Notes under the pieces: model-generated
Told to the model about the DNA's origin: nothing
The model's input: only the letters and a program-made list of their open reading frames with translations
Database searches by the model: none
In this document: in pieces, positions 1-64,000 of the stretch
Layout of the letters: each line of letters begins with the position of its first letter
How positions within the stretch are numbered: position 1 is the stretch's first letter
Position numbers and translations under genes: made by a program
Source of the DNA: Salinispira sp.
GTDB lineage: Bacteria; Spirochaetota; Spirochaetia; DSM-27196; Salinispiraceae
Direction: 5' to 3'
Length of the DNA stretch: 64,000 nucleotides
Assembly (NCBI GenBank): GCA_965602015.1
Contig: OZ271918.1
Span: 2,336,001-2,400,000, forward strand

Positions 1-777
1 CGGGGAAGCTGGTATGTGACCGAACACCGGCTGCTAACCATGAAAAGCTACATGTACACCATACTCGCCTCAAGCGTGTTTAATCCCCTCATGTATCTGT
101 TCGCGCTGGGGCTGGGGATAGGCAGTTACATCGACGGCGAGTCAGGGGGAAACGTGCTGTACGGGGTGAGCTACCTGAGCTTCGTGGGGCCAGCCCTCCT
201 GGCGAGCGCCGCGGTAACCGGGGCGTTTGAGGAAACCACCTTCCCGGTAATGGCGGGTTTTCGCTGGACCAAAGAGTTTTACGCAATGCACGCCACACCG
301 CTTCAGCCCTATCAAATTGCAAACGGCGTGCTCATCGCCGCGAGTATCCGAATCGTGTTTACCGTCACCATGTTCTGGACCATGCTCCAGCTGTTCGGGG
401 CTCTGACTTCGCCCCGGGCGCTTTTGGCCATTCCCATCGCAGTGCTCACCGGTCTCGGCATCGGTTCTATTATGTCAGCCCTGGCGGCGAGCCTCACCGA
501 TGACGACGGCTGGTTCGTCATGATAAACCGCTTTGTCATCGCCCCTATGTTTCTCTTCTCGGGAACCTTTTATCCCCTGGACCAGATGCCCATATATCTT
601 CGCTGGATAGGGTGGATCAGTCCGCTGTGGCACGGCACCGATCTGGGCCGCTGGGCGGCCTTTGGTATGGAGATGTCGCCCCAGCGGCTGATTTGGCATG
701 TATCCTATCTGATCCTGCTGTTCGCCCTGGGGCTGGTGCTTATGTGGCGTCAATTTGAGAAGAGGCTGATCGAATGA
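1..777 (+). CDS. ABC-2 type transporter permease (NodJ/DrrB-like), 5' end probably cut by the window edge
   Basis: Frame is open from base 1 (RGSWYVTEHR...). About 6 hydrophobic segments, motifs SYLSFVGPALLA and PMFLFSGTFYP..QMP..LRWIGWISPLWHG typical of ABC-2 membrane proteins. Confidence 0.9.
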   Translation, partial: RGSWYVTEHRLLTMKSYMYTILASSVFNPLMYLFALGLGIGSYIDGESGGNVLYGVSYLSFVGPALLASAAVTGAFEETTFPVMAGFRWTKEFYAMHATPLQPYQIANGVLIAASIRIVFTVTMFWTMLQLFGALTSPRALLAIPIAVLTGLGIGSIMSALAASLTDDDGWFVMINRFVIAPMFLFSGTFYPLDQMPIYLRWIGWISPLWHGTDLGRWAAFGMEMSPQRLIWHVSYLILLFALGLVLMWRQFEKRLIE

Positions 778-1625
778 GTACAGAACAGCAAAACACAATA
801 CAGACCGGGAGAAAGAGAGCCATCCCGCGCCGGTATCAGGGTCCGCTCTCCCGGTATTTTTCCGGCAGACCTCACACCGTGGTACTCAGGTCTCTATTCG
901 CCCTGAAGACCTCGTCCTGGTACATCGTCATATCGGGATTTTTCGAACCGGTGTTCTACCTGCTTGCATTCGGGCTTGGGGTGGGTCAGCTCATCGGAGA
1001 CGTCGAGGGTCCCGCCGGCCAGGCAGTGAGTTACGCGTCGTTTATTGCCCCCGCCCTTCTTGCAACATCGGCGATGAACGGGGCGATTTACGATTCAACC
1101 TGGAATGTGTTTTTTAAGATGAAATTCGGCAAGCTCTACGAGGGCATGGTGGCTACCAGCCTCGGCACCCTGGACATAGCCCTGGGGGAGATCATCTACG
1201 CCCTGCTCAGGGGACTGGTTTATTCCATGGCGTTTATGGTGGTGATGTATGCTCTGGGCCTGGTGGTGGCCCCGTTTGGATTCCTGGCGATTCCAGCGGC
1301 CCTGCTCATCGCCTTCGGCTTCTCAGCCTGCGGGATGGCGGTCACCAGCTACATGAGCACATTCCAGCAGATGGACTGGATCAACTTCTTTCTTCTGCCG
1401 ATGTTCCTGTTTTCCGCAACCTTTTACCCCATCACCGTCTATCCGCCGCTGATACAGCTCCTTATCAAACTATTCCCGCTTTGGCACGGCGTGGAGCTCA
1501 TTCGCGGTCTGACCCTGGGTCCCGTCGGGCCGGAGATACTCGGCCATGCGGGATACTTCGGCGTCATGATCATTATCGGACTCACGGTGACGACCCGGCG
1601 GCTTACCCGGCTGTTCATGCGTTAA
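774..1625 (+). CDS. ABC-2 type transporter permease (second subunit)
   Basis: ATGA overlap with the upstream permease; paralogous motifs SYASFIAPALLA and PMFLFSATFYP..PLWHG. Confidence 0.9.
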   Translation: MSTEQQNTIQTGRKRAIPRRYQGPLSRYFSGRPHTVVLRSLFALKTSSWYIVISGFFEPVFYLLAFGLGVGQLIGDVEGPAGQAVSYASFIAPALLATSAMNGAIYDSTWNVFFKMKFGKLYEGMVATSLGTLDIALGEIIYALLRGLVYSMAFMVVMYALGLVVAPFGFLAIPAALLIAFGFSACGMAVTSYMSTFQQMDWINFFLLPMFLFSATFYPITVYPPLIQLLIKLFPLWHGVELIRGLTLGPVGPEILGHAGYFGVMIIIGLTVTTRRLTRLFMR

Positions 1626-1666
1626 TCAGATGGAGCCCGGTGGAACAGCTATTGCTCCCGGCATCC

Positions 1667-2854
1667 TTAGTCCCCGGCTTGAACTGTTTGATTCCGGGGA
1701 ATGAAGCCAAGGGCAAAACTTCCCAATGCCACAAGCGGCAGGATGGAAATATAAATCAGCAACTGATTGTATGAACCGGCGGCATCGTAGAGAACCCCGC
1801 CGAGTACCGGTCCGATAAGAGCAGCCAATCCGTAGGCGGTAAAAATCATCGGATAGACAGTGCTAATCGCCCCATCTCCGAAATGGTGCTCACAGAATGA
1901 ACCGTAGAGCACAAGCGACGCGCCGAACTGAAAACCCGTAAGAAAAACACCGGTAAAAAACAGCAGGGGAATTCCGTTGGAAAAGAGAATAAGGACAAAA
2001 CCCAGAAGCATGAGCACCAGGCTAACGGGAATGGCGCGGATGCCTATCCTGTCCATCATGCTACCCCAAATAAGACGGCCGCTTGAGTTTCCCAGTGCGA
2101 GAACACTGATGCCAATGGCGGAAACCGCTGCAAAACCCAATTCGTTGCCCAGGCTGACCACGCTTCCAATAATAATCAGCCCCCCGAGGGTAGCGGTAAA
2201 CATCGTCGCATAAAGACTCCAGAAAGAACCGTCGCGCATGAGTTGACCCACCGGGATTGGCGCGGGGCGGGTGCCGGTTTGGATTTGCAGTTTCATAGCC
2301 TGGGGATATTCCTGTACAGATGAGGCCAGAAGAAGCACCGCCGCTCCGATTCCTGCAAACAGGGGGAACATATCAAGAACCGAGACGCCGGAAGCATCCA
2401 GACTCCTGACCAGCCAGGATGCGAGAATGGCCCCGCCGCCGAAGCCCATAACAGCCAGACCGGTAACCGTTCCCTTGATATTCGGAAAATGTGCGGTAGC
2501 GGTAGAAAGCGGGACAACATAGCCCGCCGCGATTCCAAGTCCCAGGAGCAGGCCCAGGCTGACAAGAAGGATTGGATACGAGCCTCCGCTGATGCCCGCA
2601 ATTAGGTAGGATGACCCGAACAGCAGCGCAGAAATAGCCGTTGAAATCCTGGGGCCGATACGCCTGAGCATTCGACCGAAAAAGATGGTTCCCGCTGCGA
2701 ATACCCCAATGGCCGTCCCGTAAATGCTCTGGGCCTGGGCTGCGCTGAGTCCGACTGAGTCGCTTAATAATTCGGCTATGGCAGACCAGGCATAAATTGA
2801 ACCCAAAATCAACTGAATGGCCACTCCGGAAATCAGAACCAGATACTTCTTCAC
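1667..2854 (-). CDS. MFS transporter, oxalate/formate antiporter (OFA) family
   Basis: 395 aa, about 12 TM; OFA-type motifs LGSIYAWS, HFP..KG..TGLAVMGFGGG, N..GRL.WG...DRIG. Confidence 0.85.
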   Translation of the reverse strand: MKKYLVLISGVAIQLILGSIYAWSAIAELLSDSVGLSAAQAQSIYGTAIGVFAAGTIFFGRMLRRIGPRISTAISALLFGSSYLIAGISGGSYPILLVSLGLLLGLGIAAGYVVPLSTATAHFPNIKGTVTGLAVMGFGGGAILASWLVRSLDASGVSVLDMFPLFAGIGAAVLLLASSVQEYPQAMKLQIQTGTRPAPIPVGQLMRDGSFWSLYATMFTATLGGLIIIGSVVSLGNELGFAAVSAIGISVLALGNSSGRLIWGSMMDRIGIRAIPVSLVLMLLGFVLILFSNGIPLLFFTGVFLTGFQFGASLVLYGSFCEHHFGDGAISTVYPMIFTAYGLAALIGPVLGGVLYDAAGSYNQLLIYISILPLVALGSFALGFIPRNQTVQAGD

Positions 2855-3168
2855 TATACCCCTCCCTTTCGGGGAAAATAGCTTCCGATAAAATCCAGAA
2901 GCTCTCCTACTGTTTTATGCGACTCCGCCTGATGCCTGAGCCTGACGTCCCTGTTGACCGTATAATGATTTCTGCGGCCCCGGCGGCTGATCTCAATCAC
3001 CTTAATATCCACCAGTTCCCGGACTATCCGTTGCACCGCCCGCTCGGTGATTCCCACCTCTTCCGCGACTTCCCGCATTGAAATATTTGAGTCATGAGCG
3101 AGATAGAACAGGACATGCGAGTGGTTGGTAAAGAACGTCCATGAATGATGATTCGCGAATTTATTCAC
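2854..3168 (-). CDS. Small winged helix-turn-helix transcriptional regulator (MarR/ArsR-like, WTFxTNH type)
   Basis: 104 aa; HTH MREVAEEVGITERAVQRIVREL followed by wing RRGRRNHY; coupled to the MFS gene. Confidence 0.85.
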   Translation of the reverse strand: MNKFANHHSWTFFTNHSHVLFYLAHDSNISMREVAEEVGITERAVQRIVRELVDIKVIEISRRGRRNHYTVNRDVRLRHQAESHKTVGELLDFIGSYFPRKGGV

Positions 3169-3212
3169 GCGAATTGTATATCACGAATTTTTTTTCGTGT
3201 ATAGCAATTCGC
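3169..3212. promoter_or_regulatory. Long imperfect inverted repeat abutting the regulator start codon; probable operator
   Basis: GCGAATTG-TATA-T-CACGAA / T-run / TTCGTG-TATA-G-CAATTCGC directly upstream of the GTG at 3168. Confidence 0.6.
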
Positions 3213-3265
3213 CATTAGGTTTTCCCGATTTTCTTTTCGTCCTTTTTTGTCATGGCTTGAGTTTC

Positions 3266-3294
3266 TTGCCACGGGCACACAGGGGCGCTATATT
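3266..3294 (+). promoter_or_regulatory. Sigma70-type promoter of trxA (probably leaderless)
   Basis: TTGCCA-N17-TATATT, ending 6 nt before ATG 3301; no Shine-Dalgarno. Confidence 0.6.
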
Positions 3295-3300
3295 TTCTGT

Positions 3301-3618
3301 ATGCAAAAGGCCCTCCCAAAATCGTTTTTTGATCTCATCAGTGCGTCGGATAAGCCGGTACTGGTAGATTTTTATGCGGACTGGTGCGGTCCATGCAAAA
3401 TGGTTTCCCCGGTAATCAAGCGCCTGGCCGGCGAGTTTAAGGGGCGGATTTTAACTATCAAAGTCGATGTGGACAAAAAGCCCGAAGTAGCCAATCGGTA
3501 CCAGATCACCAGTATTCCCACCATCATGCTCTTCAAGGACGGAAGGCCGTCCATGCGGATTCAAGGCGCCCAACCCTATTCCGCCATCAAGAATCAGTTG
3601 CAAAAGGCCTTGATGTAA
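3301..3618 (+). CDS. trxA: Thioredoxin
   Basis: VLVDFYADWCGPCK active site and SIPT cis-Pro motif; 105 aa from ATG 3301. Confidence 0.95.
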   Translation: MQKALPKSFFDLISASDKPVLVDFYADWCGPCKMVSPVIKRLAGEFKGRILTIKVDVDKKPEVANRYQITSIPTIMLFKDGRPSMRIQGAQPYSAIKNQLQKALM

Positions 3619-3693
3619 AATAATCCTGCGATTCTTTCGTACGCCCACCAAACATCATCTTCCATGCTACAATGCCAAAAAAGGGGAGATGCA

Positions 3694-4410
3694 ATGGACG
3701 TAACTAACCTCAAATCTAATTGGGAACTGGAAGTAGAATCCGATCAGAGCATGGGCAAGGATATGCCGTCGTTTCAGAAGGAACCGCGGGAATCCGCATC
3801 GCTCATAGACCTTCCGGAGCCTGACTGGAGTCAGTTTCGCGGAACAGATCTTGTCGATGCCCTCCTGGCAAGGAGAAGCGAGCGCAAATTCACCGATTCT
3901 CCGCTGAGCATTAATGAAATGAGCTGGCTGCTCTTCGCGACCCAGGGTGTGCAAAAGGAGCTAAAACGGGGAAGCTTTCGAACAAGTCCGTCAGCCGGCG
4001 CCCGCCACCCCTTCGAAACCTACATTGCAGTACTGAACATCAGCGGCCTGGAAAATGGCCTCTATCGTTATCTCCCGTACGGTCACAAGTTGGAGCTTAT
4101 CAGTCAGAGAGAGGATTTGCGGTCGGCGGCGGAATCGGCGCTGAATGGCCAGGGTTGGAACGCGCCGCTTATTATGTATTGGACTGCAGTTGCATACCGC
4201 ACTCACTGGCGTTACCCCGGCCGAATGCCCAAGCTTATTGCGCTTGATGCGGGTCATCTGTGCCAAAATCTCTACCTTGCCTGCGGCGCCATCGGTTGTG
4301 GAACCTGCGCCATAGGCGCATATGACCAAGCTCTGGGAGATGCCCTCCTGGGAGTGGATGGAAAAACAGAACTGCTGGTATATGCGGCACCAGTGGGCAA
4401 AATTCGATAG
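3694..4410 (+). CDS. SagB/ThcOx-like nitroreductase-family dehydrogenase
   Basis: RRSERKF, RTSPSAGARHP.E.Y and LDAGHLCQNLYL motifs; SD GGGGAG before ATG 3694. Confidence 0.88.
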   Translation: MDVTNLKSNWELEVESDQSMGKDMPSFQKEPRESASLIDLPEPDWSQFRGTDLVDALLARRSERKFTDSPLSINEMSWLLFATQGVQKELKRGSFRTSPSAGARHPFETYIAVLNISGLENGLYRYLPYGHKLELISQREDLRSAAESALNGQGWNAPLIMYWTAVAYRTHWRYPGRMPKLIALDAGHLCQNLYLACGAIGCGTCAIGAYDQALGDALLGVDGKTELLVYAAPVGKIR

Positions 4411-4415
4411 CATCC

Positions 4416-4769
4416 ATGCGCGGAGGAATCGTTTTTTTCAGAACCCGGCAGTTAGATGTAATTTCCCGTTTTTATCGGGAAGAAATCGGCTGCGAACTTT
4501 GGCTCGATCAGGGCGGATGCCATATTTTTAAATTCGGTAATATGCTTTTTGGCCTCTGCCAACGCAAGGAAACGGATAACCAGGGAATAGTAACCTTTGT
4601 TTTCCCCAACAAAAAATCCGTCGATTCAATGTACTCCCGGCTCTCACAAATCGCAGACGAGGCTCCGAGAGACAATGCTGACTATCGAATCTACCACTTT
4701 TTTGCCCGGGATCCCGACGGGCGGGCAATCGAGTTTCAATACTTCTGGGATGAAATGCCGGGCGTTTAA
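4416..4769 (+). CDS. VOC / glyoxalase family protein
   Basis: 117 aa; FY...IG at the N-terminus and FFARDPDGRAIEFQ at the C-terminus. Confidence 0.85.
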   Translation: MRGGIVFFRTRQLDVISRFYREEIGCELWLDQGGCHIFKFGNMLFGLCQRKETDNQGIVTFVFPNKKSVDSMYSRLSQIADEAPRDNADYRIYHFFARDPDGRAIEFQYFWDEMPGV

Positions 4770-4834
4770 TCGCCTCGTGGTTATTTCGCCATTCGGCGAC
4801 CGCATTCCGACTGGCAACCCGTATTTCCGCTTAA

Positions 4835-6295
4835 TCAAGGAGTCCGGGGCAGATCTATGACGCGGTGAAGATTGCGGGCATATCCCCGGGCGATGCTCAC
4901 AACAGCAAGGTAATTGATGAACAGCACATCGTCGATTTGCTGTTCCGCCACATATTGAATCAGGTTCCGGTCAAAATACCGCGGATCGATAATGTGTACC
5001 TCTTCAAAATGCGGCATGAGGAATGGAATAAATGCATTCCCATAGCTGTCCTTCACAACCGCAATCCGCCGGCCCCCGCCTACCGTGTTTTTTATGACGG
5101 CCAGGGGACGGTCGCTGCTAATAAATATTTCATACTTGTTGGGGCGGTCAGCGTAGAAATCATCGAGGATAGGTTTGTCCACCATCTCGCCGTATCGTTG
5201 CACCTGATACCTGTGCTCGACGAAGGGCACAAACAGCTCAACCACGTCAGGTTCCCGGGCCAGAGCCCGGTTGCCGGTGAGAAGGTACATTGAACCGAGA
5301 AAACCCGGAACCTCCCTCACAGAATACCGCGACAGGGGAACCGGTATGAATCGGGCTTTTATGGCAAACTCCCTATACGCCAGGTAAGCCCCGCGGGCAG
5401 TCCAGTGATGATCGGTGCGAAAATAGATTCCCTCGGCATTCCGGTTCGTCAGTGCAGGGAAAACATCGACGCTCTTGACCTGTCCTCCAACCCGGTTATG
5501 AATAAAATCGATGGCCGCCCGCTGATCAGCTCCGAGGGGGCCGCCATACAATTCCGGGTCGATCTGCTGGAGATGAGAGGGGGCGACAATCAGGTAACTG
5601 TCCACATCGTCACCAGTCAAAGCTGCAAACCGCGCGACGGCGTCAGCGTAGTATGCTGCCGACCCCTCGGAATATTTCACCACCTCAAAACCCCGATTCC
5701 CCAAAATGAGAATCGCATTCTCCGTTCGCACCTGTTCTCCGGGTTGTTCGGGCCGATGAACTTTGGGGCCGGGAATGAAGAGCGCCTTTAAGCCGTCGCC
5801 AGGAAGGAGAAATCCCGCCCTTCCGCGTATGCCCTGGGCTCCCAGGGACAGCATCCTTCCGTTCAGCGGCAGATTCTTTTGGTCGCCGGCCGCTAAACCT
5901 GAATCGGGGGGCGTGCCCGGATCGCCTAAAATAGATGCTTGCTCCGACAACACATTGTCCGCCTCGAACAGATTTCCCGACCGTACCCTTACCAGTCGCG
6001 GCCCGGTCTGAAACCCCCGCATCTCTTGGATTATGCGGTTGACTTGAAGGAAATGCCCGCGAAAAACAAAGCGGTCGGTCACCCAGGAGTCGAAGTCCTC
6101 CGCGAATTTTCCGGACATCATGCCCGGTTCATTGAAGCGGGGAAGCTCGGCGAGACGACGGTTTTCGTCGGCAGACAGGTCTTCCCGGTTATGCCATCTG
6201 AGATTAAGCGCGGATAGAGCGATAAAGAACAGGATCATGCCCAGGCTGTGAAATACCGCGCCGATTCTTTTGCGTCGTACTCGTTTCTCTCTCAT
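4835..6295 (-). CDS. DHHW-family (AlgJ/AlgX-like SGNH) O-acetyltransferase partner
   Basis: N-terminal TM then ENRRLA, YFRTDHHWT, KDSYGN and IIDPRY motifs; directly downstream of the MBOAT gene. Confidence 0.85.
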   Translation of the reverse strand: MREKRVRRKRIGAVFHSLGMILFFIALSALNLRWHNREDLSADENRRLAELPRFNEPGMMSGKFAEDFDSWVTDRFVFRGHFLQVNRIIQEMRGFQTGPRLVRVRSGNLFEADNVLSEQASILGDPGTPPDSGLAAGDQKNLPLNGRMLSLGAQGIRGRAGFLLPGDGLKALFIPGPKVHRPEQPGEQVRTENAILILGNRGFEVVKYSEGSAAYYADAVARFAALTGDDVDSYLIVAPSHLQQIDPELYGGPLGADQRAAIDFIHNRVGGQVKSVDVFPALTNRNAEGIYFRTDHHWTARGAYLAYREFAIKARFIPVPLSRYSVREVPGFLGSMYLLTGNRALAREPDVVELFVPFVEHRYQVQRYGEMVDKPILDDFYADRPNKYEIFISSDRPLAVIKNTVGGGRRIAVVKDSYGNAFIPFLMPHFEEVHIIDPRYFDRNLIQYVAEQQIDDVLFINYLAVVSIARGYARNLHRVIDLPRTP

Positions 6296-6296
6296 A

Positions 6297-7739
6297 TCAA
6301 AACCTGAAATAGAGAAAGGGATTGTAACTCGACCCCAACAGCAATGCGGTGCATGTGAGTATCAACACCACATCTCCTGCTCTGGCAAAACCCCTGAGCA
6401 GTGGGAGCAGCGCCGGGGTTCGAACCATCCCCTTCCAGAAAACCGGAAACAGGGGCATGCTGGCCAGAACTGCCAGGATAAGCAGGTTTACATTTCCCCG
6501 CAAAGATAATACTAACTCGGCGGAAACCAGGGGATTGCCCGAACCGCCGAACATGATTCCAAGGGCAAGAGCTAAGCGACCCATGTCGGTGAAATAAAAG
6601 AGGGTCCACCCAATCAAGGTGACGACGATGAGATATACGTGTCCGCTGATTGCTGAGATGACTCCCCAGCCTGGAAACCCGCCTTCGATGCCAATGCCCG
6701 AACGGCGAATGAGAGCCGCTCCACCCCGTTCAATAGCTATAAGAAGCCCGTAGTACAGCCCCCATAACACAAAATTCCAGCTGGCCCCATGCCACAGCCC
6801 GGTAAAAAACCACACCGTCATGAGATTTCTCAGATACCTATGCCGGTTCCCTCCCATCGGGATGTACAGATAATCCTTGAAAAAGCTCCCCAAAGATATA
6901 TGCCAGCGGCGCCAGAAATCAGTAGCGCTGCGGGAGACATAGGGGTAACGGAAATTCTCCCGGTAGTGAAAGCCAAACATGCGCCCCAGGCCGATGGCCA
7001 TATCCGAATATCCCGAAAAATCAAAATAAATCTGGAAGGCAAACATCAGCATTCCCCACCAGATTCCCAGGACCGGCAACTCGCTCAGATTGGCATCAAG
7101 GAAGGCGGATGCCACGTCTCCGGCGGCGTTGGCGATCATCACCTTTTTTGCCAGACCGATGGCAAAACGGCTCATCCCGGAACTGAAGCTTCGAAAAGAT
7201 ATGCTGCGCTTCTCAATTTCCATTGCTATATCGCGGTAGCGGACTATGGGGCCCGCGACCAGCTGATGAAATAGCGAGACGAAAAGAAGAAATTTCCAGA
7301 AGGACCGCTGAGCCTTAACCTTTCCGCGGTACACATCGACGGTATAGCTGATAGTTTGGAAGGTGTAGAAGCTGATGCCTATTGGAAGGGAAAACCCCGG
7401 CCATCCTGCGGACAGCCCCGTAAGAGCATTAAAGCTGTTCACGAGCATTCCCGAATATTTAAAGACCCCGAGCAGCCCCAAATTTACTGCGAGGGAGCTG
7501 ACCACCATGGCCTTGGCGACCCAGCTTCCCCGGCGCATTTCAATCACCCTGCCGTGGATGTAATCAGCTATGGACGAAACCAGCAAGAGCACGGTCCACA
7601 ACGGCTCGCCCCATGCGTAAAAAAACAGACTTGAAAAAATCAGAACGGTATTTTTCCACCGCATCGATGGTATGGCGTAATACAGGATTATCGTCGCCGG
7701 GAGAAAAAAATACAGAAATGTGAGGCTGGAAAAAACCAT
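6297..7739 (-). CDS. algI: MBOAT family O-acyltransferase (AlgI/DltB/PatA-like)
   Basis: MVFSSLTFL start, LPIGISFYTFQ, AGPIVRY, QIYFDFSGYSDMAIGLG, FWRRWHISL, GLWHGA, YNPFLYFRF end. Confidence 0.92.
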   Translation of the reverse strand: MVFSSLTFLYFFLPATIILYYAIPSMRWKNTVLIFSSLFFYAWGEPLWTVLLLVSSIADYIHGRVIEMRRGSWVAKAMVVSSLAVNLGLLGVFKYSGMLVNSFNALTGLSAGWPGFSLPIGISFYTFQTISYTVDVYRGKVKAQRSFWKFLLFVSLFHQLVAGPIVRYRDIAMEIEKRSISFRSFSSGMSRFAIGLAKKVMIANAAGDVASAFLDANLSELPVLGIWWGMLMFAFQIYFDFSGYSDMAIGLGRMFGFHYRENFRYPYVSRSATDFWRRWHISLGSFFKDYLYIPMGGNRHRYLRNLMTVWFFTGLWHGASWNFVLWGLYYGLLIAIERGGAALIRRSGIGIEGGFPGWGVISAISGHVYLIVVTLIGWTLFYFTDMGRLALALGIMFGGSGNPLVSAELVLSLRGNVNLLILAVLASMPLFPVFWKGMVRTPALLPLLRGFARAGDVVLILTCTALLLGSSYNPFLYFRF

Positions 7740-7918
7740 AGACCATCCCGAAACGGTACGACTCGACGCTAACTCTCCGTCGATGTGCGCGGAATTGTAA
7801 ACTAAAACCGATTCTCGGACAATCAGATCCGGTCTTCAGGCATCAGCGGAATTCCGGACCTTGTAGTATTAGCGGCGAAAAACCCTTGCACAGAATCAAA
7901 GTACGGAATACCATTTTC

Positions 7919-7946
7919 CTAACCACCCGCTAACGCGTTTTTAACA
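7919..7946 (+). promoter_or_regulatory. Candidate Pho box (three 11-bp-phased YTAACN repeats) upstream of phnD
   Basis: CTAACC(7919)-N5-CTAACG(7930)-N5-TTAACA(7941); same pattern upstream of phoU. A TTGCAC-N17-TACCAT promoter-like pair lies at 7886-7914. Confidence 0.65.
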
Positions 7947-8002
7947 ATCGTCGGGGATTATGGTATTTCGTTTGGATGATCATGTTTAAGGAGGAACAAA
8001 AC

Positions 8003-8899
8003 ATGAAAAAAGGATTTATCGCAGCAATGATTCTGCTCGCGGCCGTTTCTGTCCTGGGTACAAGTTGTGCCAGGGAAGCTGAGCTCGGCACCGAGGACAA
8101 CCCCATTGTCTGGTCTTTCGTTCCCTCGGGCGAACTCCAGGAAGTAGCCGCCGGCGCCGATCAGATCGCCCGCCTCATCTTCGAAGAAACCGGTCTGTTC
8201 ATCACCACTAATGTGGCCACGGAATACGCCGGAGTAATCGAAGCCATGTCTGCCGATCCCCCGAGCGCGCACATGTCAGCACTGGCAACATTTGCATACA
8301 TTCAGGCCTCTGACCTGGGCGTTGCCGAAGCGGCCCTGGTTTCCGTTCGATTCGGTTCTCCCACCTACGCGGGTCAGATCATCGCCCGGGCCGATTCAGG
8401 AATCACCAGCATCGCAGACCTGGCCGGTAAGACCTTCGCCCGCCCCGACCCCCTGTCAACCTCCGGCTGGATCATTCCCATGCTGACACTTCAGGCCGAG
8501 GGAATCGACCCGATGAACGACATTGAAGTATTGGATGCCGGAAGCCATGACAGCGTCGTAACCGCAGTGTATAACGGCGACGTCGATGCAGGCGCCACCT
8601 ATGACGATGCCCGGGGAACCATCGCCGACGAGTATCCCGATGTCCGGGATCAGGTCGTGGTTATCGCCACATCCGCGCCTATTCCCAACGACGGGGTTCA
8701 GTTTTCCCCTGCTGTTCCTGCGGAAATGCGCGAGACAATTGTCGACGCCCTGCTGAAAATCAGCGAGACCGAAGAGGGCCAGGAAGCCCTAGATATCGCA
8801 TATAACTGGAGCGAGCTCATCCGTCGGGATGACAGCTTCTACGATCCCTTCCGCCAGACCCTTCAGCGGGCAGGGGTAAGCGTCAACGACATACAGTAA
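8003..8899 (+). CDS. phnD: Phosphate/phosphite/phosphonate ABC transporter substrate-binding lipoprotein
   Basis: SD AAGGAGG; lipobox LGTS-C; DPLSTSGWIIP and GSHD motifs; IPND. Confidence 0.9.
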   Translation: MKKGFIAAMILLAAVSVLGTSCAREAELGTEDNPIVWSFVPSGELQEVAAGADQIARLIFEETGLFITTNVATEYAGVIEAMSADPPSAHMSALATFAYIQASDLGVAEAALVSVRFGSPTYAGQIIARADSGITSIADLAGKTFARPDPLSTSGWIIPMLTLQAEGIDPMNDIEVLDAGSHDSVVTAVYNGDVDAGATYDDARGTIADEYPDVRDQVVVIATSAPIPNDGVQFSPAVPAEMRETIVDALLKISETEEGQEALDIAYNWSELIRRDDSFYDPFRQTLQRAGVSVNDIQ

Positions 8900-8916
8900 G
8901 AGCAGCACAACTTTTC

Positions 8917-8945
8917 AGCGGTCCGCTTATGCGGACCGCTTTTTT
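8917..8945 (+). terminator. Intra-operon hairpin / intrinsic terminator after phnD
   Basis: AGCGGTCCGC-TTAT-GCGGACCGCT followed by TTTTT. Confidence 0.8.
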
Positions 8946-8987
8946 CATGTATACTGAGCATCTCATAAATCAAAAAAGGCGGGTTAT

Positions 8988-9767
8988 ATGCTGGAAATCA
9001 AGCATCTTTCTAAAACCTACGACGACGGAACAGAGGCGTTGAAGGACGTCAGTTTCACCGTTGAACGGGGTGAATTCCTGGTGGTCATCGGACTCTCGGG
9101 TTCGGGAAAATCCACCCTGCTTCGCTGCATAAACAGGTTGGTCGACCCAAGCGCGGGTCAGATCCTGCTGGAAGGACAAGACGTGGCGGTTGCGGAGGGC
9201 GTTGAGCTCCGGAAATTCCGACGGCGCATGGGAATGATTTTCCAGCACTTCAACCTGGTTAAGCGCTCTTCGGTTTTGACCAATGTATTGTCCGGAAGGC
9301 TGGGATACACCGCTCCCTGGAAAAGCCTCACCGGCCGTTTTTCCTCGACAGACCGCAAAAATGCCCTCTCCGCCCTCAAGCGCGTGGGCCTGGAAGTACA
9401 GACCCATAAACGGGCGGACGAGCTATCCGGCGGCCAGCAGCAGAGGGTCGGCATTGCCCGGGCTCTTATGCAGGATCCAGATTTGATTCTGGCCGACGAA
9501 CCGGTTGCGAGCCTTGACCCGGTCCTGGCCCATTCTATCATGGGATACCTTGAAACCCTTAACCGCCAGGAGGGAATGACGGTAATCTGTTCGCTCCACT
9601 ATCTGGATCTGGTGCAGCGCTATGCCACCAGGGTAATCGGTTTACGCGACGGCCGACTGGTCTACAATGGAACCGGGGCGGACATTCGGAAAATCACCGA
9701 CGAAGAGTTCAAGGAAATATACGGCGAGGAAGCCCAGCGGGTAGGCGCCGCCGGAGGTGTGGAATGA
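8988..9767 (+). CDS. phnC: Phosphonate ABC transporter ATP-binding protein
   Basis: Walker [30 protein letters not shown], PhnC-like [11 protein letters not shown]. Confidence 0.93.
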
Positions 9768-11290
9768 GAACATCGAAAATTGATACCACTGTGGTAGGCA
9801 GTCCCCTCCCCCCGGTGCTAACCGGAATCGCTTCGCTCATTATTCCCGGGCTTGGTCAGGTATTCAGCAATCAGGCCCGCCGGGGTCTGCTTATGCTGGC
9901 CTCCCTGGGCACCATGGTGGGAATCCTCATCACCCGCATCTACGCCATCGGGGTCGAGTATTTCGTCGACGGTTTTTGGCCCGCCGCCGCAAAGGCCCTG
10001 GAACGCTACACCGCCTTCTCAGTCGTCATGGTTTTATCCCTGGGTTTTTTATACCTCTGGATAGCGTATGATGCGTATCGGCTCGCGAAGGACAAAAAGA
10101 AGCAGAAAAACTTCGGTTTCTGGGTGGTGCTCCTGGGTTTTTTCACCCTGGGTTACCAGCTCTCGGAAATCAACCTGGTCCGCATGGTACAGAACTTTCC
10201 CGATGCTTCAAGGCGCATGGCCCGGGTAATGTGGCCCTGGGAAGCGGCGTTCGAGTACGATGAAGAGCGGGTGGAAGCCGACGCGTTAATCAGAGTAAGC
10301 GCCGAAGGCGAACTGCCCCCGGTTCCCCAGCGGGAAGACGGGGAGCCCTACATTAGCATCGAACCACGCTTCGGAACACTGGGCCAAGTGGACGAACAGT
10401 ACAATCAGGTACCGGGCACGGAGATTACCGTTACCGGCAGCGGATTTACCCCGAACACCTTCACGGAAATATACTGGGTCGACGACGCCGCGACGGAATT
10501 CCGTCCCCGGACAGACGGGAGCTACGTATCAGTTACCACCGACGCCGACGGAAATTTCCAGCTGACCATGGACCTGCCTTTCGATGACACCCCGAGCGGG
10601 AGAACCGGTACGATATACAACGAGGTAATCGCCCGTCAGAGTTTTGAGGTGGGCAATGCCCGGTTCTCAAACGAGTTGAATCTCATACTCGAACTGATGC
10701 TCGAGACCATTTTTATGGGAATGATGGCGACCATATTCGGAATCGTTTTTTCCATCCCTGTGAGCTTTCTGGCTGCCCGGAACATCATGGGAGGAACCAA
10801 ACTCGGACTGGCGGTTTACTATCTCACCAGAACAATATTGAATATTATCCGGTCAATTGAACCTCTCATTTGGGCGGTTATCGCCGTTGTCTGGGTCGGA
10901 ATCGGCACCCCGTTCGCGGGTATAATCGCGCTGACGATTCACTCCATAGCCGCCCTCGGCAAGCTCTATTCAGAGGCAATCGAGAGCATCGATCACGGAC
11001 CGATAGAGGCGATACAGGCAACCGGTGCCAATCAGCTCCAGACGATAATGTTCGCCATAATTCCCCAAATGATCAGCCCGTTTGTATCGTTCTCGATATA
11101 CCGATGGGATATTAACGTCCGCATGTCCACCATCATCGGTATGGTCGGCGGCGGGGGCGTAGGATTCATCGTCGTGCAGTTTATACGCCTGGGTCTCTAC
11201 CAGGAGGCGGGAATCGCCGTCTGGTTCATCGCGATGACCGTTGCCCTGCTCGATTATGTCTCGGCCGAAATTAGAAATAGATTTGTGTAG
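9764..11290 (+). CDS. phnE: Phosphonate ABC transporter permease with long N-terminal extension
   Basis: C-terminal LGKLYSEAIE..D.GP.EA..ATGA, YRWDINVR.STIIG.VGGGG; 508 aa, with extra TMs and a beta-rich soluble insert. Confidence 0.88.
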   Translation: MRTSKIDTTVVGSPLPPVLTGIASLIIPGLGQVFSNQARRGLLMLASLGTMVGILITRIYAIGVEYFVDGFWPAAAKALERYTAFSVVMVLSLGFLYLWIAYDAYRLAKDKKKQKNFGFWVVLLGFFTLGYQLSEINLVRMVQNFPDASRRMARVMWPWEAAFEYDEERVEADALIRVSAEGELPPVPQREDGEPYISIEPRFGTLGQVDEQYNQVPGTEITVTGSGFTPNTFTEIYWVDDAATEFRPRTDGSYVSVTTDADGNFQLTMDLPFDDTPSGRTGTIYNEVIARQSFEVGNARFSNELNLILELMLETIFMGMMATIFGIVFSIPVSFLAARNIMGGTKLGLAVYYLTRTILNIIRSIEPLIWAVIAVVWVGIGTPFAGIIALTIHSIAALGKLYSEAIESIDHGPIEAIQATGANQLQTIMFAIIPQMISPFVSFSIYRWDINVRMSTIIGMVGGGGVGFIVVQFIRLGLYQEAGIAVWFIAMTVALLDYVSAEIRNRFV

Positions 11291-11293
11291 GCA

Positions 11294-12283
11294 ATGTTGA
11301 TGTATGTCCCCGCGCTCGTCGCGGGGCTTGTACTTCTCCTTTGGTCCGCGGACCGTTTCGTCGAAGGATCTTCCAGGGCCGCTGAGTACGCCGGCGTTCC
11401 TGCGGTTCTCATCGGCATGATCATTGTCGGTTTTGGAACCTCGGTGCCCGAACTGCTTGTGTCGGCCCTGGCTGCCGCCGAGGGAAACAGCGGCATCGCA
11501 TTGGGAAATGTTCTGGGTTCGAATATCGCCAATATCGCACTGATCATCGGCGTCAGCGCGGTTGTGGCTCCTATGGCGGTTCATTCTTCGGTGATCAAAC
11601 GGGAGTTGCCGATGCTGGCCGCCGTCACAGTTATCGGATCTGTTCTTCTTCTCGATCGACAGCTTGGAAGGCTCGATGCGCTGCTTATGCTGGCGGTTTT
11701 CGCTGCTGTACTGTGGTGGAGTATAAAAACCGGAAATGCAAACCGGGAAGACGGACTCGCAGTAGAGATTCGCGCCGAGGCCTCGGGAGGCGCGATGTCG
11801 CCAAAATCCGCAATACTCTGGATAATAATCGGGCTGCTAATACTCCTGTTGAGTTCCAGACTGCTCATCTGGTCCGCCACCGGATTAGCCAGAATCTTCG
11901 GGGTAAGCGAGACCATAATCGGACTCACCATCATAGCCGTGGGAACGTCGCTACCCGAGCTGGCTTCCTCGGTGTTGGCTGCCCGCCGAGGCCGCCATGA
12001 ACTGGCCCTGGGCAACGTCATCGGCTCAAATATCTTTAATCTCATGATGGTGACGGGCCTCGCTGGTATTATCCGTCCGCTCAAAATCGAGCCCCTTGTC
12101 CTCAACAGGGATGTTCCTTCAATGGCCTTTGTGACGGTGTTGCTGTTTCTCTTTGCATTCGGTTTTCGAGGACGTCCTGGAAGGATTAACAGAGTCGAAG
12201 GCCTGGTATTGATTATGACCTACATTTTGTACAGCTTTCTGGTTTTTTTGCTTACAGCTGATTTTAATGCCATGACAATATAA
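11294..12283 (+). CDS. Calcium/sodium antiporter (YrbG family)
   Basis: Two alpha repeats GTSVPEL...GNVLGSNIAN and GTSLPEL...GNVIGSNIFN. Confidence 0.92.
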   Translation: MLMYVPALVAGLVLLLWSADRFVEGSSRAAEYAGVPAVLIGMIIVGFGTSVPELLVSALAAAEGNSGIALGNVLGSNIANIALIIGVSAVVAPMAVHSSVIKRELPMLAAVTVIGSVLLLDRQLGRLDALLMLAVFAAVLWWSIKTGNANREDGLAVEIRAEASGGAMSPKSAILWIIIGLLILLLSSRLLIWSATGLARIFGVSETIIGLTIIAVGTSLPELASSVLAARRGRHELALGNVIGSNIFNLMMVTGLAGIIRPLKIEPLVLNRDVPSMAFVTVLLFLFAFGFRGRPGRINRVEGLVLIMTYILYSFLVFLLTADFNAMTI

Positions 12284-12299
12284 ACCCCTTCCAGCCGGC

Positions 12300-14549
12300 T
12301 CAGCGCTCCTCAACCAGGGAGACCAGGTGCATAATTGACTTCCTGTTGTCCGACTGGGCATTTTGAACCGATTGTATAGCCTCGTTGAGCGAACGGATGC
12401 GGGAAATCATCTCCGCGACGTCCTTGTGGCTGTGGCGGCTTACCTCTTCGAGATCGCTCATCGCCGCGGTGCTCTGACTCCGTTCTTTTTCAAGCACCGC
12501 GCTTTCTTCCCTCAGCTCACGGCTGACCTGCCCCATTCTCTCGATCTGTTGGCGGATCTCACTGCCCTTGGACAACTGGGCCTGCAACAACTGCCTGACT
12601 GCGTCTATTGTGCCTGAGAAACCGGAAACCGCACCCCTGATCCGCTCAAAACCTCCGAGGACTTGGCGGTTGGTGTCAACCGCTGCCTGTATGCCCGATG
12701 AAATGGCGGTCAGTTCCTCGCCGGTTATGGCTGACTGTTCGGCGGTTTCCTCCGCGAGCTTTCTGATTTCTTCGGCAACAACGGCGAATCCCCTGCCGGT
12801 ATCACCGGCGTGGGCGGCTTCGATAGCGGCGTTCATCGAGAGCAGATTGGTCTGGCTTGAAATGTTGGAAATCAACTCATTAGTTTCGAGCAGCTGTTCA
12901 GATCTGGCGCTGATATCCCGGACATGTTCGCTCATGCTTTCTATCTGGTCCAGACCGCTGGTACTGGTCTCATCGAGTTCGGAAAACGATTTCTCCAGGC
13001 TGCTGAACTGGCTGCTCAGGCTCTGCAGGTCGGCGATCATGTCGCTTACCGAATCGATCGAGCTCTCGGCGTCCCGGGTCTGAGCATTGATGGTTTCCTT
13101 CACTGAGGCAAAGTAGCCGCTCAAGTGTCCGTTGATCTCCTGAGCTGTCGACAGGCTCCCGTCCTGCCGGACAAGTCCCTCATCCACCCCGTTCATCCGG
13201 TTTTGCAAATCCGATAGCGCCTGTTCGGCCTGGGAGAGACTTTGGCTGAGCAGCGCGTTGGATTCGCTTACCGAGGCGCCGGCCTTGCGGATTTCCACAA
13301 AGAGGGACTCAAGCTTTCCGGTGGACTGATTCAGTTCTTCGCTGCGGCGAACGCTTTCCTGTCGTTCACGGGTGAAGCGTTTTGCCAAGTAAACCGATTG
13401 ACTCACGAAAAACATCAACAGACCGCCGCTGAGAATTGAGCCGGTCTGGAGTATCAGGAGGGCGTTGAGCATGTCGTTTACGAAGGCAACCAGAAGGGAC
13501 AACACGGCGATGAACACAAAACGACCCCCGTTCCGCCGGCGTATCATGACCAGCGCGGCGATAACTACCACATACAGAACCTGGATAACCAGCAGGCCCT
13601 GCTGAGCGCTGACCAGGGAGGTGAAAATCCTGACCGGAGCAAACAGTATCAGCAGTCCGTACACCGCCTCGATGGCCAAAAAGATCAGATATAACCAGGT
13701 CCTAACCTCATTGGGATACAGGGAACGGAGAAAGGCGATCATCGCCACTCCGATGAATGCGAAGGTCAAATATTCAATCCGAATAACAACGAACCAGGAC
13801 AGAAAAGGCAGCAATTCCTGGAGGAAAATATGTTCGGTGCTCAGAACGCGGAATGCGGCGAGAGCCGTAAAAATAAAAAAGTACAGAAGACTCTTTTCAG
13901 CGGGCTGGTAGGCCCACAATGCCAGATGATAGAGGGCCATCGCCACGGCTATCCCGACAAAAATCCCTTCGATGAGACGCTGGCGGTTCCACTGGTCGGA
14001 AAGGAGCTGGAACTCTCCGATACTCACCGAGCTTTGAAGTCCCGAACTGTTCTGATGGAAATTACTGATCTGGATTATCAGATCGATACTGCCCTCATGG
14101 GCAGGAAGCGGTATGAGGCTGTGATCGTATTGGGGAACAGTGGAAGCCCGGTCAGTGCCGACCCGGCCTACTTCGCGGATTACCTGTCCATTGGCCAGAA
14201 CCCGGTACGCGTTATTCGGTCTGCGCAACAGGAGACCCAGGTTGGCGGCCCGGGAGTCGAGAAGAATACGCATCCCGTAGCTGGCAAAGCCTGAGCCGTC
14301 GATGGTTTGTCCGCCGACTTGCTGCCCTTCCCAGGCGGCGGGTGCGTCGATCACATCCCCGGAAAAATCCCGAATATCGTCGACGTGTTCCCGCCAGGCG
14401 AATAGCCACTGTCCCGAGAGCTCTTGGGAGAACCCCGGTTCCCCGGAGGCGCTGCGAAAATCTGCTGTACCGGAACGGATGCTTTGGGCTCCCGCTGCCG
14501 CAGCAGTGAACAGCATCAGGGCGATTATGGTGATCTTGCGAATGTACAT
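12300..14549 (-). CDS. Methyl-accepting chemotaxis protein with a 7TM-DISM-like sensor
   Basis: Signal peptide; extracellular LSGQW.F / GFASY / QISNF domain; about 7 TMs; C-terminal [35 protein letters not shown] signalling hairpin. Confidence 0.88.
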
Positions 14550-14601
14550 TTATTCAGTATTATCGCAATTACCTGCGCTGTAAATGCCGTCCGGTCAAAG
14601 A

Positions 14602-14678
14602 TTGTCGGTTGTCGGAGTTTGGTTGTCGGACGTCGGAGGCCGGGCGTAGGAGGCCGGACGTCGGAGACTGGGCGTCGA
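14602..14678. repeat. Degenerate heptamer tandem repeat (11 x NNGTCGG-like)
   Basis: TTGTCGG TTGTCGG AGTTTGG TTGTCGG ACGTCGG AGGCCGG GCGTAGG AGGCCGG ACGTCGG AGACTGG GCGTCGA. Confidence 0.8.
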
Positions 14679-14693
14679 ACCGTGAACGCAATA

Positions 14694-14722
14694 GACGGCC
14701 GCAACCCGAGGCAGCGGCCGTC
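14694..14722 (-). terminator. GC-rich hairpin just 3' of uraA
   Basis: GACGGCCGC-N11-GCGGCCGTC, 10 nt after the uraA stop; weak U-tract. Confidence 0.55.
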
Positions 14723-14731
14723 CCACAGTTT

Positions 14732-16078
14732 TTATTCCCGCGGATGTTTCGCGATATTCTCTTCGATCATTTCCTCGGCGCTTTCTTCATTGGCCCCCGT
14801 ATTGAGGGTTTTCGGAAGAATCAGGTTCAGAAGGATTCCCACGAGAGTAGCCAGTGCGAGGCCGCTGAGTTCGAAATTCAGTCCCTCTCCCATTGGAAAA
14901 AACAATCGCCCCCCGCCTATTCCCAGTACGAGAATTACCGAGGTAATTGTCAGGTTTTTCTTGCAGGTGTAATCGACACCGCTTTCGACAACGGTCCGGA
15001 TACCCGCCGAAGCGATGATGCCGAACAGCATAGTGGAAATGCCGCCCATAACCGGAGTCGGGATGGTGCTGATTATGGCTCCGAATTTCTGAATGAAGGA
15101 CAGCGCCAGGGCAACCACCGCCGCCCCTCCGACGACCCATACGGAATACACCCTGGTCATTGCCATTACGCCGATATTCTCCCCGTAGGTGGTGTTCGGC
15201 GGGCCCCCGAAGAGGGAAGCCACCGTTGTGGCCAGTCCGTCGCCGCTGAGGGTTTTATGAAGACCGGGATCGCGGTAAAAATCCCGTCCAACAACCTTGC
15301 TTAAAACCAGGGTATCTCCAAGATGCTCGGCAATGGTCGCCAGGGAAACAAGCAGGAATGTTACCACAGGAACCAGACTGAATTTCGGCAGTACAAGGGT
15401 CGGAAGGCCGAACCAGGCGGCATCTCGGATCGCCGCGAAATCGATAAACGCAAAGGACGGGAAGAACAGTCCCATAATCAGGGTAAACAGATATCCACCG
15501 GCTATGGCGATCAATACCGGAATGACGGTAAAAAACCCTTTGAGAACTACGGAAGAGAGTACCGCGATGCCCAGGGTTACCGCGGCGATTGCCAGGGAGC
15601 TCAAGGAGTACACCGAGCTTCCGTCTTCCGCCATTCGGAACAGCGCCATATCCATGGCCACCGGAGCCAGGTTGAGTCCGATGACGATGATAACCGCACC
15701 GGTGACCACCGGAGGCAGCAGAAGGTCCAGCCATTTGGTGCCGGCGAAGCGGATGATCTGCCCGACCAGCAGGTACAAGAGGCCGACGGCGAAGGCGCCT
15801 CCCATGGCATAGGCGACTCCGTACGCGCCGCTCACGGCTATCAGCGGCGGAATGAAGGCGAAAGACGAACCCAGATAGGCCGGCACTTTGGCACCGGTAA
15901 TAAGGATGTACAACAGGGTTCCCAGACCCGAGGTGAACAGCGCCGTCGAGGGGGAAAGGCCGGTGAGCAGCGGGACCAGCACGGTAGCTCCGAACATGGC
16001 GAATACATGTTGAAAGCTCAGAGGAAGCCAGCGGGAAACCGGCGGCTTTTCCGTTACGTCGAGGTAGTCGTGTGACAT
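14732..16078 (-). CDS. uraA: Uracil/xanthine permease (NCS2 family)
   Basis: [45 protein letters not shown] before ATG 16078. Confidence 0.92.
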
Positions 16079-16191
16079 GGTGATGTCTCCTGGAATTTTT
16101 TCGATTATATCAAAAGTGTCGCCGGCGCGAAAAGCGCCGGAGGAAACTTTGGTACTGCACCTTTGGGGGCGTACCGTCATATACTCAAGCA

Positions 16192-16626
16192 ATGACCATC
16201 GAACAGAAAATCATTACCCTGGATGAGTACCCCAGGGGATGTCAGCTCATCAGCGCAGAACTGTTCTCCCGGCTGCCCGGCCTGGGGGAACTTGAGGTCG
16301 GCATGCTGCAGTTGACTATTCTGCATACATCAGCCTCTCTGGTTCTTAATGAAAACGCCGATCCTGAGGTGCGCACTGATATGGAAGCCATCCTCAATCA
16401 TTTGGTGCCCGAAGGACTTCCGTTTCTTACCCATTTGTATGAAGGAGCCGACGACATGCCGGCCCATGCGAAGGCCGCTATTCTCGGGTCATCGGTGATG
16501 ATACCCATAAACCGGGGAAGACCGGTTCTGGGAACCTGGCAGGGCATTTACCTGTGCGAGCATCGAAATCATGGGGGGAGGCGGCGGATAGCCGCCACCT
16601 GGTGGGGAAAAACAAGCCAACACTGA
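16192..16626 (+). CDS. yjbQ: Secondary thiamine-phosphate synthase YjbQ (UPF0047)
   Basis: HTSASL..NENADP.V..D, EG.DDMPAH.K, LGTWQGIYLCEHR. Confidence 0.92.
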   Translation: MTIEQKIITLDEYPRGCQLISAELFSRLPGLGELEVGMLQLTILHTSASLVLNENADPEVRTDMEAILNHLVPEGLPFLTHLYEGADDMPAHAKAAILGSSVMIPINRGRPVLGTWQGIYLCEHRNHGGRRRIAATWWGKTSQH

Positions 16627-16686
16627 GAATCGAACTCAGGACCTACGCTTTACGAGAGCGTTGCTCTACCGCTGAGCTATGTTGGC
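16615..16686 (-). tRNA. tRNA-Thr(CGT)
   Basis: Reverse strand GCCAACATAGCTCAGCGGTAGAGCAACGCTCTCGTAAAGCGTAGGTCCTGAGTTCGATTCTCAGTGTTGGCT: acceptor GCCAACA/TGTTGGC, anticodon arm ACGCT-CT CGT AA-AGCGT, TTCGA loop; CCA not encoded. Confidence 0.96.
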
Positions 16687-16699
16687 ATGTACGTGGAAA

Positions 16700-16727
16700 T
16701 TTATAGCATATATGAGGCCGAAGTCAA
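16700..16727 (-). promoter_or_regulatory. Sigma70-type promoter for the tRNA
   Basis: TTGACT-N16-TATAAA with extended TG on the minus strand, 13 nt upstream of the tRNA. Confidence 0.55.
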
Positions 16728-16734
16728 ACATGGT

Positions 16735-18438
16735 TTAGCCGCGGTTTTTTACTTCTTGCATCCATCTGACAACGGCGTCCGCCGAGGCCGGCCGGGCGTA
16801 CAGGAAACCTTGAAAGAGAACGTCATCGCGACCTTCATAGCGGGAATGCTGGGCTTCGTTTTCCACCCCTTCGATTATGACCCGTTTTCCAATGTCGGTG
16901 ACTATATCCACCATGCCCGAAACGATTCTACCGTCGACCCCGTCATCGTCCACCCTTTCTATGAGGTGGCGGTCGAATTTCACGTAATCGACAGCCAATC
17001 TTCCGAGGTAGTTCAGCGAGGAATAGCCCGACCCGAAATCATCCATGGCGAAGCGATTACCCGCTGCAAGGAGTGACTGAATCCGGTGGTTAAAATCCTC
17101 AATGTCTTGAATGATCACCGACTCGGTTATTTCCAATAGTATACTGCTTCCGGATACTCCCGCTTGTTCAAGCAGATCAATAATAATCCGGGGAAAATCC
17201 GGATCCTGGAACTGGACGGCCGACACGTTCACCGATATGAGCAGGTCCGGGTTCTGCGGCTCGAACTGAGCGGTAAAATCTTCAAGCAAGCGTTCAAAAA
17301 GATATGTTCCGATGGGAGAAATCAGCCCGGTTTCCTCGGCTATGGGGATAAATGAATCCGGGGGTATCATTCCCTTTCCCGGGTGGGTCCATCGGGCCAG
17401 GGCTTCCGGAATAACCGCCCCTCCCCTCTGATCGACGATGGGCTGGTATGCCAGCGACAATTCCCGATTATCAAGAGCGGAGTAGAGATCCGATTCAATT
17501 TCCGCCCTGTTGAGGGCAGTCCTGGAAAGCTCTTCTGAAAAAAACCGGATGTGCTGGGGTGTTTTCTTTGCGGCGTACATCGCCAGGTCCGCGTGCTTCA
17601 GCAACACCCCTATTTCCTCTCCGTCCCGGGGGTAGAGGGCGATGCCGAAGCTTCCGTTCACCTCCAGGTGACTTCCCCGAACCAGGAACTCGGAGGATAA
17701 TGCGCCGCGAAGTTTTGCACAGATTTGAAAGGCATCCTCTTCCCTGGACAGCTCGGTCGACACGATGACGAATTCATCGCCGCCGACCCTGAAGCAGAGG
17801 TCGCTGCGGCGCAAATTTTCCCGGATGCGCCGGGCGCAGAGACGCAGGAGCTCATCCCCTGCCTGATGGCCGAGGCTGTCATTTATTGTCTTAAAACGAT
17901 CGAGGTCGATAAAAACAACCGCCATGACACCCTGATCCCCTTCCCTGCGGTTCATTCCGGAGTGAAAAAAGGACATAAGTGCCTCCCGGTTTCGAAGGCC
18001 GGTGAGGGAATCGTGTTGGGCCAGATATTCGTTTCTCTCGACGATTTCCAGCTGCTTGCGGTAGTTGAACCGCATCCAGTTTCTCAGGCCCAGGGAAACC
18101 ATGAGGAAGCCCGAAACGAAGGAGAGGTTTTCGACGGCGGCCCGGATCGCCAGGCGAAGACCAAATTCATCCAGCAAATCTGCCAAGGCGCCAATGGCGA
18201 ACAGTCCGACCCCGACGGAAATGACCAGCCTGTCGGCGGGGTCGTGTATGTGCTTCAGGAACCTTGTCCAAATCAGAACAAAGGCAAGCACCGAAAGCTC
18301 TGAGAAAAAATCAACGATTTCAAAGGCAGCGGGCAGCAAGGGGCTGAGAATGGCGGACAAGGCGAATATCGCGATGTTAACCACAAAGACAATGAGGAAT
18401 GTTCGTGTCACATACCGGGTACCGGCGTCCTTATCCAA
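16735..18438 (-). CDS. Membrane-anchored diguanylate cyclase / phosphodiesterase (GGDEF-EAL)
   Basis: About 4 N-terminal TMs; HDSLTGL.NR, IDLDRFK.INDSLGH..GD, intact GGDEF; EALARW, DDFGSGYSSL, EGVE, QGF. Confidence 0.93.
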   Translation of the reverse strand: MDKDAGTRYVTRTFLIVFVVNIAIFALSAILSPLLPAAFEIVDFFSELSVLAFVLIWTRFLKHIHDPADRLVISVGVGLFAIGALADLLDEFGLRLAIRAAVENLSFVSGFLMVSLGLRNWMRFNYRKQLEIVERNEYLAQHDSLTGLRNREALMSFFHSGMNRREGDQGVMAVVFIDLDRFKTINDSLGHQAGDELLRLCARRIRENLRRSDLCFRVGGDEFVIVSTELSREEDAFQICAKLRGALSSEFLVRGSHLEVNGSFGIALYPRDGEEIGVLLKHADLAMYAAKKTPQHIRFFSEELSRTALNRAEIESDLYSALDNRELSLAYQPIVDQRGGAVIPEALARWTHPGKGMIPPDSFIPIAEETGLISPIGTYLFERLLEDFTAQFEPQNPDLLISVNVSAVQFQDPDFPRIIIDLLEQAGVSGSSILLEITESVIIQDIEDFNHRIQSLLAAGNRFAMDDFGSGYSSLNYLGRLAVDYVKFDRHLIERVDDDGVDGRIVSGMVDIVTDIGKRVIIEGVENEAQHSRYEGRDDVLFQGFLYARPASADAVVRWMQEVKNRG

Positions 18439-18500
18439 TTAGCTCTTTCCGTTCAGTACGATTTAACTCTCACTAACGAGTATAACGGATTGGAAAAAAA

Positions 18501-19481
18501 TCACCATAAATGATGGACTATCGGCTTGATCTGCCGCTGATAGAGCTCCCGGGCAGCCTTCATCGACGGGGAATCCAGGATTCCCGCATCGGCAGCTTCG
18601 GTATTTTGAATTACCTGCTCCTGACTTGAAGCACCGGGGATCACCGTGGAGATTTGAGGATGAGTGAGTATCCATCGCAAGGCGCTGTGAGCCAGCGGTT
18701 GGGGAAGGCTTTTCTCCAGTTCGCCCACTGCAGACAGACCGGTCTCGTAGGGTACCCCGGAAAAGGTCTCCCCCTTGTCAAAGGCCGCGCCGTCACGGTT
18801 AAAGTTCCGGTGATCTCCCTCGGCGAAGCTGCTTGTCTTCCCGAATTTGCCGGTAAGAAGGCCGCTTGCAAGCGGTACCCTGGCAAGGACCGCGCAGTTT
18901 TTCTCCGCCGCCCGGGGCAAAAAGAGTTCTGCCGGCCGCTGCCGGAATATGTTGAAAATGATCTGCACCGAAACCACATTTTCGTACTCTATCGCTTTTA
19001 ATGCCTCTTCGACTTTTTCGACGCTGACCCCCAGATGGAGGATTTTCCCCTGCTCTTTCAGCCTTTCGAAGGTAGCGAAAATTTCCGGGCGGTAGTAAAT
19101 CTCCGTAGGGGGACAGTGCAGCTGAATGAGGTCGAGGGTTTCAAACCCGGTGTTTTTCAGACTTGCCTCGACGAAATCCGTGAGGGCCTGCGGGGTATAG
19201 GATTCGTTGATATGGGGATTGAGGAACCGGCCGCATTTTGTGGCGACATAGACCCGTTCGCTCCGCCGTTTCACCACCCGGGCGACCGCCGCCTCGCTTT
19301 GGCGGTTTTCGTATACATCGGCGGTATCGATGAAATTAACGCCCCGGTCCACGGCCTCGTTTATAATGCGCTCGGCCAGGGCTTCATCAAATCCGCTGCC
19401 CCATTTTCCGCCGACCTGCCAGGTTCCCAACGAGATTTCCGAGACATTCCAGCCCGTTCTGCCAAAGCACCGGTAGTTCAT
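18501..19481 (-). CDS. Aldo/keto reductase
   Basis: SEISLGTW, GVNFIDTADVY, LDLIQLH, VPLASGLLTGK; second ATG (19481) is better spaced from SD GGAGG. Confidence 0.92.
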   Translation of the reverse strand: MNYRCFGRTGWNVSEISLGTWQVGGKWGSGFDEALAERIINEAVDRGVNFIDTADVYENRQSEAAVARVVKRRSERVYVATKCGRFLNPHINESYTPQALTDFVEASLKNTGFETLDLIQLHCPPTEIYYRPEIFATFERLKEQGKILHLGVSVEKVEEALKAIEYENVVSVQIIFNIFRQRPAELFLPRAAEKNCAVLARVPLASGLLTGKFGKTSSFAEGDHRNFNRDGAAFDKGETFSGVPYETGLSAVGELEKSLPQPLAHSALRWILTHPQISTVIPGASSQEQVIQNTEAADAGILDSPSMKAARELYQRQIKPIVHHLW

Positions 19482-19548
19482 ATTCATCCTCCTGATGCGG
19501 AATAGCCGCTAACAGATGAGATTCTGCGCTTACCCATTACGGCCGCAT

Positions 19549-20280
19549 CTACAAAAGCTTCTCGCGCAAAACCGGCAGGTACTCGCCCCGGGTTCGGTTT
19601 ATCTGAATTGGGCTGATGGATAGATACCCGTTCTCATAGGCCCAGACATCGCTTTCTTCGGTATTCTCCGCCTCGTCCCAGTCTCCCCTCGACCAGTAGA
19701 CCCCGTCTTCCTCGACGAAATCATGGAGAAAGGGTCTGACTCCCATTTCGGTGATCCGCAAGCCTTTGCTCGAGTTGTAATCCTTGCGGGGAAAGTTGAC
19801 ATTGAGAACCAGTTCAGCGTTGAGCACGTCGGCGCTGAGGATTTTCTCTAGAACATCGGGGAGCTCCCGGCGCACCAGGTTGAGGTCGCCGAAGTCGGCC
19901 GACAGGGCCATGGATGGTATACCGCAGATTACGCCTTCGCTGGCCCCTGCGAGGGTGCCGGAATACATGATATCGGTGCCAAGATTCGGTCCGTCGTTGA
20001 TGCCCGATACCACCAGGTCGATGTTGAGGTTAAGGGCGTACAGGGCGAACTTCACGCAGTCCGCGGGCTTGGCTTCCAGACTCCAGCTCTCAATGCCGTC
20101 GAGCAGGTCGGTCCGATGATGCAGCCGAATGGGCTCGTGTATGGTGATTCCGTGACCGATGGCGCTCTGCTGTGTGTGGGGTGCCACCACGTAGACCGTA
20201 CCGTATTTCTGCATGCTGCGGGCAAGAAGCTCGATACCCGGTGAGTTAATGCTGTCGTCGTTTACCGCGAGAATATTCAT
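19549..20280 (-). CDS. surE: 5'/3'-nucleotidase SurE
   Basis: MNILAVNDD, PADCV, DLVVSGINDGPNLG.D..YSGT. Confidence 0.93.
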   Translation of the reverse strand: MNILAVNDDSINSPGIELLARSMQKYGTVYVVAPHTQQSAIGHGITIHEPIRLHHRTDLLDGIESWSLEAKPADCVKFALYALNLNIDLVVSGINDGPNLGTDIMYSGTLAGASEGVICGIPSMALSADFGDLNLVRRELPDVLEKILSADVLNAELVLNVNFPRKDYNSSKGLRITEMGVRPFLHDFVEEDGVYWSRGDWDEAENTEESDVWAYENGYLSISPIQINRTRGEYLPVLREKLL

Positions 20281-20300
20281 AGTATCGGGAAAGCATACCG

Positions 20301-20678
20301 TCAGCCGAGCTTCCTTTCAAGGACGTCCCTCACGTAATCGTAAATTTCCGGCTCGAGGCCCGAGGCGTGTTGGAGAAAATCCCGCACAAGGCTGTTATCC
20401 GGGAGGCTCACCGCACCGTTCAGGATTGGCGTCGCCCGGCTGTTTACCTCATCGACTATCGATCGATGGCTGAAATGTCCGTCGGCCCAGGTGATGGCGT
20501 TTTCCGAGTTTTCCGGGCCGTAGCAAATCTGGAATCCCGTCAGCTTCTGATCGGGCTCGTCGTACCACAATATGAGCTCATAACTGCTGTCGGAAAACCA
20601 GCGCCGTCGAATTCCCGGCTCGTTCTGATGTACATGATAGAACTCTTTAAGCCCCTCATTGCCGACTGTGCTACCCAT
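20301..20678 (-). CDS. Hypothetical protein
   Basis: 125 aa with natural-looking composition (RRRWFSD..ELILWY....GFQICY); fills the gap between co-oriented genes; start uncertain. Confidence 0.65.
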   Translation of the reverse strand: MGSTVGNEGLKEFYHVHQNEPGIRRRWFSDSSYELILWYDEPDQKLTGFQICYGPENSENAITWADGHFSHRSIVDEVNSRATPILNGAVSLPDNSLVRDFLQHASGLEPEIYDYVRDVLERKLG

Positions 20679-20763
20679 TCAGGCCTCCGTGTTGCAGCAG
20701 TATTCTCATTGAAATATATCTCCCGATAGAGAAAATTCGACCGGTATCGTGACAAATACCCTG

Positions 20764-20810
20764 TGCCCCGAAAACAGCTGATGTACGGGAAATCAGCTGT
20801 TTTCGGGGCA
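20764..20810. repeat. Short copy of the dispersed inverted-repeat element (19-bp arms, 9-nt loop)
   Basis: TGCCCCGAAAACAGCTGAT-GTACGGGAA-ATCAGCTGTTTTCGGGGCA, perfect arms, 3 nt past the stop at 20814. Confidence 0.9.
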
Positions 20811-20813
20811 GTA

Positions 20814-21425
20814 TCAAAAAAACAGCCGGCTTCGGCGCGTATATTCGGGAAAATCCTCATAACGGCTCAAACTTTTGTCCTTGCGGATCATATTGGGGAG
20901 CCAATAGGCAAGAACCCACAGGGCCAGAATAGCTAATGGCAGCCAGTGCATGGCCAGCATGCCGAATCCGCCGTAGATGAGCAGTTCACCCAGATAATTC
21001 GGGTTTCGCCGGTACGCAAATAGTCCATCCCGGATCAAATGGCCGGGACGCAGCGTGAGATATGCGTGTTTTTGCATGTCGGCGGAGAAGTGCAGGAAGA
21101 TCCCCACAGCGTACAGGGCCACCGCAATGGCATGGTACCAGGCGGGTGCCTGGACATCGAAGTGGAAAATCATCCATCCGGCTATCCAGTAGAGGCTCAA
21201 TCCCCCGAGAATTCCGAAGAGGGCGAACCACCAACTCGTTTTTTCTTCCCAGCGCTTATCGGGGAAAACCCGGCTCTTCCACACCCACAGCACGCCGTAC
21301 GTGCCGTGCATGGCTATATACAGCCACGCTGTATGACTCTCCCAACGGCGGTAGACGAGCATAAGGATTATCATGACAAGGCCGGTAACGCCCTTGTGAC
21401 CGTCGATAAAATACTTCATTTTCAT
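20814..21425 (-). CDS. DUF1295 / steroid 5-alpha-reductase / ICMT-like membrane protein
   Basis: Multiple TMs; ADMQK, GLFAYRRNPNYLGE; SD AGAAGGAG before ATG 21425. Confidence 0.85.
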   Translation of the reverse strand: MKMKYFIDGHKGVTGLVMIILMLVYRRWESHTAWLYIAMHGTYGVLWVWKSRVFPDKRWEEKTSWWFALFGILGGLSLYWIAGWMIFHFDVQAPAWYHAIAVALYAVGIFLHFSADMQKHAYLTLRPGHLIRDGLFAYRRNPNYLGELLIYGGFGMLAMHWLPLAILALWVLAYWLPNMIRKDKSLSRYEDFPEYTRRSRLFF

Positions 21426-21445
21426 CGGGTGACTCCTTCTCTTGC

Positions 21446-21910
21446 TCACGCGAGGGATACGGCGGTTTTTTCCGCAATTGTCGATAGAACAATGGTGCTG
21501 CTGGTCTTATCGATTCCCGGAATGGTGGTGAGCCGTTCCCGGGTAAACACCTCAAAATCCTCGATGTTTTCGCAGATCACCTTCAGCAAGTAGTCCTTTT
21601 CTCCCGCCAAGCGGTGAGCCTCCATAACCTCAGGCAGGGAGGCGATTCCATTATTGAAATTCTTCATCACATCGGATGAGTGTTCCTTCATTGTAATAAA
21701 AATAAACGCCTTAATATGCTTTTCAACGGCTTTTTCATCGATGATGGCCACATATCGGCGGATCACCCCCGCAGCCTCAAGCTTTTTAACCCGTTCCAGA
21801 GTCGAAGCCGGAGATAGGCCGATTGCAGCTGCCAGCTGCTGATTGGTTATAGAGCTGTCGCTCTGTAGAATCTCCAGAATTTTGCGGTTAATTTCGTCAA
21901 GCCGGGCCAC
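21446..21910 (-). CDS. Lrp/AsnC family transcriptional regulator
   Basis: LDEINRKIL..LQ...LA..IGLS.....RVKKLE..GVI..Y HTH plus RAM domain (EAHRLAGEKDYLLKV); SD GGAGG precedes GTG 21910 (ATG 21922 is the alternative). Confidence 0.92.
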   Translation of the reverse strand: MARLDEINRKILEILQSDSSITNQQLAAAIGLSPASTLERVKKLEAAGVIRRYVAIIDEKAVEKHIKAFIFITMKEHSSDVMKNFNNGIASLPEVMEAHRLAGEKDYLLKVICENIEDFEVFTRERLTTIPGIDKTSSTIVLSTIAEKTAVSLA

Positions 21911-21919
21911 AGACGCCTC

Positions 21920-21997
21920 CATCCGTATTTTATTCGGTTTATCCTAACACATCCATATTTTATTCGTATACATGATATGCGACCCACTTATTATTCG
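21920..21997. promoter_or_regulatory. Three helically phased AT-rich boxes between lrp and iorA; candidate Lrp sites
   Basis: CATCCGTATTTTATTCG (21920), CATCCATATTTTATTCG (21950), CCCACTTATTATTCG (21983); TTATTCG cores 30 and 31 bp apart. Confidence 0.6.
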
Positions 21998-22066
21998 TCT
22001 TTATTTGCCAAATGCCGATTTTGGGCGTATAAAGATAGGGAAACCACTTATTACAGGGGACGCAGG

Positions 22067-23746
22067 ATGACCGAACACGTACTTTTGGGCGACGAAGCCC
22101 TTGCTCTGGGAGCTATTCATGCGGGAGTTTCACTGGCCTACGGATATCCCGGAACGCCGTCTACCGAGATTTTAGAATACCTGCAGCGGGTTCAGAAAAA
22201 CTGGGATTACCGGGCCCACTGGTGTTCCAACGAAAAAACCGCCTACGAATCGGCAGTCGGCGCTTCCATGATGAACCGGCGCAGCCTGGTAACCATGAAG
22301 CATGTGGGGTTAAACGTCGCCGCCGATCCGTTTATGAACTCCGTTCTGATGAACATCAAGGGCGGACTGGTTCTGGCGGTCGCCGATGATCCGGGGATGC
22401 ATTCATCACAGAACGAGCAGGATTCCCGGTATTTCGCCGATTTCGCAAAGATGCCCTGCCTGGAACCCCGAAATCAGCAGGAAGCCTACGAGATGACCAT
22501 GCGGGCATTTGATCTTTCCGAACAGTTCCACGTACCGGTAATGGTCAAGCTGGTCACCCGCCTCAGCCATTCCAGGGCCGTGGTGAAGGCCGGGGACGAT
22601 AATAAAGCCCGCAAGCAGAATCCCCCGGAGAAGTTTGAAGGGGTCACGGACTACATGGTTCTCCCGGCAGTCAGCCGCCGCAATTACGCCCATCACCTTG
22701 AGGTCATGAAGGAGCTTGAAGCCTGGAGCGATTCCAGCGACTACAACCGCCTCGACCTCAGCTCCAAGCGGACCGATGTGGCGGTTATTACCAGCGGCCT
22801 GGGCGGGAACTACTATGAGGAAAATCTCGATGATCTTGAGACTCCTCCTAACCGGCTGCACATTTCAGCCTATCCCCTGCCAGTGGAAAAGATCCGCAGT
22901 CTTGCGGCTACAGCGGAGCGGATCATATGCATCGAGGAAGGCTATCCCTACATCGAAAGGCTGCTGGCGGGAATACTTCCCCAGCAGAAGAAGATAAGCG
23001 GAAAACTCGACGGCAGCGTCCCGGCATCAGGGGAGCTCAACCCCGACAATGTCCGGCCCGCCATGGGGCTGTCTCCCCTTGCGGGAACCGATGTAGACCC
23101 GGGCCCCCTTCCCGGCAGGCCTCCCCAGCTATGCCCCGCATGTCCCCATGCGGATACTTTTATTTCCATGCAGGAGGCCCTGGCGGACTATCCCGACAGC
23201 CTGGTTACCAGCGACATCGGCTGCTACACCCTTGGATTCCTGCCGCCTCACAGGGCCATCGAAACCGCCTTGTGCATGGGCGCCTCAATACCCATGGCCC
23301 GGGGAGCCGCGGAGTCGGGAATGCATCCGGCCATAGCGACCATCGGCGACAGCACCTTTATGCACTCCGGCCTGACGGGACTCGCCGATGCTGCGGCGGC
23401 GAATGTGCCGATGACCGTGGTGATAATGGATAATGAAACCACTGCCATGACCGGCGGCCAGAACACCGTCGTCAGCTCACCGCAAATCCGCGCGGCGGTG
23501 TCCGGTCTGGGCGTCGATCCGGATCACATCGTCGAGCTCATTCCTCTTCCAAAGAAGCGGGAAGAGAACAGCGCGCTGATGAGGCGGGAGTTCGAGTACC
23601 GGGGTTTGTCGGTGGTAATCGCCGTCCGTGAATGCATCCAGACCCTCAAAAAGCGGAACCAGGCAAAAAAGGCCGCACAATCCCTGGCCGCCCAGTGCGA
23701 GATTCAGGACAGCGGCTCACCAGCCGCTCAGCAGGCGGAGGTGTAA
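22067..23746 (+). CDS. iorA: Indolepyruvate:ferredoxin oxidoreductase alpha subunit
   Basis: LLGDEA.A.GA, YPGTPSTEI, MKHVGLNVAADP, HSSQNEQDSR, RPP.LC..CPH, DIGCY, IGDSTF.HSG, TAMTGGQ. Confidence 0.95.
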   Translation: MTEHVLLGDEALALGAIHAGVSLAYGYPGTPSTEILEYLQRVQKNWDYRAHWCSNEKTAYESAVGASMMNRRSLVTMKHVGLNVAADPFMNSVLMNIKGGLVLAVADDPGMHSSQNEQDSRYFADFAKMPCLEPRNQQEAYEMTMRAFDLSEQFHVPVMVKLVTRLSHSRAVVKAGDDNKARKQNPPEKFEGVTDYMVLPAVSRRNYAHHLEVMKELEAWSDSSDYNRLDLSSKRTDVAVITSGLGGNYYEENLDDLETPPNRLHISAYPLPVEKIRSLAATAERIICIEEGYPYIERLLAGILPQQKKISGKLDGSVPASGELNPDNVRPAMGLSPLAGTDVDPGPLPGRPPQLCPACPHADTFISMQEALADYPDSLVTSDIGCYTLGFLPPHRAIETALCMGASIPMARGAAESGMHPAIATIGDSTFMHSGLTGLADAAAANVPMTVVIMDNETTAMTGGQNTVVSSPQIRAAVSGLGVDPDHIVELIPLPKKREENSALMRREFEYRGLSVVIAVRECIQTLKKRNQAKKAAQSLAAQCEIQDSGSPAAQQAEV

Positions 23747-23747
23747 T

Positions 23748-24314
23748 ATGAAATACGACATAATTCTTTCGGGAGTGGGCGGCCAGGGTATTCTCTCAGT
23801 GGCGGCGGTAATCGCCACAGCGGCAATGGCCGAAGGCCTGTATGTCCGACAATCCGAAGTGCACGGCATGGCTCAAAGAGGCGGGGCGGTCCAGGCCCAT
23901 CTGAGAATTTCAGACAGGCATATTCCATCGGATCTCATAGGACGCGGCAGGGCTGATATGATCCTCAGCATGGAACCGCTTGAGAGCCTGCGCTATCTGG
24001 ACTTCCTGAAGCCCGGCGGAAGACTGGTGAGCGCAGCTGAGTCTTTCAAGAATATTCCCGACTATCCCGCCGAAGAGGGAATTGACCGGGTCATCGGACA
24101 GGTCGCCGATTCGAGGCTGATACACACCAAGGAGCTGGCCGCCAGCGCCGGCTCGGTCAAGGCGGCCAATATGGTGCTCATCGGCGCAGCCTCTCCGTAC
24201 CTTCCCCTGAAGGCCGAGTCCCTGGAGAAAGCGGTGCGCGAGCTATTCCTGAGGAAGGGACAGTCTACGGTGGACATCAATCTCAAGGCCCTGGATCTTG
24301 GGAGGGCGGCATGA
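23748..24314 (+). CDS. iorB: Indolepyruvate:ferredoxin oxidoreductase beta subunit
   Basis: GVGGQG, SEVHGMAQRGGAV, N.VLIGA; SD GGAGG. Confidence 0.95.
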   Translation: MKYDIILSGVGGQGILSVAAVIATAAMAEGLYVRQSEVHGMAQRGGAVQAHLRISDRHIPSDLIGRGRADMILSMEPLESLRYLDFLKPGGRLVSAAESFKNIPDYPAEEGIDRVIGQVADSRLIHTKELAASAGSVKAANMVLIGAASPYLPLKAESLEKAVRELFLRKGQSTVDINLKALDLGRAA

Positions 24315-25207
24315 GTTTTGCCGAACTGGAACAGCAGGTTCTCGGCGGAAGGAAGCTGACCATCGCCGTAGCCGGCCCCCGGGGAGCGGAAGTTTTCGAC
24401 GCCCTGGCTGCTGCCCACGAAAAACGTCTGGCGGACTTCATTCTCTGCGGCGATGAGGCCGCCATCCGCCTGGAAGCCGGGGAACTGGCCGATGCGAGAA
24501 TCATTTCAGCATCGGACGACGAGGCGGCTGCACTAGCCGCAGTCGAAGAAGTGCGCAGCGGGCGGGCGGACATGGTCATGAAGGGAAAAATCCCCACCGC
24601 AGTCCTGCTCAAGGCCATTCTTGCAGAGAAAACCGTATATAACCGTGGGCGGCTGCTATCCCACATCCTCATCCTCCAAAATCCCGAGGGAAAATTCCTC
24701 GGCGTCACCGACGGGGGCATGAATCTCTACCCCGACGTGGAGCAGAAGCAGGACATCATCCGCTCAGCCGTCGAATGTTTTCACTCGCTGGGAGTACCAA
24801 AACCGAAAGTCGCGGTTCTGGCGGCCATGGAAAAAGAAAACCCCAAAATCACCGAATCTATGGATGCCGCCGAACTGACCCGCCGATACAAGGCGGGTGA
24901 ATTCCCGGACTGCATCGTCGAGGGTCCCATTGCCCTCGACCTGGCGGTGAGCAAAAAAGCATGCGAGCTTAAGGAATGGAAGGGCGAAATTCGCGGCGAC
25001 AGCGACATCCTCCTGGTCCACGATATTTCCAGCGGCAATTATCTCGGCAAATCGCTTATTTACCTGGCGGGATACAGCGGCGGCGGCCTGGTGCTCGGCG
25101 GCGGACGACCGATTATCCTGCTTTCCAGAAGCGACAGCGCGACGGAAAAATACCAGTCCATTCTGCTGGCCCTGGCGCTGGAGCGGCATCGTCAACAGCT
25201 CTTGTAA
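24311..25207 (+). CDS. ptb: Phosphate butyryltransferase (phosphate acyltransferase)
   Basis: ADMVMKGKI.T, TDGGMN..PD, PKVAVLAA.E, EGPIALD.A, ILLSRSD; ATGA overlap with iorB. Confidence 0.9.
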   Translation: MSFAELEQQVLGGRKLTIAVAGPRGAEVFDALAAAHEKRLADFILCGDEAAIRLEAGELADARIISASDDEAAALAAVEEVRSGRADMVMKGKIPTAVLLKAILAEKTVYNRGRLLSHILILQNPEGKFLGVTDGGMNLYPDVEQKQDIIRSAVECFHSLGVPKPKVAVLAAMEKENPKITESMDAAELTRRYKAGEFPDCIVEGPIALDLAVSKKACELKEWKGEIRGDSDILLVHDISSGNYLGKSLIYLAGYSGGGLVLGGGRPIILLSRSDSATEKYQSILLALALERHRQQLL

Positions 25208-25214
25208 ATGCCGC

Positions 25215-25274
25215 AGGTTCCCGGAATGATACCCGGATAGGTTTCCGGAGAGGTTTCTGAAGATCTCTCCGGAC
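25215..25274. repeat. Degenerate 12-bp tandem repeat (5 units) with embedded hairpin
   Basis: AGGTTCCCGGAA TGATACCCGGAT AGGTTTCCGGAG AGGTTTCTGAAG ATCTCTCCGGAC; TCCGGAGAG/CTCTCCGGA inverted pair. Confidence 0.55.
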
Positions 25275-25295
25275 AGCAATAGAAGGAGTGGGCTA

Positions 25296-26408
25296 ATGAG
25301 CCGCAAGTACATGTTTTTGGTAATCAATCCCGGGTCAACCTCAACAAAAGTGGCCTTGTACCGAGGAAATGATCCCTGGAGCATCGAAGAGATAGAGAGC
25401 CGAAATCTTATTCACCCCGCCGAGGAGTTGCGAGATCTGAACGATGCAATCGATCAGCTCGAAATAAGAAGCCGGGCGGTGGAGGCCTTCCTCGAGGATT
25501 CCGGGAAGCCCGAGCTGGACGCCGTAGCCGGCCGGGGGGGACTGACTCACCCGGTTGAAGCCGGCAGCTATGCGATCAACGAGGCTTTAAAGGAAGACCT
25601 GAGAACTGCGCGATACGGCAACCACGCATCGAATCTCGGCGCCCTCATAGCCGACCGGATTGCGGCGCCCCGTAATATCCCCGCCCTCATCGCCGATCCG
25701 GTGGGGGTGGACCAGTTCGAGACCCCAGCCCGCTACTCCGGTTGGCCGGATCTGGAGAGGAAATGCCAACTTCACGCCTTAAACATGCGGGAAATGGCCA
25801 GGCGGGCTGCCAGAGATCTGTCTGCCGAGTCCCGGGGTAAACGATCCGAAGAGATATCCGAGTACCGGCTAATTATCGCCCACCTGGGCGGCGGAATTTC
25901 CATCGGCCCCATGGTGGGCGGCCGGATTATAGACGTGAACAACGCAATGGACGGAGGTCCGTTTTCTCCCCAGCGGGTCGGCTCGCTGCCCACCACCGGA
26001 CTGATAGACCTGTGCTTCAGCGGCGCGTACAAATCCTCATCTGAACTCAAGGCGGCGATGACCCGGCGGGGGGGACTGTTCGCCTATCTCGGCACCGATG
26101 ACGGGCGGGAGATTGCGAAGAGAATAGCCGATGGAGACAAAAAGGCCCGGGAGGTCCTGCATGCAATGGCCTATCAGATAGCAAAGGAAATCGGCGCCAT
26201 GGCCACGGTCCTGGAGGGTCGGGTAGACGCCATCATTCTCACCGGCGGCCTTCCCCGCCCCCCTCTTTCGGACTGGATTACCGAACGGGTGTCATGGATC
26301 GCCCCGGTAAAAGTATATCCCGGAGAAATGGAACTGCTGGCCCTCGCCCGGGCCGCGGCACGGCACATCTGTCAGGGCGAAGCGCTGCTTGACTACCCGG
26401 CGCAATAA
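25296..26408 (+). CDS. buk: Butyrate (branched-chain carboxylate) kinase
   Basis: LVINPGSTSTK, GRGG, HASNLG, HALN, AHLGGGIS, GPFSP.R.G.LP, AYQIAKEIG, ILTGG, YPGE.E. Confidence 0.95.
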   Translation: MSRKYMFLVINPGSTSTKVALYRGNDPWSIEEIESRNLIHPAEELRDLNDAIDQLEIRSRAVEAFLEDSGKPELDAVAGRGGLTHPVEAGSYAINEALKEDLRTARYGNHASNLGALIADRIAAPRNIPALIADPVGVDQFETPARYSGWPDLERKCQLHALNMREMARRAARDLSAESRGKRSEEISEYRLIIAHLGGGISIGPMVGGRIIDVNNAMDGGPFSPQRVGSLPTTGLIDLCFSGAYKSSSELKAAMTRRGGLFAYLGTDDGREIAKRIADGDKKAREVLHAMAYQIAKEIGAMATVLEGRVDAIILTGGLPRPPLSDWITERVSWIAPVKVYPGEMELLALARAAARHICQGEALLDYPAQ

Positions 26409-26433
26409 TGGCGCAATAAACAGGAGGGCACAC

Positions 26434-27618
26434 ATGGCATTGGCACGAAGACTTGATCCCATTCTCGCGGGGGGAACCCTCATCCGGAAGATGTTTAATC
26501 AGGGACAGGAGCTCATTGAAAAATTCGGAGCAGACAAGGTGTATGACCTGAGCATCGGAAACCCCGACCTCTCCCCTCCCCAGTCTTTTTACCGGGCGGC
26601 CGCCGATATTCTATCGGCAGACATTCCCCGCAAGCATGCCTATATGAACAACGCCGGGTATCCCGAAACCCGCCAGGTCATCGCCCACCGGGTGACCAGG
26701 GAACAGGAAACTGAAACTGACTGGAAAAACATCGTCATGACCGTCGGGGCCGGGGGAGCCCTCTCCCTGTGCTTTTTTGCCCTGGTGAATCCCGGAGACG
26801 AGGTACTGGTCAATGCTCCGGCATTCGTCGCCTACAATAATTACCTCTCGGTTCACGGCGGAGTCTTAAACGTGGTGCCCGGCCGGGAGGACTTTGATTT
26901 GAATCTCGAAGCCATGGAGGGCATGATCAGCGAGAACACAGCTGCAATAATCATTAATTCGCCGAACAATCCCAGCGGAGTGATTTACCCCGAATCGAGC
27001 CTGAAGGCCCTGGGTGAAATGCTCGAACGGGCATACCGCCGTCACGGCAGACGGATTTACCTGATCAGCGATGAACCGTACCGGGAGATCATTTACCGGG
27101 ATGAGGGCGTACCGCCGGTATTCCCCTCCTATCCCCACAGCATAATCTGCTACTCCTATTCGAAGGCGCTTTCGGTACCCGGCGAGCGCATCGGCTGGGC
27201 GGCGGTGCATCCGGAAGCGGAAGACTCGGCGCGGCTTATAGCCGGCATGACCGGCGGAACCCTTAACATGGGTTTCACCAACGCACCGGCGCTCATGCAG
27301 CGCATAATCGCGAAGATCGACGGCGAAGTAGTCGATGTGGAGCGCTACCGCCGAAGAAGGGACACCCTCACCGAAGGCCTCGCCCGGATAGGATATGATT
27401 TCACCGAACCGGAGGGGGCATTTTACCTGTTTCCCAAGGCGCCGGGGGGCGATGATACGGCATTCTGCGATGCCCTGGTGGAGGAACGGATCCTGGCGGT
27501 TCCCGGAGCCGGATTCGCAATGCCCGGATACTTCCGCATCTCCTACTGCGTCGATGAAGAAATTATCCGCCGCTCCATGCCGGGATTCGAACGGGTTTTC
27601 CAGCGAATGAACGAATAG
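26434..27618 (+). CDS. PLP-dependent aminotransferase class I/II (aspartate/aromatic type)
   Basis: DLSIGNPD, NSPNNPSG..Y, SDEPY, YSYSK.LS.PGERIG; SD AGGAGG. Confidence 0.92.
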   Translation: MALARRLDPILAGGTLIRKMFNQGQELIEKFGADKVYDLSIGNPDLSPPQSFYRAAADILSADIPRKHAYMNNAGYPETRQVIAHRVTREQETETDWKNIVMTVGAGGALSLCFFALVNPGDEVLVNAPAFVAYNNYLSVHGGVLNVVPGREDFDLNLEAMEGMISENTAAIIINSPNNPSGVIYPESSLKALGEMLERAYRRHGRRIYLISDEPYREIIYRDEGVPPVFPSYPHSIICYSYSKALSVPGERIGWAAVHPEAEDSARLIAGMTGGTLNMGFTNAPALMQRIIAKIDGEVVDVERYRRRRDTLTEGLARIGYDFTEPEGAFYLFPKAPGGDDTAFCDALVEERILAVPGAGFAMPGYFRISYCVDEEIIRRSMPGFERVFQRMNE

Positions 27619-27641
27619 CTTAACCGGTACATCATATTCTG

Positions 27642-27689
27642 ATGAACAGGCGCATGAACCGGTGCAAAAACCGGCTCATAAACCGGCAG
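27642..27689. repeat. 12-bp tandem repeat (4 units, AWRAACCGG-like) upstream of putA
   Basis: ATGAACAGGCGC ATGAACCGGTGC AAAAACCGGCTC ATAAACCGGCAG; a related CTTAACCGGTAC lies at 27619. Confidence 0.6.
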
Positions 27690-27738
27690 TGTAATTTACA
27701 GATGAATCTGGGGAAGCAGTAAATCACAGGGAGGCTCG

Positions 27739-30507
27739 ATGATAGACAGGGAATTTGCCCGGGAACTACACCACAGGATGTCCGAGCTGGGAGAACCGCT
27801 TTTCTCCCACGATCAATGGGCCTCCCGGATTTTAGCCTTCGCAGCAGGGCAGCGGGACTTTATGAATGCCCTGCTGCAGTTCGTCGATGTGTTTCCAGTG
27901 CTTCACAGCGATGATTCCCTGAGGGACCACATAGAGAGCTACTTCGCCGCCGTCACCTGTCCCGACGGCTTTTTTACCGGAGATGAGAAGGCGTTCAGAA
28001 ACAACATTCAGAGCCTGTTTTTACTGTTTGTCGTCGGACGGGACCTGGATGAGCTGATACGGGGAATACGGGCCCTGGCGTCCGACGGTTTTGCCTATAC
28101 CCTGGACATGCTCGGCGAAGCCTGCCTGAGCGAGGCTGAGGCCCAGGACTATGTCAGCGGCCAAAAGCAGGCAATTACCCGCATCCATAATGCGGGGCTG
28201 CCGGTTCATATCACCCTCAAGCCCACCAGTCTCTACAGCCAGACCGGGCCCTTGAATTTCAGCCGCAGTGTGTTGATGTTGGCGGACCGGATGAGCGAGA
28301 TTGTCGAACAGGCTCTGAAGGTCGACGGTTTTGTCCACATCGATATGGAACAGCGCCAGTTTAAGAATGTCACCATCGAAGCGTTTAAGGAACTGATTCG
28401 CCGCTATCCACAAAACGCAAATTTGGGCATCGCGGTTCAAAGTTATTTGAAGGAGAGCGAGTCGGATATTCTCTCTCTCATTGATTTTGCCCGCCGGCGG
28501 GATTACCGATTTACCGTTCGTCTGGTGAAGGGGGCATATTACGACTGGGAAACCCTCTTTGCGGAGCAGAACAACTGGCCGAATCCCCTGTGGGAAGAAA
28601 AATGGCAAACCGACATTGCCTATGAAACAAACCTCGCTCACCTGCTTTCCAATTCCGATAGAATCTTCACGGCAGCCGCCACCCACAACCTACGTAGCAC
28701 GGCGGTAGTCAAAAAGCTCGCTGATGAACACGGGGTCGATCAGTCGGGCTACGAGTACCAGATGCTCTACGGTATGGGCTCATCGATGGCGGCGGCCTTG
28801 AGAGACATGGGTCAGACCGTCCGGCTCTACGCTCCATTCGGACCCCCGGTTCCCGGCATGGCATATCTGGTTCGCCGCCTGGTTGAGAACACCGCCCTTA
28901 ACGGCGCGGTGAGAACCCAATTTCTGCAGAGACGGCATCTGGCGGAACTGTTGGCAGATCCCAGAAGCAACGCCGCGGGGCCGAATCCGGCAACCAGAGC
29001 TTTTGCCGGTTCCGGCAACCCATCGCTTACGGAGCCGTCAGACCGAAGACACGCGTTCGCAAACCATCCCCCCGCAGATTTTTCCTCCGCAGAAGTTCGC
29101 GCCCATTTCGCAGATGCCCTGGAGAACTGCGAATCGATGCTGGTCGCCGCGGCGGGCATTCCGGACGTCCGCGCGTCTGATGTCGATCCGGCGGTTCAAC
29201 GCGCGGCTTCTGCCCAAAAAGCATGGGGAGATAAAACAGCGGTGGAGCGCGGGAATATCCTTCGCCGGGCCGCTGAAATTATGTCGGCCCGGATCTACCA
29301 GCTCGCTGCGGTCCAGGTCAGGGAGGTCGGCAAACAGTGGGACCAGGCGTACAACGATGTATGCGAGGCCATCGATTTTCTCAAGTTTTATGCCGGGGAG
29401 GCCGAGGTCCTCTTTGATCGACGGCGGTTAAGTCCCATACCCGCGGAGCGCAATGTCCAGACATGGCGGCCGCGGGGGGTGTACGGGGTCATTGCGCCCT
29501 GGAATTTTCCCTTGGCTATCAGCTGCGGCATGGTGAGCGCCGCCCTGGCCTGCGGCAATTCCGTACTCTACAAACCCGCCGAAGAAAGCCGGATAACCGG
29601 CGCCTTGCTCCACGAAATACTCACCGAAGCGGGACTGCCCGACGGGGTGCTTCACTTTCTTCCAGGCCCGGGTGAAAGCGTGGGCGCAGCATTGGCGTCC
29701 CATCCGGGCATTCGGGGAATTGCCTTCACAGGATCCCGGGAAGTTGGGGTAAAAATCCTCGAAGCCCGGTCTAAGCCTTCGGCGGGCAGCCGGCACATCG
29801 CCGCAGTAATCGCCGAAATGGGCGGAAAGAATGCCATCATCGTCGATGCCGATGCGGACATCGACACCGCCGTCCAGTCAGCAATCGACTCGGCCTTTGG
29901 TTTCCAGGGCCAGAAATGCTCGGCTGCCAGCAGGATTATTATCCATCGGGAGGTATATGCTGAGTTTTCCCGCAGGGTAGTCGAGGCAGCCCAATCTCTC
30001 ATTATCGGCGAAGCTCTGGATTCGGGAAGCAGAGTGGGTCCCCTGGTGAGCTCCGAGGCAGACAAAAAACTCCGTCATTACCTGGAAATTGCCAGAGCGG
30101 AGGGACGGGAACTGCTGTACCGCCACCCCCTTGCTATTTTTGAAGTGCCGGACATGGACCGGCGAATCTGCCGGGAGGAAGTATTCGGACCGCTCCTTGT
30201 CCTGATTCCTGCCGAATCCCTGGAGCAGGCCATTTCCATGGCCAACGATGTGGATTACGGCTTAACCGCGGGGATCATCAGCAGAAACCCGATTCACATC
30301 GATCTGGCCTGCAGACGTCTTGAGGCGGGGAACATTTACGTCAACCGAGGCATAACCGGAGCATTGGTCGGCAGGCAGCCCTTCGGCGGCCACAAGCTTT
30401 CCGGAGTCGGAGCCAAGGCGGGGGGCGAGGATTACCTGAAGCAGTTCGTCAACCCGGTTACCATCAGCGAGAATCTGGTGCGGCGGGGTTTTTCTCCTGA
30501 GCTGTAA
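27739..30507 (+). CDS. putA: Bifunctional proline dehydrogenase / L-glutamate gamma-semialdehyde dehydrogenase
   Basis: PRODH: DMLGEA, RLVKGAY, ATHN, YQMLYGM, YLVRRLVEN. ALDH: IAPWNFPLAI, FTGS, AEMGGKN, QKCSA, EEVFGP, QPFGG. Confidence 0.95.
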   Translation: MIDREFARELHHRMSELGEPLFSHDQWASRILAFAAGQRDFMNALLQFVDVFPVLHSDDSLRDHIESYFAAVTCPDGFFTGDEKAFRNNIQSLFLLFVVGRDLDELIRGIRALASDGFAYTLDMLGEACLSEAEAQDYVSGQKQAITRIHNAGLPVHITLKPTSLYSQTGPLNFSRSVLMLADRMSEIVEQALKVDGFVHIDMEQRQFKNVTIEAFKELIRRYPQNANLGIAVQSYLKESESDILSLIDFARRRDYRFTVRLVKGAYYDWETLFAEQNNWPNPLWEEKWQTDIAYETNLAHLLSNSDRIFTAAATHNLRSTAVVKKLADEHGVDQSGYEYQMLYGMGSSMAAALRDMGQTVRLYAPFGPPVPGMAYLVRRLVENTALNGAVRTQFLQRRHLAELLADPRSNAAGPNPATRAFAGSGNPSLTEPSDRRHAFANHPPADFSSAEVRAHFADALENCESMLVAAAGIPDVRASDVDPAVQRAASAQKAWGDKTAVERGNILRRAAEIMSARIYQLAAVQVREVGKQWDQAYNDVCEAIDFLKFYAGEAEVLFDRRRLSPIPAERNVQTWRPRGVYGVIAPWNFPLAISCGMVSAALACGNSVLYKPAEESRITGALLHEILTEAGLPDGVLHFLPGPGESVGAALASHPGIRGIAFTGSREVGVKILEARSKPSAGSRHIAAVIAEMGGKNAIIVDADADIDTAVQSAIDSAFGFQGQKCSAASRIIIHREVYAEFSRRVVEAAQSLIIGEALDSGSRVGPLVSSEADKKLRHYLEIARAEGRELLYRHPLAIFEVPDMDRRICREEVFGPLLVLIPAESLEQAISMANDVDYGLTAGIISRNPIHIDLACRRLEAGNIYVNRGITGALVGRQPFGGHKLSGVGAKAGGEDYLKQFVNPVTISENLVRRGFSPEL

Positions 30508-30521
30508 TTGTTCATTGCGGT

Positions 30522-30551
30522 AAAAAAACGGCGGAGCATTCGCCCCGCCGT
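30522..30551 (-). terminator. Intrinsic terminator of ppdK (between convergent putA and ppdK)
   Basis: Minus strand ACGGCGG-N9-CCGCCGT followed by a T-run. Confidence 0.75.
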
Positions 30552-30571
30552 CATGCTGCTAACGCATTCCC

Positions 30572-33235
30572 TTATTTTGAATTGCTCAGTACCGATTGTG
30601 CCGCCGCCAGACGGGCGACGGGAACCCGGAAGGGTGAGCAACTGACGTAGTTCATCCCCGCCCGGTAACAGAAATCGATGGAGCTGGGCTCGCCGCCGTG
30701 CTCGCCGCAAATGCCGATTTTGATGTACTTGTTGGTCGAGCGCCCCTTGCTGATTCCCAATTCAACCAGCTGACCGATGCCCTCCTGATCGAGCTTGGCA
30801 AAGGGATCATCCTCGAGAATGCCCTCCTGGATGTACTGAGGTACGAAGGATCCCACGTCGTCCCGGCTGAACCCATAGGTCATCTGGGTGAGGTCGTTGG
30901 TTCCGAAACTGAAGAAATCCGCGTGTTTGGCCAGTTCGTCGGCAACGAGGGTGGCCCGGGGTACCTCGATCATGGTGCCGACCTTATAGTCGATCTTCGC
31001 CTTCGTTTCGTGAAGTACCATCTTCGCCACTTCCTCTACGTGCTCACGCATGATCTCAAGCTCGCGAATATGCCCTACGAGGGGGATCATGATTTCAGGA
31101 TAGACCTGTACCCCTTTCAGGGCTGCCTCGCATGCGGCCCTCATAATGGCTTCGGCCTGCATACGGTAGATTTCCGGGAAGGTGATTCCAAGACGGACGC
31201 CCCGATGACCCAGCATGGGGTTTTCTTCATGGAGGCTGCGGATTTTGTTTTTCAAGGCCTGGGCCGATATGCCGGCGATCTTGGCAAGCTCGCTGATCTG
31301 GGCCTCTTCCTTGGGAACAAACTCGTGGAGCGGCGGATCCAGCAGTCGGATGGTAACGGGAAAACCGTTCATCGCCTCGAAAATGCCCACGAAATCCTTC
31401 TGCTGCAGTGGCAGCAATTTGTCCAGGGCCTTCTGGCGGGCTTCCTTGTCCGTGGCTACAATCATTTCGCGGAAAATACGGATTTTATCTTCTTCAAAAA
31501 ACATGTGCTCGGTTCGGCACAGTCCGATGCCTTCGGCGCCGAAATCACGGGCCCGCTTTGCGTCCACAGGGGTATCCGCATTGGTTCGGATGCCAAAACC
31601 CTTCATGCCCTTCGCCGCCCGGAAACTGTTCATTCGAATTTCATCGGACCAGCTGAGGAAGGTGGTCAGTTCTCCTTTGACCTCCGGCTCCTGAAGTTCA
31701 AGCTGTCCCTCGAACACCTCGCCGGTGGCGCCGTCCAGGGTGATGTAGTCCCCTTCTTTATATTCCTTGCCGGCAATCACCATTTTTTTCCCGACGATTT
31801 GGGCGTCCTTACATCCGGCAATACAGGGTGTTCCCATACCCCGGGCAACAACCGCGGCGTGGCTGGTCATGCCGCCGGTGCTGGTGAGAATACCTTCGGC
31901 TACGTTCATTCCTCCGATGTCCTCGGGGCTTGTTTCAGGGCGGACCAGCAAGACTTTTTTGCCCTTGGCATGCCATTCTTCAGCCTCATCCGCCGAGAAC
32001 ACTATCTGACCGCATGCGGCTCCGGGGCTGGCATTCAAGCCCTTGGCGACGGCCTTGACCTTTTTCTTCTCTGCGGGATTGATCGCCGGATGGAAAACCT
32101 GCTCAAGCTGCAGGGGAGTGACCCGTCCCAGGGCTTCTTCTTTGGTAATAAGTCCCTCGGACACCATGTCTACCGCTACCTTGATGGCTGCGGCTCCGGT
32201 CCGCTTGCCGTTCCGGGTCTGAAGCAGGTAAAGCTGGCCTTCCTGAATGGTAAACTCCATGTCCTGCATGTCGCGGTAATGCTTCTCAAGCCGGTCCTTC
32301 ACGTCAATGAGCTGTTTGAAGATGGCGGGATTGGTATCTTCTAGTTGGGAAAGCTTTTGGGGCGTCCTGATGCCCGCTACCACGTCTTCGCCCTGGGCGT
32401 TCATGAGGTATTCACCGTAGAACATCTTTTCTCCGGTGGAGGGGTCACGGGAGAAGCACACGCCGGTTCCCGAGTCATCGCCGAAGTTACCGAACACCAT
32501 GGCGACGATGTTTACGGCGGTTCCCACCAGGTCCTTGATGTCGTTGATCTGACGGTATTTTATTGCTTTGGTGTTCTGCCAGGATCCGAATACCGCGTCG
32601 ATTGCCTGCCATAACTGATCCATGGGGTCCTGGGGAAAGTCCTCATGGGTGTGTTTTTTATACAGGGCCTTGTACAGCTTGACCACTTCTTTCAGGTCGG
32701 CTACATCGAGATCGACATCATCTTCGATCCCCTTCTTGTATTTGACCTTGTCCATTTCTTTTTCGTAATCTTCGTGGGGAATGCCCTTTACCACATTGCC
32801 GTACATATTGATAAAACGGCGGTAGGAGTCCCAGGCGAGGCGCTCATTGTCGGTGCTTTTATGAAGGCCGAGTACTGCCTCATCGTTCAATCCGAGGTTC
32901 AGGATGGTGTCCATCATTCCCGGCATGGAAACCGCCGCTCCAGACCGGACAGAAACCAGTAGCGGGGAATCCTTGTCCCCAAGTTTTTTGCCCACCGTCG
33001 ATTCAAGCCGGTGAAGGTGTTCCTCCACTTCCTTTATCAGTTCCGGCGAATTCTTCCTGCCGTTTTTATAATACGCATCGCACATTTCCGCGCTGATCGT
33101 AAAACCCGGAGGTACGGGAACTCCGAGATTCGTCATCTCCGCGAGATTAGCCCCCTTGCCGCCGAGGGTCTCTTTCATCTTCGCAGATCCCTCAGCTTGC
33201 CCTCCACCGAAAAAGTACACCTGTTTTTCTGCCAT
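30572..33235 (-). CDS. ppdK: Pyruvate, phosphate dikinase
   Basis: LGGKGANLAEM, VSVRSGA..SMPGMMDT, GGMTSHAAVVARG, GLCRTEHMF, FSFGTNDLTQ; SD GGAGG before ATG 33235. Confidence 0.97.
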   Translation of the reverse strand: MAEKQVYFFGGGQAEGSAKMKETLGGKGANLAEMTNLGVPVPPGFTISAEMCDAYYKNGRKNSPELIKEVEEHLHRLESTVGKKLGDKDSPLLVSVRSGAAVSMPGMMDTILNLGLNDEAVLGLHKSTDNERLAWDSYRRFINMYGNVVKGIPHEDYEKEMDKVKYKKGIEDDVDLDVADLKEVVKLYKALYKKHTHEDFPQDPMDQLWQAIDAVFGSWQNTKAIKYRQINDIKDLVGTAVNIVAMVFGNFGDDSGTGVCFSRDPSTGEKMFYGEYLMNAQGEDVVAGIRTPQKLSQLEDTNPAIFKQLIDVKDRLEKHYRDMQDMEFTIQEGQLYLLQTRNGKRTGAAAIKVAVDMVSEGLITKEEALGRVTPLQLEQVFHPAINPAEKKKVKAVAKGLNASPGAACGQIVFSADEAEEWHAKGKKVLLVRPETSPEDIGGMNVAEGILTSTGGMTSHAAVVARGMGTPCIAGCKDAQIVGKKMVIAGKEYKEGDYITLDGATGEVFEGQLELQEPEVKGELTTFLSWSDEIRMNSFRAAKGMKGFGIRTNADTPVDAKRARDFGAEGIGLCRTEHMFFEEDKIRIFREMIVATDKEARQKALDKLLPLQQKDFVGIFEAMNGFPVTIRLLDPPLHEFVPKEEAQISELAKIAGISAQALKNKIRSLHEENPMLGHRGVRLGITFPEIYRMQAEAIMRAACEAALKGVQVYPEIMIPLVGHIRELEIMREHVEEVAKMVLHETKAKIDYKVGTMIEVPRATLVADELAKHADFFSFGTNDLTQMTYGFSRDDVGSFVPQYIQEGILEDDPFAKLDQEGIGQLVELGISKGRSTNKYIKIGICGEHGGEPSSIDFCYRAGMNYVSCSPFRVPVARLAAAQSVLSNSK

Positions 33236-33329
33236 CGTTACAGAACCTCCTGAAATGTCATGGGAATATGACTGGAACACGTAGTGAGACGCTCAGTTGT
33301 ACTCCGCACGAGATCATATACTATTGAGA

Positions 33330-33358
33330 AGCCTAAACCCGTTTACCCCAGCTGTCAA
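33330..33358 (-). promoter_or_regulatory. Sigma70 promoter of ppdK
   Basis: TTGACA-N17-TAGGCT on the minus strand. Confidence 0.65.
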
Positions 33359-33361
33359 AAC

Positions 33362-33388
33362 AAAAAAAGCCCCGGCATAAGCCGGGGC
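33362..33388 (-). terminator. Intrinsic terminator of the sigma factor gene
   Basis: GCCCCGGC-TTAT-GCCGGGGC-TTTTTTT on the minus strand. Confidence 0.88.
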
Positions 33389-33409
33389 GATGACCCGTTG
33401 TATAAAGCC

Positions 33410-34285
33410 TCAGGCTACATAGGAGGAGAGGTAGCGGCTTCGGGTGGGATGCTGAAGACGTTTGATAGCCTTTTTTTCTATCTGACGGATACGCTCTTTG
33501 GTAAGGTTATATCGGTCGCCGATTTCCTTCAGGCTCATGGGCGCATAGCCGTTGAGACCGAATCGAAACTGGATTATTTCCGCTTCCTTATCGGTGAGGG
33601 TCTCGAGAATTGCATTAATGTCATTCTTGAGAGAGTCCTGCATAACCAAATCTTCAGGGAGGGAGTTCACAGTATCCTCGACGAAATCACTGAGGACAGA
33701 GCTGTCCTTCTCGCGGTAAACCGGGGTTTCAAGGGAGACATGTTCCCGGCTGATGTTGACAAGGTCTGTCACATGCTCTTCTGTCATGTTAAGAGAACGG
33801 GCGATTTCCCTCATTTCTTCGGTTTCACCCATGGAGCCGGAAATACTCTTGCGGACTTTTTCGATCTGGACAAGCTCATTGGCCCGGTTCAGCGGAAGTC
33901 TGATCATTCTGCTTTTTTCGCATATCGCCTTGAGAATAGCCTGGCGAATCCACCATACAGCATAGGAGATAAAGTGAAATCCCTTATCGACGTCGAAACG
34001 CTCTATGGCATTCAGAAGGCCAATGTTTCCCTCGCTGATCAGATCGACCAACGGGAGTCCCTGATTCTGATACTTCTTCGCAACGTTAACAACGAAACGG
34101 AGGTTTGCCTGCACCAGATGGTCCTTGGCAGCCTGCTCGCCGTCCCGGGCTCGGGTCGCTAAATCGACTTCCTGCTCGCGGGTCAGAAGGGGTATACGGT
34201 TTATTTCTTTGAGATATATGGTCAAAATGTTTTCATCGCTGCTTCGGCTTGTGCTGTTGATACGCTTTTCTGATACCTGGCTCAT
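33410..34285 (-). CDS. RNA polymerase sigma70 factor, group 2 / RpoS-like (no region 1.1)
   Basis: Region 1.2 YLKEI.RIPLL, region 2 ANLRFVV..AKKY...DLISEGNIGL..A.ERFD..SYAVWWIRQAI, region 4 LKEIG....LTKERIRQIE; 291 aa from ATG 34285 with SD GGAGG. Confidence 0.93.
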   Translation of the reverse strand: MSQVSEKRINSTSRSSDENILTIYLKEINRIPLLTREQEVDLATRARDGEQAAKDHLVQANLRFVVNVAKKYQNQGLPLVDLISEGNIGLLNAIERFDVDKGFHFISYAVWWIRQAILKAICEKSRMIRLPLNRANELVQIEKVRKSISGSMGETEEMREIARSLNMTEEHVTDLVNISREHVSLETPVYREKDSSVLSDFVEDTVNSLPEDLVMQDSLKNDINAILETLTDKEAEIIQFRFGLNGYAPMSLKEIGDRYNLTKERIRQIEKKAIKRLQHPTRSRYLSSYVA

Positions 34286-34307
34286 TCTGGCCTCCTGCCA
34301 CCATAAA

Positions 34308-34324
34308 AGCAAAAGGCGTGCCAA
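34308..34324 (-). promoter_or_regulatory. Sigma54 (RpoN) -24/-12 promoter of the sigma70-family gene
   Basis: TTGGCACGCCTTTTGCT is an exact match to TGGCACGNNNNTTGCW, with GG-N10-GC spacing, about 23 nt upstream of the start codon. Confidence 0.85.
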
Positions 34325-34376
34325 AAGCAAAATAATTTATCTAACGACCTATCTTTATGCAGTGTAATGATTTATA

Positions 34377-34418
34377 CATATCACACTAAGTGATCACAAT
34401 AATCCCCCCATATCACAA
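34377..34418. promoter_or_regulatory. Candidate upstream activator sequence for a sigma54 enhancer-binding protein
   Basis: ATCACA at 34380, 34393 and 34412; CATATCACA twice, 32 bp apart; TCAC-N5-GTGA and GTGATCAC dyads; about -80 to -120 from the predicted sigma54 start. Confidence 0.45.
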
Positions 34419-34571
34419 TGTGCAATATTGACCCAGCTACCCTCTTACCACCTGCAAGTGGGTTATTTTGATACACAGGCATCAAAGCACTGGGGAATTT
34501 GGGTCATTTCGCCCGCCGACACGGGACATTTCCCGAGGAATCAAAAAAATCACGGGGAAACCCCGAAATTC

Positions 34572-34600
34572 TTGACCAAGATCGGGCCATTTCGTATATT
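34572..34600 (+). promoter_or_regulatory. Sigma70-type promoter of groES
   Basis: TTGACC-N17-TATATT. Confidence 0.65.
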
Positions 34601-34651
34601 TCAGCCATACTATATCACAGCACAATCTACACTCAATTCAGGAGGAATGGT

Positions 34652-34918
34652 ATGAATGTACAGCCTTTAGGCGATCGGGTTCTTCTCAAGACCGAAGCCG
34701 GCGAAGAAAAAACATCCGGAGGTCTCTTTATACCCCAGACAGCGCAGGAGAAAACCCAGACTGCCGTGGTCTCTGCCATCGGTGACGATACCGAAACGAT
34801 TACCGTAAAAGCCGGAGACCGGGTAATGTACGACAAGTACGCCGGCACCCAGGTGAAGATCGACGGCGATGATTACCTCATCGTGAGCTTCTCCGATATT
34901 ATTGCCGTAATTAAGTAA
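34652..34918 (+). CDS. groES: Co-chaperonin GroES (monocistronic)
   Basis: MNVQPLGDRVL, KTSGGLFIP.TAQEK, VKAGDRV.YDKYAGT; SD AGGAGG. Confidence 0.96.
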   Translation: MNVQPLGDRVLLKTEAGEEKTSGGLFIPQTAQEKTQTAVVSAIGDDTETITVKAGDRVMYDKYAGTQVKIDGDDYLIVSFSDIIAVIK

Positions 34919-34942
34919 GCCCACCCTCAACAGCAGCACACG

Positions 34943-34969
34943 CGCCGTCCTTCGGGGCGGCGTTTTTTT
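34943..34969 (+). terminator. Intrinsic terminator of groES
   Basis: CGCCGTCC-TTCG-GGGCGGCG-TTTTTTT. Confidence 0.9.
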
Positions 34970-34994
34970 GTGCTCGGGTTTGCAGCTGTTTTTG

Positions 34995-35141
34995 CAGTGC
35001 CCCCAAAACAGCTGATTTAGTGCGCTAAGTTTTAATCCTGCATGGAAATACAAGTAGAGGTAAAAAAAACCTCAGATCAGTTCGTTACTTCTTGTTCCAA
35101 AGGCATTTGCATCAAATTAATCAGCTGTTTTGGGGGCACTG
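34995..35141. repeat. 147-bp element with perfect 23-bp terminal inverted repeats (MITE/REPIN/BIME-like)
   Basis: CAGTGCCCCCAAAACAGCTGATT (34995-35017) ... AATCAGCTGTTTTGGGGGCACTG (35119-35141), AT-rich 101-bp core, between convergent genes. Confidence 0.9.
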
Positions 35142-35150
35142 TGAACAGAT

Positions 35151-35705
35151 CTACTTGGCGGGGGCGAAATTCCCTATCGCGCTGATAATAAAATCCCCAA
35201 CCTGCCTTTGGGTATCGGGCCTCGTAAAAAGACTGGCGCAGTACACCCGCACAGATAGTCCGTCAATCTCCAGAACAGTAAATGCTTCCTCGGATATGCG
35301 AATCTGCGCCCCGTCCCAGGAGACCACAAGTTTCCCGGCCTCGGCGTCAAGCGTTAGGCCCGGGAAGCCTGAGTAGGGAAGAGTGATGTTCTGGGCCAAC
35401 AGCACGACGCGTTCGCCGGTTTCGTCATACATGCGGAGTATACCCCGGGGTCCCTCGTCCCCCTGTTCTCCGGAGAAGCTCAGGCGGTCCAGTGAAGCCG
35501 GGTCGAGGCTCAGGGCAGCAGGTGGAACCGGAGATACCATGAGATCGAATGCTTCCCCCCCATCGGGGCGGTAGGTCAGGCGCAGTTCCCGGTTGCGGAG
35601 CACAGCCGACACCAGCCTTCCCTCCCGCTCGCGGTTTTGATAACCGCTGATTCTCAGGGAATCCGCTCGGGCAGGTATTACCAACACAAAGATAGACAGC
35701 ATCAT
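35151..35705 (-). CDS. Hypothetical, probably exported protein
   Basis: 184 aa; hydrophobic N-terminus ending in ARA (signal peptidase I-like); follows the metalloprotease gene. Confidence 0.6.
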   Translation of the reverse strand: MMLSIFVLVIPARADSLRISGYQNREREGRLVSAVLRNRELRLTYRPDGGEAFDLMVSPVPPAALSLDPASLDRLSFSGEQGDEGPRGILRMYDETGERVVLLAQNITLPYSGFPGLTLDAEAGKLVVSWDGAQIRISEEAFTVLEIDGLSVRVYCASLFTRPDTQRQVGDFIISAIGNFAPAK

Positions 35706-35742
35706 AAGCAGCGCTGATTTAACGGCATCGGCCTAGATGCCC

Positions 35743-37653
35743 CTATTCACCGGCAGCCCCCCTGAAGGGATCATGCTGATGAGGGGGGAACCGACAAATG
35801 GTGAAGTTTTGGAAATCATCCACCAGCGGATTAAACCCCGCGTTGCTATGTGTGGAGCGCGTGGCAATGCCTTGGAAAATCCCTACGGTCTGCCGGGAAA
35901 AGGCCGATGAAATGGCCTCCCAATCGTTGTGATCGGTCAACACGGGGTTGCCGGAGTCGTGATCATCTGTGGGGTTGAGGTCCATGGCCAGGGCAGAGTC
36001 GACGATGCCGTTGCCGTTGAAATCTACCCATACGCTTCCGGTCCTGCCGAGGCCATTTGACTCATCAATTGAGCCTTCGTGAATATCCGCAGAGCTGCCG
36101 TCGGAAAAATCAATTGCGTAATCCGTGCTGTACACCGACCGCGTCAAATCCCTTGTGTAAAAGGCCCCACCGTAATACAGAGTGGCATAGGGGTTTGATT
36201 GCTCATAGTTGAAAACCCGGGAATGCTGGTAGTAGTAATAGCGATCTCCCTCATAATCATCGCCGATCAGGGGCATGCCTGAGTACATGTAGTTCATGAT
36301 GCTAATGTAATTGGGCTTGTAGTTTTCACTTTCATCTCCGCCATGGCCCAGGCCCAGGTTGTGGCCCAGCTCATGCATTATGACATCCGCCTGCCGGTTT
36401 ACCGTGTAGAGCCTCCATTCCTCCGATTCGAATGGATCGATATGCGACGGGGGTATAACCAGGAAGTCGTTGCCGGGCCTCTCTCCCAGTCCGCCGAAGT
36501 ACGGCGAATCGTTCCCCATGACCATAAAATGGAATATCTGACGCTTGTTCACCGGCAGGAAGTCCGCTTTGAGCTGAAAAAAATCCACGTCTCCGTCGTA
36601 GTGAATGCTCCACCCGATGGTTTGGGACCAGGGAAGGGCGTGGCTTTTTCCGTCGAGATTATAGCGCTCGATATCCGGGTGCACCAGTTGGGAGTAGGCC
36701 GAGGTGTCGCCCACATCGAAATGCACCGCAAAATTTCTCCCGTCCGCCGTCTGGTTCGCGAAGGCCTGCTGCACCTTTTCAAGGGCTTCGGGACGGGGAA
36801 AAAGCCCGGGAAAATCCGAGGGCGTGTCTCCCACCATGTAGCTTACATGGACAAAGATGTCCATCACGCCCTGGCGGGCCCCCCAATCGTGGAGGGGCAT
36901 GCCGAGGTATGTTGTGCCCGGCAGTTCATTGGCATCGGGAATTCCGTCGCCGTCGGCATCAGTCTGTGAAAAGACGTCGTTGGCTCCCCCGGGAGTTGCC
37001 CATTCGCTGTAACACCAGTCGGACTGGCGGTTGCTGTCGGTCATATCCGCAACCCGCGCCATGGAAAACCCGCTGTACGGTTCCCCTGGGTAGGATTCAT
37101 ATATCAGACCGTCTCCATTCCAGTGAGCGCTGCTGACAGCGGCGATTTCATTCTCCCCGAATTTAACCAGATCAATAATCTCCCCGCGGTGACTGAGTTC
37201 GAGGAATCCGCTGCTGATCCAGTAAAAAGACGGGGCAAGATTATTGGGGGTAAAAATATTCTCATCACCGGGATAATCCTGGCTGTGCACCCGGTTTCGG
37301 ACCACCACATATTCGCCGGGATGGACAATCCGCGAAGTAAAACCGCCGAAATCCACCGGATTGCTTGCACCCATGCTGCTCTGGTCGTAGACCCGAATGC
37401 TGATATCCGCTAAATTCACCGGGCTCTGGCCGGAGTTATACAACTCGATCCACGTCGCCGGAACCATTTTGCCGTCCACATTATACCGCGTGTTATCAGC
37501 GCTAAACTCACTGATTAACAGACCATTGCCGAATTCCTCCGGTGGTTGATTATTGAGGGGATTGCAGGAGGACAGGCCGATAAAAAGCCACAGAGTCAGA
37601 AGGGCGAAAAACAGTACACTGGGTTTTCCGGGATTAACAGTACGCGTGCTCAT
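35743..37653 (-). CDS. Lipoprotein: lamin-tail-like domain plus metzincin zinc metallopeptidase
   Basis: Lipobox LSS-C; LLISEF...WIELYN.G...VNL (LTD-like); DADGDGIPD; HELGHNLGLGH; Met-turn SIMNY. Start at MSTRT (37653) follows a TACAAT box. Confidence 0.82.
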   Translation of the reverse strand: MSTRTVNPGKPSVLFFALLTLWLFIGLSSCNPLNNQPPEEFGNGLLISEFSADNTRYNVDGKMVPATWIELYNSGQSPVNLADISIRVYDQSSMGASNPVDFGGFTSRIVHPGEYVVVRNRVHSQDYPGDENIFTPNNLAPSFYWISSGFLELSHRGEIIDLVKFGENEIAAVSSAHWNGDGLIYESYPGEPYSGFSMARVADMTDSNRQSDWCYSEWATPGGANDVFSQTDADGDGIPDANELPGTTYLGMPLHDWGARQGVMDIFVHVSYMVGDTPSDFPGLFPRPEALEKVQQAFANQTADGRNFAVHFDVGDTSAYSQLVHPDIERYNLDGKSHALPWSQTIGWSIHYDGDVDFFQLKADFLPVNKRQIFHFMVMGNDSPYFGGLGERPGNDFLVIPPSHIDPFESEEWRLYTVNRQADVIMHELGHNLGLGHGGDESENYKPNYISIMNYMYSGMPLIGDDYEGDRYYYYQHSRVFNYEQSNPYATLYYGGAFYTRDLTRSVYSTDYAIDFSDGSSADIHEGSIDESNGLGRTGSVWVDFNGNGIVDSALAMDLNPTDDHDSGNPVLTDHNDWEAISSAFSRQTVGIFQGIATRSTHSNAGFNPLVDDFQNFTICRFPPHQHDPFRGAAGE

Positions 37654-37743
37654 ATGGTGCATTGTAGCCGTAAACCGTCGATAAAACCAGATTGAATCAG
37701 CTACCGGTTGAGCGCATTGTACCCCTAGCTTGAGTCATATAGT

Positions 37744-40224
37744 TCAGTCGGAAAACAGAACCCTCTCAAGCTCATCGAGAAGGCGGTCAGAGTGTTCGGT
37801 CATCATTCGTGCGGGAGGCAGGGACTCGATAAAATTTCGGCCGTAGCCTTTGGTAATAATTCTCTTGTCGGTAATAAACACCACGCCCCGGTCGCTTGTC
37901 CGCCGCATGAGGCGCCCAAAACCCTGCTTTAGCTTCATGACCGCGTCCGGCAGGCTCAGCTCGAAGAACGGCGCCCCGCCCCGCTGTTCTATAGCTTCGG
38001 TGCGGGCGAGCAGCACCGGCTCGGTGGGAACCCGGAAGGGCAGCCGGCAAATTATCAGCAACTGAAGGGCATCTCCCGGAGCATCCACCCCCTCCCAGAA
38101 ACTGTGGGTGGCAAAAAGCACCGAGCTGGTTTCAGCGGTGAAACGGCCCATGAGACGAGCCCGGTCGTCATCGCCCTGCTTCAGGCAGCTGATGCCACTC
38201 TCAACCAGGTAGGGCTTGCAGTAGCCGTAGATGTCGTTGAGCATTGCATAGCTGGTGAAGAGCACCAGGGCATGGCCCCCGGATCTGTCGATCGCCCGGG
38301 TTATAAAGCCCTTGAGCCATTCGCTGTAGCGCTGGCCCTCGGAGGGGTCAGGAGCGTCGGAGGGCACTCCCAGCAGCACACGGTTGGGGTAGTCGAAGGG
38401 GCTGTCGAGACTGCGAAAGATCATCCGCTCGCTCTCGGGCAGACCGATCCTTCGCTGCCAGAAGCGTATGGATTTGCTCACCGACAGGGTGGCTGAAGTC
38501 ATGACGATTGTGGGATATGGCTCGAACAGGGCTTCCTGAAGCAGGTTTCCGATTTCAATCGGGGTCGCGGTAAAGTGGACGTAGCGGTCGCCGGCATTGG
38601 TCCTGCGCCGGTCCAGCCAGTACACCAGGTCCGGCCGGGTGTGGTATTCGCGAAAATCGCTGCATATCGCCGAGATGGTTTCAAGTCGTCGGATAAGAAT
38701 CCGCAGTTCATTTACCCGCGGGTCTTCGAGCTCGCCCTCTTCGAGTTTTTTGTACTCTCCGGCGAGGAATTCGAGGGTATCCAGAACGGTTTGTTGGAAA
38801 GCCGTCAACACTGGGAAGAGCTGGGATTCGAAGGGGTCGGCGTTGACGCTTTCCTGCCGCTGGGCAGGCAGGCTATTGGGATCGGGCCGCAAGCGGATAG
38901 ATGGGCTGGTCCCCTCGAAAAACGGCAGTAGCGCGTTGTCCAGTTCCTGTACGCCGTTGCGCATGCCCTGAAGCAGGCCTTCAAGGCCTTCGAATTCGAC
39001 GCCCGACAGGCTGCGCAGCGCCGGAACCACACCGGCGCTCTTGCCCTTCCGGTTTCTCAGTAGCATATTGGCGTACTTGTGAACCTGAAAGCGGTTAAAT
39101 TCGACGCTGAAATAGCTGGTGGCCGACTGCTCTATATTGTGGGCCTCATCGATTATGAGGCGTTGAAAAGCCGGCAGAATCACCGTAGCGTCGGGACCAA
39201 AGCCCTCTTTGCGGATAGCCAGGTCGGCGAACAGCAAATGATGATTGGTTATAATAATGTGCGCCGCCGCGGCTTCCTTGCGCGCCTTTTGGAGGAAGCA
39301 GCTGCTTCGCAGACGGCAGCGCATTTCGGAGCACGCATCCTTGTCGCTGTTCACCCTTGACCACAGGGCCTCATCGGGGGAAAACGGCAAATCGCTGCGG
39401 TCTCCGCTGTCGGTTACCTCGGCCCAGCGCCGGATTTCATCGAGCTGCTCCTCCCCGAAAAGCCCCTCTTCCTCCAGAAGCTCGTTAAGACGGTTGCGGC
39501 ATAAATACTGATTGCGGCCCTTGGCTAAAACGATCCGGATGTCCTTCTCGCCTTTGCCGGCAAACAGCCGGCGGACCGTCGGGATGTCTTTTCCGATTAT
39601 CTGCTGTTGAAGATTGATGGTTGCGGTTGAGACCACCACCCGTTCCTGGTTGCGCAGCACCCAGGAAAACGCGGGGATCAGGTAGGCCAGGCTTTTTCCG
39701 ACGCCGGTGCCGGCCTCGCACACGGCGATGCGGTCTTCGTTGAATGCGGCGACCACCGACTCGAGCATTTCCAGCTGGGGGTCACGGGGTTCGTACCCCG
39801 GTTTTATTTTCGACAATGCTCCGCCGGGCAGCAGCATATCGGCCAGTTCGCTTACGTCAAGTTCATTCCGTTCGCCGGGTATGTAGGCCTCGGTAATGAT
39901 AAATAGATCGTCTACCTCGTTATTGATAATCCAGCTACCGATGCCCTGCTGCCCGAGCTGGGCGGCCACATTGAGGTCCGCATTGCTGGGCCGCAACAGG
40001 CCCCCCGGATGGTTGTGGACTATCACCTCGCCCTGACTCATATGAGGATAGGGCGCAGGAACCATGTGCTCGTTTCCCCGGGCTACCGGTCGGGCGCTGG
40101 CAAGGCATCCGTCCTCAGCGAGGGTACAGACGAAGAGAACCTCTCCGCCCCCGGCTTCTTCGATGGCGCTGCGCATGAGATTTTGGATATGTACGGGTAT
40201 TCGTCCCTCTATGCCAGCCACCAC
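37744..40224 (-). CDS. dinG: DinG/YoaA family Fe-S helicase with N-terminal JAB/MPN-like domain
   Basis: YEPR.PQ, EAGTGVGKS, KGR.QYLC, C..C..C cluster, IIDEAH, SATL, LFTSY, FWEGVD, QGFGRL.R; N-terminal HNHP.G...PS.AD. Confidence 0.9.
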   Translation of the reverse strand: MVAGIEGRIPVHIQNLMRSAIEEAGGGEVLFVCTLAEDGCLASARPVARGNEHMVPAPYPHMSQGEVIVHNHPGGLLRPSNADLNVAAQLGQQGIGSWIINNEVDDLFIITEAYIPGERNELDVSELADMLLPGGALSKIKPGYEPRDPQLEMLESVVAAFNEDRIAVCEAGTGVGKSLAYLIPAFSWVLRNQERVVVSTATINLQQQIIGKDIPTVRRLFAGKGEKDIRIVLAKGRNQYLCRNRLNELLEEEGLFGEEQLDEIRRWAEVTDSGDRSDLPFSPDEALWSRVNSDKDACSEMRCRLRSSCFLQKARKEAAAAHIIITNHHLLFADLAIRKEGFGPDATVILPAFQRLIIDEAHNIEQSATSYFSVEFNRFQVHKYANMLLRNRKGKSAGVVPALRSLSGVEFEGLEGLLQGMRNGVQELDNALLPFFEGTSPSIRLRPDPNSLPAQRQESVNADPFESQLFPVLTAFQQTVLDTLEFLAGEYKKLEEGELEDPRVNELRILIRRLETISAICSDFREYHTRPDLVYWLDRRRTNAGDRYVHFTATPIEIGNLLQEALFEPYPTIVMTSATLSVSKSIRFWQRRIGLPESERMIFRSLDSPFDYPNRVLLGVPSDAPDPSEGQRYSEWLKGFITRAIDRSGGHALVLFTSYAMLNDIYGYCKPYLVESGISCLKQGDDDRARLMGRFTAETSSVLFATHSFWEGVDAPGDALQLLIICRLPFRVPTEPVLLARTEAIEQRGGAPFFELSLPDAVMKLKQGFGRLMRRTSDRGVVFITDKRIITKGYGRNFIESLPPARMMTEHSDRLLDELERVLFSD

Positions 40225-41024
40225 TCCACCAGACGGGATACCAGGGATTTCATGCGTTCCGCAGCCAGTCGGCCGATTTCGACCACCTCGGCGTGGTCCA
40301 GAGTCTCATGGCCGAGTCCTGCGGCGAAGTTGGTAATAAGACTCAGACCGCCGACCTTCATACCCAGGTAGCGCGCGAATATAGCCTCGGGAACCGTGGA
40401 CATTCCCACGGCATCGGCGCCCATGGTCCCGAAGGCCCTGATTTCCGCCGGAGTTTCATAACTCGGACCGGTGGTCGCCAGGTAGACCCCTTCTACAAGA
40501 TCGGGATCCAGTTTTCTGGCCTGGGACCCAAAGTCCTGATCATACACCCGGCTCATATCAGGAAAGCGGGCGCCCAAAGCCTTTCCGCCAAATTCCGGAT
40601 TGGCTCCCATGAGGGGATTGAATCCGAGCATATTGATGTGATCGCTGATTACCATGATGTCTCCGGGAGAAAAATTGCGGTTGATTCCTCCGGCGGCGTT
40701 GGTGACGATGAGTTTTTCGCAGCCCAGGCCCCGAAGCAGGGCAACGGTACTCACGACGCTCTGAGGACTGTGTCCCTCGTAGTAATGAAAACGGCCTGAA
40801 CAGATGGCCAGATCATCATTTATATAGAGTTCACCCTTATGCCCTTCTACCGTCGGTTTGGGAAGCACGGGAATATCTCCATAAGGGATCCGGGTACAGG
40901 AATATGATTCCGATAGGCTCGATAGCCCGGAACCAAGTATCATACCGAGGCGGGGATGTTTGCCGCGTGTTTTGACAATATCAGATGCGGCGCCGAATAC
41001 TTCGCGAATAAATGTGCTTTCCAT
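40209..41024 (-). CDS. punA: Purine-nucleoside phosphorylase (trimeric type)
   Basis: ILGSGL, VEGH.G, GRFHYYEG, TNAAGGIN, GPSYETPAE, GADAVGMSTVPE; SD GGAGG before ATG 41024. Confidence 0.94.
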   Translation of the reverse strand: MESTFIREVFGAASDIVKTRGKHPRLGMILGSGLSSLSESYSCTRIPYGDIPVLPKPTVEGHKGELYINDDLAICSGRFHYYEGHSPQSVVSTVALLRGLGCEKLIVTNAAGGINRNFSPGDIMVISDHINMLGFNPLMGANPEFGGKALGARFPDMSRVYDQDFGSQARKLDPDLVEGVYLATTGPSYETPAEIRAFGTMGADAVGMSTVPEAIFARYLGMKVGGLSLITNFAAGLGHETLDHAEVVEIGRLAAERMKSLVSRLVEWWLA

Positions 41025-41203
41025 GTGACCTCCTGACCTTCCCGATCTTCTGCACATGGCAGATAAGGGAAGATGCCATTATAGCGGGAAATGCCGGGCC
41101 TCACAATTTGAACCTTCGCCTTCCTTGACTTTTGAATATCTCATGTATAAAGTTACGAAATTATCCGGAAAACTGCATATTCCCTTAATTTCGCGGAGGA
41201 ATC

Positions 41204-42241
41204 ATGAACAGCATACCTGTTGCCATTCTCGGGGCTACCGGCACCGTCGGTCAAAAATTCATCAGCCTTTTGCAGGGCCATCCTCAATTTACCATCAGCG
41301 AACTGGTGGCCTCGCCCAGGTCGGCGGGCAAGCCCTACCGGGAGGCTGCTGCGTGGAAGCAGGACATCCCCATTCCCGCATATGTGGCGGACATGACGGT
41401 GAAGTCCCTGGACGAGAGTCTGGAGAGTGCAATTCTGTTTTCCGGCCTGGACAGTTCTGTTGCCGGCGAAGCGGAAACCCGCTTTGCCGAAGCGGGTCAC
41501 ATGGTTATTTCGAACTCGAAAAACCACCGCATGGATGCCGATGTCCCCCTCATCATCCCGGAAATAAATCCGGAGCATTTCGAACTGATCCGGCATCAGA
41601 GCCATAAGGGAGCCATTGTTACCAACTCGAACTGCTCCACCATGTTTCTGGCCATGACCCTCGCCCCGATTCACAAAGCCTTCGGAGTCGAAGCAGTACA
41701 GGTAAGCACCATGCAAGCCATCAGCGGCGCGGGGTATCCCGGGGTTCCCTCAATGGATATTCTCGGGAACGTGGTGCCCCACATCGGCGGGGAAGAAGAC
41801 AAACTGGAAACCGAACCGCAGAAAATCCTGGGCGCACTGTCCGGGAATCGAATCGAACACGCAAATTTCACCGTATCGGCCCAGTGCAACCGGGTACCGG
41901 TATTCGACGGTCACACCGAAAACCTGTCAATCAAGCTGGCGAAACCGGCGAGCGTCGATGAAATCAAAAAAGTTCTCCGGGAATTCCGGGGCATGCCCCA
42001 GGAGAGAGGGCTGCATTCGGCCCCCAAACAGCCTATCATTGTTACTGAGGCGGAGGACCGTCCCCAGCCGGCCAGGGATATATGGCTCGAAGGGGGAATG
42101 AGCACAGTCGTGGGCAGAATACGCCCCTGCCCGGTGATGGATATAAAAATGACCATCCTCGGGCATAACACCGTTCGGGGCGCCGCCGGCGCGGCGATAT
42201 TAAATGCCGAAGCCCTGGTGGCCCTGGGATACCTGAACTGA
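41204..42241 (+). CDS. asd: Aspartate-semialdehyde dehydrogenase
   Basis: [41 protein letters not shown]. Confidence 0.95.
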
Positions 42242-42251
42242 AGGAAAGGCT

Positions 42252-43595
42252 TTGATCGTACAGAAATTCGGCGGGACAAGCGTCGGCTCTTCAAAACTCA
42301 TTGATCAGGTTTTGGACATCGCAAACTCGGAATTACACCGGGGGCTGGTTCTGGTGGCGTCCGCCATGGGCAAGACCACCGACGGCCTGGTCCGGATGGG
42401 TACCTTGGCTGCAGAAGGAAAGGCCGATCCCGCCAGGGAGGAGCTGCGGAACCTGCAAAACAGTCATTACGGAACCCTGGTCGACCTGGTGGAAGTCCCG
42501 CTATACGAGGAAGCCAAGAAGGCCGTCGACAAGCTATTCGGCGAGCTGGAAAGCCTTCTTACCGGCCTGATTCTCATACAGGAAGTCAGTCCTCGGTCTC
42601 TGGATACCCTTCTCAGCTTCGGGGAGCGGCTCAGTACCACGCTTATTTACTACCGGGCCCGTCAACGGGGCATGCGCTCGGTGCTTCTGGACAGCCGCAC
42701 CCTCATCAGGACCGACAGTAATTACAACCGGGCGGCCATCGACCTGTCCGTCACCAATGAGCAAATCAAAAAACACGTCGGGGGTGAGCCCAATACCCTC
42801 TATGTTGCCCAGGGTTTTATCGCATCCGATGCGCAAAACGTCACTACTACCCTGGGACGGGGCGGCTCGGACTACAGCGCGACCATCATCGGCGCCGCCG
42901 TTGATGCCGAAGAAGTCCAAATCTGGACCGATGTGACCGGCATCATGACCAGCGATCCGCGGCTGATAGAAAATGCCCGGACCATCTCCGAACTCAGCTA
43001 TGCCGAAGCCGCCGAGCTCAGCTACTTCGGCGCCAAAGTTATCCATCCCTCAACCATTCAGCCGGCGGTAGAAAAACACATACCCGTGTGGGTAAAAAAC
43101 ACCACTAAACCCGGGGAAGCCGGCAGCCGTATTCACGCCGACGGAAAGAGCCGGGGAATACAGGCGATCGCCGGGAAAAAAGGTGTAACCCTGGTCAACG
43201 TCCACTCCTCCCGAATGCTCAACGCCTACGGTTTTCTCAAGCGTATTTTCGAAGTGTTTGAAAAATACCGGGTTTCCGTCGATCTCATCGCCACCAGCGA
43301 AGTTTCGGTTTCCCTGACCATCGAAGATGCCCGCAACATCGCGGCGGTCACCGCCGAACTGGAGGCATTCTCTACGGTCACCGTGGAAACCGACAAAGCC
43401 ATAATCAGCCTGGTCGGCCAGGACCTGTGGAAACAAAGCCGCTTTACCGCCCGGGTATTCAGCGCAATGGCCGATATCCCCGTGCGAATGATCAGCCTGG
43501 GAAGCAGCGATATCAATCTTTCACTGGTTGTGCCGGAAGACCTGGTTGACAGCGCAATACAATCGCTTCATTCCGCACTCTTCGACGACCAATGA
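42252..43595 (+). CDS. lysC: Aspartate kinase
   Basis: VQKFGGTSV, SFGERLS, TTLGRGGSDYSA, WTDV.G, FGAKVIHP, two C-terminal ACT domains. Confidence 0.94.
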   Translation: MIVQKFGGTSVGSSKLIDQVLDIANSELHRGLVLVASAMGKTTDGLVRMGTLAAEGKADPAREELRNLQNSHYGTLVDLVEVPLYEEAKKAVDKLFGELESLLTGLILIQEVSPRSLDTLLSFGERLSTTLIYYRARQRGMRSVLLDSRTLIRTDSNYNRAAIDLSVTNEQIKKHVGGEPNTLYVAQGFIASDAQNVTTTLGRGGSDYSATIIGAAVDAEEVQIWTDVTGIMTSDPRLIENARTISELSYAEAAELSYFGAKVIHPSTIQPAVEKHIPVWVKNTTKPGEAGSRIHADGKSRGIQAIAGKKGVTLVNVHSSRMLNAYGFLKRIFEVFEKYRVSVDLIATSEVSVSLTIEDARNIAAVTAELEAFSTVTVETDKAIISLVGQDLWKQSRFTARVFSAMADIPVRMISLGSSDINLSLVVPEDLVDSAIQSLHSALFDDQ

Positions 43596-43636
43596 CCCGT
43601 ATTGACCAATGAGCCGTCGGCGGAAATAATGGAAGC

Positions 43637-44032
43637 ATGAGCGACATATTCAACCGCCTGGGTCGTCTCGCCCGGTCTGTAATCAACGATTTTAATTCAG
43701 ACGTTGACGGGGATTACAAGGACGCCTGGGCTGAACTCGATGACTTTCTCGGCACCGAAGCCCACGACTTCAACGCCCAACAGAGCAATCGTCAGCACGG
43801 CAGGGCGGCCGGAAACTCCGGCAAGGCAAACCTTTCCAGGGACTACGCCAACCTGGAGCTCACACCCGCCGCCCCAACCGCCGACATAAAGCGCCAGTAC
43901 AAAAAGCTTCTGGTCAAGTACCATCCCGACAAGTTTGCCGATAACGTTGAAAAGCAAAAAATTGCCACCGAGCTGAGCACACGCCTCAATGAATCCTACG
44001 ATAGAATTATGGAAAGCCGCGGGGAGAAATAG
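43637..44032 (+). CDS. Small protein with C-terminal J domain
   Basis: YANLEL......IKRQYKKL..KYHPDK...RLNESYD. Confidence 0.88.
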   Translation: MSDIFNRLGRLARSVINDFNSDVDGDYKDAWAELDDFLGTEAHDFNAQQSNRQHGRAAGNSGKANLSRDYANLELTPAAPTADIKRQYKKLLVKYHPDKFADNVEKQKIATELSTRLNESYDRIMESRGEK

Positions 44033-44092
44033 AGCCGCGGAGAGAAATAGAGCCGCGGAGAGAAATAAAGCCGCGGAGAGAAATTAAGCCGC
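44015..44092 (+). repeat. 18-bp tandem repeat (4.3 copies) spanning the J-domain gene stop codon
   Basis: AGCCGCGGGGAGAAATAG AGCCGCGGAGAGAAATAG AGCCGCGGAGAGAAATAA AGCCGCGGAGAGAAATTA AGCCGC. Confidence 0.93.
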
Positions 44093-44106
44093 ATGGACGA
44101 AGTGCC

Positions 44107-45456
44107 CTAGTCCTGGAGACCGTACTCGTTTATTTTGCGGTGCAGGGTCTTTCGGCCGATGCCCAGTACTTCGGCGCTTTTGCTCTTGTTTCCCCGCTCG
44201 GACAACAGGGTTTCTTTGATAATCTGCCGCTCCGCCTCCTGAAGGGAAGCGCCGAGGCGGACCCGGATGTATTCGCCGTCGCTGGCCCCGCCGATGTGGG
44301 GAGGCAGGTCATCGGCGGTAATAAAATCGCCCCTGCTCATCACCACCGCAGACTCCATTGTGTTCCTCAGCTCCCGCACATTCCCGGGCCAGTCGTAGTT
44401 GTACAACGCGGCCTTCGCCTTGTTGTCCACCCCGAGAATCTGGCGGTTGTTTTCTTCGGCGAACTCTTTGAGGAAATGACTGATCAGCATCGGGACATCG
44501 TCCTTCCGTTCTCTCAACGGCGGAACGTGAATGTTTACCACATTCAGCCGATAATAGAGATCCTCCCGGAAATTTCCCTCCTCGATCTCCTGCTTCAGAT
44601 CCCGGTTGGTGGCGGCGATGATTCGGGCGTCCACGTCTACCGTCGATTCTCCCCCCACCCGCTCGAAACGCTTTTCCTGGAGTACCCGGAGGATTTTTAT
44701 TTGAACGGACTGGTTGATTTCCCCGATTTCATCGAGGAATATGCTGCCCAAATGAGCGAGCTCGAAACGTCCCCGTTTACGGTTCAGCGCGCCGGTAAAC
44801 GCGCCTTTTTCATGGCCGAAGAGTTCGCTTTCCAAAAGGCTTTCGGAGAGGGCGGCACAATGCACCTTGATGAAGGACTTTTCCCTCCTGGTGCTCATAT
44901 TATGAATGGCGTCGGCGACCAGTTCCTTGCCAACCCCGCTCTCGCCGGTTATGAGCACGGAGGCCTTGGTCGGGGCGACCTGGCTGATAAGCTCCATTAT
45001 TTTCCGCATTTGCGGACTTTTTCCGATGATTATATTGCTCTGACGGCGCTGCTCGAGCTCTTCCTGGAGAGCCCGATGCTGGAGGATGAGCTCCCGGCTG
45101 GCCAGGGCCCGCTTGACCAGCATGGAAAGCCGGTCGAGATTAACCGGCTTGGTGAGGAAATCAAAGGCGCCGTTTCTCATGGCCTGGACTGCTGTTTCGA
45201 TTGTTCCGTGGCCCGTCAGGATTATCACCGAAACGCTGGGCCAGTCGCTGACGATTCGGCGCAACAGATCGTCTCCGCCCATGCGGGGCATTTTGAGATC
45301 GCTGATCACCAGGTCGATTTCATCGCTTTCCATTATTTCGATAGCCGAAAGCCCGTCCTCGGCGAGCACGGTTTCATACCCGTCCAGCTCCAGACTTTTC
45401 GCCAGGCCTTCGCGGATATTTTTCTCGTCGTCCACTACGAGTATCCGAAATTTCAT
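44107..45456 (-). CDS. rrp2: Sigma54-dependent response regulator (NtrC family; Rrp2-like)
   Basis: REC (VVDDE, SDLKMP), AAA+ with GESGVGKE, ESELFGHEKGAFTGA, FREDLYYRLNV, WPGNVREL, Fis-type HTH. Symbol assigned by recalled synteny. Confidence 0.9.
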   Translation of the reverse strand: MKFRILVVDDEKNIREGLAKSLELDGYETVLAEDGLSAIEIMESDEIDLVISDLKMPRMGGDDLLRRIVSDWPSVSVIILTGHGTIETAVQAMRNGAFDFLTKPVNLDRLSMLVKRALASRELILQHRALQEELEQRRQSNIIIGKSPQMRKIMELISQVAPTKASVLITGESGVGKELVADAIHNMSTRREKSFIKVHCAALSESLLESELFGHEKGAFTGALNRKRGRFELAHLGSIFLDEIGEINQSVQIKILRVLQEKRFERVGGESTVDVDARIIAATNRDLKQEIEEGNFREDLYYRLNVVNIHVPPLRERKDDVPMLISHFLKEFAEENNRQILGVDNKAKAALYNYDWPGNVRELRNTMESAVVMSRGDFITADDLPPHIGGASDGEYIRVRLGASLQEAERQIIKETLLSERGNKSKSAEVLGIGRKTLHRKINEYGLQD

Positions 45457-46625
45457 ACGTCCTCCACTGTGACATCGCTAATGAGGTTTTGCTGACCAGG
45501 AGGAGTGGGAAAGGACAGGGTGAAGGTGGTGCCCTTGCCTTCCTGGCTGATTACCGAAATCTCGCCCCGGTGTTCCTTAACTATTTTATAGACGATGGTC
45601 AGTCCAATTCCGCTACCGAATTCCTTCGTAGTGAAATACGGTTCGAAAATCTTGTTCAGCACTTCTTCGCTCATGCCGCTGCCCGTATCGATGATCCGCA
45701 GAAGCACCTCGTCCCCCCGGTAGCGGGTAGTTACCGTCAGGGTGCCCCCGTCGGGCATGGCATTGAGGGCGTTTTTGACGATGTTGAGAATCGCCTGCTT
45801 GATGAATTTATCGTCCAACAGAATGTGGGGAATATCGACCTGATAATCCTCCACCAACTCTACCCCGCCCTCGGAGATTTCGTATTTCATAAAATCCATG
45901 ATTTCATGAAGCAGGGCGTTTAAATCGTGATTTGACAAATTGATATCCATGGGCCGAACGGCGAAGAGAAAATCCATGACGATGCGGTTGAGCCGCTCAA
46001 CCTCTTCATTGACGATATCCAGGTACCCGCTGATATCCGAGGAGGGCACGCTTTTGGCTGCGGCCAGCATCTTTTGCATGAGCTGAATATGTATGCCTAT
46101 GCTACCGAGGGGATTTTTAATTTCATGGGCCACCCCGGCGGCGAGGGTGGTGAGGCTCGCAAGGCTCTCCGCCCGGCGGAGACGGGCTTCTTTCCAGCGA
46201 CGTTCTGACACATCCTCCACATGCACAACATTTCCCCGGACCCGCCCGCGGCGCACCAACGGCATAATGCTGAACGAAAGAATCCGGGTCACCCCGGGGC
46301 TGTCGAGGGTAAACTCCCGGTCGCGGATGCTTTCTTCGTTTAATATGGTGTGGCGGATGAACTCGGCTATATCGCCGTCTCCGATAACCTGCCATATCAC
46401 CTTTTCGAAAAAATCATAGTCCCTGAAGGGGACCGTGCGCTCGGCGGCCTTGTTGCAGAGAATCAGTTTGTTGTACTGGTCGGCGACGATAACCCCGTCG
46501 GTGAGCGAGTCCAGGACCACTTCCATCTGTTCGTTTTCCCTGGCAAGGTCGTAAATAAGGGCGTGAATTTGCTGTTTGTCGAGCTTTGAAATTTTATTGA
46601 GGGCCCGCTGGATAAACTTTCGCAT
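45453..46625 (-). CDS. hk2: Cytoplasmic PAS-domain sensor histidine kinase (Hk2-like)
   Basis: No TM; PAS-like VLDSLTDGVIV; AHEIKNPL H-box; NIVKNA, DTGSG, IFEPYFTTK, GSGIGL; overlaps the regulator. Symbol assigned by recalled synteny. Confidence 0.88.
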   Translation of the reverse strand: MRKFIQRALNKISKLDKQQIHALIYDLARENEQMEVVLDSLTDGVIVADQYNKLILCNKAAERTVPFRDYDFFEKVIWQVIGDGDIAEFIRHTILNEESIRDREFTLDSPGVTRILSFSIMPLVRRGRVRGNVVHVEDVSERRWKEARLRRAESLASLTTLAAGVAHEIKNPLGSIGIHIQLMQKMLAAAKSVPSSDISGYLDIVNEEVERLNRIVMDFLFAVRPMDINLSNHDLNALLHEIMDFMKYEISEGGVELVEDYQVDIPHILLDDKFIKQAILNIVKNALNAMPDGGTLTVTTRYRGDEVLLRIIDTGSGMSEEVLNKIFEPYFTTKEFGSGIGLTIVYKIVKEHRGEISVISQEGKGTTFTLSFPTPPGQQNLISDVTVEDV

Positions 46626-46631
46626 ACTGTG

Positions 46632-47771
46632 TCAAATATACCCAAGTTCCAGAACTGAGGCTACGGGTATATTGTAGGTTTCCATCCGGAAATGCATGGC
46701 TTCGAGTTTCTGCTGTAGCTGATACATCTCCTCGCTGTGAAGATGGGAAATCTGTATTTCTTCCAGACAGAGGGCGATGAGTTCAATGAGGACTGAACGG
46801 TCGCTGCCGATAATCGCCGCGAGCTGATCTCTTGCGTCGATGCTCTTTTCCCGAAGCAGGGTGAACATCAGTTCGATTTGCTGCCGGCGCTCTCCCAGAC
46901 CCCCGGGGCCCGCGTCGATAAAAAACGAATGCAGCGATGAGTAATCATCGGCGTGTTCCTCCCGGTAAATCCGCCGAATCACATCACGGTGGGCCCGGGG
47001 ACTTCGGGGCGCAAAGCGATAGGTCCTGAGGCGGCTTCGCAGGGTCGGTATGATGGCGGCCGGGCGCTTGGTGAGAAGCATGAAATACACCGATGCCGGG
47101 GGTTCTTCGAGGATCTTCAGAAAGGCGTTGCGGGCTGCCTCGTTCATCTCGTGGGCGTTTTCAATAATGATGGTCTTGTTGACCGCCGAATCCGCCGTAT
47201 GAGCCCAATAGGTGGCGCGCCGTATCATATTAATACTAATGCCGTCGGAGGGCAGCAGCTTTTGGATATCGGCGCACAGCTCGAGGACCTTGTTTGTATC
47301 CGGCGCCTGAGGCGAGGAGAGTTCCGGATGGGCCAATTCAATAGCTTCTTCTAGTTTGCCGATGAGGCTGGCCGCCTTCTGCAGTTTTTTTTCATCATCC
47401 TGCCACAGAACCGGATCAAAGCGGCGGATTAACTTCTTTACATTCCGATAGAAAAGATAGTACAGCGGCTTTTCGCTTTGCCTTTGGAGCATGACCGCCG
47501 ATGCGCGAATTTCCTGATAAAAATACCGGCTCCCCATCATCAGCAGGTAGGGACTGTCCAGGAGCCGGTGTTGGGCACATGATGGGCATTGGCAGGACCA
47601 GGGGGCTCCGTCATTGCGGCAGCCGAGTCCGCGGGCAAGTTCCAGGGCGGCGCTGAGCTTGGCGCTGTGTTGTTCACCGCTAAACAGCATCGAATGTGGA
47701 AGCTTGCCAGCCTGCAAATCTCCGATAATCCGGTTTTTGATCGGATCCTGATGAAGCAGATTTTCAAACAT
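46632..47771 (-). CDS. holB: DNA polymerase III delta' subunit-like (degenerate AAA+)
   Basis: LPHSMLFSG, C....C.C..C zinc module, ARNAFLKILEEPP, IIPTLRSR. Confidence 0.82.
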   Translation of the reverse strand: MFENLLHQDPIKNRIIGDLQAGKLPHSMLFSGEQHSAKLSAALELARGLGCRNDGAPWSCQCPSCAQHRLLDSPYLLMMGSRYFYQEIRASAVMLQRQSEKPLYYLFYRNVKKLIRRFDPVLWQDDEKKLQKAASLIGKLEEAIELAHPELSSPQAPDTNKVLELCADIQKLLPSDGISINMIRRATYWAHTADSAVNKTIIIENAHEMNEAARNAFLKILEEPPASVYFMLLTKRPAAIIPTLRSRLRTYRFAPRSPRAHRDVIRRIYREEHADDYSSLHSFFIDAGPGGLGERRQQIELMFTLLREKSIDARDQLAAIIGSDRSVLIELIALCLEEIQISHLHSEEMYQLQQKLEAMHFRMETYNIPVASVLELGYI

Positions 47772-48256
47772 CAGGCCGGGCTCCGGGTAATAATTTCGGC
47801 AGCGTAGGGAAAGAGAGGCAGAAGCAGCCTGCCCGTCCAGCTTTGCCGAATGGTTTCTTCCATGCTCACGAAGGGCTGGATGTACATAATAAACATCAGA
47901 AGGAATACCACCAGGGCACCCTCAATAAGTCCGAGAAAAAACCCCAGCGCCCGGTCCAGACTCTCGAGTTCGGAGTTTTCAATGAGGTTTCTCAGTCCGG
48001 CTTCAAAAAGCTTCACGATGATATATACCAGGAGGAAGAGCCCGAGAAAGGCGATGACCTGGTTCCACATGGATTCCCCGAGATATCGGTCCAAAAGAGG
48101 CGCTACCAGCCCGCTAAAAAGCACTGCAACAAGAATACCGAGGAACACCGAGGCCACCGAACCGAACTCCTCGACGAATCCACGAAAGAGGCCGCGGATT
48201 ACCAGAATAAGCAGTACGACCAGGAAAAAAACGTCCAGGGGGTGAAGATTCGCCAT
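47771..48256 (-). CDS. cvpA: CvpA family membrane protein
   Basis: LD......IRGLFRGFVEE, LDRALG.FLG..EG; 4 TMs. Confidence 0.88.
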   Translation of the reverse strand: MANLHPLDVFFLVVLLILVIRGLFRGFVEEFGSVASVFLGILVAVLFSGLVAPLLDRYLGESMWNQVIAFLGLFLLVYIIVKLFEAGLRNLIENSELESLDRALGFFLGLIEGALVVFLLMFIMYIQPFVSMEETIRQSWTGRLLLPLFPYAAEIITRSPA

Positions 48257-48265
48257 AGTTTCTCC

Positions 48266-49390
48266 TTACGCAGGCTCGTCGGCAATAAGCAGTTCGCCCA
48301 CCAGTTCTGCAATGCGGGCTGCCCCGCGGTTGTGGATGATGCTCTTCCAGGCTCCGGCCATGGCGCTGCGTCGCAGATGGTCCGAAGCCAGATCGGTCAA
48401 CAGGACGGGCAGCTCGGCAAAATCCTCGGCGCTAATAACAACGGCCGCGGCGCTTCTGGCGGCGAACTGGGCATTGCGCAGCTGATCACCCCGGGCTCCC
48501 GCTGTAAGGGGGACAAAAATCGCCGGTTTCCCCGTAAGTCCAATCTCCCACAAGGAGCCCGCACCGGAACGGGACAGGACAATATCAGCCGCAGCCAGTA
48601 TATCCGGATATTCAGCGGCAAAAAAGCTGCGGGCACAATAGCGCGTCTTTAGCTCAGCCGGCAGACCCTCCGCCGCATTCCAGTCAGGGTCGCCGGTCTG
48701 ATGAATAATACACATTGAGTTAAGGAGCTGAGGCAAATTGCCTGCGATCAGCTCATTGATTTGCCGGGCGCCCAGGCTGCCGCCCTGCACCAGTAAAACC
48801 GGCATACCGGGTTCAGATTCAAAGCCCGCTTCCCGCCGGCCCGCTTCGGCGCTGCCCTTGAGAACATCCTGGCGTACGGGATTTCCCGTCACCTCAACCC
48901 TCAGACCGCTGCTCTGGTAAAACCGGTGGGATTCCTCGAAGGGGATGCAGAGCAGCGTGGTGAATCGCAGGTTTATGCGGGTAGCCAAACCGGGATCGTA
49001 ATCCGATTCGTGGGACACCACCGGTATGCCGAGAAATCCCGCGGCGATAACCGGGGGGACAGAAACAAAGCCCCCTTTGGAAAACAGGAGCCGGGGACGA
49101 AGGCGTATCATGAGAAAAAACGACTCGAGTATCCCCCAGCTGAAGCGAAAAACATCGATGACATTTCTCAATGAAAAATAACGGCGCAACTTGCCCGTGG
49201 AGATTCCGTGAAATTCCAGACCCCGCCCTTCGACGAGACCCTTCTCGATGCCTCCGCGGGAGCCGATCCAGTGAATGCTGTACCGTTGGAGAACAGCTGG
49301 TTCAAGGGCGTCGATAACCCCGAAGCCCGGAAAAACGTGACCGCCGCTTCCTCCGCCGGTAAATGCGATGATGTCTCTACTGTGCTTCAT
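48266..49390 (-). CDS. murG: Lipid II GlcNAc transferase MurG
   Basis: TGGGSGGHVFP, GKLRRY, KGGFVSVP, HESD..PGLA, TGNPVR, GGSLGA, SRSGA, DQ..NA. Confidence 0.95.
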   Translation of the reverse strand: MKHSRDIIAFTGGGSGGHVFPGFGVIDALEPAVLQRYSIHWIGSRGGIEKGLVEGRGLEFHGISTGKLRRYFSLRNVIDVFRFSWGILESFFLMIRLRPRLLFSKGGFVSVPPVIAAGFLGIPVVSHESDYDPGLATRINLRFTTLLCIPFEESHRFYQSSGLRVEVTGNPVRQDVLKGSAEAGRREAGFESEPGMPVLLVQGGSLGARQINELIAGNLPQLLNSMCIIHQTGDPDWNAAEGLPAELKTRYCARSFFAAEYPDILAAADIVLSRSGAGSLWEIGLTGKPAIFVPLTAGARGDQLRNAQFAARSAAAVVISAEDFAELPVLLTDLASDHLRRSAMAGAWKSIIHNRGAARIAELVGELLIADEPA

Positions 49391-49480
49391 AATCCACCGT
49401 ATTTGCGCTATATTTCCATCGGGAAGGCCACATAATAGCATTCAGCATTGCCTTCGACAATCGCGATTCAAAGGAGCCCT

Positions 49481-50404
49481 ATGAAACCCCGCCGGTCGAA
49501 ACTCCATGCATCCCTGTTCAGGCTGCTGCCTATCATGGCTTTGGTCTTCTTTTTTGCCTCGCTCAGCCGCATAAGCGCCCAGGACGTCACCCGTATACAT
49601 CCTCAGGATATCCCGCGGGGAGATGTACGCATCCGCGCCGAGCTCCCTATGGAAGGCGATCCCGACGATTCGCTCTCAGCCCTGAAGCCCCTGGACAGGA
49701 TGGAGTTCCTGAATAACGGCGAAATAATTACCAGGCATCGAGGCGGCTTTCGGCCTTCCCTGCTACCCAAAGGTCCGCAGCAAAGCGCGGAAAACTACGA
49801 GGCAGCCAGGGAACAGATTGCCGAAGAACACCGCAGAAACCGGAACAATTTTGCCCTTGAAGTGCTTATGGCCATCGACCTGCCCCCCGACCTGGCGGCA
49901 AATATGAGTGATGATGAAATTGCATTGCATATCTACAATGTGCTACACCGCATCTCCACCCTCGAAGGCCTGGACTATTTTTCAGCAAGCCGCGGCAGGA
50001 TGAGGGAGTTTTACCTCAGTTCCTTCGTGGTGGCTGACGACGGGGAAACCGCCTTGCCCGATCCGGTGTTCCAACGCCTCGAAGAGACATTCGAATTTAC
50101 TATACGGCAGGAAGACGCCAGTTTCGGCGATAATCTCTACCAGGTCGTCAGCACCCCGCAGAGCATATCCATAACGAACGTGAGCCCCATAGTCTATAAT
50201 TTTATCAGGATTGCCGGTCCCGGAGCGCTGGAACTTCACATTAGGGTCGTCAGAAGCGGGAATAGGCTGTTTTTCTATGCCTTTTCCAGTTTGAGGGCCC
50301 CGGGGATATTCGGGATTCCCGATCGCCTCGCCAATAGTTTTTACAATCGCATACTGTCCCTGTATAATTGGTTTCATGGTCAGCTCCTTTTAACCGATTT
50401 CTAA
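49481..50404 (+). CDS. Uncharacterised exported protein (resembles a spirochaete family, possibly DUF6675)
   Basis: SD AAGGAG; signal peptide; ISTLEGLDYFSASR and QEDASFG motifs; family name from memory, unverified. Confidence 0.65.
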   Translation: MKPRRSKLHASLFRLLPIMALVFFFASLSRISAQDVTRIHPQDIPRGDVRIRAELPMEGDPDDSLSALKPLDRMEFLNNGEIITRHRGGFRPSLLPKGPQQSAENYEAAREQIAEEHRRNRNNFALEVLMAIDLPPDLAANMSDDEIALHIYNVLHRISTLEGLDYFSASRGRMREFYLSSFVVADDGETALPDPVFQRLEETFEFTIRQEDASFGDNLYQVVSTPQSISITNVSPIVYNFIRIAGPGALELHIRVVRSGNRLFFYAFSSLRAPGIFGIPDRLANSFYNRILSLYNWFHGQLLLTDF

Positions 50405-50417
50405 CATATTCCTAACA
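50390..50417 (+). promoter_or_regulatory. Candidate Pho box upstream of phoU-phoB-phoR
   Basis: TTAACC(50390)-N5-CTAACA(50401)-N5-CTAACA(50412), then -10-like TATGCT at 50426. Confidence 0.7.
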
Positions 50418-50472
50418 AACACCAGTATGCTGCGAATGTGTAATAGGCGCTGCCCCATATTGAGGAGACATT

Positions 50473-51132
50473 ATGGAATTTCGATCAAAGCTGAATGACG
50501 AGTTGAACAGCGTATATCAACAGGTTCTGAAAATGGGAACCTTTGTCGAAGAGGCTTTGCAAAAAGCCATCAGCGCACTTATCAACAGGGATCGCGAGCT
50601 GGCGCAGACGGTAATCGACAATGATGTGCTGATCGATAATTACCAGAGTCAGATTGAAGACTATTGCACAAAAATTATCGCCACCGAGCAACCGGTTGCC
50701 AGCGACCTGAGAAATCTGGTAACGGTCATCAAAATCGTTTCTGATCTCGAGCGCATCGGAGACCATGCCCGCCATCTGGCCAAAAGCCTTGATAGCGTAG
50801 AACAGACCACCATGGATACCCTCCTGCCTGAAATAGAAAAAATGACCAAACTCGGCATCGAGATGGTGCACAAAAGCTTGACGGCCTTCTCCACCTTCGA
50901 CGGAGGCCTTGCCCAGACCGTGGCGGCCCTCGATGACAAACTCGATGCCCTGCATCAGGAGCTTTACGCACGGATCATCGCCATTATGAAGGCCGACCCC
51001 GAGAAGGTCGAACAGGGAAGCACCCTGCTGTTTCTCAACCGTTTTCTCGAACGCCTGGGAGACCACGTCACCAACATCTGCGAATGGATCATATATGCCG
51101 GCAGCGGCAGCCACCCTGAGCTCAACGCATAG
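50473..51132 (+). CDS. phoU: Phosphate signalling protein PhoU
   Basis: QPVASDLR, DLERIGDHA, RFLERLGDH.TNICEW.IY. Confidence 0.95.
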   Translation: MEFRSKLNDELNSVYQQVLKMGTFVEEALQKAISALINRDRELAQTVIDNDVLIDNYQSQIEDYCTKIIATEQPVASDLRNLVTVIKIVSDLERIGDHARHLAKSLDSVEQTTMDTLLPEIEKMTKLGIEMVHKSLTAFSTFDGGLAQTVAALDDKLDALHQELYARIIAIMKADPEKVEQGSTLLFLNRFLERLGDHVTNICEWIIYAGSGSHPELNA

Positions 51133-51140
51133 GAAGGGTC

Positions 51141-51833
51141 ATGGGAAAAACGAAGATCCTCATTATTGAGGATGAGGCGGATATCCGGGAACTGATTCGC
51201 TACAACCTTCAGAAAGAAGGCTATCAGGTCATTAGCGCGGAGGATGCCGAACGGGGAATTGCCCTCGCGGCAGAGGAAGCTCCGGGACTTATCCTCCTGG
51301 ATCTTATGCTTCCGGGTATTGACGGTTTGGAAGCCTGTAAGCGGCTCAAGCAGCAGGAGCGGACAGCATCGACTCCGGTCATCATGCTCACTGCGAAGTC
51401 TGAAGATAGCGACATCATTACCGGCCTGGAAGTGGGCGCCGATGATTACCTGAGCAAACCCTTCTCCCCCAAGGTACTGATCGCCAGAATCAGGTCTGTT
51501 CTGCGACGCACAACCGGACCACAATCGGAGATCAGGGAAGACCGAATCCGCATCCACGACATCATCATCGATGTGAGCCGTCATGAAGTCAGCATGGGAA
51601 GCGAGTCTCTGATTCTTTCCGCAACGGAGTTCGCAATCCTGGAATTTCTCGCCCGTAATCCGGGCTGGGTGTACAGCAGAAACAAGATTATCGATGCCGT
51701 AAAGGGTAAGGATTACCCGGTAACAGAACGCTCTGTCGACGTGCAAATCCTGGGGCTCCGTAAAAAAATGGGAGATCGGGGCTCATTAATCGAGACGGTT
51801 CGGGGAGTCGGTTACCGGTTCAAACCGGAATAA
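51141..51833 (+). CDS. phoB: OmpR-family response regulator (PhoB/PhoP)
   Basis: REC (IEDE, LDLMLPG, MLTAK, GADDYLSKPF) plus winged helix (ERSVDVQI..LRKK, ETVRGVGY); between phoU and phoR. Confidence 0.9.
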   Translation: MGKTKILIIEDEADIRELIRYNLQKEGYQVISAEDAERGIALAAEEAPGLILLDLMLPGIDGLEACKRLKQQERTASTPVIMLTAKSEDSDIITGLEVGADDYLSKPFSPKVLIARIRSVLRRTTGPQSEIREDRIRIHDIIIDVSRHEVSMGSESLILSATEFAILEFLARNPGWVYSRNKIIDAVKGKDYPVTERSVDVQILGLRKKMGDRGSLIETVRGVGYRFKPE

Positions 51834-51836
51834 CAG

Positions 51837-53621
51837 ATGAACGATCTGTTCAAATACCGCATATTACCGCTGCTACTCCTATCATATCTGCTTTCCGGTT
51901 TTGCCATTATCACTGCGTTTTCACCCTGGGTTCGGGCTCGGATTGCCTCGGATACCAGGGAAGTTCTCGAGTATCACGCCCGCAGCAGCGCGGAGATATT
52001 CTCAGCCCTGGACGCTCAAGGGCAGACCGAGCTGTTCTCCGATCCCGGGCTGGCAATCAACTCCCTGGCCCCGGATAGCAGCGCAGGTTCCCAAGACCGC
52101 ATGCCCGCCCTGACAAGATATTATCGGATCGACGATGTGCTCGTCCGTCAGAACCTGCTCTCCAGTCTTCCGGAGATTCAGCAGGCCCTCGAGATGAACA
52201 GCGGTTTTGCATTGCGGCGGGGGGCAGAATCGGGAGACCAGGTGTACGCTTTTGCCCTGAGTTTCGGTCCGCCGGATGAACGCATTCTGCTTCACAGCGT
52301 CCTCGCCCATCGTCGGGCGGCGGAAATTCAGAGTTTTCTCTCGATCCTGGTCAGCGGAATCCTCTCAGCGGGGCTCACCCTCAGCCTTGCGGGAATAATA
52401 GGGTTCATGCAGAGTTACCAGAGCTCATTAGACACAATTCATTCGGGAATCAATACGCTGAAGTCCGGCAATATCCCGCCGCGCCTTTCCTCCGGTCCTG
52501 CAGTTTTCCGGGAGATCGGCCGAGGAATTGAGGAGTTAGCATCTGAACAGCAGAAAAATATACGTTTTCTGGAGCAACAACGGGGGGAGCTGGCTCAGAT
52601 TCTCACCGCCATGAAAGACGGAATTATCCTCATCAATGAGCGGGAGGAAATACTGCTGATAAATGACGCCGCCTGTGAATTTTTTGCACCGAGGGAAACC
52701 CGGCCTGAAGATTGCGTCGGAAAGGCGGCGGCGGACTCCCTGCGTAACTCGGAACTTAACCGGATTCTTGAAGACCTTGTCCGCAGCAAATCATCGAACA
52801 CTCAACAGCTTTCAGTATATGACCGCCGTAGAGGGCGGTATCGCAGCCTGGAAATGCACGGATTATTTATTGCCTCAGATCAGCCCCAAGGGAGCAAAAT
52901 ACTCCTGGCCTTTCACGACATCAGCGAAATAGTCCGTCTGGAACAGGTGAGACGGGATTTTGTATCCAATGTTTCTCATGAGCTTAAAACACCCATAACG
53001 ACCATACAGGGATTTGCCGAAACTCTGGAGCAGGGAGCCGTGGATGATTCGTCAGTAGCCCGGAATTTTCTCTCTATAATCATCAAGCAAAGCCGGCGTA
53101 TGGAAAGCATCGTTTCGGATCTCCTGACCCTGTCCCGCCTGGAACAGCAGGGGGAGGAGCCGCAGACCGAAAAAACCAACATTGCCTCACTATTGGGCGA
53201 TGTGAAGGAAATATGCGCCGGCCGGGCAGCAGAACGAAATATTACAGTTCATAGCTCGGTCAGCGGTCTTGAGCATGCACAAATTAATGCAAACCTTATT
53301 GAACAGGCCGTTACAAATCTGGTCGACAATGCCATCAAGTACGGCAAACCCGGCGGAAGCGTATGGATAAATGCTGAAATTTCCCGGGAAGATCTGACAC
53401 TGATAGTCCGGGACGACGGTCCGGGAATCCCCGGCCGGGATCTGCCCAGGCTTTTCGAGCGCTTCTACCGGGTGGACAAGGGCCGTTCCAGCTCCATGGG
53501 AGGAACCGGACTCGGTTTGGCAATAGTCAAACACATCGTCAACGCTCACGGCGGCAGTGTCAGGGCGGACTCGGTTGTTGGCGAGGGGAGCAGCTTCAGC
53601 ATGATTATTCCGTTGGTGTAG
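51837..53621 (+). CDS. phoR: Phosphate regulon sensor kinase PhoR
   Basis: 2 TMs, HAMP/PAS-like region, RRDFVSNVSHELKTP.T.IQGFAETL, NLVDNAIKY, FERFYRVDK.R, GGTGLGLAIVKH. Confidence 0.9.
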   Translation: MNDLFKYRILPLLLLSYLLSGFAIITAFSPWVRARIASDTREVLEYHARSSAEIFSALDAQGQTELFSDPGLAINSLAPDSSAGSQDRMPALTRYYRIDDVLVRQNLLSSLPEIQQALEMNSGFALRRGAESGDQVYAFALSFGPPDERILLHSVLAHRRAAEIQSFLSILVSGILSAGLTLSLAGIIGFMQSYQSSLDTIHSGINTLKSGNIPPRLSSGPAVFREIGRGIEELASEQQKNIRFLEQQRGELAQILTAMKDGIILINEREEILLINDAACEFFAPRETRPEDCVGKAAADSLRNSELNRILEDLVRSKSSNTQQLSVYDRRRGRYRSLEMHGLFIASDQPQGSKILLAFHDISEIVRLEQVRRDFVSNVSHELKTPITTIQGFAETLEQGAVDDSSVARNFLSIIIKQSRRMESIVSDLLTLSRLEQQGEEPQTEKTNIASLLGDVKEICAGRAAERNITVHSSVSGLEHAQINANLIEQAVTNLVDNAIKYGKPGGSVWINAEISREDLTLIVRDDGPGIPGRDLPRLFERFYRVDKGRSSSMGGTGLGLAIVKHIVNAHGGSVRADSVVGEGSSFSMIIPLV

Positions 53622-53624
53622 TAC

Positions 53625-53769
53625 GTGCCCCCAAAACAGCTGATTTAAACCAGGTAATTGGTTTACGGCAAAGGATTTACCAGTCCGCGTTTGCATAACT
53701 TGACAACTTGTTGCTGTATTTTTCTCGCGAAAGGATTTAAGGCCAAAAAATCAGCTGTTTTGGGGGCAC
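53625..53769. repeat. 145-bp element with perfect 22-bp terminal inverted repeats (same family as 34995-35141)
   Basis: GTGCCCCCAAAACAGCTGATTT (53625-53646) ... AAATCAGCTGTTTTGGGGGCAC (53748-53769); fills almost the whole gap between the convergent phoR and DUF445 stops. Confidence 0.9.
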
Positions 53770-53775
53770 TGCATA

Positions 53776-55410
53776 CTAGTTCAAAAAACTGAGGAGAAGT
53801 TGTGCTCCGCCTATCATCGCTCCCAAAACCGCACCGAAAATATTTATATATTTCAGGTGACGGGCAATTATGCCAAGCAGAAGCTGTTCAACCTCTTCTA
53901 TGTCCAGGGCATTTATCCGGTCCACCACCATTTGGTAAATATCGAAGCGTTCAACAAGCGACGGTACGGCGCCTTCCATCAGCATGGTAAGGGCTGAGGA
54001 CAGGGAAACCAGCAACTGATCTTCCCCGGCATCTTCTACGCGAATCTCTTTCAACGGCGGTCGACGCGCGCCGGCAATAATCTCGCTTATCTCCTGACGG
54101 AATCGGTCCCGTCGTGATTCATCGCGCTTCCAATGCTGTAACAGCTCATATCCCCGTTCGAGAATATCCCTAAACGTCAAACCGGCGTAGGACTGCAGAA
54201 CTTCATCGATGCTGGGACCGCCTTCTTCTCCCGTACGATCGGCTATGTAGTCGGCGAGTCTTCCCGAGGCATTTTCCCTGATAAGAAGGGCTTGAATCCC
54301 GTCGAAAATGCGGTAGAAATTTCGGCTCAAATCAATTGAGTAGCGTTCCTGTAAATCTCCAAGCCCCTGGCTTTGAAGTGAGGTCATCAACTCGTGAACT
54401 GCGCTCAATATTTTGTCCCGGTTCTCCGCAGACCGCAGGGTTTTCTCAAGGGTTCTCAGCAAGTCCCGGATGATCTCGGGCATATTTTCTTCGAGGGTGC
54501 GGTCGTATTGTCCGGCCGAAAGCATAATGCGCTGCACCGGGGACAGACGCAGAAGAATATCCGAGAGGATGACCTTTCCCCGTTTTACCAGCTCCCGCCG
54601 GATTTCCGGGCGGCGGAGAAAATCCATGAGAAAATTCACCCCCGGCACGTAGAGGCGGTCGAGAATATGGACGGTTCGCCGCATGCTGTTTCGTGAAAAA
54701 AACTTCTCCAATGCTGTGTTTGCTTCGGCATTCCTGCGGATCCAGAGAATGGCTCCCCACTTCAGCCGGCGAAACGTCTCACCGCGAATCTGCCGGGAAA
54801 AGAATTTCTCCAGGTCTTCCCTATTGCGGGCCTTTACCGGAAGAAAGCTGGCAACCGAACGGTGACCGACATCGCCCGATAGCCTGTCGATCAGTCGCTT
54901 CAACAGGGCATCGCTGATGGGAGAGCTCAGTACCGGGAGGATGAGTTCCTCGAGCTGGGCGATGCGCTCACGAATAAAAGTCCGGGGATCGTCGGCTGCT
55001 CGGGGATTTTCGCTGGGAAGACTATCCCCTTTATTCGCCGAAGTCTCATCTGCGTCCTTGTGGTGCTTCACTTCATTGTCGAGAACTGCCGAAACCGCTT
55101 TTGACGGCGACAGAATTTCGGCGAGCTGGACTTTCAGGGCAGACTGGAACTTTTCACCCTTGATGTGGGTGTTGATCACCTGAGCATTGAACAGGCTGCG
55201 GCTGACCATCCTCGCGATGCTGTGAGCCAGACTATCCCGCTGTCGGGGTATAATGCCCGGAGTCAGGGGAAGGGGTATTCCCAGGAAGTACTTTTTTGTC
55301 AGCGGCCGGAAGAGCATACGGATCGCCAGGGCATTGGTGACGTAGCCGATTAGCGCACCAAGCACCGGGGGCAGGGCGAAGAACAGCCAGGGAGGCAGGT
55401 TCACGGGCAT
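53776..55410 (-). CDS. DUF445 family membrane protein
   Basis: GALIGYVTN.LAIRMLFRP...GIIP at the N-terminus; HLKYINIFGAVLG.MIG at the C-terminus; SD GGAGGAG. Confidence 0.88.
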   Translation of the reverse strand: MPVNLPPWLFFALPPVLGALIGYVTNALAIRMLFRPLTKKYFLGIPLPLTPGIIPRQRDSLAHSIARMVSRSLFNAQVINTHIKGEKFQSALKVQLAEILSPSKAVSAVLDNEVKHHKDADETSANKGDSLPSENPRAADDPRTFIRERIAQLEELILPVLSSPISDALLKRLIDRLSGDVGHRSVASFLPVKARNREDLEKFFSRQIRGETFRRLKWGAILWIRRNAEANTALEKFFSRNSMRRTVHILDRLYVPGVNFLMDFLRRPEIRRELVKRGKVILSDILLRLSPVQRIMLSAGQYDRTLEENMPEIIRDLLRTLEKTLRSAENRDKILSAVHELMTSLQSQGLGDLQERYSIDLSRNFYRIFDGIQALLIRENASGRLADYIADRTGEEGGPSIDEVLQSYAGLTFRDILERGYELLQHWKRDESRRDRFRQEISEIIAGARRPPLKEIRVEDAGEDQLLVSLSSALTMLMEGAVPSLVERFDIYQMVVDRINALDIEEVEQLLLGIIARHLKYINIFGAVLGAMIGGAQLLLSFLN

Positions 55411-55850
55411 TAGAACTCCTCCCTTGATGCAAGCCAGCTTGCGGCATTGATGGCTTCTTCCCGGCTTGCGTAGGATTGAATGCCGGCGCCGAATGCCCAT
55501 CCCCGGGCATCGGAATGCTGCACGAGGAACCAGTAACTCTCCTCGGTGTAGAGATATTCGGTTTCCAGACTCTGTTCAAGCACTTCGAACACCTCCCCCT
55601 GTCTGGCATGCCAAAGGATTTCACTTTCGATTCCCGGTTGCGCATAAAGCGGAAGATACGAGCGTTCCACGACGGCCCAGTTTTTCCTCACGGATAGAAC
55701 AGGAGTCGGGGGAAGATTCAGTTCGGGCAGCTGTTCTTCCCGGCAGGAAGTATTCAGCAGCGCGAGCAATAGAAAGCCTAAGTACATACCCCTGGAAGAC
55801 CCGAACCCGGAGATGAATAATTTGCCTTTGTTGTGTATAGTAACCAGCAT
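55410..55850 (-). CDS. Putative SH3-domain lipoprotein
   Basis: LALLNTS-C lipobox-like; WAVV...YL.LY.QPG...GEV.EV...W......GW pattern of bacterial SH3; start uncertain. Confidence 0.7.
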   Translation of the reverse strand: MLVTIHNKGKLFISGFGSSRGMYLGFLLLALLNTSCREEQLPELNLPPTPVLSVRKNWAVVERSYLPLYAQPGIESEILWHARQGEVFEVLEQSLETEYLYTEESYWFLVQHSDARGWAFGAGIQSYASREEAINAASWLASREEF

Positions 55851-55918
55851 ATCAACCTGTATATGGAAGACTTCGGGATCTTTCTCCCGATTTCTGAAGT
55901 ATAGACCGGATAAAGCCC

Positions 55919-56473
55919 ATGATAAAAGTAAAAATACTCATCTGCCTCATCGCCTGCGTATCTCAGGAAGTCCTGGCTGACGATTCTTCCCCGGCCTTAA
56001 CCCTGTCCACGACCCAGGGAGTGCATTACAGCTCACTACCTCAGATCGAGAGTTCAGCGCTGCACTATGACGGTGGTCTAAATCTGGGGCTCCGTTTCCC
56101 GCTGGGACTTTCCGGGCTGTACCTGGCAGGCCAGGCCGGTATTCACGTGGTAGCTCCCCCGCCGGCGGGAGATCTGTTCAGCGTGCGCGGTTTTTGGGGA
56201 TTCAGGAACTCCCTGCTTCTATCATACAGAATCGGAGGAATGCGGCTGGGTGCCGCGGGGGGCTTTCAGGTGTACCGCTTCTGGAACACAAAAATCATGT
56301 TTGCCACGCCGGAAATCAGCCTGTTTGCTTCAGTCTACCTCAACCCCCGGGACAGAGGTGATGCTCCAATGACCGTTGAAATCAGGCCGCGGGTCTACAG
56401 TCATTTTCGCCCGGACACGGGCTTCTCGGGCGGGGCACTGCTCGAACTTGTTTTTGTGCGCCCGCTGCGGTAA
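55919..56473 (+). CDS. Hypothetical exported beta-strand-rich protein (possible small outer-membrane barrel)
   Basis: Signal peptide; alternating Gly/aromatic amphipathic strands (GGLNLGLRF, LYLAGQAGIH, LLSYRI, LFASVYL). Confidence 0.6.
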   Translation: MIKVKILICLIACVSQEVLADDSSPALTLSTTQGVHYSSLPQIESSALHYDGGLNLGLRFPLGLSGLYLAGQAGIHVVAPPPAGDLFSVRGFWGFRNSLLLSYRIGGMRLGAAGGFQVYRFWNTKIMFATPEISLFASVYLNPRDRGDAPMTVEIRPRVYSHFRPDTGFSGGALLELVFVRPLR

Positions 56474-56485
56474 ATTACTACAACA

Positions 56486-57421
56486 ATGAAGAATTCTGCT
56501 GTCTTCCTCATTATTGCTATACTAATCTCGGGATTTCTATCCTGCACCATAGAGCGCGGCGGCGATATCCGCCGATACGCCCTGGTGTACGGCGTGGGGG
56601 AATACGCATCGGTAAATGACCTGCCCTTCGCCACAAACGACGGCATAGACGTCAGGTCCCTTCTGGAAGCCCAGGGCTACACCATCATCAATCCGGGCAG
56701 CAGTGAAGCGGCGACCCGGGCAGATCTCGAAGCCGACATGGCAGAAGCCCGTTCGGTCGTTGGTCCCAGGGATGTTTTTCTTTTTTATTTTGCGGGCCAC
56801 GGCCTCCAGCTCATTGATAAATCCGACGGTCTTATTGCATTTTCCGATTACAGCGGCATCGATAGTCCGGGTGCACTGTTTACATCGGAGTTACTCGATT
56901 CAATCAAGGCTATGGGGGCTTTTCACAATATACTTATTCTCGATGCCTGCAACAGCGGCACGTTCATCGAAGAGAGCTTCGGTGTAACCACCTTGCCGGA
57001 CAGCTACGTTCATTCCACCTTCACCGATGCCAGTGAGGGGGGCGGCGGTTTGTCCGAGGCTATCAGTAATTATTTCGGAATCAACGCGGTACCCAATATC
57101 AGCGTCATGACCGCTGCCGGCCCATCCGAAGAGAGCTATGAGTGGAGCGGCGCTTTTGGCTCGGAACTTGCCCGTGCTTTGGGAGTTCCCGCCGAATATG
57201 CGGACAACGGCGTATTCACCGGTTTTTTCCTTGAGGCCGCTGCCAACGCAGACGCAAATGTTGATGGCCGCATTACTTTGAGCGAAGCGTACAACCATAT
57301 TTACCGCCGCATAGACTCGACCTGGAATGCAGAGTTCAGGAAATCCCTGTACAGCGAAGATGTGTTTTACCCTCATATCTCCGGCGGCGGTCTTGATCCC
57401 GTGCTGTTTATTCTCGATTAA
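56486..57421 (+). CDS. Caspase-family (peptidase C14) lipoprotein
   Basis: Lipobox FLS-C; RYALVYGVGEY...L....ND; FYFAGHG (His); ILDACNSG (Cys); GVFT; DANVDGRITLSE. Confidence 0.88.
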   Translation: MKNSAVFLIIAILISGFLSCTIERGGDIRRYALVYGVGEYASVNDLPFATNDGIDVRSLLEAQGYTIINPGSSEAATRADLEADMAEARSVVGPRDVFLFYFAGHGLQLIDKSDGLIAFSDYSGIDSPGALFTSELLDSIKAMGAFHNILILDACNSGTFIEESFGVTTLPDSYVHSTFTDASEGGGGLSEAISNYFGINAVPNISVMTAAGPSEESYEWSGAFGSELARALGVPAEYADNGVFTGFFLEAAANADANVDGRITLSEAYNHIYRRIDSTWNAEFRKSLYSEDVFYPHISGGGLDPVLFILD

Positions 57422-57474
57422 GAGTCATTAGCGATTTCCGGCCGAAGCTGCGGGAAGCATGATCCTATAGATGA

Positions 57475-59469
57475 TTATTTGCCGCCCAAATCATTGAGCT
57501 TTTCTATTTCATCGCGGATTACCGCAGCCTGTTCGAATTCAAGGTTTTTAGCATGCTCCAGCATCTCGCCCTCAAGAACCTTGATAAGCTTTTTTCTCTG
57601 AGCGGGGATCATGACATTGTACTCGGCCTTGATAATTTCGATATTGCGCTTTTCGTCTTCGCGCTTTTCTTCCTGTTCACGGATGAGGATGTCGTGAACC
57701 GCCTTCCTGACGCTTTGGGGAGTTATTCCGTGCTCGACATTGTAGGCCTGCTGTATGCTTCGGCGCCTGTCAGTTTCCGCTATGGCTTCGCGCATGGCGT
57801 CGGATTCCCGGTCGGCATACATAATTACCTTGCCGTTGACATTCCGGGCGGCCCGTCCGATGGTCTGGATGAGACTGGTGGCAGAGCGCAGAAAACCGAT
57901 TTTGTCTGCATCGAGTATGGCGACCAAGGATACCTCCGGAAGGTCTAGTCCTTCCCGCAGCAGGTTAATGCCCACCAGCACATCGAATTTTCCCTGACGC
58001 AGCTGAGTGAGTATTTCCACCCGTTCAATGGTTTCGATCTCCGAATGGAGGTAACGCACTCTCAAGCCCATGGAGGTCAGGTAGTCGGTGAGATCCTCCG
58101 CCATTTTTTTCGTCAGGGTGGTTATGAGGATCCGATCTCCATCCTTGATGCGGGCCTCCGCCTCGGCATACAAGTCCTCAATCTGACCTCGGGTCGGCCT
58201 TACGGTAATTTCCGGATCCAAAAGCCCGGTCGGTCTGATAATCTGCTCAACCGCCGAGCCGGATTTTTCAAGCTCCATAGACCCGGGCGTTGCGGACACA
58301 TAGAGGGTCTGATTACACAGGGACTCGAACTCGGCATAAAAGAGCGGGCGATTATCGAGTGCGGAAGGCAGTCTGAATCCGAAATCCACAAGATTCTGCT
58401 TTCTCGAACGGTCGCCGGCATACATGGCGCCGATTTGAGGAACGGTAACGTGACTTTCATCGATGATGGTCAGGAAATCCTGGGGAAAATAGTCCAGAAG
58501 CACCGCAGGACGCTCGCCTTCATTACGGCCCGTCAGATGGCGGCTGTAGTTTTCAATTCCCGAGCAATAGCCCATTTCTTCCATCATTTCCAGGTCATAT
58601 TCCGTCCGGCTTTTTATTCTCTGGGCTTCCACCAGTTTGTTTTGGGACAGGAGCTGATCGTGCCATTGGTCGAGTTCCCCGCGAATGATGCCAAGGGACT
58701 GGCGAAGCATGTCTTCGGGCATGACAAAATGCTTTGCGGGATAAATCAGCAGGGTATCCATCTGCTCGAGCACTTCAGCGCTAACCGGATGGATGCGAGA
58801 AATAGCGGCGACTTCATCCCACTCAAGCTCAATTCGGTACCCGTCTTCCGAATAGGCGGGAAAGATCTCGATGACATCCCCCCTGATCCGAAATATCCCC
58901 CGGTGAGGCACATCGTCGTTGCGCTCGTATTGCAGGGACACCAACTGGCGGCGCAGATCTTTCAAATCCATGCGGGTGCCGCGGTCGATCCGGATACGCA
59001 TATCCCGGTAATCCCTGGGGCTCCCAAGACCGTAAATACAGGACACCGTAGCTACGACGATGACATCGGGTCGTTCCAAAAGGCTTGTGGTTGCAGATAA
59101 CCTGAGCTTTTCGATCTCGTCATTGATTGAGGCGTCCTTCTCAATGTACAGGTCCTTGCTGGCCACATAGGCTTCGGGCTGGTAGTAGTCATAGTATGAA
59201 ACAAAATACTCCACGGCGTTGTCAGGGAAAAAATCCTTGAACTCCCGGTAGAGCTGGGCAGCCAGGGTCTTATTATGCGATACCACAAGAGTCGGTTTGC
59301 CTAATCGTTCAATGACCTTCGCCATGGTAAACGTCTTCCCGGATCCGGTAACCCCTTTGAGGGTCTGAAAATTACGGCCGGCGCTGCCAAAATTTTCCAC
59401 AATGCTTTCGATTGCCTTCGGCTGATCGCCGGAGGGCTGATACTCGGATACGACCTTGAATTCTCTCAT
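57475..59469 (-). CDS. uvrB: Excinuclease ABC subunit B
   Basis: [57 protein letters not shown]-terminal UVR domain. Confidence 0.98.
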
Positions 59470-59471
59470 GT

Positions 59472-60710
59472 TTATTCCAATGTGAACTGCTCGGGGCGTT
59501 GGATGAGTTCGACCCGGGTTTCAAGTTTTCGCCTGCCGCGGTAATAGACAATATCCACCACGTCGCCCGGCCGGTTATCTTCCAGGGCTTCATAGAGCTG
59601 GGCGATCGTGTAGGTGGGAGTTCCGTCGATTTCAACGATGACGTCACCCCCCAAATAGATTATTGTCGATCCGTAGCGCACCGCATTGGTCCGCCCGCCG
59701 CCGCGCAAACCGGCGGCGGCGGCCAGGCCGCTTTCAGTCAGCCTGCTTATGAGAATGCCCCGTTCAACCGGTAATCTCGCGTACTCCACCAGCTCGGGGA
59801 ACAATTGGATCGGGCTGATGTCTATCCATCCCCGGTTTACCCTGCCAAAATTCAATAAATCCGGCAGCACCCGTCGCGCCGTATCGACGGGAACGGCAAA
59901 ACCGACACCGACGCTTCCCCCGCTCGGGGAGTAAATCATGGTATTCACGCCGATAAGATTGCCCTGCGAATCCAACAGCGGTCCGCCGGAATTACCCGGA
60001 TTTATACTGGCATCTGTTTGTATCATACCCTGAATAATGGTCCCGGTGTCATTCTGAATCGGCCTCCCCAGTCCCGAGACAACTCCCGTGGTAAGCGTGC
60101 GGTCAAAGCTGAAGGGATTGCCGATGGCGAGCACCTTTTGCCCCACCCGCAGCTGCGATGAGGTGCCCAGGGGAATAGTTGTGAGAACCCGATCCCCGGG
60201 ATCGAATTTCAGCACCGCCAGATCATTCTCCGGGTCGGTGCCGACGACTTCGCTTTCAATCCGCTCCCCTCTTGCAAGAGTGACGTAAACCCTCACTGCA
60301 TCCTCGATGACATGATCGTTGGTGAGCACATAGCCCCGGGTATCGATAATTGCTCCGCTGCCCGTGCCGCCCTCGGTGGGCACAGGCTCGAAGAAGAACG
60401 AGTAGGAGATAGTTTCAGTGCTTATGTTAACCACGGCTTCATTGCGCATCTCGTAAATATCGATGTTATTTTGCTCATCCTCAATCATCGCAGTGCTACC
60501 GTCGAAGGCGGGAATAAGGGAAGCGTCATTTTCCCGCAGATCAAGGCGGTTTAAGGAGGTATCGAAGTCATTTTCCTCTACATTGGTGAGTATCGGCATC
60601 TCGTCTTCGCCGGGCAGCGGCAGTAACCCAAAGCCGATACTCAGCAGCAGAGCAAGGGCAGCGCCGAGCAGCACGAGAAAAATGCTTTGGGGAATTTTCC
60701 GGGGTCTCAT
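59472..60710 (-). CDS. htrA: HtrA/DegP-like trypsin serine protease with one PDZ domain
   Basis: N-terminal [30 protein letters not shown]-terminal PDZ (GDVIVEIDG). Confidence 0.92.
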
Positions 60711-60773
60711 GGGGGTAAATATAATAAATGCGTCTGAAGTTGCCTACCTGGTCAACGCTGGGCCGCACCAAGG

Positions 60774-62468
60774 TCACAAATATTCATCATAGCGTCCCGG
60801 GTTCATACAATAGGCGGCATCCCGGATATGTCTGCCCTGGATGCGCGCCTTTGCTTTTTCTTCGGCGTCAGCGCTGCCGGTTTTTATGGCGGCCTCGATA
60901 TCATGGAGGGTCAGGGAGAGGCGCCTGATGTTGATTATTTGCCGATTGCTGAAAAACCCAGAACTGAGCAGCTGGGTAATCAAATCCCTCGCCGATTCGT
61001 CTGTTTGACACTGTTCATCCAGGTCGGAAACCTGCGCATAGGCGTTGGTCCGTGCCCCGCCGCCCCGGTATCGTAGCAATTGGGTCTGCCTTGATCGCTC
61101 AATGCATTGCCGGAGTACAACCGGACTGCCAAAGCAGTGCCGATCGATTAATCCGCTGAGAACCGAGAGCTCCGGGTCTTGTTCTGCCCGCCATTCAGAA
61201 TGAGGGGAGGCCGTCGGTTCCCCGCCGGATGCCATACAATGTCGTATCTCAATTCTGTCATAGAGGGCTCCTCCCATGCGGCTCCAGTAGCGGGCAATCT
61301 CCGCAGGGCTGCAGAGGCACAGCGCATCACTTCGGCCCCGGTTGCCGCAGGGACACAGGTTCATGGTAAAGGCGAAAACCGTCCGGCAAGGATAGACCGT
61401 AGACATGCTCGCCCTTATGAGGCGTATTCCGGCCTGCTCCATCGGCTCCCGCAGACTCTGGAGCACATTTCGGTGAAATTCCGGCGCTTCATCCAACACC
61501 AGAACTCCGCCGTGAGCAAGTGCTAACTCCCCGGGCACTAAATGCTTGCCGCCTCCCAGCACTCCCTCTGCAGAACTGCCGTGATGGGGCTCCCGGTAAA
61601 GCTTCAATCCCGAAATTTGGGAAATCGAATTGGTAACCGAAGGATGCCTGCTGTGAATCCGGTATTGCTCTCGCAACATGTCACCCCGTTGTTCAGGAAG
61701 AAGCAGTTCAAGAGCCCGAACCGAACTAGTCTTTCCCGATCCCGGCGGGCCGTAGAAGAGAATATTGTGGTTCCCAGCAGCGCAGAGGGCGAGTTTGGCG
61801 AGAACCTCACCGCGTACCGCTGGCGGGAATGGTGTACCATCGCTGGATTCGGAATCAGGGTTACGCGGATCAGCGTATGATTGCGGAACTTCGCATTGTA
61901 GCATGTTCTTCGTGCTGGGGGCTCGCGGTTTATTTTCGACGCAGAGCAGATTGATCATCGAGCGAAGATTTTCGGGAAAATCGAGCCGTATATGGTCCAG
62001 GGGTAGCGATGAAGCCGCGGAGATCAGTTCATGAGAAACGATTACCTTATCAAACTCGCCGGTGCCCAGGGACAACAGGGCAGCACAGTCCCGTTCGGTG
62101 GAGCGGATTTTCCCCTTGAGACCGAGTTCGCCCAAAAGCATGATGCGCGAGACGCTTTTTGTATGAGCTGCGGGTACGCGTATCTGGGAGGAGCTTAATA
62201 GAATAGCCAAGGCGATGGCGCAATCAAAGGCGGCGCCGTCTTTTGGCAGACCGCCGGGACTCAGATTTATGAGAATCTTTCTTGATGGAAGTTCGAACCC
62301 GCTGGCCTGCAATGCGGCGGCGACCCGTTGCCGGGATTCCTGGACCGCCGAGCCCGCAAGCCCGACTATTGAAAACGCCGGCAATCCGCGGCTAATGTCG
62401 CACTCAACCTCAACGGGAAATCCCTCATAGCCGATCGTACAGTATGAGAAAATATTCAACCTGGACAT
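60774..62468 (-). CDS. comM: YifB/ComM Mg-chelatase-like AAA+ ATPase
   Basis: VEVECD...GLP.F.IVGL...V.ESR.RV, NLSP..LPK.G..FD, GPPGSGKT, REPHH, PGE..LAHGGVL.LDE, N.CPCG. Confidence 0.88.
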   Translation of the reverse strand: MSRLNIFSYCTIGYEGFPVEVECDISRGLPAFSIVGLAGSAVQESRQRVAAALQASGFELPSRKILINLSPGGLPKDGAAFDCAIALAILLSSSQIRVPAAHTKSVSRIMLLGELGLKGKIRSTERDCAALLSLGTGEFDKVIVSHELISAASSLPLDHIRLDFPENLRSMINLLCVENKPRAPSTKNMLQCEVPQSYADPRNPDSESSDGTPFPPAVRGEVLAKLALCAAGNHNILFYGPPGSGKTSSVRALELLLPEQRGDMLREQYRIHSRHPSVTNSISQISGLKLYREPHHGSSAEGVLGGGKHLVPGELALAHGGVLVLDEAPEFHRNVLQSLREPMEQAGIRLIRASMSTVYPCRTVFAFTMNLCPCGNRGRSDALCLCSPAEIARYWSRMGGALYDRIEIRHCMASGGEPTASPHSEWRAEQDPELSVLSGLIDRHCFGSPVVLRQCIERSRQTQLLRYRGGGARTNAYAQVSDLDEQCQTDESARDLITQLLSSGFFSNRQIINIRRLSLTLHDIEAAIKTGSADAEEKAKARIQGRHIRDAAYCMNPGRYDEYL

Positions 62469-62556
62469 ACTACAAACACCGGAAATCCGGTGACATTGCT
62501 TCAAATTTTCCCTATCGTTTGAAGCATCGAGTACAGGTTAAAAACGCCGGAAGTCT

Positions 62557-63000
62557 TCAGGTTCTATTGAGGGCAATCACTTCCTGAACCAGCTGATCGC
62601 AGCGCTCATTGAGTTCTATACCCGCATGGCCTTTAACCCAGGCCCACGAGGGCTGGGTTACATCTCTGAGCTCATCGAGTTTCATCCATAAATCACGGTT
62701 TTTTACCGGTTTCTTCGCCGCGGTCTTCCAACCGTTTTTCTTCCATGAGAAGATCCATTGGGTTATTCCTTTCTGCACATACTGGCTGTCAGTGTGGACA
62801 GTATAGCTGTTGGCATCGTTCCGGCTCCGAATAACTTTCAACACTTCAATCACTGCCAAAAGTTCCATGCGGTTATTTGTGGTTTGGGGATCGAAACCCG
62901 AGTCTTCCACAGCACCCGAGGGATCGTCAATTACATATGCCCAGCCTCCGGGCCCCGGATTCCCGATACAACCGCCGTCGGTAAATACTTCAATCTTCAT
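62557..63000 (-). CDS. rnhA: Ribonuclease HI
   Basis: FTDGGC.GNPGPGGW, TTNNRMEL, TDSQYV, KN.DLW, WVKGHAG...NE.CD. Confidence 0.96.
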   Translation of the reverse strand: MKIEVFTDGGCIGNPGPGGWAYVIDDPSGAVEDSGFDPQTTNNRMELLAVIEVLKVIRSRNDANSYTVHTDSQYVQKGITQWIFSWKKNGWKTAAKKPVKNRDLWMKLDELRDVTQPSWAWVKGHAGIELNERCDQLVQEVIALNRT

Positions 63001-63047
63001 CTAGTCTCTCTTGTTAATCTCCGGACAGGCCGGATAAAATATGTGCC

Positions 63048-63524
63048 ATGGTATACCGATTCAAAACAAAGGGAAACCCGAGGGCGATAATGACCCTTGC
63101 GATGGTTTTCATCCTGCTGACCCTTGCATTCACCCTGATTCTGACTGTCCAAAGCTCGATAGGTACCGGTTTCGGAGCCCTCGCTCTGGTTGGAGCATGG
63201 TTCGTCTTCCGCATATATCGCAATCATGCCAGGTCCTACATTGAAACAAACGATGAGTCCCTGGTTTGTAAAACCGCCGTTAATGGCGAAATTCGACTAC
63301 CATGGGCGCAAATTACCCATATCGGTCTGGCAAAAAGCGAAAAAAGCCGCATGCTGTACGTCTACCAGGAATCCCAGGATCAGCTGCTGACAATTCCCGA
63401 GGATTTCCAAAATTTCAGTGGTCTGGTAAGAGAACTTTCACAAAAACCCGGCTTCGAGGAGAACCGCTTAAAAGACAGAAAGGAAATAATACGTCACCTC
63501 TCAAATATCCTCAAAAATCCGTAG
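63048..63524 (+). CDS. Hypothetical membrane protein (2 TM plus PH-like domain)
   Basis: Two TMs, then SYIETNDESL...IRLPW.QIT.I resembling bacterial PH domains. Confidence 0.7.
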   Translation: MVYRFKTKGNPRAIMTLAMVFILLTLAFTLILTVQSSIGTGFGALALVGAWFVFRIYRNHARSYIETNDESLVCKTAVNGEIRLPWAQITHIGLAKSEKSRMLYVYQESQDQLLTIPEDFQNFSGLVRELSQKPGFEENRLKDRKEIIRHLSNILKNP

Positions 63525-64000
63525 AATCTTTTGTGCTTGGTTCATCGCCGAATACCACTTGTAGGCGCTTACCCGCGGGTCATTGAAAGCAAACTTGCCT
63601 AAGGTATTGCCGAGATAAAATTCAACCTCTTCCGAATTTTGCACACCGATCCCAGAAAACTCATTGATTGATACTTCGAGTCTCTTTTCACCATTGAGAA
63701 CTATTCTGTTCCCGTAGAATTCCAGTCTGCCGGGTGGAAAATGAGTATCGAAAACTACTCCATCGGAGGATTGGGAAATCACCGCGGCATCATCACTGAA
63801 TATAAACCCGCCTTCGTCCTCCAATTTCCGTCGGATATCCTCTTCGAGTCGGCTCTGTTGCCACCTGTCCCATTGCACCGGATCAGTAATCTCAGCGGGG
63901 AATGTCGAATCGCATGGGAAGCCGTCTTTGCCGATGTGCATGCGGGCTCCGCAGGTTTCACAGTAGAAATCATTATCAGAACTTTTCAGACTTGAGTAGG
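63501..64000 (-). CDS. C-terminal part of a protein cut by the window edge; possibly a long-form lysophospholipid acyltransferase
   Basis: Frame is open to the edge (..YSSLKSSDNDFYCETCGARMHI..); CxxC knuckle and tail ending SAYKW resemble C-termini of long PlsC-type proteins; the catalytic part is not visible. Confidence 0.5.
   Translation of the reverse strand, partial: YSSLKSSDNDFYCETCGARMHIGKDGFPCDSTFPAEITDPVQWDRWQQSRLEEDIRRKLEDEGGFIFSDDAAVISQSSDGVVFDTHFPPGRLEFYGNRIVLNGEKRLEVSINEFSGIGVQNSEEVEFYLGNTLGKFAFNDPRVSAYKWYSAMNQAQKILRIFEDI

Follow-up and report, generated by a model that had tools for sequence, protein, structure and literature searches.

In a 64,000-nucleotide stretch of Salinispira sp. 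DNA (the window), a group-2 sigma70 gene at 33410..34285 on the minus strand stands behind an apparent sigma-54 promoter. The question that this locus raises is whether it represents the cascade known from Borrelia, in which RpoN drives RpoS, or a different one; an earlier note had called the sigma RpoS-like and its control Borrelia-style. As in the Hk2-Rrp2-RpoN-RpoS system of Borrelia burgdorferi, according to the accessible parts of its descriptions (PMC1976401, PMC4014564, PMC12472547), the box precedes a group-2 sigma gene and rpoN is present. In the 3.87-Mb genome that holds the window (G000), we found rpoN at G000:C1:3662651-3664012, over the TIGR02395 cut-off, which supplies the gene that the earlier note had presupposed.

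The sigma gene and the box in front of it

Based on the open reading frame, Pfam domains and trees, the gene encodes 291 aa from ATG 34285 to the stop at 33412-33410, with sigma70 regions 1.2, 2, 3 and 4 present and region 1.1 absent. TTG 34330 was dismissed as a start, 34285 being the true one. The proteobacterial RpoS model TIGR02394 gave 262 bits, under its cut-off of 378.7, and was outscored by RpoD models. We denote this groES-linked lineage clade A; groES lies near the sigma gene in 69 of 80 related loci. In the window, groES (34652..34918, plus strand, from the ORF and promoter scan) is divergent, with a sigma70-type promoter-like site at 34572-34600. Considering that an intrinsic terminator with an 8-bp GC stem and a U-tract follows the stop (33359..33388, minus strand; hairpin prediction, z -3.6), that groES upstream is divergent and that ppdK downstream has a separate start, the sigma gene is most likely monocistronic, as had been proposed. 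Between groES and dinG, the window also encodes a predicted lipoprotein of 639 aa (35743-37662), in which a lamin-tail domain is combined with the HExxH motif of metalloproteases.

By sequence match, the sigma-54 -24/-12 box TGGCACG-CCTT-TTGCT lies at 34308..34323 on the minus strand, with the GG at 34322/34321 and the GC at 34310/34309, upstream of the SD AGGAGG (34296-34291), in agreement with the element originally described. From the -12 spacing, the transcription start is predicted at about 34297, followed by the SD (34291..34298 together), with a leader of about 12 nt. This tight layout of box and SD recurs in many orthologues; a spacing of 14 nt, as reported for Borrelia rpoS, would place the transcription start of the window sigma inside its SD. 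The exact pattern occurs once in the window against 0.01 expected (1 match in 100 shuffles) and four times in the genome, namely at the window sigma, a second group-2 sigma gene, an hsp20 pair and one site without a clear gene. Downstream of this last box (L264, G000:C1:154774, minus strand), no ORF of at least 70 aa starts within 260 bp, and possibly a small RNA or short gene is located there. Elsewhere in the genome (G000:C1, about 1720000-1742000 and 3440000-3456000), near-identical short repeats containing TTGGCATGGAGTTTGCT or TTGTCACGGTT[CT]TTGC stand before many unrelated small genes and look like gene-cassette arrays or a repeated element mimicking the sigma-54 box.

The orthologue set comprised 110 loci with 66-100% identity, 30 from 99 genomes of the order (one being the window) and 80 from GTDB. 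The box GG[CT]A[CT][AG]-N4-TTGC was found directly before the SD in 107 of the 110 (91 distinct), and the other three loci are cut by contig ends, so the -24/-12 element that the earlier note suggested seeking upstream of orthologues is indeed there. Across orthologues, the GG and GC are invariant (GG-N10-GC), and the flanks and the inner four bases vary. In a wider phylum panel, the box reached at least 12 bits in 23 of 35 clade-A loci, was weak in 5 and was missing in 7, which are deep-branching families or duplicate copies; genome G252 has Rrp2 and rpoN with the clade-A box absent. None of 16 paralogue loci taken as controls (from clade C and two others) had a box scoring at least 12. Related genomes are non-independent samples for all of these conservation counts. 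That the box is a chance match to the consensus has virtually no probability, considering its fixed position across the 91 distinct orthologous regions, the 0.01 expected per window, and the held-out palindrome and hsp20 results described below.

Upstream palindromes, co-marked genes and the likely activator

Upstream of the box, two 17-bp palindromes with the consensus TGGGTCA-W3-TGACCCA stand 40 bp apart and are predicted enhancer sites. The proximal copy, TGGGTCA-ATA-TTGCACA, is centred at -130 (34419..34435, matrix score 18.0) and the distal copy, TGTATCA-AAA-TAACCCA, at -170 (34459..34475, score 17.7), and an uncertain, weak third site follows in phase at -211 (34500..34516, score 6.5). 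The spacer towards the promoter (34324..34400) is AT-rich, with 75% AT in the 60 bp before the GG, and is likely bendable for looping; across orthologue loci, the IHF consensus in the spacer was not in excess over shuffles. In the genome scan, the pair at the window sigma was the only one with the 40-bp type of spacing. This spacing is kept in most orthologues, whose centres peak at -120 to -140 and -160 to -180, with a strong third palindrome near -206 to -220 in some, and the palindromes keep their distance from the box also in loci whose groES lies about 1 kb off. When the matrix was trained on half of the orthologue loci, a second-best palindrome of at least 8 bits was found in 40 of the 43 held-out loci compared with 2 of 430 shuffles. 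In the wider panel, 24 of 35 clade-A loci had a palindrome of at least 12, and a 1.1-Mb treponeme-type genome (G186) had the box with a weak palindrome (8.0).

Genome-wide, 23 of 3276 genes from a crude prediction on G000 had a box of at least 12 bits, and 4 of these also had a palindrome of at least 12: the window sigma, the hsp20 pair (one locus), a single hsp20 and an M48 protease, presumably HtpX-type (the latter three loci being L260, L261 and L262). The four best palindrome sites were the two at the window sigma and two before the hsp20 pair. The top rank of the window sigma is partly circular because both matrices were trained on clade-A promoters, whereas the hsp20 result is free of this. 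In relatives, 30 top hsp20 loci from 39 genomes were compared; 28 had the box and 27 the box and the palindrome, and the Borrelia-type hsp20 locus in that set had neither. NtrC/ZraR-type enhancer-dependent sigma-54 promoters carry paired 17-bp palindromes 120-180 bp upstream, and the window promoter resembles them in its paired palindromes and in a Fis-type HTH activator, with a different site sequence; it differs from them in a dedicated sigma and hsp20 regulon conserved across the class. A sigma-54 input to heat-shock genes is also known from the ibpB and rpoH P6 promoters of E. coli.

The window sigma is the orthologue of Treponema denticola TDE0937, which likewise lies beside groES; the published TDE0937 primers match the clade-A locus L112 with 0 and 1 mismatch, and L112 has the same box and palindromes. 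In the available portion of PMC2965109, TDE0937 is induced 2.8-, 21.8- and 14.0-fold and the hsp20 gene TDE1029 9.5-, 8.5- and 6.7-fold by heat, oxygen and osmotic downshift, respectively, and a role of TDE0937 as stress regulator is put forward by its authors. The T. denticola orthologue thus behaves like a general-stress gene, not a host-adaptation switch. In the parts of PMC2965109 and PMC12070737 available to us, the T. denticola literature gives the induction of TDE0937, names no promoter and calls Rrp2 'unstudied'.

A main promoter of the sigma70 type, with the box and palindromes acting negatively as a sigma-54/Rrp2 roadblock or serving the divergent groES, would fit the very short predicted leader and the intergenic region common to groES and the window sigma, and a sigma70 transcript is also known for Borrelia rpoS, as far as PMC12472547 was accessible. 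However, the minus strand contains a single weak sigma70-like site, which lies some 300 bp upstream and is no better than expected by chance. The palindrome positions follow the box, not groES, the same layout stands at hsp20 genes without groES, and the palindrome distance and 40-bp phasing fit an activator, which together make a sigma70-type main promoter quite improbable.

The likely activator of the sigma-54 promoter is the Rrp2 orthologue at 44107..45456 (minus strand), identified by its REC-AAA+-Fis HTH domains and an orthologue search, with GAFTGA at residue 218. Directly beside it, the Hk2 orthologue (45453..46625, minus strand; PAS-HisKA-HATPase) is the predicted cognate sensor from its domains and gene order. 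Both belong to the order murG-cvpA-holB-hk2-rrp2 at 49441-44107, so the PAS kinase and GAFTGA-intact activator previously noted behind murG-cvpA-holB are in place, and the Borrelia-type locus L182 has the same order, orthologous Hk2 and Rrp2 lying in the murG-cvpA-holB operon in the Borrelia cascade as well. The window activator is 55% identical to the sole such protein of the Borrelia-type genomes G459 and G489. A search of 37 genomes returned orthologues with 51-86% identity in 32 of them, and these keep the Fis/NtrC-type recognition helix as IGRKTLHRK or something close to it. For T. denticola Hk2, oxygen sensing through the PAS domain is reported in the accessible part of PMC12070737.

Judging from the gene arrangements and activator counts of related genomes, the Rrp2 orthologue likely binds the 17-bp sites and activates the window sigma. 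It is the only sigma-54 activator found in G218, a 10-contig assembly with sites before both its sigma and hsp20 (G147 has a second, partial activator domain); in G160, G151 and G110, rrp2 directly precedes the clade-A sigma, and in 34 of 80 loci it is within 10 kb of it. Since G000 itself encodes eight sigma-54 activators, the assignment there rests on other genomes and synteny. These eight activators would also allow that the sigma-54 promoter is real and the palindromes are read by another enhancer-binding protein, and gel shifts showed no binding of Borrelia Rrp2 to the DNA ahead of rpoS, as given in the available part of PMC1976401. Nevertheless, the upstream regions of Borrelia rpoS carry no 17-bp palindrome (0/5), which would explain the negative gel shift, and considering this along with G218 and the three genomes in which rrp2 adjoins the sigma, a different binder is unlikely.

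A 16.8-bit palindrome also covers the holB stop and hk2 start of the window (46628-46644), likewise in G096, an overlap confined to the genus of the window, and a site stands upstream in G160. Autoregulation of hk2-rrp2 through the 17-bp site is not general, with no site of at least 8 in the other 26 of 29 hk2 loci. In five Borrelia-type genomes, Rrp2-type sites numbered 6, 5, 0, 5 and 2 compared with 0, 0, 0, 0 and 2 in controls, and the 16 such loci inspected were mostly intragenic, none of them having a sigma-54 box in the right place. Within one Borrelia-type genus, three genomes have an identical intergenic Rrp2-type palindrome that lacks a sigma-54 box (L239, L243 and L250).

We consider it likely that the box and palindromes form an enhancer-dependent promoter, activated by the Rrp2 orthologue, for a general-stress sigma together with hsp20 and the M48 protease. 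A stress signal would act on Hk2, which would phosphorylate Rrp2, and phosphorylated Rrp2 would bind the phased sites at -130 and -170. Looping across the AT-rich spacer would bring it to the sigma-54 holoenzyme to open the promoter, and the resulting short-leader mRNA would yield the alternative sigma, while hsp20 and the protease would be fired in parallel. The start site, sigma-54 dependence, Rrp2 as the binder, the signal and the target genes of the sigma are what we infer in this scheme.

The lineage of the window sigma

If the window sigma were the RpoS of a Borrelia-type Rrp2-RpoN-RpoS cascade, the matching regulators and promoter type, and a group-2 sigma of similar length, would be expected, and these are present. 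However, the sequence relationships and gene order assign Borrelia RpoS to another gene. In a search of 401 genomes of the phylum, all 16 Borrelia-type genomes (family f15) gave only two matches to the window sigma, the best at E about 1e-61; since this best match is RpoD, clade A is absent from Borrelia-type genomes. Their second sigma follows flgG-flgI-flgJ and precedes a polysaccharide deacetylase and tsaD, and the order flgG-flgI-flgJ-rpoS is given for B. burgdorferi in the accessible part of PMC1976401. By tree and gene order, the counterpart in G000 is a clade-B paralogue after flgF-flgG (G000:C1:1854852-1855715, minus strand; locus L263, 1854852-1855752), with deacetylase and tsaD on the other side, whereas the window sigma lies between groES and ppdK. 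Borrelia-type RpoS scored 165-171 bits against this flgG-linked paralogue and 147-149 bits against the window sigma. The two grouped in three trees, with support of 99 and 100 in quick trees (the former omitting L184, a duplicate) and 96/92 in the LG+G4 tree. Forcing Borrelia RpoS into clade A was rejected by the AU test (p-AU 0.007, with 13 of 49 rows, being long branches, FliA and near-duplicates, omitted). The window sigma is therefore of another lineage than Borrelia RpoS, and it is very unlikely that it acts as the RpoS of a Borrelia-type cascade. Of the earlier reading, the label 'RpoS-like' falls.

The clade-B genes have promoters of their own. At L263, the sigma-54 box is exact and is accompanied at -126 by a perfect palindrome, TGTATA-N6-TATACA, and 29 of 30 clade-B loci have a box of at least 12 bits (two with AG for GG). 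The 17-bp palindrome was found in 0 of 30 clade-B loci, Borrelia-type rpoS upstream regions included, which agrees with the lack of Rrp2 binding ahead of Borrelia rpoS in the available part of PMC1976401. A different palindrome, TGTATA-N6-TATACA with up to 2 mismatches, is present at 16 of the 25 clade-B loci outside Borrelia-type genomes, compared with none of the 5 Borrelia-type loci and 4 of 91 in clade A, the motif being derived from the same sequences as were counted. A GAF-domain sigma-54 activator near rpoD, with GAFTDA for GAFTGA (L295:1903-3423 = G000:C1:1427903-1429423), occurs in 20 of 43 genomes, and every one of these 20 has a clade-B sigma; it occurs in 0 of 5 Borrelia-type genomes, and in 5 further clade-B genomes it was not found with the query used. 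As a hypothesis, with kinship among the genomes limiting their independence, this activator would drive the clade-B sigma through TGTATA-N6-TATACA. In the genus matched by the TDE0937 primers, L122 and L142 hold a diverged clade-B sigma with AG at the -24 GG and perfect 18-bp palindromes; RpoS homologues are said to be missing in T. denticola in the accessible part of PMC2965109. Clade C (G000:C1:1638870-1639940) is another conserved lineage of group-2 sigmas, the third here, and has no sigma-54 box; lists of T. pallidum sigma genes are published (PMC8525777, seen in part).

The best 8 non-spirochaete matches to the window sigma in PLSDB were Bacteroidota sigmas (41-47% identity, nearly full length), and signatures NLRFVV and FISYAVWWIRQ are common to both groups. 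Clade A was sister to five sequences, four from Bacteroidota and one from Gemmatimonadota and all from one collection, with 97/95 in the LG+G4 tree and 94 in a quick mixture-model tree with three of them. The window sigma appears to group with Bacteroidota RpoD/SigA-type sigmas at that support; the AU test does not reject a clade of spirochaete A and B sigmas only (p-AU 0.15). Their representative, WP_002561589.1 (annotated RpoD/SigA), is 46% identical to the window sigma over 271 aa and of the same size, and from its size and annotation it is probably a housekeeping sigma. The window sigma, unlike a primary sigma, is accessory and stands beside a normal RpoD. Bacteroidota primary sigmas are described without region 1.1 and with a TAnnTTTG element (-7/-33 promoter) in the available part of PMC12632263. 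This element was ruled out as that of the window sigma, given its non-enrichment in G000 (89 compared with 104 shuffled).

Two probable sigma-54 cascades in spirochaetes

The locus differs from the Borrelia cascade in a target sigma of a different lineage, absent from Borrelia-type genomes, in conserved enhancer-type palindromes predicted before it, and in co-marked chaperone and protease genes. Activation of Borrelia rpoS, in the portions of PMC1976401, PMC4014564 and PMC12472547 available, is enhancer-independent and depends on BosR. The proposal of a Borrelia-style cascade was therefore half right: a sigma-54-to-sigma cascade extends beyond Borrelia across most Spirochaetia examined, and its conservation strengthens the idea of an ancestral one, but its sigma here is not RpoS. 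Full-text literature searches, covering the relevant papers in part, returned no sigma-54 promoter for a clade-A sigma and no Rrp2 site. The parts, namely sigma-54, an enhancer, a two-component activator and a sigma cascade, are all of known kinds. Since the promoter layout is common to small heat-shock genes and most related spirochaetes, we read the locus as a likely stress switch, run by the Rrp2 counterpart, in a free-living-type spirochaete.

On this evidence, spirochaetes probably have two sigma-54-to-sigma cascades of old origin. More tentatively, and with the odds somewhat against it, these may be ancestral parallel cascades, with Hk2/Rrp2 on TGGGTCA-N3-TGACCCA for the stress sigma and hsp20, and the GAF activator on TGTATA-N6-TATACA for the RpoS counterpart; the stress sigma would be, on the spirochaete side, sister to the housekeeping sigma of Bacteroidota, and in Borrelia it would have disappeared along with both enhancers and the GAF activator. 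Such losses would leave Rrp2 firing rpoS without a binding site, which would explain the enhancer independence and the need for BosR, if true.

For Rrp2, called unstudied in Treponema and with an unexplained DNA-binding role in Borrelia, the analysis gives a concrete candidate motif and a target list of the stress sigma, hsp20 and the HtpX-like protease. It also offers a way to explain how stress, as is known, induces TDE0937 in a group that lacks RpoH, and corrects the natural assumption that a sigma-54-driven spirochaete sigma is 'RpoS'. In the ancestral two-cascade reading, the Lyme-disease switch would be recast as what is left, in reduced and probably rewired form, of an older system.

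Follow-up and report, generated by a model that had tools for sequence, protein, structure and literature searches.

MITEs of an IS1-like IS in a Salinispira genome carry two mirror-placed 25-bp sites, candidate targets of the nucleoid protein Hbb

Repeat elements in the window

The window, i.e., the whole 64-kb stretch of Salinispira DNA analysed here, contains a 19-bp arm, TGCCCC(C/G)AAAACAGCTGAT, in six places that constitute three inverted pairs, compared with none in 100 shuffles. Two of the pairs delimit MITEs and the third a short remnant. The genome of the window is termed G000 and the relatives compared with it G001, G002 and G014. The features are as follows (a dot denotes that no strand is assigned):

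20759..20815, strand. : 57-bp remnant with arms at 20764-20782 and 20792-20810, a 9-bp spacer and no internal sites
34993..35143, strand. : MITE, full extent of 151 bp including five terminal bases beyond each arm, without recognisable target duplication
34998..35016, strand + : conserved 19-bp left arm, equal to positions 6-24 of the terminal inverted repeat and identical to the arm of an IS1-like IS
35026..35050, strand. : 25-bp palindromic site 1, candidate Hbb/IHF-type site, one base closer to the arm in the subfamily of this MITE
35085..35109, strand. : 25-bp palindromic site 2, candidate Hbb/IHF-type site
35120..35138, strand - : conserved 19-bp arm, right end
53621..53773, strand. : second MITE, 153 bp, with no element at the orthologous site of relative G001
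53626..53644, strand + : conserved arm of the second MITE
53655..53679, strand. : 25-bp palindromic site of the second MITE, left end 35 bp away
53715..53739, strand. : 25-bp palindromic site of the second MITE, right end 35 bp away
53750..53768, strand - : conserved arm of the second MITE

As reported in the initial annotation, the two long copies possess identical arms, and 25-bp quasi-palindromes start at 35026, 35085, 53655 and 53715. The same annotation gave the elements spans of 143 and 145 bp (GTG..CAC), whereas the true ends are located 5 bp outside the TG of the arm (see below). The 35 kb copy is present as assembled in contigs from four runs of one sample; neither an empty allele nor a joint removing the MITE was detected in these runs, and the sole joint listed is one in which the MITE core is swapped for that of another copy. 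Immediately outside the left end of this MITE, at 34983-34992, the sequence CAGCTGTTTT gives a 10-base match to the reverse arm, which may be due to chance or represent a decayed arm. The first base of the 53 kb MITE is at the same time the last base of the stop codon (53619-53621) of an upstream gene for a sensor-kinase-like protein, the tail of which is three residues shorter than that of its G001 counterpart.

Genomic distribution, true ends and target duplications

With up to two mismatches allowed, the arm is matched 125 times in the genome, and the inventory comprises 30 MITEs, 12 elements of ~1.25 kb and four remnants of 42-47 bp; a further 35 arms are unpaired, nine of them still with a piece of core attached. 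From arm to arm the MITEs measure 133-145 bp (n = 30), with 29 of the 30 falling between 141 and 145 bp, so the fixed length originally proposed holds for the family; full lengths including the true ends are 151-155 bp. The arms are nearly invariant (59/60 without mismatch outside a single variable base). This base, position 7 of the arm, is C or G throughout the genome, with C in all 12 IS copies and G in the IS of G001, and it agrees between the two arms of a MITE in 24 of 30 cases, even where sister cores carry different variants, a pattern hinting at arm replacement.

Almost all MITEs (28/30) lie wholly between called ORFs, while the remaining two overlap an ORF by 9 bp. According to our own ORF calls, eight are situated between convergent, eight between divergent and 14 between co-directional genes; convergent arrangements account for 17% of gaps and 20% of intergenic length. 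The location between convergent stop codons that had been pointed out for the two long window copies is thus no general rule.

The position of the true ends was derived from sister copies, i.e., copies with cores at least 75% alike. The outer five bases beyond the TG agree between them (183 matches vs. 105 +/- 9 after permutation), and bases 6-10 show no sharing (76 matches vs. 78 permuted); the 21 pairs analysed stem from five subfamilies, 16 of them from only two, and are therefore not independent. Counting from these ends and defining a target duplication as a direct repeat of 8-10 bp with at most one mismatch, 12 of 64 elements (30 MITEs, 12 IS, four remnants, four elements of a second family and 14 elements from G001) are flanked by one, while 0.22 are expected from mismatched flanks; the best-fitting length is 9 bp. 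Six of the 30 MITEs of this genome bear such a repeat, 52 of the 64 elements do not, and at the 35 kb and 53 kb MITEs none is recognisable. The initial statement that target duplications are missing therefore stands for the two window copies and fails for the family. Duplications of 9 bp at the matching offset also flank 3 of 24 MITEs in G002 and 3 of 8 in G014. When counted from the TG of the arm, no candidate emerged except GTAC, which was rejected as being inherited together with one subfamily. For IS6-family elements, removal of duplications by adjacent deletion has been suggested (PMC6807381), and a comparable loss would fit the lone arms in this genome.

Neither G001 nor G002 contains an element at either window locus, although both are too diverged for base-level reading, and elements are absent from 39 of 40 relatives searched. 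In G001, 63 arm matches were found; 13 of the 20 stretches fetched contain a pair (all 143-145 bp) and seven an arm without partner. Within the genome, a flank search for empty alleles returned other repeats only, and a search for reciprocal flank exchange between copies yielded low-complexity matches only.

The partner IS

The 12 elements of ~1.25 kb are intact IS copies, each with an arm identical to that of the MITEs and an unbroken 377-aa frame. Their interiors differ by 3.5%, share polymorphisms in a mosaic fashion and exhibit a pN/pS of 0.09. In the initial annotation no transposase was visible, and a match of the arms to IS ends was taken to speak against its platform reading; the arms do coincide with IS ends, and a cognate transposase is encoded elsewhere in the genome, outside the window. 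In a BLAST analysis no match longer than 40 bp was obtained beyond the 12 IS copies, which supports the earlier notion that the MITE cores are not internally deleted derivatives of the present IS.

The 377-aa transposase matches the IS1 model NF033558 with an E value of 1.1e-8 and 35.2 bits, below the cut-off of 100, and no Pfam family was matched. The element operates as IS1 does without passing the family model, hence the term IS1-like. The predicted fold (pLDDT 91) is RNase H-like and nearest to those of DDE retroviral integrases, Mos1 and MuA, with a whole-chain TM of 0.29 or less. In an alignment of 66 sequences (the query and 65 of 120 homologues listed), C46, C49, D128, D219, N264 and D267 are invariant, and no invariant Glu is present. 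Within the order, 64 of 99 genomes contain relatives. Both the names given to transposase homologues and the Hbb-like protein of the genome identify the host as a spirochaete. Regarding the IS1 end motif, GGnnnTG (PMC6807381), the TG at positions 6-7 is kept, while GG is confined to a minority of the 125 arms, of which 43 have a G at position 1 and 64 one at position 2.

Several further observations were made on IS ends and arms. The outer three bases of IS copies (e.g., L001) differ pairwise by 30-71%, compared with 3.5% in the interior, and both IS ends show recurrent alleles, TGAAG and GAAAG among them; the end may thus be set by distance from the arm and not by sequence. A second IS, a distant member of this group (34-36% identical; G000:C1:2757300-2760735) that is split by an IS21-type element, has its own arm (17 matches) and its own MITEs of 108-110 bp. 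An IS110/IS1111-type element of 1.3 kb, present in 10 copies (e.g., G000:C1 236967-238273, 1213482-1214788 and 3401226-3402532), inserts at AG|TG of terminal repeats, its targets being seven full arms of the MITE family, one truncated arm, one arm of the second family and one site elsewhere. Three near-perfect 42-bp palindromes consist of the same end twice, joined at TTTAAA (G000:C1:201919, 400647 and 2681483).

Because the arms are IS ends, 9-bp duplications are present and elements are missing at orthologous sites, we consider it practically certain that the window elements are MITEs of an IS1-like IS residing in the same genome, and it is likely that they are mobilised in trans by its transposase. 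The relation between IS and MITE is in itself ordinary.

Core alignment and the 25-bp site

Although the cores had been described as not aligning simply, they can be aligned with hardly any gaps, the median identity being 45%, compared with 26% for shuffled cores. Statistics on the internal sites were computed for 58 ends of 29 representatives that are less than 75% alike (20 from G000, nine from G001). In a 25-bp window starting 30 bases from the TG, 4.4 of 10 positions are complementary, exceeding the best value in 500 core shuffles (3.29), so the four quasi-palindromes originally read in the window are beyond chance. The symmetrised profile, located 35 bp inside each end, reads YAA-N4-TT-N7-AA-N4-TTR. 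The motif is loose, with YAA occurring in 45, the inner TT in 31, the inner AA in 30 and TTR in 26 of the 58 sites. When a matrix from one of the two species was applied to the other, position 30 was chosen at 16 of 18 ends in one direction and 34 of 40 in the reverse. In 41 of 43 elements the distance from one site to the other is 59-62 bp. Neither conserved RNA structure (mean folding z of -0.41, with 6 of 58 below -2 against mononucleotide shuffles) nor a plain A/T periodicity of 10.5 bp (none of the periods is prominent) was found in the cores. Taken together, the data support the view that the core sites are under selection.

The left end of the IS carries the site at the position equivalent to that in the MITEs in both species (scores 7.9 and 8.9), while the matrix found none at the coding right end. 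Among five other MITE families the site is found in one, a G014 family with different arms whose transposase is ~35% identical to that of the IS described here: four of its five representatives have a site 35 bp from the end and two have a strong second site. The layout was not found in the other four, related families, in three of which the best score stayed below 8 in all representatives (18/18, 4/4 and 1/1), while one of three representatives of the remaining family gave an off-position match; the hosts of these site-less families do have Hbb. One MITE family of G002 (L090-L115) features its own positioned G/C-rich core motifs instead of the 25-bp site.

The motif in host DNA

Outside elements, intergenic DNA contains 44 matrix matches with a score of at least 10, compared with 17.8 +/- 5.8 (maximum 34) for 30 column-permuted matrices, and 16 with a score of at least 12, compared with 3.9 +/- 1.8 (maximum 8). 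Intergenic counts at scores 6 and 8 lie inside the permuted range, coding DNA shows no excess of matrix matches, and a genome count with the strict pattern gave no intergenic excess (four matches, 0-5 for other spacings, four for the reversed control). Most of the 44 intergenic matches are located upstream of genes, 15 of them between divergent and one between convergent genes. The top match outside elements (score 19.4; G000:C1:3611723-3611747) is intergenic and lies near a transposase-like frame.

G002, a genome without this MITE arm, was used for a comparison of 59 orthologous intergenic pairs. Of the 17 regions with a G000 match, six also have one in G002, compared with 3 of the other 42, and five of these six shared G002 sites are located at a matching distance from a flanking gene. 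As the 400 kb of G002 had been chosen around G000 matches, the G000 count is inflated, while scores played no part in the choice on the G002 side; taken alone, G002 exhibits no clear excess (9 vs. 4.5 +/- 2.6). Moderate-scoring sites are conserved on either side of dnaA: one between gyrB and dnaA scores 11.4 in G000, 9.6 in G002 and 8.2 in G001 and was not seen in G014, and one between dnaA and dnaN scores 7.8 (G000) and 8.3 (G002). Four motif matches fall within 8 kb around dnaA (G000:C1:3324208, 3327665, 3330562 and 3332212), three of which are kept in place in G002; they are candidates for origin-region Hbb sites.

Hbb as candidate binder

The presence of the site in the G014 family, the intergenic excess and the conservation at orthologous positions in G002 together argue for a binder that is a host protein, and on this basis the 25-bp sites are very probably host-protein sites, a prediction made from sequence. 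In all four genomes a single stand-alone IHF/HU gene (PF00216) is present, in addition to a weak domain in a frame of ~300 aa. The top matches of the stand-alone protein are two 204-aa single-chain IHF entries, followed by Hbb (E value 3e-23), its best single-domain PDB match. It retains the E-x-R-G-F-G motif of IHF-beta, of which we take the E-x-R residues to be those reading TTR.

IHF recognises the consensus WATCARnnnnTTR, and its kinks are separated by 9 bp (10.1101/382655). In our derivation, reflecting the ARnnnnTTR end of this consensus about kinks spaced in this way yields the spacing of the 25-bp site, and the TT and AA steps of the motif are likewise separated by 9 bp, i.e., by the IHF kink spacing. 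The full E. coli consensus was not found, as the WATC positions are unconserved in the site profile; a mirrored IHF half-site is what would be expected because Hbb is homodimeric. Borrelia Hbb is described as dimeric, and its targets include the dnaA-dnaN region as well as palindrome-like sites (PMC2811001), while one paper presents Hbb as non-specific with an A/T preference and as kinking DNA at AT steps (10.1101/2025.09.08.674847). On balance, we regard binding by Hbb together with a role in synapsis as somewhat more probable than not.

Length steps

MITE lengths were compiled for the families of the relatives and for the second family of the window's genome:

G002 family a: 127 bp (8 copies), 137 bp (5), 138 bp (10) and 139 bp (1), from 24 of 26 stretches, the other two being lone arms
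G014 family a: 76 bp, 77 bp (6 copies) and 87 bp, from 8 of 8 stretches
G014 family b: 91 bp, 147 bp, 148 bp (4 copies), 169 bp and 170 bp, from 8 of 17 stretches
G002 family b: 150 and 151 bp, from 2 of 6 stretches
Second family of the window's genome: 108, 109 and 110 bp

The main family of the window's genome adds one element of 133 bp to a mode of 141-145 bp. Off-mode differences are -10, -11, +10, +21, +22 and -57 bp, five of the six being within ~1 bp of whole helical turns; +21 and +22 may be a single event, and the remnants of 42 and 47 bp, which were omitted from this count, misfit, as does one 91-bp element. MITE lengths in related families thus step by ~10.5 bp, an observation that stems from few independent events and is suggestive only. 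One-turn stepping of lengths has been treated as a sign of end looping in experiments with IS1 and IS50 and for Paramecium IESs (PMC3464196). The spacing of the two sites, 60-61 bp, amounts to 5.7-5.8 turns, which does not demonstrate in-phase bending.

Proposed mechanism and alternatives

A duplex of 153 bp is about one persistence length long. We propose that homodimeric Hbb would occupy both 25-bp sites and bend each as IHF does, with two kinks 9 bp apart. With 47 bp between each end and the nearest site centre and 60-61 bp between the two centres, two sharp turns would result, and the folded DNA would place both 24-bp ends side by side for the transposase. Only copies retaining arms, helical phase and sites would keep moving; as copies that lose any of these would come to rest, lineages would preserve their geometry and drift at other bases. 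Site-less families might employ another aid or rely on phase alone. This explanation as a whole, a MITE whose ends are joined by means of two Hbb bends, appears to us the most plausible and somewhat better than an even bet. It retains one part of the initial interpretation, namely positioned, selected sites for a nucleoid protein acting together with a transposase, and abandons the other, a protein-assembly platform of the BIME-1/RIB kind in place of a MITE.

Among the alternatives, the one that fares best accepts the MITE and assigns the 25-bp sites to another host regulator or to the transposase, or has them damp transposition or transposase expression instead of serving synapsis. That the single IS site lies upstream of the transposase gene, at the left end, that intergenic host matches are mostly upstream of genes and that four MITE families move without this layout all fit such a function, as does the finding that Tn10 excision requires unfolding of the IHF loop (PMC3159471). 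The transposase as binder is nevertheless difficult to reconcile with a motif that is unlike the arm and is kept both in host DNA of G002, which has no such arm, and in a different-arm family with a transposase only ~35% identical. Regulation would leave unexplained why a gene-less MITE, which has no promoter to regulate, has kept two mirror-placed sites, and the motif spacing matches the IHF geometry. We therefore deem this alternative unlikely, if still deserving attention.

It is improbable that the elements are ordinary old MITEs that arose from two IS left ends, with the sites as leftovers and the length kept because deletions are rare. The same-position site at the IS left end, the homology of all cores and the 127-bp class of G002, the largest outside the mode, which looks like one subfamily, are compatible with such an origin. 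However, cores have diverged down to ~45% identity, yet motif positions and the 59-62 bp spacing have been retained in two species, each site shows a symmetric motif, and all but one of the off-mode differences fall near whole turns. Least of all do we favor a host-kept, no longer mobile BIME-1/RIB-like platform for a nucleoid protein and a topoisomerase at gene ends, which the nearly invariant arms, the host-type sites and the lack of duplications at most copies might recall, but against which speak the cognate intact IS in the genome, the duplications on sister copies, the absence from orthologous loci and from 39 of 40 relatives and the missing bias toward convergent ends (8/30 vs. 17% of gaps and 20% of intergenic length).

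If the two Hbb bends do join the ends, the family is of wider interest, as end joining in elements that fall below DNA's persistence length has so far mostly been assumed, and a testable design is offered here with two host bend sites, fixed distances and one-turn length steps. In addition, the family supplies 58 naturally diverged versions of a candidate Hbb site, along with predicted host sites near dnaA, for a spirochaete nucleoid protein whose specificity is known from few sites. With about even chances, the IS1-like MITEs of spirochaetes could constitute a natural helical-twist experiment, encoded in shape, with selection acting only on ends, phase and two Hbb bend sites, and with drifting cores that record the evolved Hbb binding profile, a mirrored IHF half-site that would also mark the origin region and other host promoters. 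In the literature consulted, which included few subscription papers, we came across no report of spirochaete MITEs that carry Hbb sites, of a helical stepping in the lengths of bacterial MITEs or of two mirror-placed symmetric sites in deeply diverged cores.

Comparison with known systems

The BIME-1/RIB elements of E. coli consist of inverted repeats that flank an IHF-type site at a fixed distance; their REP arms are tied to HUH enzymes and they are located at the 3' ends of operons. The elements described here resemble them in having inverted repeats around an IHF-type site (a candidate in our case) at fixed spacing and differ by DDE-type ends, duplications, two sites and the lack of an orientation bias. 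REP hairpin arms served by an HUH (RAYT) enzyme were not found, the arms instead flanking a transposase with a DDE fold.

Tn10/IS10 moves by cut-and-paste with an enzyme of the IS4 family. IHF binds beside the transposon end and folds this end within the transpososome (PMC3159471). There, heterodimeric IHF folds one end, whereas here each end of a very short element has a symmetric candidate site.

Likeness to the IS1 family, represented by IS1A from E. coli, extends to ends of the type NNNNN-TG...CTGAT with repeats of ~24 bp, to 9-bp duplications and to a transposase with an N-terminal Cys cluster, a helical region and an RNase H-like domain (IS1 anatomy according to PMC12428005). Differences are the single 377-aa frame in place of InsA/InsB, a score of 35 out of 100 bits, i.e., under the NCBIfam cut-off, the terminal GG, which is not kept, and the lack of an invariant Glu.

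In Paramecium, the lengths of IESs shorter than ~150 bp step by one helical turn, which has been read as looping in a transpososome-like complex (PMC3464196). Those elements are eukaryotic, are excised by a domesticated enzyme and number 45,000 cases, as opposed to a handful of steps in bacterial MITEs here.

The Correia elements (NEMIS) of Neisseria are described as 155-bp MITEs with terminal inverted repeats and an internal IHF site that is bound in vitro and for which help in transposition has been suggested (PMC2229807, PMC10969869). Size, terminal inverted repeats and an internal IHF-type site, here a candidate, are common to both. Given this IHF site and the folding of Tn10 by IHF, an involvement of host bending proteins in transposition is already known. 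Correia elements possess a single IHF site, which according to these sources resides in a dispensable 50-bp segment, whereas the family from the window combines two mirror-placed symmetric sites with cores of ~45% identity and an autonomous partner in the same genome.
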